From Eledone cirrhosa (Eukaryota), in assembly GCA_964016885.1 (NCBI GenBank), contig CAXHJY010000708.1:62001-126000 (forward strand): a stretch of 64,000 nucleotides of DNA. The letters are read 5' to 3'. The notes below the pieces were generated by a model, which saw only the letters and a program-made list of their open reading frames with translations, searched no databases and was not told the origin of the DNA. Within the stretch, counting starts at the first letter, position 1. Every line of letters starts with the position of its first letter. A program made the translations under genes and the position numbers. Below, one piece after another: positions 1 to 64,000 of this stretch.

Positions 1-13799: not shown

Positions 13800-14145
13800 A
13801 TGGACCTCCGTCGGTTTCAACCACGAGTGTTCCAGTTGTTCCGTCAATAAAATAGCCTACACCTGAAATTAACGTGAAAGTGGCCGAGAATTCAGCAGAC
13901 ACGTCAATCCATAACGTATTTCCCCGGAAGATTCAACTTGATACAGTATGTGACAAGGCTGGCACTTTCAATTACAGATATAGTCTATCAAACAGGCTTC
14001 CAAACAGTTTCTGTCTCTCTAATTTCAATGACAAGGCATAGGTCAATCCGTATCTACAGTAAATGACACTTGTCGAAGATATCATGTAGTGAAATCGAAC
14101 ACGAGACCTAATGGTTACAAAACGAACCTCCTAACCATTCGGCCA
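13800..14145 (-). mobile_element. Older SINE-2 family copy
   Basis: Shared with 35250-35465, 36000-36240, 37160-37430, 43745-43820; tRNA-like head at the right end. Confidence 0.65.
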
Positions 14146-14502
14146 TGTCAATAAGTCGTGTGGTCGAAGTCCATCCCAGATGCTCACACTTTGTTCTTCT
14201 TTTATGCATATCAGTACATATTTCTGTGCACACACACACACACACATACCCCCCCCCACACACACATATAGTGTATATCAGTATATATATATATCTGTAT
14301 ATATATATTATCTATCTCAGTATATATATCTGTATATATTATGTAAATCAGTACATATATACGTACAAAACGATTTCATAATAACCCTTTGAGAACACGT
14401 CAAAGGGTTATTATGCAATCAATTTGACGTCTTCGAAATACGTATAACTGGATTATACAATGAATAGAGGATTTGCATTTAAAGCCATCTCTCTTCTTTA
14501 TA

Positions 14503-14693
14503 ATATTGTTTCTAGTTTGGGCACAAGGCCAGCAATTACCCAGTGGATTACTGGTACTTTACTTTATTGATCCCGTAAGGATGAAAAGCAAAGTTAACCT
14601 CGGCGGGATTTGAACTCAGGACGCAAAGGGCCATAACTCTATGCTGCAGAGCATGGTGTCTGCCGCTCTACTGATACAGCCAATCCATCTCCG
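14503..14693 (-). mobile_element. SINE-1 copy
   Basis: Match to consensus. Confidence 0.9.
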
Positions 14694-14929
14694 TTTGATA
14701 CCTTATTGATAATACTTTGAGGAACACAAGTCGTAGAGAGCTTTATGTCTGTTTACGACTAACTGTTCTTCACTTGAATAATTCACACACACACACACAC
14801 ATATATATATATAGGAACTCGACGGCTGAGTTCTGGCCGTTTCGACAGCTAGATCCGAACGTGTATATATATATATACACAAAATATGAGGAAATAATAG
14901 AAAAAAAATATACCTATTTTTTCTTCAAA

Positions 14930-15022
14930 GTCTCGACTGCAGTTTCGCTGATCCGTGTGCACCGATTTCTGCACTTTAAAAGTGTATCATCGCTGTGAGG
15001 TTGATACGGCTTATCAAGAGAC
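14930..15022 (-). ncRNA. Hammerhead ribozyme, U3-A8 core, extended stem II
   Basis: gtctc-TTGATAA-gc..(~60 nt)..gc-GAAA-ctgcag-TC-gagac. Confidence 0.78.
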
Positions 15023-15492
15023 CCCTCAGAAAAAAGAACTGTTTCTTGACGCGTTTATAGCAAGTTAGAAAGTCTTATAGGCGGAGGGAGAGTGTTTAAA
15101 ACGTGTTACGGTAGCAAAAAAAGGATTGTTTCTTTCGTAGCAAGTGAGAATTTCTCGAGAGGCGAGGAGAGAGATAAACACATGATACAGTGGTCACAGA
15201 AGAGTAGTAAGGTGGACAGTGAGCGAATAACGCATTTGCTAGAAAAAGCAGTTAATACACTCGTGGTTAACTCGACCACAGGGGGGTTTGGGACAATATA
15301 ATAATGAAATACACACACATATTCATATGTATATGTGTGTGTGTGTGGTGTCCGCCTTAGCAAGTTTTGCTCGATGACCAAAAGAGACAAGATAACTAAA
15401 ATAATTAAATTAACTCCATAATCAGAGCTATTTATCAAATTACAAAATATGAGGAAATAATAGACAAAAAATATACCTATTTTTTCTTCAAA

Positions 15493-15583
15493 GTCCCGAC
15501 TGCAGTTTCGCCGATCCATGTGCACCGATCTGTACTTTAAAAGTACATCATCGCTGTGAGGTTGATACGGCTTATCAAGAGAC
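15493..15583 (-). ncRNA. Hammerhead ribozyme, U3-A8 core, extended stem II (second copy)
   Basis: gtctc-TTGATAA-gccg..cggc-GAAA-ctgcag-TC-gggac. Confidence 0.8.
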
Positions 15584-15866
15584 TCCTCAGAAAAAAGGAC
15601 TGTTTCTTGACCCGTTTATAGCAAGTGAAAAAGTATCATAGGCGGAGGGAGAGATTAACACTTGATATAGTGGTAAAAAGAAAGGATTGTTTAGGTATAT
15701 ATATATATATATATATAGTCTTCAAATTTATTATTATTACTATATATATATATATATATATGAACTCGACGGCTGAGGTCCGGCCGTTTCGACAGCTAGA
15801 TCCGAACGCATATATATACATATATATAAATGGAAAAAATGAAATTTCATTTCGCACTCTTAGTAC

Positions 15867-16400
15867 AAATGTAAGTATGTATACGTACATACATAAATGT
15901 ATACAGACGTACAGAAGTATGTATATACATACATGCACACATATACTGTATATATGTACGTATGGGTTTACCGAACATTTATTATAATGTTCGGTTTGTT
16001 TGTAAACAAACAGCTCGAATTAAGCCGTACAGTGTTCGGCAAACATCGTTGCCCTTTTGTTCAACACTGACAAAGGAACGATGAACTAGTTTTTAGCTTA
16101 TTAGCTGTCATCAGCACCGTATACCTTCCTGTCAGTCGATTGAACGTTTGAAAGTATATACTTTCCTTATGTATATATTAACAGCTGAGCAGCCTAATTT
16201 GCATATTTGTCAGTGTTGAACAAAAGGGCAACGATGGTTGTCGAACACTGTACGGCTTAATTCGGGCTGTTTGTTTACAAACAAACCGAACATTATAATA
16301 AATGTTCGGTAAACCCATACGTACATATATATATATGTGTGTGCATGTATGTATACACATACTACTATACGTCTGTATGTATGTACGTATACATACTTAC

Positions 16401-16404
<4 letters not shown>
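15867..16404. repeat. Inverted repeat with ~200-bp arms between (TA)n tracts
   Basis: 15867-16074 is the reverse complement of 16206-16404. Confidence 0.9.
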
Positions 16405-16478
<74 letters not shown>

Positions 16479-16647
16479 TATCTGTATATCTGTACATAGA
16501 GATTATCTTGTTTCTTGTATATTGAGATATATAACACTATGTACATTTCAATTAGCACTAGCGCAAAATGTGGAGCAAAATTAAGATACCATGAACGTCG
16601 ATCTATTAATAAGATATAGTAATATAGCATTGTATATACCCACCCCG

Positions 16648-16681
<34 letters not shown>

Positions 16682-17539
16682 TAACGCGCATATATATTCA
16701 TGTATATTTATACATACACATGCATACATACACAAACGCACTTATATATAAAGGCGCTGCCATTATATAACTGAAACTAGGAAAAGTATGTGTGTGTATG
16801 TATGTGTCCATGTATGTACGTGTGTGTGTATGTGTGTATGCATATGTGCGTGTGTATCCACACTCGTCCTTTCTTTAAATGCAAACTAGTATTTGTCGTT
16901 CATCCCTTGTTTAGCCATGGCAACTCTCTTGGAACAAAAGGAAAGGGACAGTAACGCGCATAAGAAGGAAGAGAAAATAAAAGAAACGAAGAATATGGCG
17001 TACAAGGAGGGAGATAAAGGAACAGTGACGCGTACAAGGAGGGAGAGAAAGGAATAGTAACGTGAATAAGGAGGGAAAGAAAATAATGAGAAATGAGTGA
17101 AATGAGATAAGATAAGGACCATGAGGGAGGAGTGAGGTGGGAGACGTATGTTAGACGAATGGAAGGTAGGAAATATTGAAAGGCATACAGAGACGAGAGA
17201 AAAGAAGACTACCCCCCCCCCCTTAACGTAATAGATGAGAGGAGAAATTAAAGAATAGGAAGCAAGACGCGAAAAATACAAAAAAAAAAATCCGATTGTT
17301 AAATAATTAGCAGGGAAAATAGGGTTTAAAATTCGAGGAGGATTTGGTTTAAAACATACCACCAGCTTGATGCAATAAACAGACTGACGTAAGAATTACT
17401 GATGACTTTGTAGAAGAAACATCCGGGAAAAAAAGAGTGAAGTTTACTTGAAGTGTTGCTATTGAAATATGAACATTTATATTCAATAAATTTAATTAAA
17501 TCTTTTAAGGCTTGTAATAACCCCCCTCCCTCCATTAAA

Positions 17540-17704
17540 TAATTGTTTCTACTTTTGGCACAAGGCCAGACATTATTCCAGTGTATTACTGGTGCTTTAT
17601 TTTATCGACTGGTGCTTTATTTTATCGACCTCGTAAGGATGAAACTCTATGCTGCAAAGCATGGCGTCCGTCCCTCCACCGATACTGCCAATCCATCGCC
17701 CTCC
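17540..17704 (-). mobile_element. SINE-1 copy with internal duplication/deletion
   Basis: Match to consensus; ctggtgctttattttatcgac duplicated. Confidence 0.85.
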
Positions 17705-17910
17705 ATTAAATAATGAAAGTAAGAGGTAGAGGAAAGGAGTGTCAGACTCTACCCCACTACCGTCTAGGTGGTATATCTTAGCAATATCTCGCAAACAAAA
17801 TGGCGAAGATATTACCGCGGAGAACAGCCAGTGGCACCTGTGTGTGAGTCTGTCTGTGTGCACGTGTTTGTGTGTGTGTGTGTGAGAGAGAGTCTGTCTG
17901 TGTGTGCACG

Positions 17911-17966
<56 letters not shown>

Positions 17967-18430
17967 CGCGTGCGCTTATATATCTCTGTAGCATTGTTGT
18001 CTTTTGACTCTTTGACATCAATGGTCATTAGTTTTTCTCCCTAGGTTCAATTTTCTGTCTGTGTATAAATCTATAACTATCATTATTGTTGTTCATATTG
18101 TTTTATCATTGTTTCCTTATCCTTCTCTTATCATTTTCCTCTCTCTTTTCCTTTTCTACCATCTCTGTTTTTATAATCTCCTTCCTTCACTTCTCCCCTT
18201 CCTTCATTTTTCTCTTATCATTTGTCACTGCGACTGAATTTGGAAGTATACAGCTGCTCTTGATCCCCGTTCGCTGGGATATATAAACATGTATGGAATG
18301 AACTTCCTTCAGTTTCAACGATCAGTATCTAATTGTTCTAATTGTTCGATATATAAATGGATGAGATGCTTTTAGTTAAGACGAGTAAAACTTAGTATTC
18401 AAAATAGTACTCCATACTTAAGGAAAGCGA

Positions 18431-18612
18431 AGTGTAGGTATTGTGGTAAAGGGTCGGACGCCATGCTTTGCAGCACAGAGTTACGCCCCTTTACGGTCTG
18501 AATTCAAATCCCGCCGAGGTTAACTTTATCTTTCATCCTTACGTGGTCGATAAAATACAGTACCAGTAATGCACCGGCATAACTGCTGGCTTTGTTGCCA
18601 AAAATAGAATCA
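18431..18612 (+). mobile_element. SINE-1 copy
   Basis: Match to consensus. Confidence 0.88.
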
Positions 18613-18710
18613 AGATTAAATCGAGTGTTCAAACAGCCAGTCTTAAACCGTTTCAATGCCAGGATCATCGAAATGGTTTAAGCTCAGTAGTCGAGCATTC
18701 TACACCCCTC

Positions 18711-18769
<59 letters not shown>

Positions 18770-18774
<5 letters not shown>

Positions 18775-19010
18775 TGTAATAAACAACATAAGATAATTAT
18801 TTCATTTACCAACGGTTTCACGAAGACAGACGAGCTTGAGACAGACGTCTGGAATCGTTCGTCAGAACGAAAATTTATTTAAAACGGATGTGAGATATGG
18901 ATTTCTTCGTAAATGAAATAATTGTCTTATGTTGTTTATTACATAACTAAATAGCTCTGTAGCCTACATAGAGTACTCTCCTTCCCTTTACCATTCATAC
19001 GGAAACACTT
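18770..19010. mobile_element. Short PLE-like insertion with ~40-bp inverted arms (18770-18808 / 18909-18948)
   Basis: Inverted repeat, (TA)n flanks, GAGTACTCT motif. Confidence 0.55.
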
Positions 19011-19059
<49 letters not shown>

Positions 19060-19188
19060 ATATATATATATTGAATTTATTTTACGAGAATTTTTATCTG
19101 AAAAACGTGTGTTGAAGCAGATGTTGTTATACTTTGGGAGGTCCAGGGTGCGAGTGTTTTTATTGGCAACAAGACCCTTCTAAAGTAT

Positions 19189-19199
<11 letters not shown>

Positions 19200-19227
<28 letters not shown>

Positions 19228-19252
19228 TGAGGATGTGTGTGTGGGTGTGTGG

Positions 19253-19345
<93 letters not shown>

Positions 19346-19942
19346 TGTGAGTTTGAATCCCTAAAACTCGAGAAGTACCCAACCGATTTTTTTCAAACTT
19401 TACATGTGTATTACTTATGTTTCAGGAAGTGTTATGCACATAAAAAGTTCAACTTTTTTATCCCCTAGGGCCCGCATTAGGTGAAAAACTGCGTTTTTTT
19501 CAGCTTTTAGGGTTTTTGAGGCGTTACATCAGACCGATTTCCTTGAAATTGTAACTATGTATTAGTCAGTCTCTTCTTCATACCGTGAGCAAAGAAAATC
19601 CAGCTTTGTTATGGCCTAGGGCCCGCATTAGGTGAAAAACTTCATTTTTTCAGCTTTTTAGGGCTTTTTTGAGGCGTTACGAGTATCCGATTTTCCCGAA
19701 ATTTCAAGGCATATTATGCACATAAAAAAATTCATTTTCTTGGTCCCCTAGGGCCCGCATTAGGTGAAAACCTGCATTTTTCCTGCTTCATCGAGGAAAA
19801 TTTTAAAGATTATCCATCCATCAGAGTATTCGGTTTATTTTCTTTACATATTGTCCAGGCATGCAGTTTTTCCACGATTAGGTCTGTTGGCGGCCCACGT
19901 TCCAAAATACCTTATCCCGTGCAAAGTCGGGAACCACTGCTA

Positions 19943-19943
<1 letters not shown>
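19200..19943 (+). mobile_element. Non-autonomous Helitron
   Basis: 3' hairpin cccgtgcaaagtcggg then CTAG|T at 19940-19943; tatataaaa start followed by (TG)n; three internal ctagggcccgcattaggtgaaaa repeats; 5' TC obscured by (TA)n. Confidence 0.75.
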
Positions 19944-20028
<85 letters not shown>

Positions 20029-20146
20029 CTGTGTCTTTCGTTTGTATTTTTATTTTCAAAAAATAATTTCTTAAGGTTTCCCATTAAAAAATTCGTTTTG
20101 CCTTGATTTCTTTCGTTGTCTTGTCCTCTGTTAATTTTCCTAAGTT

Positions 20147-20236
<90 letters not shown>

Positions 20237-20238
<2 letters not shown>

Positions 20239-20500
20239 TATTAGGATTGGTGCTCTGAAATAGCGATGTATACATGAATGTATGTATAGTATATTTGGCA
20301 ATATGGAATTCTATAAGAATCCAGCTTCTATAATTTTCGGCGAAAGCAGGGGAGAACGTGGCTCTGATGAACGCCAACCAGCGTGAAACAGACTGTCAGC
20401 TTCTCTCCCTTCTTTCGCCGTAAATAAGTAAGTGACATAGTATTCTAAATGTTTTTAACAAACATATGGTATCTTGCCAGATATATTATACATACATTCA
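20237..20500 (+). mobile_element. Short HHR-bearing element (family D)
   Basis: Terminus shared with 22731-22790 and 61282-61307; internal inverted arms ~20276-20300 / 20474-20500; (TA)n flanks. Confidence 0.7.
20360..20401 (+). ncRNA. Canonical-core type I hammerhead ribozyme
   Basis: ggct-CTGATGA-acgc caacca gcgt-GAAA-cagactg-TC-agct; stem I extendable over 20338-20420. Confidence 0.9.
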
Positions 20501-20636
20501 TATATATATATATATATATATTAATAAAAGGAATTCCAACTTTGTCTGATTTACTCGTTTTATTTACAATCCTTTAAAATGTATAATGGTGTTAGAATGA
20601 AATACTATGGTAGAATATTAAATGTTAAGTGTTAAT

Positions 20637-20675
20637 TGAACAAGTACTTTCATGCTTTCGCAATCTTCAGGTTCA
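20637..20675 (-). ncRNA. Minimal type I hammerhead ribozyme
   Basis: tgaac-CTGAAGA-t tgc gaaa gca t-GAAA-gtac-TT-gttca. Confidence 0.9.
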
Positions 20676-21129
20676 TATTCTGTGGTGACAGTCAAGTTTG
20701 CAATTTTCAACTGTAATGAGATGGGTAAATTTTGTGCCTTATATACAATAAAAAGCGCCTATAGAATGCTAGATTCTGCAAACTGTATTTCGACCAATCA
20801 GTGTTTAGTTTCACTGGATTACTAAAGCTGATTGGTTTAGGCGTCACGGTTGGTCTTACGACTTCTATTTGACCCTATCCAAAGCATCAATTGTTTTGCT
20901 ATTTTTAGAAATGATGAAAATAGCATTTTCTAGTAATCATCACCATCAACATCACTTTTGTTATTATTATTGTTGTTGTTGTTGTTAGTGGTGGTAGTCG
21001 ACATGGTCGTAGGCGTAATCATAGTAGAAGCACTACCCCTAAGCATTATTATTGTTCATTTAGCTTGGGTTGGATTTTATCAATAAAATTCTTTTCTTTG
21101 ATTTTTCTCTTGATTTCACTTGGGCTGTG

Positions 21130-21417
21130 TCATTTGTAGAATGGAAATATTATAAATATTCTCTGACCACATGTTGCTAGATGGTTACTCAGGGATATCT
21201 GACGGACATTTGGGTCTCTGATTTTCTGTCGGTGCACCCGTGCACGTTCCGATAGTGCATTTCCAGTTTGACCGACATATAGTTCTTCACAATTCGGGCA
21301 TTTAATGCAGTAAATTAGATTTCTGCTTTTGCAGTTCATATTTACACTTGGGAATATTTTTCCAGTTTTATGTTGATATATTGACCAGTGTGTATAGATT
21401 GACATGTGCCACATCAA
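21130..21417 (-). pseudogene. PLE GIY-YIG endonuclease fragment
   Basis: NCKSRNLIYCIKCPNCEELYVGQTGNALSERARVHRQKI..LSNHL. Confidence 0.88.
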
Positions 21418-21718
21418 CTATCATTGCATTTAGATACAGTGAATGATTGGTCTTTGTTGTTAAGGTCAAACTTTGCCTTTGTTAGTAATTGCTTCAAATT
21501 TTTCGGCTGTCTTTTACTAAGAAGATATGAAAGTACTTGTTCAATTGCGAAATAATGAAAGTACTTGTTCAATTAACACTTAACATTTAATATTCTACCA
21601 TACTATTTCATTCTAATACCATTATAAATTTTAAAAGATTGTAAATAAAACGAGTAAATCAGACAAAGTTGGAATTCCTTTTATTAATATAATCTTCTAT
21701 ACACAATCATACACACCC

Positions 21719-21933
<215 letters not shown>

Positions 21934-21969
21934 ATTAACAAATGGAAACTATATTTATAAAACCATATT

Positions 21970-22034
21970 TATTTTATTATACATATGTCAAGGACACCAA
22001 GTTAAATTATGGTGTGCTTTCATCAGATAAAATA
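21970..22034 (-). ncRNA. Hammerhead ribozyme (family B), probably inactivated (GACA for GAAA)
   Basis: tattttat-CTGATGA-aagcacacca..tggtgtcctt-GACA-tatgta-TA-ataaaata. Confidence 0.7.
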
Positions 22035-22658
22035 TATATAGAGCAGTTTTATAAATAAATATTGACATACCCTTAAAGAATGCGACCATTACTGTTGGAA
22101 GCTCCCGGGTAGTGGGGTTATAAATTTATTTATACTATTATGTAAATTCGTATTGGATATTTGTAAATCAGAGTAGATTTAAATAAGCCGTTGGGTTACG
22201 GAGAAAGAGAGAGAGAGAGAAGAACAAGAGAGAGAAAAAAGAGAGATATAAAAAAAAGAAAAAAGAGCAAACCTTTAAGAAGAAAATAAGAAAAAAAGAG
22301 AGAGAGAAATGAAAAAGAGAAGAGAAAGCGAAAGCTCTAAGTGATAGGTTGTTGAGTTATCTTAACATTTGAGATGAAGTGAAAGAATAAATATTTAATG
22401 GATGAATAGAGAAATGTAAATAAGCGTGAATGGAAAATATATACATAATAGGAGAACTTTAACCATTGTTTAAATATGATTAAATGTTTAGTTTATCATT
22501 TAAATTATTGAGATCTATACATTAAAAATTGAGATCTATATATTATTAAGACTATATATTATTAAAAGAATATATTCATATATATACACACGCACACACA
22601 GATATATATACATATAAATATATATACATACAAATACATATACACATACATCTACCAA

Positions 22659-22730
<72 letters not shown>

Positions 22731-22732
<2 letters not shown>

Positions 22733-22988
22733 AATTGGTGCTCTGAAGTAGCGATGTATATATGAATGTATATATAGTGTATTTGGTAATACACTGTATG
22801 CTTAATTAAAAGCATTTTGAAGACCTTACGCCATTGTTTTAAAGTAGTGACTATGTCACTTACTTCTTTTTTCAACTTTTTTTTGTTGAAAAAAGAAGTG
22901 ATATAGTCACTACTTTAAAACAATAGCGTAAAGTCTTCAAAATGCTTTTAATTAATTTAATTACCAAATACACTATATATACATTCAT
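22731..22988. repeat. Family D-related foldback insertion
   Basis: Arms ~22762-22877 / 22884-22988 are reverse complements; (TA)n flanks. Confidence 0.85.
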
Positions 22989-22999
22989 CTATATATACA

Positions 23000-23063
<64 letters not shown>

Positions 23064-23097
23064 AATAATGATGAGCTGCGCGTTGCAAATGGGGTGC

Positions 23098-23221
23098 ATA
23101 TGAAAAAGTAAGTCCTTCATCAGTCACCTTCCAACCGTCCCAGGCATTTCATCGCTTTAAGGGCCCTTAAAGCGATGAAATGCCTGGGACGGTTGGAGGG
23201 TCACTGATGAAGGACTTACTT

Positions 23222-23229
<8 letters not shown>
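23098..23229. repeat. Near-perfect ~130-bp palindrome
   Basis: Centre ttaagggcccttaa; ends ..cttactttttca then (TA)n, like the family A terminus. Confidence 0.92.
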
Positions 23230-23277
<48 letters not shown>

Positions 23278-23485
23278 CTGTGTGTATGTATGTGCTCGCG
23301 CGTGTGGTTTTGTACGTATTTGTGTTTACTGATAGATATATCTGTTTCCATATATAGTGCTTTATATTTAGTGTAATAATCATATGGCTGTTTGTACTTC
23401 TTATGGGGTATGTTAAGTGTTTGATTTCATATATCTTGGTTCCTTTTCAGTGCTCATACGGACGCTTTAAGCATCCAACACCAAT

Positions 23486-23574
<89 letters not shown>

Positions 23575-23612
23575 ATATTAATAAATGGAGACTATATTTA
23601 TAAAACCATAAT

Positions 23613-23678
23613 TATTTTATTATATATATTTCAAAGGCGACCAAGGTAAATTATGGTGCGCTTTCATCAGATAAAATA
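23613..23678 (-). ncRNA. Type I hammerhead ribozyme (family B)
   Basis: tattttat-CTGATGA-stem II-GAAA-tatata-TA-ataaaata on the minus strand. Confidence 0.85.
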
Positions 23679-23803
23679 CAGATTTGTTTTATAAATAAAT
23701 ATTGACATCCCCGAAGAAAGACAACCCCAACGGTTGAAATTCGCTGGACTATCCAGGTTGTCTTTTTCCGGGTATGTCAATATTTATTTATAAAACAAAT
23801 CTG

Positions 23804-23869
23804 TATTTTATCTGATGAAAGCGCACCATAATTTACCTTAGTCGCCCTTGAAATATATATAATAAAATA
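23804..23869 (+). ncRNA. Type I hammerhead ribozyme (family B)
   Basis: tattttat-CTGATGA(23812-23818)-stem II-GAAA(23850-23853)-tatata-TA-ataaaata; 8-bp stem I. Confidence 0.87.
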
Positions 23870-24027
23870 ATTATGGTTTTATAAATATAGTTTCCATTTA
23901 TTAATATATTGTATATTTACTCCACTAACTTGTTGAGTGCTTTATATCAGTTATAAAAATTTAAAAAAATGTTTAAAGTTTGTTGAATCCCAACAAGTTA
24001 AATATAACCTCTGCATATATATATATA

Positions 24028-24117
<90 letters not shown>

Positions 24118-24126
<9 letters not shown>

Positions 24127-24625
24127 CGTCCTTTCACGCACAAGGCGTCAAGGTACGCATGTATTGTCCAACCAAGTGCCAGTGTGGTTCAATGGCGGGT
24201 TAATAAATTAACGAGCCAGAACAAATATAAACAAGGTTTAGTAAATAATGAAAAAGTTTCAAAATAAATTTTAAAAAATTGACTTTACCTACTATAGTTA
24301 CCTTTACCGATCGGTTTCGAATCCCAAAAATAAAACGTAGGCCATACGGCCTTCGTTGCAAAGAGAGATTCTCGTCAGAAGGTTCTTTTCATTCAAAGAA
24401 TATAAAATTCCTGAATTTAAATCACAAACTAGCGCTATCAAAGACTGTTCCTGGGATGAGAGTGGATGATGTAGAACAGGTTTATCAAGGGCCGTAGTAA
24501 AGATAGAGGCAAAAGGAGGTAGGTCGAACTAGCCACCGCTGTTATCAGCAGCAGTCGGAATGACCCGGTTTGTTCTCAACGTATGTGGAGGTAGTAGTAA
24601 TATGAAATACGTCCTTTCACGCACA
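24118..24625 (-). mobile_element. Non-coding HHR element with 25-bp terminal direct repeats (family H)
   Basis: tatgaaatacgtcctttcacgcaca at 24118-24142 and 24601-24625; (TA)n flanks; partial relative at ~49515-49620. Confidence 0.75.
24300..24383 (-). ncRNA. Canonical-core hammerhead ribozyme with extended stem II
   Basis: acctt-CTGACGA-gaatctc..(aacgaaggcc gtat ggcctacgtt)..gggattc-GAAA-ccgatcgg-TA-aaggt. Confidence 0.9.
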
Positions 24626-25090
24626 CATATATATATATATATATAATTGGTGTTGGATGCTTAAAGCGTCCGTATGCGGTAGGCCGTATGAGCAGAGTAT
24701 GATACAACAGAAAAAAAAAATCAAGACGTATCTGAGAACCGTGCGATTTTCAGAGTCAGGTTCGATCATCACATCGATCGTGCCTCGAGCCAGTCGCCAG
24801 AGAAACGATTGTAATATGTCCAATAAATTCCATTCGTCGCAACACTGATTCTCTTTTTTTTTTGTGATATATATATATATATATATATGTGCGCGCGCGC
24901 GCGCGTGCGTGTGTGTGTGTGTGTGTGTGCGCGCGCACTTATATATCTACTTCTACATAATCGTTGTTTCAGTAATTATTTCTAACCGATTATGTTTGTT
25001 TGTCCTGTTTACATTTTATATACATCACCATCTGTTTATACAGCTGTCGATACTGTCTACACACTTATGTTTTTGTATATTTATAGTTCC

Positions 25091-25199
<109 letters not shown>

Positions 25200-25304
25200 T
25201 ATAGAGAGAGAGAGAAAGAAGGAGATTGCTTTTGTACATGTCTATATATGTGAATATATGTATGGTTTTTATTAACGTACAACGATTTACAAAACTATTT
25301 GTAT

Positions 25305-25396
<92 letters not shown>

Positions 25397-26797
25397 GTAG
25401 TGATGAAGTGTGAAGTTGAAAATATGAGTTACTTATTGGTCGAATAATAGAATGTGAGTACGTGAAGTATGTCTCAGTGAATCGAAAGAGGTTTTGTCAT
25501 GTTCGGGACAACAAGTAGTTATACTTGCTTGTTGTAGTGTGAAGTGATATTACCGTGGGGAAGAAGAGTTTCCCAAATGAATAAGAATTAACAAATGAAC
25601 AAGACACCGTTAATTTTAGTATTTTTATTTGAAACATGATTTACTTTGAAATTATGTGCTGTAATGAACAACGGAAAAAGATGCACGTGTAGATGTAGTG
25701 TGTTATGTGTGCGAATGTAGGATTCCAAAGTTGTAAATTTATTAATCTGAATTGGTATCAAGTTCAACTAGTGTCGATCTCAGCAGGGCTGGCTAGTGAG
25801 TGTGTATCTGTGTGTGGCTATATTGTGAGGCTGACCAAACAAATTGTCTGTTGCAGAGTCGAAAAGCAGACTATTTTGGGGGTCGCAATCTTTTGTATAT
25901 ATAAGGATTAGGTTGACCGAAAACATTAAACAGATGTCCTTTAGAACTGTCCTCTTTTTGGAGAATCTGGCGCCGTGAACCTCCTACAAGAAAACATTGT
26001 CTACGTTTGTGGCTCTGAGGTCTTAGGTCAGTCTTTTGGTGGTCGTAATAAAACCATTCTGGGAAAAATATGTCGAGGTTTCACTTCAACCACCCCCACA
26101 CTAAAAATTCCAGAGAAGAGATCCACCCAAATTAAATTCTATAGGAATTTAATGTGGGTGCCTGCAGAGACCTATTCAAGCATCATGAGACTACCGTACT
26201 GAGCACGTCTCCCGGATACGTATTAGATGCAACGAGATTAAGGACAAAAACACCAGCACCAAAGAATTCCAGCATTTTTCACCAAACATTAGGATGCCAA
26301 CACACTACCAATGGGAGTTGACACCTCAAGGATATATATTATCTAAAGCGACTACGTTGCTGCTCTCCGTCAATCGATTTGTTGGAAAAGACTGAATATA
26401 CAACTGTTACCAACCCACAAACACCAAAAACATATGCACACTTTATAACTACCCCTTAAATAATGTCTGAGGTCGTACGTACTGTACAAGATGATCGTTC
26501 ATAAATGTGGTGGCTCATACATTTTTGGAACTGTCCAGAAACTCCACATACGAACCAATATTAATGCTTTCTCTGTTAAAAAAAACAAAACACCTGCAAA
26601 AATGCCACACCTGAGATGTTGAGAGCACCATAGAATTTACATAGCAAAGAATTAACTCCCCTCAATAGGATTAAACGGATTATAAATAACAGGAGTGAGT
26701 TGCAATGGAGATAATTGAATATTACGACAACACCAATCTGCACAAAAGTATTGATCTTACTACACTATTCAGAAAATGTTCGATCAACCACATCATC

Positions 26798-26870
<73 letters not shown>

Positions 26871-26873
<3 letters not shown>

Positions 26874-27060
26874 CGAAGGAAATGTGGTAAGGAACCAGAT
26901 GGACCATAACGCACCAAAGTACTCAATACTTAGGGTAGTAGAGTGGGTAATAGGAACGAGTAGGACCCCGACGGCTGAGCTCAAGCCGTTTCGACGGCTA
27001 ATTCTGAGTCCAGAATTAGCCGTCGAAACGGCTTGAGCTCAGCCGTCGGGGTCCTACTCG

Positions 27061-27063
<3 letters not shown>
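26871..27063. mobile_element. Family A terminal fragment with perfect 53-bp-arm hairpin
   Basis: 26954-27006 / 27011-27063 perfect reverse complements; left part matches 9784-9924. Confidence 0.9.
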
Positions 27064-27101
<38 letters not shown>

Positions 27102-27107
27102 GAAAAG

Positions 27108-27158
<51 letters not shown>

Positions 27159-27160
<2 letters not shown>

Positions 27161-27530
27161 CAAAATAACAGGAGGCATGTTCTGGTGTAAATCCTTGAAA
27201 GGTTTATTTTACCATGATCACTTAAATGATCGGGTTCAGTATGAATCCGGTGACATCATCAGGTAATTCAAAATATAACGAAGGAATATATCAGATAAAA
27301 ATCTTTGATGTTTAAATCAGAGACAAGAGGGCGGCCGGTATTTTAGCGATTTACACCAGAACATGCCTCCTGTTATTTTGTAATAATTAACTCCGTACTC
27401 GCACCACCAACTACACAAACGAAGACGGGTGGTTGCATTACGTTGAGTGCTTTCTATAACATTACATCGTGGCTGACCACACAGAATGACCAGTTTTATC
27501 CAGTGGTGAACCAACAAACTCAAATAAATA
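27159..27530. mobile_element. Short PLE-like insertion with 35-bp inverted arms and degenerate minus-strand HHR (27209-27266)
   Basis: Arms 27159-27193 / 27349-27382; ttac-CTGATGA-hairpin-..tgatca-TG-gtaa lacks GAAA. Confidence 0.55.
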
Positions 27531-28579
27531 AATATATATATATATATATATATAACAACGTATCCTGAAACATTAGCACGTTACAGTCCAATTATTTTAA
27601 CATCCTTTTAATTCCGGACCTGCCGTCATCCAGGATTTAAAGAATTATTATTTCAAGGACCTACCGTTACTCTCTGTCTCTTTGAAAGTAGAGTAAAACG
27701 ATTTAAAGAAATATTTTTTCAATACTCGAAACCTTTTTTTGTAAATAGAGTGAAGTGATTTGAAGAAGCGTTATTGCAATGTCGTCTCTACCGTTATCCA
27801 AGGTTTAAAGAAACATTATCTCTTGGGTATAGAGAATACCTTTATGTTCGACAGCATTATCCTTAGGGAGGGATATCTATATTGGTTCACATCTCATTTT
27901 TACTACCGGCTCCAGGATATTTTTCAACCACATCTTAGTAAATGCTTCTGCTAGCAGGCGAAACTGCGTGAGGGACTGGAGGCTTGGAAAGGAGATGGGC
28001 ACTATCAAGCATTTCTAAAGCCCATTGAAAGTTTGTGATGGACACACAGTAAAACCTCTAGTGTAGTGCCACAACAAATGGCTGTTCAAGTCACGGGAAC
28101 TTGATGGGTTTCTCTCTCGTTTCGTCTTTTCTTATTTTCTTTTATATATCTTATCCGTCTCTGTCTCTTTTCTCCCCTCTTTCTCTTTCTCCCTCTTTCT
28201 TCCATGTCTCTCTTTCTCTTTCTCCTTCTTTCTATCCTCTCTCTTGTTTACTCCCTCTATCTCTTTTTACCCCCCTCTCTCTCACTGTCCCTGGCTCATA
28301 TAATCGCTTTCTTTCTCACACGTTTTCTCCTGTGTTTCTAGTTCACATACACATACACACATACATACACACATACATTTTTTCTATCTTTCTCTCTCTC
28401 TATCTTCCTCTCTCTCTCTGTCACTCTCTTTCAGTCACTCTCTCTATATTCCTCTTCATCTCTCTCCCCCTCTCTCACCATCTTTTTTTCACACTCTTTC
28501 ATTCACTTTCTATATTTCTCTGATTCTCTCTCTCTCCCTCGCAACTCTTATTACGTTTTCTCTTTCATTTACGTTTTAT

Positions 28580-28690
28580 TACCACCACCACCACCACCAC
28601 CACCACCACCACCACCACAGCCACCACCACCACCACAACCACCACCACCACCACAACCACCACCACCACCATCCACCACCACCACCACCA
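28580..28690. repeat. (CCA)n microsatellite
   Basis: Direct reading. Confidence 0.95.
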
Positions 28691-28830
28691 AACGGGGAAA
28701 AATGAGCCAAAATGAGGAGATTTTACATAATGAAAGCTATACCCATTTTCACAAGAGAAGACATCTCCCACCCACCCTAAAGTGGGTGGGAGATCTCTCC
28801 GTCAGACAGCGAGAGTGGACAGGTTTGTCT
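28690..28830 (+). repeat. Unclassified dispersed repeat
   Basis: Homologous to 51983-52180 (+) and 39278-39470 (-). Confidence 0.8.
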
Positions 28831-29552
28831 TTAAGAAGATGCCTCACATTCATTCACCTTCAGTGGACATAGTATTGGCCAGGAGGTGTTGATGTCATCA
28901 GACTGTCCATCGTTCATTGGGTGTTTCGACCTTCACCTATAACACTCTCTCGCTTCTGGTTCAGCAGTGGTGACCAAATTACTGCTCATCTTCGTCTCCT
29001 GGTTTCCAGCTTATCTCCTCTTTCCTACTCCAAAGTCAACAAGAGCCCCTTTCTGCTGCTCCCCCTCCCCCCGTCCTTATCCTGAACTACAACCTCCTCC
29101 TCTCTTCCTGCCATTCCAATGGCAGTGAACATTATCCTATATCTATTCACATTAAATATTCTATCTTCATATTCTTCTGTATTCATTCAACTGTCTCAAT
29201 ATAACATTCCATCTCTACCATTTTTATATTTCATTCATATATTCATTTCTTCATTGATTTAGTAATTTCTTCCATCCGTAGTTTCCTTCCACATCCGGCC
29301 CGACAACGATCTCTTTCTTTCTTTCTTTTCTATGGCTGGTTGAAAATAAGTAATGGATTTGTATGCTATTGGTTTTTTTATTATATGTGTGTTTTAATGT
29401 TTGTGTGGGAATGTATGTATGTATCTGTGTATGCATGCATGTATGTATGTGTGTGTGTATGTATGCATGTATGTATGTATGTATATAAATAAATATATAT
29501 GTGTTTATATATATGTATATATATGTGTGAGATTATATGAATCTATATATAT

Positions 29553-29651
<99 letters not shown>

Positions 29652-30057
29652 CATATATATACATTCATATATAAACACACACATATGTATATATATATAT
29701 ATAAGATATATATATTTACATAGATATATATTATGTGTAAATAGATATATATGTATATGTATTTATGTGTCTGTATTTATGGATGGGGAGGGCGATCTAT
29801 GTATATTTATGGAAATAGTAAGAAGTTATTTCTTGGAAGGCAAAGCCAATAAATCGTATTCTCCTATATATTTTAGCCTCCCAACTCCAGTAACAGACTA
29901 TCGCTAAGAGAAGCAGAAGTTGTCAAAAGATGTATATTAATGTCATTTTTCAATGTGAAACATTTGCTTCATGAAGTAATAGTTTCCGAAAGTTTAGCTT
30001 AAGGCCTCTCGGCATTCCGAAAAATGTTCCCATGTCATTATTTTAATTCTCTTAAGT

Positions 30058-30381
30058 AGGGTGGATTAGCAGTACTTGGTATGGCGCCGGACAATATGGC
30101 TGCGTATAGTTACATCCCTTTACGTTCTGGGTTTAAACACCACCGAAGTTAGCTTTGCCTTTCAGCCTTACGGGGTCAATAAAATAAAGTACCAGTAACG
30201 CAGTGGGGTCGATTTAATTGACTCTCCTCTCTCCCCAAATTGTTGACCTTATGCCTAAATCAGAAACCATTATTTCCCGTCGAGGTTAACTTTGCCTTTC
30301 ATCCTTACGGGGTCGATAAAATAAAGTACCAGTAATGCACTGGGTAATTGCTGGCCTTGTGCCAAAAGAAGAAACAATTAT
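30058..30381 (+). mobile_element. Tandem SINE-1 copies (older full copy + 3' half)
   Basis: Match to consensus. Confidence 0.85.
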
Positions 30382-31054
30382 TTTAATTCTCCTAATCCAT
30401 GATTGCTTCTCACTCCAATCGTATGCATTTATCGCCATTTCAAAACCTGGTAAGTACAAGTAAGACCAAGCTCCGCTGGGGAGGTTTAATAAGATTGAAA
30501 CTTCGGAGTTGTCGTTGCACTTACCAAATATCTAACTCATTTTTACGTTGCACTCTTTCTATCAATTTTTAATTAATTTAAATTTAGTAATTTACTCTTT
30601 TGACTTTGACAAGAATTATTATTAACGCGAATGATTAAAAAAAAATTCGAATAAGCATATTTCCTAGTTTACTATGTATGAATGGAACAGTGCCTCTTGA
30701 CATACTGCGTGCCTTAGGCACTTTAAAACTGGCGGAGCCCATCTTCTGTCCAGCAGTTTTCTTCCAGAGAGAGGGGGGTGCAGGGGGAGGGGGAAGTGAG
30801 AAAGAGATATAGAGGTAGAATTAACCCAGTACTGGACTGGTACTTTATTTATAGACCTTGAAAAGATGACCGGCGAAGTTGACTACGGTAGGTTTTGAAC
30901 TCAGAGAGCGGGAACGAATAACGCAAAACATACAGTCATACACACATACATTCACACACACATACATACATATATACATACATACATACATGATGGCTGC
31001 CCCCTCGTTATCGAGTAATGGACATTGCACGATATAACATCATTAATAATTATT

Positions 31055-31190
31055 AATTGTTTCTACGTTTGGCACAAGGCCAGCAATTACCCAGTGCATT
31101 ACTGGTACTTTATTTTATCGACCCCGTAAGGATGAAAGGCAAAGTTGATCTCGGCTGGATTTGAACTCAGAATGGCAAGGGCTGTAACTA
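31055..31190 (-). mobile_element. SINE-1 partial copy
   Basis: Match to consensus. Confidence 0.88.
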
Positions 31191-31315
31191 TTCATTAATG
31201 TTGTCGTGCAATGCCTGTGCGTGAAGATTTTTTTTTCTAAAGTGAGGAAAGACTGTGCACTGAGCCAATCCCACTCTCTGAGCGACAGGAGCTACATACA
31301 TACATACATACATAC

Positions 31316-31924
31316 ATGGTGGCTGCCAACTCGTTTTCGAGTACGGCCACTACTTTATATCCATGTAGGAGAACCCCTACTGATGCGCTGAACGAGTGTG
31401 ACTTTTTAGTCCAGCCAGCGACTTGAAAACTCTGGTACAAACACTACACTTGTGACAATTATTGACACATAGTGCTTTACCTTTGGTACCATGTGACGAC
31501 AAGTGCAGAGAGATCTCCAGATACAAAGCAATGCCTGTGCCATGAAGCTTTTATAGTGAGCAAAGGCACTGCACAAAGCCAGTCCCACTCTCTTAACCAA
31601 GATGATATTTACCAAAAAGAAGAACAAGTCAACATCATTGGATACCATCAGGGTTGCAGGTGTTATATCAGAGTTTTCCTTCTCCTAGAATTCTGCCTTG
31701 ACAAAGGCTAAGGGGTCATCTCTCCCGGTGATTTTGGATGGCCATTGACTCTTAAGAGCTCCTTTGCTCTTTGACAGGTTTTGTTTTTAGTCCTGCAGGA
31801 TGTCCAAAGTCACCCTCCTCACCAAGAAACGTTGGTGGGGTTGCCAGTTTAGTCGCCAACGACCCGACCATGAGACAGGTTGTACTGGGATACATGTTAC
31901 CAATAGCACCAAGTGGTGACCTGA
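31316..31924 (-). mobile_element. Probable internally deleted RTE-like element flanked by (CATA)n
   Basis: (CATA)n on both sides; left terminus resembles 30990-31030; RTE assignment from recalled terminal motifs only. Confidence 0.4.
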
Positions 31925-32132
31925 CATACATACATACATACATACATACATACATACATACATACATACATACATACATACATACGTGCTTACTTTCATG
32001 TACTCTTAATTATCGAAGCATAACACGGTGTTCTTGATAAATAAATGTATAAGGTTTTTCATAAACACATATTCAAAGTCTTGCTAGGAAAAATGGATAC
32101 AGTGGTTAAACCCTGTGTGTGTGTGTGCGTGT

Positions 32133-32172
<40 letters not shown>

Positions 32173-32346
32173 CCTGGAAATCAAGAGTGATCTGACTAGT
32201 TTCAGTGCTATTTACAGCTTCACCAAAGGTCCGTTACTCATTTTCCAGAGACTAGATAAAATATAAGCTTATAGCTATTTATAGGATACACAATCTCTGC
32301 TAGAACTGAAATGGTCAAACTCGTTGGTAAAGTGTATTAATTAATT

Positions 32347-32488
32347 AATTGTTTCTATTTTAGACACAAGGCCAGCAATTACCCAGTACATTACTGGTAC
32401 TTTATTTTACCGACCCCATAAGGATGAAAGACAAAGTTGACCTCGGCGGGATTTGAACTCAGATCATAAAGGGACGTAACTCTATGCT
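32347..32488 (-). mobile_element. SINE-1 partial copy
   Basis: Match to consensus. Confidence 0.88.
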
Positions 32489-32536
32489 AATTAATTAATA
32501 GAAGAAACTGCATGACGTTTAATGGGAAAGGAGGGT

Positions 32537-32537
<1 letters not shown>

Positions 32538-32594
<57 letters not shown>

Positions 32595-32830
32595 AAGTGA
32601 GACAGAAAGAGAGAAAGGGAGACAGAAAGAGAGAGAGAGAGAAAGAAAGAGAGACAGAAATAGAGACAGACAGAAAGAAAAAGAGACAGAAAGAAAGAGA
32701 GACAGACAGGAAGACAGACAGAAAGAAAGAGAGACAGAAAGAAAGAGAGACAGACAGGAAGACAGACAGATAGGAAGACAGGAAGACAGATAGACAGACA
32801 GACAGAAAGAGAGACAGAAAGAGAGAGAAA
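32538..32830. repeat. (GA)n/(GACA)n compound repeat
   Basis: Direct reading. Confidence 0.95.
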
Positions 32831-33257
32831 AAGAACGAAAGACAAAGAATATAAAGGAAGAAAGAACGAATTATAGTTAGCTAACTAGCAAACAAGAAAT
32901 GGAGGAATGTGATCAAACCAGAATAAATTTTAACTGTGTTTCTTGTTCATCATTTCCGATGTTTAACGAAAGCCTTTAAAATAACGAGAAACCACGTTGA
33001 AAGAATCTGAGCAGGATTTACATTTATTCATTCATTTCATTAAAACTAGTTTTTTATTTATTCTTTTACTCATTTATTTGTTCATTCATGGGTTTTGTTT
33101 TATTTGTTCAGAATATAAACTATTTCTGTATTTAGGTTTAGAATGACACTTTTATTTAACCCCCCCCCCTCTCTCTCTCTCTCTCACACACCAGACAATA
33201 AGCAAACTAACTATTTCCGGTATGTTGAATTCAATGGTTCTCTTTATTCAATATTAT

Positions 33258-33440
33258 ATGGCAGTATCGGTAGCGAGTCGGACGCCATGCTTTGCAGCAT
33301 AGAGTTACGGCCGTTTATGATCTGAGTTCAAATCCCGCCGAGGTTAACTTTGCCTTTCATCCTTACGGGGTTGATAAAATAAAGTACCAGTAATGCACTG
33401 GGTAATTGCTGGCCTTGTGCCTAAAGTAGAAACAATTATA
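33258..33440 (+). mobile_element. SINE-1 copy
   Basis: Box A tggcagtatcgg, box B gagttcaaatcc, conserved core and tail. Confidence 0.92.
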
Positions 33441-33454
33441 TTTAGAAGAATGGT

Positions 33455-33642
33455 TGGTGGATTGGCAGTATCGGTAGAGGGTCTGACGCCATGCTTTACA
33501 GCAAAGAGTTACGGCCCTTTATGGTCTGAGTTCAAATCCCGCCGAGGTTAACTTTGCCTTTCATCCTTAAGGGGTCGATAAAATAAAGTACCAGTAATAC
33601 ACTGGTTAATTGCTGGCCTTGTGCCAAAAGTAGAAACAATTA
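33455..33642 (+). mobile_element. SINE-1 copy
   Basis: As above. Confidence 0.92.
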
Positions 33643-33676
33643 TATTTAGAAGAAAAAGGATTACAATATTAATAAT

Positions 33677-33863
33677 AATTGTTTCTACTTTAGGCACAAG
33701 GCCAGCAATTAACCAGTGCATTACTGGTACTTTATTTTATCGACCCTGTAAGGATGAAAGGGAAAGTCAACCTCGGCGGGATTTGAACTCAGATCGTAAA
33801 GGGACATAACTATGCTGGAAAGCATGGCGTCCGACCCTCTACCGATACTGCCAATCCACCGCC
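33677..33863 (-). mobile_element. SINE-1 copy, inverted relative to 33455-33642
   Basis: Reverse complement of consensus. Confidence 0.92.
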
Positions 33864-33985
33864 GACAATATTAATAATAATAATAATAATAATGGTGTTG
33901 ATTGGTAGTAGTAGTAGTAGTAGTAGTAATTCTTGAATGGCTGATAGCAGTGGTAATTTATGTGTCTATGTGAGTACATACTTAC

Positions 33986-34040
<55 letters not shown>

Positions 34041-34213
34041 TTAACAAATAATAGTTAAATGCAGTCCACTTAGGTGAAGTCCAGTTATGGTATTCCAGGT
34101 AGTGGATGATATTAACGCTTGGCTTGGTTTGACTCAACAAGGCGTTTTCATAGTGATGCTGCGGGTATGCCGTAATTCCTATGTTGTAAACACTTGGAGT
34201 AATAATAAATCAC

Positions 34214-34443
34214 GAAAGAAGGTTTACAAGGTTTGCTATACAAAAAAGTTTTTAATCACATAGCTTACATTTGTTTCACTGAACTGGTATGTCTATATTT
34301 GCGTTACTCGATCGCCAATATTGGCGATCGAGTAACGCAAAATTAAGCGAATAGCGATCTCTAGACATACCAGTTCAGTGAAACAAATGTAAGCTATGTG
34401 ATTAAAAACTTTTTTGTATAGCAAACCATGTAAACCTTCTTTC
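34214..34443. repeat. Foldback insertion with ~80-bp arms and an internal 44-bp perfect palindrome
   Basis: 34214-34295 / 34362-34443; internal tttgcgttactcgatcgccaat|attggcgatcgagtaacgcaaa at ~34298-34341. Confidence 0.9.
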
Positions 34444-34446
34444 CTG

Positions 34447-34486
<40 letters not shown>

Positions 34487-35249
34487 AGGGTTGACGGATC
34501 CCAGCATATTTATCAATGCCAATACCGGTTGTATCTCAGCGCACTCAATGGGCAATGTAAGATACATTACCAGAGTATACACATAGTTATTTGCCTCACA
34601 CAACACACGTAAAACGGGTGCCTATAATATATATATATATTTACATATACAAAGAGAGAGGAGGGGGGGGGAGACTATGGCTCAACTAACAGTACGTACA
34701 CTTGCATACACACACACACACACACACACATATATACACTTTCCGTCATGAAGTTAGTTGCTAAAGGAGATTGTGTGAATAACTTTTTCAAGCCCCTCTA
34801 GACTAAGTGAAAAGCATTACTGGGTGAGGGTTAATGCTGCTAATGCTACTAATGCGGTCTATTTTCTCGATACTTTGCTTTAACCACTATGGGTAAAACC
34901 AATTTTAACGCTGAGGGAAAATACATTCTTAAAAGAATGCACTTCAAGAGAAGAAAGATTGTGGGGAAAGTGGATAATATGTGGCGATGGTACAAGGAGA
35001 GATGAACCGAGAGGATTTAGATGGAGTAGATACCGTTGTAATTATAGGGAAATGGACAGATGAATTACATTGCTCGGTGATGAACAAATGATTAAAGGCT
35101 GTTGATCAATGATAGTTTACTTTTAAGTCGGTTGCTTTTTCATGCTTGAGATCTATATGTGCGTGCGTGTTTTACAAATGCATTTACAAATGTATTAACT
35201 AGAACTGAATAAGATGAACATACGGCTTACACTCGCCTATACACTACAT

Positions 35250-35465
35250 GGCAGAATGGTTATAAGGTTCGCTTCACTATCATTAGGTTCTAGGTTTGAT
35301 CCCACTGCGTCTCATCTTGGGAAAGTGTCATTTACCATAATCTCGGGTTGATACGTGTCATATAAGTAAAATTGGGTAGACGGAAACTGTTTTGAAGTCT
35401 ATCGGATGGCTTGTACCAGTAATTCAAATGGCCAGCCTTGTCACACATTGTGTCATGCTGAATCT
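35250..35465 (+). mobile_element. Older SINE-2 copy
   Basis: tRNA-like head (tggcagaatggtt..ggtttgatccc) and gccagccttgtcaca motif shared with 13800-14145. Confidence 0.6.
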
Positions 35466-35587
35466 GTTTGGTTGTGGAGTTATTTTTAGTTTCTTTCTTT
35501 CACAGAATATTTATTAAAGTATCACGGAAAACAAAAAAAATGCTTTATGAAAAAATGTGTGAGCGAGTGTCTAGACGTAAATGAGCC

Positions 35588-35720
35588 CGGGCTGTATTAA
35601 GCCATGGCCTGGGTCGTATTAAGCTATGGTCTGGGTCGTATTAAGCTATGGTTTGGGTCGTATTAAGCTGTGGTCTGGGTGGTTCAAAGCTATGGCCCAG
35701 GCCGTTTTAAGCCATGGCCT
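35588..35720. repeat. ~21-bp minisatellite, ~6 copies
   Basis: Unit gggtcgtattaagctatggtct and variants. Confidence 0.88.
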
Positions 35721-35999
35721 GTCCCGAAACTTGCATATATCTTGAAACCTCTCTAGAATTTCAAACTTTCACCCCACTACTAACAGCAGGTAACAGAGCC
35801 TTAGCAAAAAAAAAAGAACAAATGACCAGCCCGTCGTGCCTTTGGGGTCCCTAGGCATCAGCTTAGACAGCCATATGAATATTGCTCTGTAGTGGACCTT
35901 CAGTTTATTCTGTAAATTAGGCAAAGATTAATTTCATAAAATTGGGCGTGGGGTGGGATAAGCGGAACAGTGGTTGCAGTGACAACAGCAGTAACAATG

Positions 36000-36240
36000 A
36001 ATGGACATCCGTCGGTTTCAACGCTGAGTGTTCCAGTTGTTCAACAACGGAGCAGCATGCTCCTGAAATTAACATGCAAGTGGCTGAGCCATCCACAGAC
36101 ATATGCACATCTAATATAATTCTCAGCGGGATTCAACATGACAAGGCTAGCCTTTCGAATTACAGGTAAAATTCATTTTTTGTTTTTTTTGTTCCGCCAA
36201 GTAGACGGGAACAACACTTCTAACCACTAAGCCACATGTC
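36000..36240 (-). mobile_element. Older SINE-2 copy
   Basis: Similar to 13800-13980. Confidence 0.6.
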
Positions 36241-36624
36241 ATCAGAGAAATAACAATAGTAGCCAGATAAATCCATAAAAGTAAGGCGGCGAATTGGCAG
36301 AATCGTTTGAACATAGCATTGAATGCTTTGCGATATTGGTTTCGTCTCTTTACTCTCTAAATATGCCAATACGGCGCCCCTACGACTCTTACAGGAGTTG
36401 CGCGACCATACGTACATACCAACATCTTGATAAAACATTGAGCAAAGATGAATAATTTATCCAATTATCAATGGCTATAGATAATTTTCTACGAAGATAA
36501 ATAACTTACTAATATTCTTATGTGGACTTATTGTCCTTGAATGCTGAATATATTTTGGGTTTAAGAGGCAATCCAGTCTCTGTAGTGTAACCCAGGCATT
36601 GTTATACGTTTTGGTTATACAGTC

Positions 36625-36905
36625 GTTCTTCTTCTTCTTCTTCTTTTTCTTCTTCTTCTTCTTCACTCATTTATTCCTGGGAGGGTCATGGGGTAGAGTC
36701 CTCAAATATTCCTTCCAGCGGATCCTGTTAGAAGTAAGAAGTAACCGTCTCCAGTTGATCTGGTTGGACCCCCAAAGCGAGACCAGCCGGATGCAATCCA
36801 AGGAACTGTTTTGCAGCTGTCTTGCAAAGAATGGTATAAAACGTTGTTCGAACCTTAGTTCAGACAGGTAACATTGATGTATTATAGAAAGATATGTGTC
36901 TTTCA
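36625..36905 (-). mobile_element. RTE-like LINE 3' fragment with (GAA)n tail
   Basis: Minus-strand (GAA)n tail; NRIRWKEYLRTLP resembles an RTE C-terminus. Confidence 0.5.
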
Positions 36906-37159
36906 AAGATTATTTTAATCAGCTAATTACAAATTGAGCAGGGAGAGGGAGAGGGAGAAGGAGAGTCACTACACCCCAGTCTGAGCAGTGCCTCAGCCGC
37001 TCCCCGCGAGCAAAACGAAATTTGTGCCTTGAAAAGAAGGGTTATAAAGAATGATTTTTGGTGTAATGATTTACTTGAACAGTAAAATTCCGAAGCCAAG
37101 TTAGGGATCCGGTTTCAATTCTTAGTTGTAACCATTTAACTTCGTCGTTAACGTGTGTT

Positions 37160-37430
37160 GGATCTCCGTCGTGTCCGACGAGGAGTGTTTCCGTTGATTC
37201 GATCAACAGAACAGCTTACTCGTAAAGTTAGTGTGCAATTAGTTGAGCATTCCAAAGACACGTGTATCATTAACGTAGTTCTCATGAATAGTTAACGTGA
37301 CAGGGTGTAACAAGGCCGACCCTTTGATTACCAATACAATTCATTTTTACCAGCTGAGTTGACTGGAGTAACTTGAAATAAAGTGTCTTGCTTAAGAACA
37401 CAAAGTACTGCCTGAAATCGAACTCTCGAT
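37160..37430 (-). mobile_element. Older SINE-2 copy
   Basis: Similar to 13800-14145. Confidence 0.6.
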
Positions 37431-39277
37431 CGTTGATATTATTCCAAAAAAAAAAAAAAAAAAAAAAAACGAATAAAAAGACTCTGAAATTCACTTCCTT
37501 TCCTAAATATATCTGATAACTTACACCTATCTATATAAATGTTAATGAAATGAGATAATCGCCTATTCAGCTGTAATGAATTAGTCATTCTCAAGTAAAG
37601 AATTTACAATTCTCCATTGCAGAATTGACCAGTCGCTTGTGAGAGGAGAAAAGCAAATAAACAAATAGAACCCCCCCCCCCCCCCCCTCACACACACACA
37701 CACAAAAAACCCCCTGAAATATACGACGTTTCAACAGCTGAGAAAGATGCACTTTTGTAGAAGAAATGGCACGAAGTGGGCGTCTATAAATTCCAGATCA
37801 GCTAGAGACTACAGAATTTACGCCAGTTATTTTATTTTATTTTATTTTATTTGTTTATTGTCATTCAGTTCAGTAGATAAGAGTTAGCAGTTGCTTTTTG
37901 AACAAATACCAATCTGCTCGGTTAAGTAGATAGAAGGATTAAGGAAAGGAATTAATTGAAACTCGTTATCGCTGCATGTTATCATGGTTGCTCAGATTAC
38001 AAATCACGACTCGACAAAACACAGCGTTTCTGCACGAAAAGAAACCAAGTGGAATCGTAAGAAAAGGCAGAGAAAGATATCCGAAAAGATTGTAAAGGTG
38101 TTGGCTAATAACTTGAAATGGCTAGCAGATGAAAACCAATATACTGCTATTTCATATTAAATATATGATGATGATGATGATGATGATGAAAACAGCGATG
38201 ACGATGACGATGGTGGTGGTGGTGAGGGTGATAATAATGGGCATGGCGACGATATGATAATAATAAAAATCCTTTTAAACATATGTCCCTGCAATTTATT
38301 TTTATGAGCTCGTCTTTTCTTCACATATGGCCTAGTATATTTAAAAGCTGATAGAAGAATGAACCGATACGTCTGCATAACGTAGCATTCATAAAAGACA
38401 AGTAACTGGCGATTCTGTAGTAAAGCACAGAGAGAAATTGCACATGATTATTTGATGCCGTGTGAATGGAAATGAGCAAGGCAAGTAATGCATTTATAGT
38501 GCCAGAGAGGAGTGGAGTGATAGATAGAGAGAGAGAGGGTGGTGGTAGGGAGGGAGGGAGAGGGTGAGAAGAGAGGAGTAGGGAGTGAGAGAGAGTGAAA
38601 AGGAGGCAAAAGGCAGATATGAATTATATCTTGACCTTTGGATTAGTCACTTGCCTTTGTTGGTGTTGCTGCTGCTGTTATTGATGTGGTTGTAAATAGT
38701 TTTATGGAGTAAAAGATATATGCAAGAACATTGAGGCGGGACAACCTTTAGATGTATTTTGTATGTTTCAAAGAGATAGACAGGGATGGAAAGAAAAATG
38801 GAGAGAGGGGGAGGGGGGGGGGAGAAAAAGAGAGAGAGAGAGAGATGGAGTGAGTTGGCATTGTATAATAGAATTTAGTCAAATATAGAAGTGTAATGTG
38901 AAGTAATACATTAAAGTAGTGAAATATTAAGTAAAAGGTGAGAAGTGTGGTGCAATGTATTGTAAAGGTATGGGTTGCAGTGATTGAAATATTTTTATGC
39001 TTTAATCAGACACTCGTGCTTTAAGCCCGAACTTTTCTAATATTTCAATGTATCACGCAACTGAATTGACAGAATCATGAAAACGTTGGATAAAATAACT
39101 TACGATATTCAGTTACGATATTTTAAGTTCTGATTTCAAATCCCGTCAAAGTCTACGTTGATTGTCATACTTCAAGAGTTGATGAAAGATACGAATTGGT
39201 GTAGATTTAATCAACTGTATTTTCCTCCCTCTAAAAACCCTGTGGTCGTGTGCTTAAGTAGTTTACTTTACAATAAC

Positions 39278-39470
39278 ACAGACCTCTCGACTCTCCCCGT
39301 CCGACGAGGAGATCTCCCATCCACCTGGGGTCAGTGAGAGATGTCTTCTCTTGTGAACATGGGCATAGTTTTCATTATGTAAAATTTCCCTATTTTGCCC
39401 CATTTCTCCCCGTTTTGGGGCACTTTTTTCATGGTACCACCCGTTTGGGTTTTTAGAGGTTGGCAGGTCT
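39278..39470 (-). repeat. Unclassified dispersed repeat
   Basis: Reverse complement of 51983-52180. Confidence 0.8.
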
Positions 39471-39599
39471 GATGACATGACCTTTGGTGGATCCCACGGC
39501 ACCGCATCATCTACAACTGTAGTCTCGGATGTCTTTGATTAGCCAATGCCATCAGAGTAATAGAGAGAAATCACACCTCCTTCTATTGAAAACTAGGTA

Positions 39600-40180
39600 T
39601 TTAACCCCGAAATATTAGGAAATAAGAAACTGTAGCATGCGACAGCGGCCACACCTCGATAAACCGTCTTGGCTGGCGGGCCGAACCAGGTTGAGGGTAG
39701 CCGGACGGGTCTGAAACCTCCCGGTGAGTTAGATAGGGGATGCCTGAACCTGCATGCGAAGACTGGACCCGGCGGAGTGAGTGGAGGAGGTCAACATCGT
39801 CCCAACGGTCACTAAGGCGGCGACAGCAAGCGGTGTGGAGCGCTAGGGCACGGCAAGGCACCACAGACGTCGTGGCCATCCAGTGCAGCCAAGGAAGTCT
39901 CTGGTCGTGACGGTCCTCCGTACCACCAGATTCTGGCTTCTGTGGCCGAGTGAGTGGGACCGTCACTGTGCACTGGCCCTCCCACTATAAACCTTTCCCG
40001 CACAGGTTTCTTCTTTAGCATGCACTCCCAAAGCCATGCGGCGATGGGCGAGAGGTGGAGGTAATCCCTCTGGGAGTTGCCAGTCTGACTCCGGTCTCTT
40101 CCCCTGTCCCCCACTGTCTCCGGACCTGCAAGTCAAGGATCGGCCTCCACAGCCACCTTCGTGCCCACGGCAGACGGGAA
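39600..40180 (-). mobile_element. Decayed Tx1-like ORF2 C-terminal fragment
   Basis: GC-rich; AAWLWECMLKKKPVRE and ALHTACC..DRWDDVDLL loosely parallel SLAWQCYRGALPVRE / HALVHC..DLWGYVERLL at 59385-60179. Confidence 0.45.
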
Positions 40181-40418
40181 CAACAATAAAGAAGATATCA
40201 TCGTTTACGATGGACAACCAAGAAGATTAGGAAATATAAGGTAAAAGTGTAAATTGCTGCTTTGCTTTGTTTTATTTCACGCTCGTTTCCAAACTCCTTT
40301 ATTTCCAACTTGCATTGTACCAGAATATTGAAAAGATTGAGATGGGAGTAGGACAAGGAGAAGTGTGTTGGTGCATAGAAGTGACTGGGAGAAGGAAATA
40401 AAGAAAGGCGACATACAA

Positions 40419-40535
<117 letters not shown>

Positions 40536-40801
40536 CTTCACCCTCATCAGCTGTCACCTCTCCGGGGATTGTCTTTCTGCCGACCGCTGGTCTCTGTCCT
40601 CTGAGAGGCAATTTTGCCCATCGCTGTCTTTGACAGCATTCGACTGTTTTAACAGCTGTTCTCGCGACAAGTTTTCTCGTTTTTCTATGTATGTATATAT
40701 ATATATATATTTATATATATTTATGAATTAATAAATCACATGAATACACCAATTCAAATAACGGGAACCGAACACTTCTATAATCTCCTCCCTCCCCCTC
40801 A

Positions 40802-40832
<31 letters not shown>

Positions 40833-40867
40833 ATAAAAATAGTCCTTCATCACAGATTTTATATATA

Positions 40868-40905
<38 letters not shown>

Positions 40906-40910
40906 GATAT

Positions 40911-40970
40911 GATCCTGTTAAGGGTGAAAGCAGTGATTCTTTGCTTAAACTTTAATCTGTTATTTTAATA
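40911..40970 (+). mobile_element. 60-bp 3'-terminal copy of the PLE at 31-3673
   Basis: gatcctgttaagggtgaaagcagtgattctttgcttaaactttaatctgttattttaata matches the reverse complement of ~34-93; (TA)n flanks. Confidence 0.88.
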
Positions 40971-41064
40971 TATATATATATATATATATATACGTAGGTC
41001 CCGGGTTGAGTCGGGGATAACCACAGTAAGTAAGGTATTCAATACATGGCAGAGTAAAAATTTG

Positions 41065-41182
41065 TTTATTTTATAGAAGGAGCTTCTACAGGACTAGTAC
41101 TGTTTCATTCAGATGAAATCTTTGAAGATTTCATCTGAATGAAACAGTACTAGTCCTGTAGAAGCTCCTTCTATAAAATAAA
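41065..41182. repeat. Perfect ~58-bp-arm palindrome made of HHR 3' portions
   Basis: Right arm TGAAGA-t ttc atct gaa t-GAAA-cagtactag-TC-ctgtag; centre ~41123. Confidence 0.9.
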
Positions 41183-41189
41183 AAATAAA

Positions 41190-41229
<40 letters not shown>

Positions 41230-41259
41230 TCTATCTATCTATCTCTCTATCTCTATATA

Positions 41260-41299
<40 letters not shown>

Positions 41300-41371
41300 G
41301 CATATATATATATCTATATTTATATATATTTATATATATATATATACATATATCTATCTATCTATACACAC

Positions 41372-41424
<53 letters not shown>

Positions 41425-41453
41425 TATATGTGTGTGTGTGTGTGTATATGTGT

Positions 41454-41510
<57 letters not shown>

Positions 41511-42292
41511 TACGTACATATATATATATATATGTGTGTGTGTGTATACACATATACATATATGTATGTTGAGTAGACCTATGATCTAAGTAGTTCTAAT
41601 CAGATTCTTTTCTTTCTGTACTCTCATTCTGTTATAGGTGTTGCTGTTGCTACAGCTATTGCGCTGTTGTTTGATTTTATGTTATTTCGCTGCTTCTGAG
41701 AATTAATACAATTTATACCCACTAATATGTCCAACTATATTATGCTCATTTATATAATATGATTTGAGCGGGGATGAAAACGGGATGTTAAAATAGGTTG
41801 ATCAAATTTCTATACTTAGACCGGAATCTTGTTAATCTACATTTTAGATAATTCTTTTTCAACTTTTGACATTCGGTATATTCAGAGGATGGCCTAGGCT
41901 TGTACAGCTGCAGCATTATATTCTGTCAAAGAGACTTGACCTTTTCCTATTCCCCATTGTCCAGAGGATCTAAATGTAGTAATTTAAGCTACTATTTTCT
42001 AGTCGAAGATTGGATTTGGTTTTCATTTTTGACTTGTCTAGCAGATGTAGTTTATTGACTTACCAAATATTTTCACATTTATTAATCACATCATTAGTTC
42101 GGTTAAGGCCTGTTCGCTCATATTATGATATCAATGCCATATTACATCCATGAAACTTCTATCCTTCCTTTGAGATGCCATCTGTTTACGAAAAGTGCAA
42201 ACATATCGTGTAGAGTTTCACAGTTTTACTATACATTCTGTTACCATCACTGGTATTAATTCAACGATGCCGAATCATTATTCTTATATTTA

Positions 42293-42480
42293 GTGGATTG
42301 GCAGTATCGGTAGAGAGTCGGACGCCATGCTTTCCAGCATAGTTACGTCCCTTTACGGTCTGAGTTCAAATCCCGCCGAGGTTAACTTTGGTCGATAAAA
42401 TAAAACGGGGTCGATAAAATAAAGTACCAGTAATGTACTGGGTAATTGATGGCCTTGTGCCAAAAGTAGAAACAATTATT
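42293..42480 (+). mobile_element. SINE-1 copy
   Basis: Match to consensus with small internal rearrangement. Confidence 0.9.
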
Positions 42481-44028
42481 CTTATATTTAGAAATTCTTC
42501 CTTAATTAAAACCTCTCAATCTCTCTCCAATTGGTCTTATGCGATATTTTGTGGTCTGATTTAATAGATTGTTGTTACTATGTGTGTCGCCGAAACCGCA
42601 ATGATCTAGTATTTTAGTGAGAGCAATTGATTTCGAGATCGGCATCGTAAGTCAAAAGCCATTTTACCAACTCAATAGCGTTATCGTTATTTTTACCTTT
42701 TAGTTAAAAGTAATGGCAGATATCATAACCTTTTCAGAGCCCCCATGGGTGCTAAGGGAGGAGGGAAGAGAGAGGAAGCAACCTGTCCAAATGTTTGCTA
42801 CAAAGTGGATTCCAGTGTTGAAAAGCGTGGTGGATTAAGTCTACCATTTAAATTGATCACGGTGGGATTTGAACTCAGAATATAAAGAGCAGAATCAAAT
42901 ATCCCTAGGGACCCTGTGTTACGCCCCCCTAACGATTCAACCAGTCTACCATTCTAGACTGTTTATTTACAGATTCCGGAAGGATTAAAGTAAAGTTGAT
43001 CTCAGTAGAGTTTGAACTCCGAGGCAAGGATACCCCCCCCCCCAAAAAAAAAACCAAAACAACAACAACAGCTATATTAGGGGCTGATCGGTTTCGACTA
43101 ACGAGAGTTCGACATTTTGACCATGAATGGAACTCAGTGTTGGAGTCAAGATATGAACCACTGAGTCTTCAGCCGATTTCTCTGTATCCAATTGACTTTG
43201 TTAATAAAGACAAGGAACTTAAATCTGATGCGTGGCAAATTCTATATGAAGAAATGTTTATAAAAATATGGTTGTTAAGACTCACAATAACGCTTGCTAG
43301 AAAGAAAGGGTTGTTAAACTGCAACGTAGTGCAATGATTGTTAGACTGTAATCGTTATTAAGAATGTAATGTTTGTCAGAATGCAAAGGATTTTAGATGG
43401 CAATGGCTTTAAAACTGTTACAATTATTACATTGCGATGATCAGTAAACCATTATAAGATGGACGTTTGCCTTCAATTTAAAACTTCAGTCACTTTGCTG
43501 GCTACTTTTTACCACTTTATCCATTAATAACCACTTAAGAAAGCAAACTGTGAGTTGAAAGATAATGCAACTGCTCTGAAGTAAGGAAGCATCACCTCAT
43601 TAATGGGCGACAGTTAGGGAATGGGATAATCATATTAATATCATAGAAAAACATTGACTTAAAATTATTTCTGCTACTTTGCTGATGTTGATATGGGTTA
43701 AAACTTTAGATGGTGGTTCTAGCACAGCAACAATATCACTCTGTTGGATCTCCGTCGATTCTAATGATAAGTGTTCCAGTTGATTCCGCTAACGGAACAG
43801 CCTGCTCGGGAAATTAACGGTTCTTTTTCAGAATGGAATACTATGTTGAATAATCGTCTTACTAGTCTCTAATAGTAACATCTTATCCATAGGGAGAGAA
43901 ATACATAGATATACATACACATAGACAGACAAACATACATACATGATATATTCGCATATACACACTCTCTCACACATTCACCAAGAATGACCTGAGAAAT
44001 TCTCCAAGAAATTTTTTTTCGTTTCTGC

Positions 44029-44061
<33 letters not shown>

Positions 44062-44075
44062 GCACACACGCACGC

Positions 44076-44125
<50 letters not shown>

Positions 44126-44137
44126 ATATATATATAT

Positions 44138-44300
44138 AATTGTTTCTACTTTTGGCACAAGGCCAGTAGTTATCCCAATGTATTACTGGTACTTTATTTT
44201 ATCGACCCCGTAATGATGAAAGGAAAGGCAAAGTTAACCTCGGCAGGATTTGAACTCAGATCATAAAGGATCGTAACTCTTTACTGCCAATCCACCGCCC
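44138..44300 (-). mobile_element. SINE-1 copy
   Basis: Match to consensus. Confidence 0.88.
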
Positions 44301-44596
44301 TTGAGCTGAAATAATGAAAGACATCAGAAGTGTTTACCAATCAAAACAAAGAACAACTTCAAATGCAAATCAAACCTATAAGGAAATACCAGTGTCCAAC
44401 TGGAAATTCACACGACAAGATGTCCCCCACACCAGAGCTGTTAAATCCCGCATGAACCTATTCCTCTCTGGCACCTATCGTAATTTTGTCCTGGCGCCCG
44501 ATGAGAGCCCAGTATTGTAACGGCTTCTCCACAATATAGTGGTGGCCATAATTGGACCCCGAAAAATAAGGTCGCGCATACATGTTCAGTGTATAA

Positions 44597-44607
44597 AATG
44601 TTAATTC

Positions 44608-44655
<48 letters not shown>

Positions 44656-44663
44656 GAATTAAC

Positions 44664-44704
<41 letters not shown>

Positions 44705-44712
44705 GAATTAAC

Positions 44713-44751
<39 letters not shown>

Positions 44752-44759
44752 GAATTAAC

Positions 44760-44830
<71 letters not shown>
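44597..44830. repeat. Compound repeat agtagaattaacatt-(AT)n x3 with an inverted copy at the left edge
   Basis: aatgttaattctact at 44597-44611, then three agtagaattaacatt units separated by (TA)n. Confidence 0.9.
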
Positions 44831-44834
<4 letters not shown>

Positions 44835-45277
44835 ATACTTGGGGAGGGTCATATTTGTGTAATATTACCAGAATTAATAACAGAACGCACTCACTGTTTG
44901 GTTGGTTTTCGCTTTTCGCTTCTGTGTCTTTTATATCGGTAATCTAATTTATTCGGTCCTCAATGTTGCCATTGACTGACCAGCGGTCAAAAATAATACA
45001 GATACAATATAGACACAAACACATATATATAGTTTATCAAAGTTCTTTCGTTGCACATCTGCAACATCATCAGTGGTGCTATTGTTTCCTCCCGTTATAT
45101 TGTATTTTCTACGCCATCTTTATTTAGTCTGTTTATATATTTATTTGTTTGTTTATTTTATTTTGTCTTCTTTGCGCATGCGTTTGCGTGTGTGTATAGT
45201 GTTTTGTTTGATGTGTATAACAATATTTGTTTCGACACACGATTTTATTTTGTCTTCTTTGCGCATGCGTTTGCGTG

Positions 45278-45350
<73 letters not shown>

Positions 45351-45353
<3 letters not shown>

Positions 45354-46023
45354 ATTAACTCAAGGATGGATGTGGATATATTCATGTATATGTGTGTGTC
45401 CGTATGTATCTGTGTGTTTCTCAATATATTGTTTATATCTCCCTCTGGTCGAGTAATCTTTGAAGTGTAGTGACTGCTGGAAAGCTGCCATTACTCATAC
45501 TTCTCGCCTCCTTCGCATACTTCTACGGCTTCGATATAAATACCCCCTCCGCCTCCGTGGTATTTTTTTCGGGGTTATAAGGGGCTTAGCTCTCTTTCTT
45601 GACCGTTGTATCACGTGACTGACTCCCTCTCCGCCTTTTGGAATTCTATCTCACATCATATAGACGTGTTCTTGAGGCTAGTAAAACGAGGTATCCTCTT
45701 GATAAGTCGGCAGACTTCGCAAGAGCTCTATATCTCTATGATGTATTGTTTTTGATTATGCCACGAAACTACGTAGTCGAGGAATCTAGAGGCAGTTTGG
45801 GTATGATACATCTTATTACTAATTATATCTAAATGTTTCTTCTCTCTTCATAATGTACTTTTAGCTCTGATACTGGTCAGTCTAATCCATTCGGATTGGT
45901 TTGTCCCAGTTATTCATAGAGCAACATCGGTTAAGGTTGGCACCATTAACTCAAGGATGGATGTGGATATATTCATGTATATGTGTGTGTCCGCAAGTAT
46001 CTGTGTGTTTCTCAATATATTGT
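45351..46023 (+). mobile_element. Non-coding HHR element with ~80-bp terminal direct repeats (retrozyme-like)
   Basis: 45351-45432 repeated at 45942-46023 (period 591); (TA)n both sides; central HHR; no credible ORF. Confidence 0.8.
45694..45783 (+). ncRNA. Hammerhead ribozyme, U3-A8 core, extended stem II
   Basis: tcctc-TTGATAA-gtcggca..tgccac-GAAA-ctacgtag-TC-gagga. Confidence 0.82.
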
Positions 46024-46061
46024 ATATATATATATATATATAGTGTGTGTGGCCTAGTGGT

Positions 46062-46095
<34 letters not shown>

Positions 46096-46271
46096 CAATT
46101 TCATTGTTAGCTTTTCATCTTTGTCCATAGGAGTTGGAGAAAATATTGGTTGTTCAGGATTTTTGTTAAAGAATCTTAACATTATATATGACGTATCTTG
46201 GAGCAAAGTTTGAAATAAGTCATAAATGTAATAGGTATAAATCGAAGTTGTAGCCGCAGTATAGCAGATAC

Positions 46272-46383
<112 letters not shown>

Positions 46384-46453
46384 ACCCTGTGATAAACAGG
46401 CGAAACTCTAGAGTAACAAGACTCACATTTTAGCCTTAATATATATATATATA

Positions 46454-46600
46454 GGAAAATGTATGACCCCGACGGCAGAACGTTTCGACGGCTATTTCTG
46501 GACTAAATTAGAATTTTTAGCATGTCCACTCTACTACCCTAAGTATTGACTACTCTGGTGCATTATGGTCCATCTGGTTCCTTACCAGAACTCCTTCGTT
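46454..46600. mobile_element. Family A head-to-head junction of two different termini
   Basis: 46454-46520 matches 5467-5540; 46526-46600 is the reverse complement of 9784-9858. Confidence 0.82.
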
Positions 46601-46684
46601 ATATATATATATATATATTATATATATATATATTATATATATATATATTATATAAGATCAAAAGATGGTTAAAAGAGTTCCAAG

Positions 46685-46755
46685 TATTTTATTATGCGCA
46701 TTTCAAAAACAAATATCATCACGGGATGATATCTGCGTTTTCATCAGATAAAATA
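46685..46755 (-). ncRNA. Canonical-core type I hammerhead ribozyme
   Basis: tattttat-CTGATGA-aaacgcagatatcatc ccgt gatgatatttgttttt-GAAA-tgcgca-TA-ataaaata. Confidence 0.9.
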
Positions 46756-46808
46756 GGGATACATGATATGAAGCTTAAAAAACACTTGTGAATAGTGAAG
46801 TTTTAAAT

Positions 46809-46917
<109 letters not shown>

Positions 46918-46980
46918 TATATATATATGTGTGTGTGTGTTGATTTAAAACTTCACTATTCACAAGTGTTTTTATATATA

Positions 46981-49504
46981 TCTATATATATAAAGGGAAG
47001 ATGGACATTGTTTGGTGTTCCGAACTTGCATGCTACACCGTTCATCTAATTTTCATGAAACCTCACACATATATAAAACTCAACGCGTAGAGTGGAATAG
47101 GCTTCTTGAAATTTTCGAAAAATCGATAATCGGGCCCTATGACAGAATGTTTTTCTATTCCAATGAAATTTTATGTGAATTCGAACACAAGAACTCTTAG
47201 TTTACATCTGGCGCAATAAAAATAAATTTCATATGCCCATATAAGGACGTGCGTTATTGATTGGACGGCCAGCTGCATGTCTTCCCAGCTGTCTCAGTAA
47301 ACGACCGACCATTAAAGAGTTTTATCTTTTCATATTCCACCTTATTCAAGTGGAAATACAGTATTATCCCTATCTGAAAAGGGAACCAAATTTAATGGTG
47401 TCTTTTGTGATGCTAAAAGCTGTGAGTAAATTTTCAAACAGTCTTAAATAATCATGCTTTTTGAAAAAAAAAATTACTAAATGATACGTTGACCAAGTTG
47501 TATTGTACACATACAAAGTTGTAAAAAATGTTACGTCCGTACCAATGTTTTCCTTTTTTAAACAAAAGATTCTAAAACATTACTTAATTTATAATACAGT
47601 CTTTTGCACAGGAAGTGAGTAACTTTTCGGCTGTTTAAACGTAAGTTCACCAGGGTTTGTGTCTTCATTATTAGCCCACCTCTAATGGCATTTTTTGTTC
47701 TGCTTACGACTAAATGTTATAAGCGTATTTGCAATTAATTGCGCACACGTGCACACCTGCATGCAGATAGACACTGACAGCCAATAAAAAATCGATAACT
47801 TGCTTATTAAGATATCGGTCAAAAAGAGAGATTGAATGTACTTTAGAACATTTTTTGAATATATTGTTCTTTTTGGCATGATATGTCAGAAATATAGCTA
47901 TTATACACTTTTGTTATTTTTTGTAACTAAAAAACGGTTCCTTTTGGGTGGATACTTAACGAGAAAAATCCTAGGGTTTGGGACAAGTTTGTTTCAGGCG
48001 CTGTATAGATGCCTATTTTGTCACACCTTGGTCATGAATTCGTATTCTTTTCCAATAGATATTTTCCGCTCTATAAGGCTCACCAATATATAAGGCGTAT
48101 CATTTAAAATCAGGACCACGCAACGGCGTGTAAGGCCAACCAGGAAAATGCTATCTTCTTTACTTTTAGTCTAGATCTATTACTTCTGTTAAAGCCGTGA
48201 TTGATTACCATTGTATTATTTATACATAAGGCTCACCGGAGTATAAAGCGCAGAGCTGTTTTTTGATTAAATTTAATTATTTTAAGTGCAATTTATAGAC
48301 CGGAAAATTCGGTAAGTTATTGTAATCATATTTCCAAACCTTCCCATTCACCAGTAACCATGCTAACGAATCTGGTGTCATCTCTCTCTGTATTTAATCA
48401 CCTCTCTCTAACCTAACAGCTTCGTTACACGTCGTTATGCCCACACGGAAACGTTCAAGACTTTCCTCAAAAAAAGGTACAGCTACTGCTTTGAGACAAC
48501 GAATTAGGCGTTCTCAGGTATGAGTTCATTCACAATTGATTAATCCTTTATGCAATATTCTCCCTTAATATTAGCAAGTACTGCGTTTATCCTAACTGTC
48601 ACCACTTTTAAGCAACTACAACATTCTAATCGTAGTTATATTAAATTTATTGTCTTACCTTGATTCCCTTTTGTTCATGTTAGACTTTTCTCATTTACTA
48701 TTGACACTGCCATTGGCTTAGCTAACCAGTAGAATTAATTAATTTTCTCTAGGAAACACCTGCTGAGCGCGAATCTCGACTCGCTGATAGACGTCTTTCC
48801 CGGCTGGTTGAGTCACCAACATCACGTACGACAAGGCTTGCTGATGTTCGCCTTCGTCGCCAACAAGTGCTGACGGAGGAATCACCAACATCCCGTCAGA
48901 CGAGGCTTGAGGCTGTGGCAAAGGGCAATAACCCTAGATACAATTTTGATCAACTTTTTTTCACCTATAGCAAATTTACCGGGACAGGTTTTTAGCTACT
49001 CAAATCTACTTCAGAGATCACGCATTGATGTAAAAAATCAATAAAACTGAAGCGGGGCTCGACTTTGCGCAAAAAAACAAGGCACAGTTACACATGGGAA
49101 AACTGTTTACAGGAACGTCCTATATTCTTGAAAACTGTCACAAAAGACTCGCCATTATGCCGCGGTTAAGATAAAGGCTCTTTTAATTCTTCTTCTGCAC
49201 ATGTGAGCGCAAAAATTGTAAAAAAAAAAAAAAACCCTGAAAGTAATCGACATTTTCACCCTGCTTTAAATTAACTGAACATTCAATATCAAGCGATTTT
49301 GTCTTCCGTCAGTCGTGCAGAGAACAATTTCAACGATACACTGTGTAACTACAATTAATAAATTACACACCTATGTCTACTAACCTATTTTTTTTTCATT
49401 GAAGTTCGAAGTTTTGAACCTGTGATGCGCGGGAAGTAACTTTCACACATTCTAACAGACCAAAAGTCGACTTACACCCGGGCAACGCCGGGTACTTCTG
49501 CTAG
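46981..49504 (+). mobile_element. Non-autonomous Helitron (~2.5 kb)
   Basis: A|TCtatatatataaa 5' end; 3' hairpin cccgggcaacgccggg then CTAG|T; no Rep/Hel ORF. Confidence 0.82.
48057..48314. mobile_element. Possible pogo/Tc1-type MITE nested in the Helitron
   Basis: Imperfect TIRs attttccgctctataa / ttatagaccggaaaat; repeated ataaggctcacc subterminal motifs. Confidence 0.5.
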
Positions 49505-50211
49505 TATATATATAAAATCAAGGTCAAGCAAATAGAGAAAAAGTTTTAAAATAAATTTCAAAACATTTTACTGTACTTACTACATGTGCCTTTACCGCGG
49601 TTTCTGATCCCAAAATAAACAGATAATCCAAGCGGATTTCCATATATATATATATATTTATATATATATATATATAAATATATATATTGGCCCTCCCCAA
49701 GTATAACAATATATATATATATGAGAAAAGGAAAAGAATGACTTTACTTGTAGTTCTAAACAATTTAATTTTATAATATTATAATTTTACAATTTTATTT
49801 TGTAGATCTAGTAAGTTCTTTGTTAACTTAGTGGGGAGATTTTTAAAAAGATTCCTGGTTAACTTTCCTGGAGAACTTTCTCGCATTCGTCGGTGGCGAT
49901 TGTCAAACTGATTTCAGGTTGTGTTGTGATGTGTGATTCTATATATAAGAGATTTGGGTGTGTCTGGGGAAGGGGAATGTTAATGAGTGTGGGAGTGAAG
50001 GAGTGTTGAGGAATTAAAGCATATATATATACACTCAAGGGGTGAAAGAAAATAGTGAATAGTAAAAACATGATAATTGATTGAGAGTGGAGTTGGGAAG
50101 TGTTGGAGGGTGTTTAAGGAGTGTTTTAGAAAGTGCTGGTGAACGTGCCCTCCTGCTGGTTCCATTTCAATAGACAACCTTTGGGGAGTAAAATACTCGG
50201 AGACAATATAT

Positions 50212-50395
50212 GGTGGATTGGCAGTATCGGTAGAGGGTCGGACGCCATGCTTTGACGCATGGAGTTACGGCCCTTGCCATTCTGAGTTCAAATCCCGCTG
50301 AGGTTAACTTTGCCTTTCATCCTTACGGGGTCGATAAAATAAAATACCAGTAATACACTGAGTAATTGCTGGCCTTGTGCCAAAAGTAGAAATAA
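50212..50395 (+). mobile_element. SINE-1 copy
   Basis: Match to consensus. Confidence 0.92.
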
Positions 50396-50428
<33 letters not shown>

Positions 50429-50432
50429 TGTA

Positions 50433-50495
<63 letters not shown>

Positions 50496-51462
50496 CAATA
50501 TCCGTAGGGTGTGAAAAGGGTAAAAGGAAAAGTGGTCAATCGGGAAGAAAGCAGAAATATTAAATCATTTATTTATGTTCATATATATTATTTATTGTTT
50601 AGCTACAACTTATTTAGAATTATGTTTTAGGTCATTGCGAGGCGTAATTTTCTGTTCGGCTTCGTACCCTTTCACTGGGTGTGCGCGTATGTTTGTTTGT
50701 GTGTGTGTATTCTTATGTGTGTGAATGTATGTGGGCATAAGTGTGCGAATATGTATGTATGTATGTGTTTGTATATGTGCGCTGTCTGCTTGTCTGCTGT
50801 GTATGTGTGGGGGTGCGTAAGTGCTTGTGCTGTGCGTGTAATGTATGTGTGTGTGTACTGTGTGAGTCTATGTGTGAGTTTTTGTGTGTGTGTGTATGCT
50901 TGTATGTGTGTGTATGCTGCATGTGTGAGCTGTGTGTCTATGTGTGAGTTTGTGTATGTTGTGTGTGTATGCGATAGCTGAAGTATATTAATCATATGAA
51001 ACAGTTTCTGTTGAAATGAAATAAAAAAAAAGTTCTCTTTGATTTCCGTTCATTTAATTAGCTCGTTTAATTCCTCTCCCTCTCCCCTCCGCGATCTCTC
51101 CCTTACTCTCCCCTCTCTCCCTCTCCCCTCCTCTATATATCTCTCTCTCCCTTACTTTCCTCCTCCTTCCCCTTCTAACTCTCTCTTTCACACTCTCTAT
51201 CTCTATCTCTCTCTCTCTCTCTTATAAGAGTCTTGCAAGTATCTAGGAACAATATTTGACAGATTCGATGCATTCTATATGTGACAATTTCTTCTGTTCT
51301 CTACCAACTAAATGCAAGAGTCATGCTTTTACTTCGACAGTTTCCTCCACAGCTGCCACTTAACTGACAATTCTACTTTTCAATGGCAATTTAAGTCAAG
51401 ATTTAAAGAACTCAGCTGTAGGCATTCTGCTAGCATCCTGTAAAGAAAGCTAAGATTTTAAA

Positions 51463-51464
<2 letters not shown>

Positions 51465-51501
<37 letters not shown>

Positions 51502-51780
51502 ATATTTTTAACACACACACACACACACACGCGCACACACACTGATATTTTTAACACACACACACACATACATACATACAGACATTTTAAACATACATCC
51601 ACACAAACGCACACAACTGATATTTTAAATATGCATTCATACACACAGATGCACACTACTATTTTAAACACAGACACACACACACTGATATTTTAAACAC
51701 ACATACATGCACACAGATACAGACACTGATAGTTTAAACCTATATACATACATAAGCACACATTTGCTGATATTTAAACA
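51465..51780. repeat. Degenerate (CA)n-ctgatattttaa minisatellite
   Basis: About 8 imperfect units. Confidence 0.8.
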
Positions 51781-51982
51781 TGCATACACACAGACGCGAA
51801 ATACTTATATATATTTAAACATACACACAAACATACATTTATAAACATACACATATAAACATGCATGTATTCATATCTGGTTACATAGACATTATGTTAT
51901 TTATTTGCTAATATTTTTCACCGAATTAAAAATTAAAAAAACGATTTTATTGCAAAGTTCCTAATTTAAATTCCATATTCTC

Positions 51983-52180
51983 AGACCTCCCAACCTCTAA
52001 AAACCCAAACCGGACGTACCATGAAAACAAAACTACCCCAAAACGGGGAGAAATGAGTCAAAATGGGGAGATTTTACAGAATGAAAGCTATACCCATTTT
52101 TGCAAGAGAAGACATCTCTCACCTCACCCAAAGTGGGTGGGAGATCTCTCCGTCGGATGGGGAGAGTTGACCGGTTTGTA
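51983..52180 (+). repeat. Unclassified dispersed repeat
   Basis: Homologous to 28690-28830 and 39278-39470. Confidence 0.8.
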
Positions 52181-52807
52181 TTCTCCATAATGGTTTCTGA
52201 TTGGGGAAAATTGTGGCCAGTGGTGGAAGAGTCGATTATACTGACCCCCGGGGGGGGGGGGGGATAAGAAATAAAGTCGACTTCGGTAGTAATTGAACAG
52301 AGAGACTAGAGAGGTAGGAAAACTCTACACCGTTGGCTGGGCGGTATAGCTCAGCTTTGCCGCGTGGACAGGATGTTGAAAGCTTTGCCGCAAAGAACTG
52401 CTAGCAATACCCGCTTTATCAGCCATTTCATGTCAAAAGGTTCTTCCTCAAACGTGATATCCATGTTCCGATTTGGTGAGGGAAAACGGTAGCCTGGGGA
52501 CTGAGGACACTGCAGGACTCAAATATGAAGTTACACTTTGATTAATTAAGACAACAGCGAATACTTATATCGTTTATACAAAGTTGTTTTATTTTCACTA
52601 ATACTAGCATCATGACCCTCCCCAGATATAACAATACATATATTTTCTCAAAAACATATACTGTATACATATATACATTTTGATTTATTTTTGTTTTTAC
52701 TTTTTCTCAAATCGCTTCTCTCTTTAATGCTATATTTGTATTGTTTGAACATAAGCAATGTAATTGATCGTTTTAGTCGAAAGCATGTGTAGTGAATTCA
52801 TTATTTT

Positions 52808-52941
52808 TACGGCCCTTGCCATTCTGAGTTCAAATCCCGCCGAGGTTAACTTTGCCTTTCATCCTTACGGGGTCGATAAAATAAAGTACCAGTAATGCAC
52901 TGGGTAATTGTTGGCCTTGTGCCAAACGTAGAAACAATTAT
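52808..52941 (+). mobile_element. SINE-1 5'-truncated copy
   Basis: Match to consensus from box B onward. Confidence 0.9.
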
Positions 52942-53189
52942 TTTTTTTATTAATACATTTATACATTTTTAGTGGTAAACGTATACTCTCAAAATTAATT
53001 GTGTCGTGGCGGGCAACACTTTAGTTTTATAATAATTATTAAGATGAGTTATATAAAACATACTCGGGGATTACCCATAAGATGAAGATGATGACGATGA
53101 TAATTATGGTGATGGGGGCTTTCACGAGAGATGGAAGGTAGGAGGCTAAATTAAGTGCAAGAATTACTGGAACTGGAACAGTGATGATG

Positions 53190-64000: not shown

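What the first reader, a model, noticed from the sequence alone, without database searches (positions are those of the whole stretch)
45351..46023. Miniature non-coding PLE mimic: 591-bp period, pseudo-LTRs and a variant hammerhead
Seen: same layout as the autonomous element (3' end repeated at the 5' side, then extending into a gagtaatct motif) but with no ORF. It has a U3-A8 HHR with ~60-nt stem II and ctacgtag palindrome, and clean (TA)n flanks. Inference: a non-autonomous retrozyme-like replicon parasitising PLE machinery, possibly through a ~591-nt circular RNA; the clearest example of the candidate system.
Basis: partly seen in the sequence, partly recalled or inferred. Interest (0 to 1): 0.75.

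Follow-up and report, generated by a model that had tools for sequence, protein, structure and literature searches.

The report
Penelope-footprinted hammerhead retrozyme copy
This is one of thousands of copies of a 591-base non-coding repeat carrying a predicted self-cutting RNA, and its insertions end the same way as those of Penelope-type jumping genes, which likely copy it into AT repeats, possibly from a small RNA circle; it is a known kind of element.

Summary
In detail: an 82-nt repeat at a 591-nt period, no ORF, a U3-A8 hammerhead (predicted cut after 45778) and (TA)n flanks. The layout needs correcting. The left 'pseudo-LTR' is only where 5' truncation fell, and this single-hammerhead copy would not release a monomer.

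The family is large: 7,444 exact copies of a hammerhead 24-mer in G000, in head-to-tail arrays (20 of 36 spacings are 591). Arms end 3' at one of two fixed sites 166 nt apart. All 38 fully typed two-armed insertions use one of each, as does the window's coding Penelope-like element (PLE; 6 of 6). Units of one insertion share private mutations, and 5' ends pile up just past the predicted cut (28 against 6).

Verdict: a new member of the metazoan non-LTR retrozymes (non-autonomous PLEs), with a direct PLE footprint. Cleavage, expression and circles are not shown, and the partner PLE was not found. The scan found this family and sister families before, on other DNA of this genome.

The parts
45351..46023 (+). 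One-armed insertion of 1.14 units (591 + 82 nt), ending at 3' site A. Unit coordinates used below: u1 = 45351.
45279..45350 (.). Left (TA)n flank (target microsatellite); the 5' junction is a truncation point, not a fixed end
46024..46042 (.). Right (AT)n flank, joined at site A
45351..45432 (+). 5' copy of the 82-nt repeat, ending at the internal copy of site A (u82)
45942..46023 (+). 3' copy of the repeat; 46023 is fixed 3' end A (71 of 146 arms end at A)
45599..45618 (+). TTGACC..CACGTGA motif, about 85-95 nt before the hammerhead core and kept in divergent sister families; promoter element inferred, untested
45687..45719 (+). Predicted pseudoknot: CGAGGT (45687-45692) pairing with ACTTCG (45714-45719) in the stem II region; most relatives have TGAGG/CCTCA
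45694..45783 (+). Type I hammerhead with U3-A8 core, long stem II region and palindromic stem III; predicted cut after C45778 (u428)
45849..45857 (+). Second fixed 3' end, site B (u507), read through in this copy (57 of 146 arms end at B)
45858..46023 (+). 166-nt 'tail' between sites B and A, with a predicted hairpin at 45864-45922; inferred binding region for the reverse transcriptase
14879..15692 (-). Sister family: two U3-A8 hammerheads 561 nt apart (15578 and 15017), same tail motifs, ending at a B-like site
12..3677 (-). Coding PLE (frameshifted RT plus GIY-YIG-like ORF, 389-nt pLTRs). Its family shows the same two-end pairing with an 86-nt tail. A comparison, not shown to be the partner.

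Best explanation
This is a 5'-truncated copy of an abundant 591-nt non-coding hammerhead repeat (a non-LTR retrozyme) whose insertions end at two fixed sites in (TA)n and were likely made by a Penelope-type reverse transcriptase-endonuclease, probably copying round a self-cut, re-ligated monomer circle. Shown: copy number, unit length, two fixed 3' ends, strict one-of-each pairing in two-armed insertions, TA targets, shared private alleles, conserved hammerhead pairing. Inferred: (1) arrays with two or more hammerheads are transcribed from an internal promoter; (2) the hammerhead cuts, likely as a dimer through its palindromic stem III; (3) monomers are ligated to circles (about 0.55); (4) a PLE protein dimer binds the tail, nicks both strands of (TA)n and starts one cDNA at A and one at B on the same RNA; (5) the two cDNAs join head to head, or one joins the TA repeat, as here.
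For: 7,444 exact motif copies, control 0. 20 of 36 spacings are 591, range 585-607. Of 146 arms in 87 loci, 71 end at A, 57 at B and 18 are untyped. 38 of 38 two-armed insertions typed at both ends are A+B (37 without a local duplicate; binomial p 4e-12). TA repeat follows 65 of 65 A ends and 54 of 55 B ends. The window's coding PLE family has 64 of 69 3' ends at two sites 86 nt apart, and 6 of 6 typed two-armed copies use one of each. A Poseidon PLE protein nicks and extends both strands, starts at two internal sites that define the tail, and is predicted to be a dimer (PMC11167929). 29 locus-private alleles are shared by all units of their locus, 14 across both arms; L100 has 4 in 7-8 of its 8 copies. 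L217 has a private stem II deletion in both tandem hammerheads. TA-joined 5' ends: 6 in the 16 nt before the cut, 28 in the 15 nt after it (7 at u429-430), 25 in the next 29 nt (p 5e-5). Stem I and III show changes on both sides in 26 relatives. The circular monomer folds at z -2.9 against 40 shuffles.
Against: No cleavage, transcript or circle was observed. No coding PLE sharing this hammerhead or tail was found, whereas non-autonomous Chlamys elements generally resemble their partner at the 3' end. In the Poseidon system hammerhead cleavage was not needed and uncut RNA was the main template. Private alleles confined to one unit (140) outnumber shared ones (29), and within-locus pairs were closer than the nearest other locus in only 63 of 138 comparisons (29 equal, 46 further). 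The lengths of the two arms do not correlate (rho -0.19). The excess of 5' ends could be the enzyme stalling at stem I. The local minimum-energy fold is not the hammerhead. Core invariance is partly imposed by my search patterns.
Confidence: 0.72

Rival explanations
1. Same element and same PLE carrier, but no circle: the template is an uncut linear multimer from a parent array, or a cut linear monomer on which the enzyme jumps from 5' end to 3' end.
For: Uncut RNA is the main substrate of the Poseidon protein in vitro. The excess of 5' ends just after the cut shows that some templates were probably linear and cut. A young homogeneous parent array would also pass shared alleles to all units.
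Against: A new allele or deletion can spread to every unit only through a one-unit step. Arms cross the cut site without a break in the alignment: 52 of 57 B arms and 58 of 71 A arms, in loci selected for holding a hammerhead, so an upper bound. Imprecise jumps should leave scars there; junction letters were not inspected one by one.
Confidence: 0.2
2. Single copies insert as PLE-derived fragments and the arrays then grow locally by unequal crossing-over or gene conversion, like satellites (a scenario raised in bioRxiv 10.64898/2026.07.22.740005).
For: Homogeneous units (L100: 0 differences over 487 sites between most full units) are also what conversion gives. Local duplications of whole insertions exist (L073, L016/L030).
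Against: Arrays are short, dispersed, end exactly at A or B, carry partial 5' units, and share alleles between inverted arms.
Confidence: 0.05
3. The copies are 3' fragments (pLTRs) of a long coding PLE, or this locus is a chance duplication.
For: A coding parent could be rare; the DNA search scored only 40 of 2,704 candidates.
Against: In the 87 loci mapped, arms continue 5' as more units, an inverted arm or flank. There is no blastn match to 11 coding-PLE stretches, and the best six-frame protein match has E 0.05.
Confidence: 0.03

Closest known systems
Metazoan non-LTR retrozymes (Cervera and de la Pena 2020, PMC7229834; parts 2-4 of 6 read)
   Same: Non-coding, GC below 50% (41%), head-to-tail repeats with one type I hammerhead per unit, thousands of copies, coexisting with PLEs. 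The paper proposes PLEs as carriers and circles as templates.
   Different: Unit is 591 nt against about 170-400. U3-A8 core, 59-nt stem II region and a predicted pseudoknot instead of canonical loop contacts. No target duplication can be read within (TA)n. Circles were shown there, not here.
Vertebrate retrozymes as non-autonomous PLE derivatives (Li, Clavereau, Pollet 2026, bioRxiv 10.64898/2026.07.22.740005; parts 1-3 of 5 read; supplements closed)
   Same: Unit size falls within their 51-972 bp range; link to PLEs.
   Different: Their evidence is co-occurrence and pLTR homology. Here it is insertion anatomy, and no pLTR homology was found.
PLE insertion anatomy and non-autonomous Chlamys elements such as MRC1 (Craig et al. 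2021, PMC8557442; passages); Poseidon PAc mechanism (PMC11167929; parts 1-3 of 4)
   Same: 5' truncation, partial tandems, inverted 5' copy, tail at one end only, microsatellite targets, two start sites for reverse transcription, multicopy head-to-tail non-autonomous elements.
   Different: The tail is 166 nt against 30-40. Junctions blend into the TA repeat, which suggests short-homology priming, unlike PAc.
U3-A8 hammerheads of Schistosoma Cercyon PLEs (PMC4209133; parts 1-2 of 4) and natural U3-A8 cores (PMC3088659; one passage)
   Same: Same core covariation, palindromic helix III, dimer-type architecture.
   Different: Those occur mostly as single minimal motifs linked to PLEs; here the motif sits in a tandem non-coding unit with a much longer stem II region.

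Membership tests
Metazoan non-LTR retrozyme | Head-to-tail repeats with one type I hammerhead per unit | tested here: met
   for the family; this copy itself has 1.14 units and one hammerhead
Metazoan non-LTR retrozyme | No protein coding; no LTR layout | tested here: met
   longest ATG ORF 43 aa; terminal repeat length varies with truncation; PBS and PPT were not searched
Metazoan non-LTR retrozyme | Hammerhead fold conserved by covariation | tested here: met
   85% of cells paired against 79% shuffled and 33-41% slid; changes on both sides in stems I, II and III; core letters were partly fixed by the search patterns
Metazoan non-LTR retrozyme | RNA self-cleavage | tested here: inconclusive
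   only the indirect excess of 5' ends after the predicted cut; needs an assay
Metazoan non-LTR retrozyme | Expression as linear and circular monomers | not testable with these tools
   needs RNA data or a Northern blot
Non-autonomous Penelope-like element | Fixed 3' ends at two sites (tail at one end), variable 5' truncation, inverted 5' arm | tested here: met
   same pattern in the coding PLE family
Non-autonomous Penelope-like element | Microsatellite or AT-rich target | tested here: met
   119 of 120 typed 3' ends and 26 of 35 one-armed 5' ends abut TA repeats
Non-autonomous Penelope-like element | 3' similarity to an autonomous PLE of the same genome | tested here: inconclusive
   none found among the coding families sampled; for two families the 3' end lay beyond the fetched 1.5 kb, and other families were not sampled
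Autonomous PLE | RT plus GIY-YIG ORF | tested here: not met

The most novel reading that the evidence does not exclude
An old clan of 560-720-nt circular RNA replicons with its own pseudoknotted U3-A8 hammerhead, promoter and tail, with no surviving coding parent. It recruits a PLE dimer by RNA structure alone and is copied by two reverse transcriptases running round one circle, so its insertions would be the genomic record of rolling-circle twin priming.
Probability: 0.3. Interest if true: 0.7.

Novelty: new member of a known kind. Interest (0 to 1): 0.45.

Why it matters
The retrozyme papers I read propose PLEs as carriers and circles as templates but do not show it. This family gives a countable footprint: two start sites used strictly one per arm, as in a coding PLE of the same genome; shared private mutations; and 5' ends stacked at the predicted cut. 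A 591-nt non-coding template with a 166-nt tail is a simple substrate for testing how PLE tandems, inversions and tails arise. The class is known, and the scan has already noted this family.

Tried and rejected
Rfam: no hammerhead among the matches listed; miRNA hits on microsatellites are noise.

Partner search. U3-A8 pattern searches returned this family and non-coding sister families; the tail pattern (550 matches, 30 loci read) showed no ORF in register. 3' regions of coding PLE families showed other hammerheads or none within the stretch read. A tail profile against 15 PLE stretches gave only low-complexity hits. A resemblance between the tail hairpin and the coding PLE's tail was not supported by folding and is dropped.

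A pile-up exactly at the cut was not seen in the first sample (2 of 128 ends within 5 nt), which was selected for intact hammerheads; the targeted searches did show an excess.

A-to-I editing scars: A>G is 8 of 33 shared alleles against 8 of 133 unit-specific ones (p 0.004), but T>C is also raised (5 of 33), so this is weak and not claimed.

Pairing between sites B and A is predicted in this copy but not in the sister family; dropped.

No RNA holder listed. The three runs of one sample only confirm a high-copy, variable repeat. Ten metagenome pattern matches did not resemble the element on inspection. Pfam did not name the 713-aa PLE protein; its homologues are unnamed; the atlas gave no result. 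The host's identity was not examined; earlier notes call it a cephalopod.

Full report
Observation. Window 45351-46023 is one 591-nt unit plus 82 nt of the next, between TA repeats. It has no ORF over 43 aa and one type I hammerhead with U3-A8, a 59-nt stem II region and a palindromic stem III, predicted to cut after C45778. Rfam did not list it and the local minimum-energy fold is different, so the ribozyme call rests on comparison. In 26 relatives, 85% of cells pair (shuffled 79%, slid 33-41%), with changes on both sides in stems I, II and III. Position 7 varies in copies found through the tail pattern. A 5-6-bp pairing between the segment before stem I and the stem II region reaches 5 bp or more in 15 of 26 sequences, against 2 and 8 for two control segments; the window copy keeps it with changed letters. 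The core's invariance is partly imposed by my patterns.

Family. The window is G000:C735:62001-126000 of a 3.0-Gb genome. A hammerhead 24-mer occurs 7,444 times, control 0. The first 100 matches lie in 50 loci, which I fetched; about 3,700 loci is a rough extrapolation. Spacings are 585-607, with 20 of 36 at 591. The window copy belongs to an older subfamily; the main subfamily is about 86-90% identical to it and more homogeneous.

Insertion anatomy. In 87 loci (30 best hits, 50 position-ordered, 7 others, one of which repeats a locus) there are 146 arms: 71 end 3' at site A (u82), 57 at site B (u507) and 18 are untyped. 5' ends fall across the unit. Of 51 two-armed junctions, 38 could be typed at both ends and all are A+B (37 without the local duplicate in L073); 13 had an untyped end. 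TA repeats follow 119 of 120 typed 3' ends, and the last template letters often blend into the repeat. With one hammerhead this copy would not release a monomer (the two-hammerhead criterion).

PLE link. Craig et al. describe partial tandems, an inverted 5' copy and a tail at one end only (passages). Frangieh et al. show two internal start sites that define the tail, nicking and extension of both strands, and a predicted dimer. The coding element at window 3677-12 is a PLE by its RT and GIY-YIG-like motifs and pLTRs. Pfam does not name it and its homologues are unnamed; a Hydra-clade assignment is my guess, untested. Its family has 64 of 69 3' ends at two sites 86 nt apart; 6 of 7 distinct two-armed copies could be typed, and each uses one of each site. 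The non-coding family thus carries the PLE footprint. The partner was not found; each protein search scored only 150 candidates and not all families were sampled.

Template. In 54 loci with overlapping copies, 29 private alleles are shared by all copies of their locus (14 across both arms; 18 loci) and 140 are not, 25 of these from one poorly aligned piece. L100's full units are identical or one letter apart across both arms, while the nearest other locus differs by 2%. L217 has the same deletion in both hammerheads. This requires a one-unit step somewhere in the ancestry; a circle explains it, but so would precise jumping on a linear monomer. Across all 138 within-locus pairs the signal is mixed (63 closer than the nearest other locus, 29 equal, 46 further, with edge artefacts). 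TA-joined 5' ends, counted by hand over C1 and the first 380 Mb of C2, number 6 in u413-428, 28 in u429-443 (one near-duplicate dropped; 7 at u429-430) and 25 in u444-472 (one inverted junction dropped). That is 0.4, 1.9 and 0.9 per base. It suggests that some templates were cut at the predicted site, though stalling at stem I and the preference for junctions at A are alternatives. An editing signal is weak.

Comparison and novelty. It works like, and meets the testable features of, a metazoan non-LTR retrozyme (PMC7229834); a 2026 preprint already calls these non-autonomous PLE sequences (its supplements were closed and may list similar families). U3-A8 is known in PLE hammerheads and elsewhere. 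Five paper searches showed no title or abstract describing strict two-site pairing in a retrozyme; only six papers were opened, so this is a limited claim. The scan's notes report this family and sister families, with similar readings, on other pieces of this genome (none by sequence). Two of them prompted the tests; they are not independent support.

Verdict. A real element and a new member of a known kind. Non-autonomous, PLE-mobilised identity about 0.9; circle step about 0.55; interest 0.45.

Noticed in passing
L016:2083-2128 (same junction in L030): A 9-nt B arm and the A arm are joined through 35 nt of a coding PLE's 3' UTR in antisense. It could be an RNA template switch, which would name a partner, or a fill-in from a copy of that PLE about 160 bp away. 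One event.
   Followed up: partly
window 44830-45285: 3' UTR fragments of that same PLE family lie directly left of the element's TA flank, probably nested use of one microsatellite.
   Followed up: partly
L100, junction of the arms (about 4870-4965): An 11-nt piece of the unit is repeated about seven times between the arms, like repeated slippage.
   Followed up: no
L183-L212, L224-L250; window 14879-15692: Older sister families with the same U3-A8 hammerhead; stem III palindromes differ but stay palindromic; periods of 561, 567 and 719 nt were seen.
   Followed up: partly
window 5320, 18865, 20364, 23670, 23812, 24378, 46747: Further hammerhead-like motifs with a C3-G8 core; the one at 5320 matches the 3' end of another coding PLE family.
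   Followed up: partly
G000: At least three more young coding PLE families, with 150 scored copies each at 94% identity or more and some open frames over 750 aa.
   Followed up: partly
window 54867-60179: A non-LTR retrotransposon remnant with endonuclease (PF03372) and RT (PF00078) pieces and an upstream ORF.
   Followed up: no
window 15864-16407, 33456-33860, 23569-23913, 41062-41185: Long inverted repeats, and a ~190-nt repeat with many window copies such as 13500-13685.
   Followed up: no
L019: A unit without an A or B end, flanked on both sides by the same ~60-nt non-TA sequence: an atypical insertion.
   Followed up: no
L152:4815-6719: An 80-nt tandem array of about 24 units just beyond the window.
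   Followed up: no
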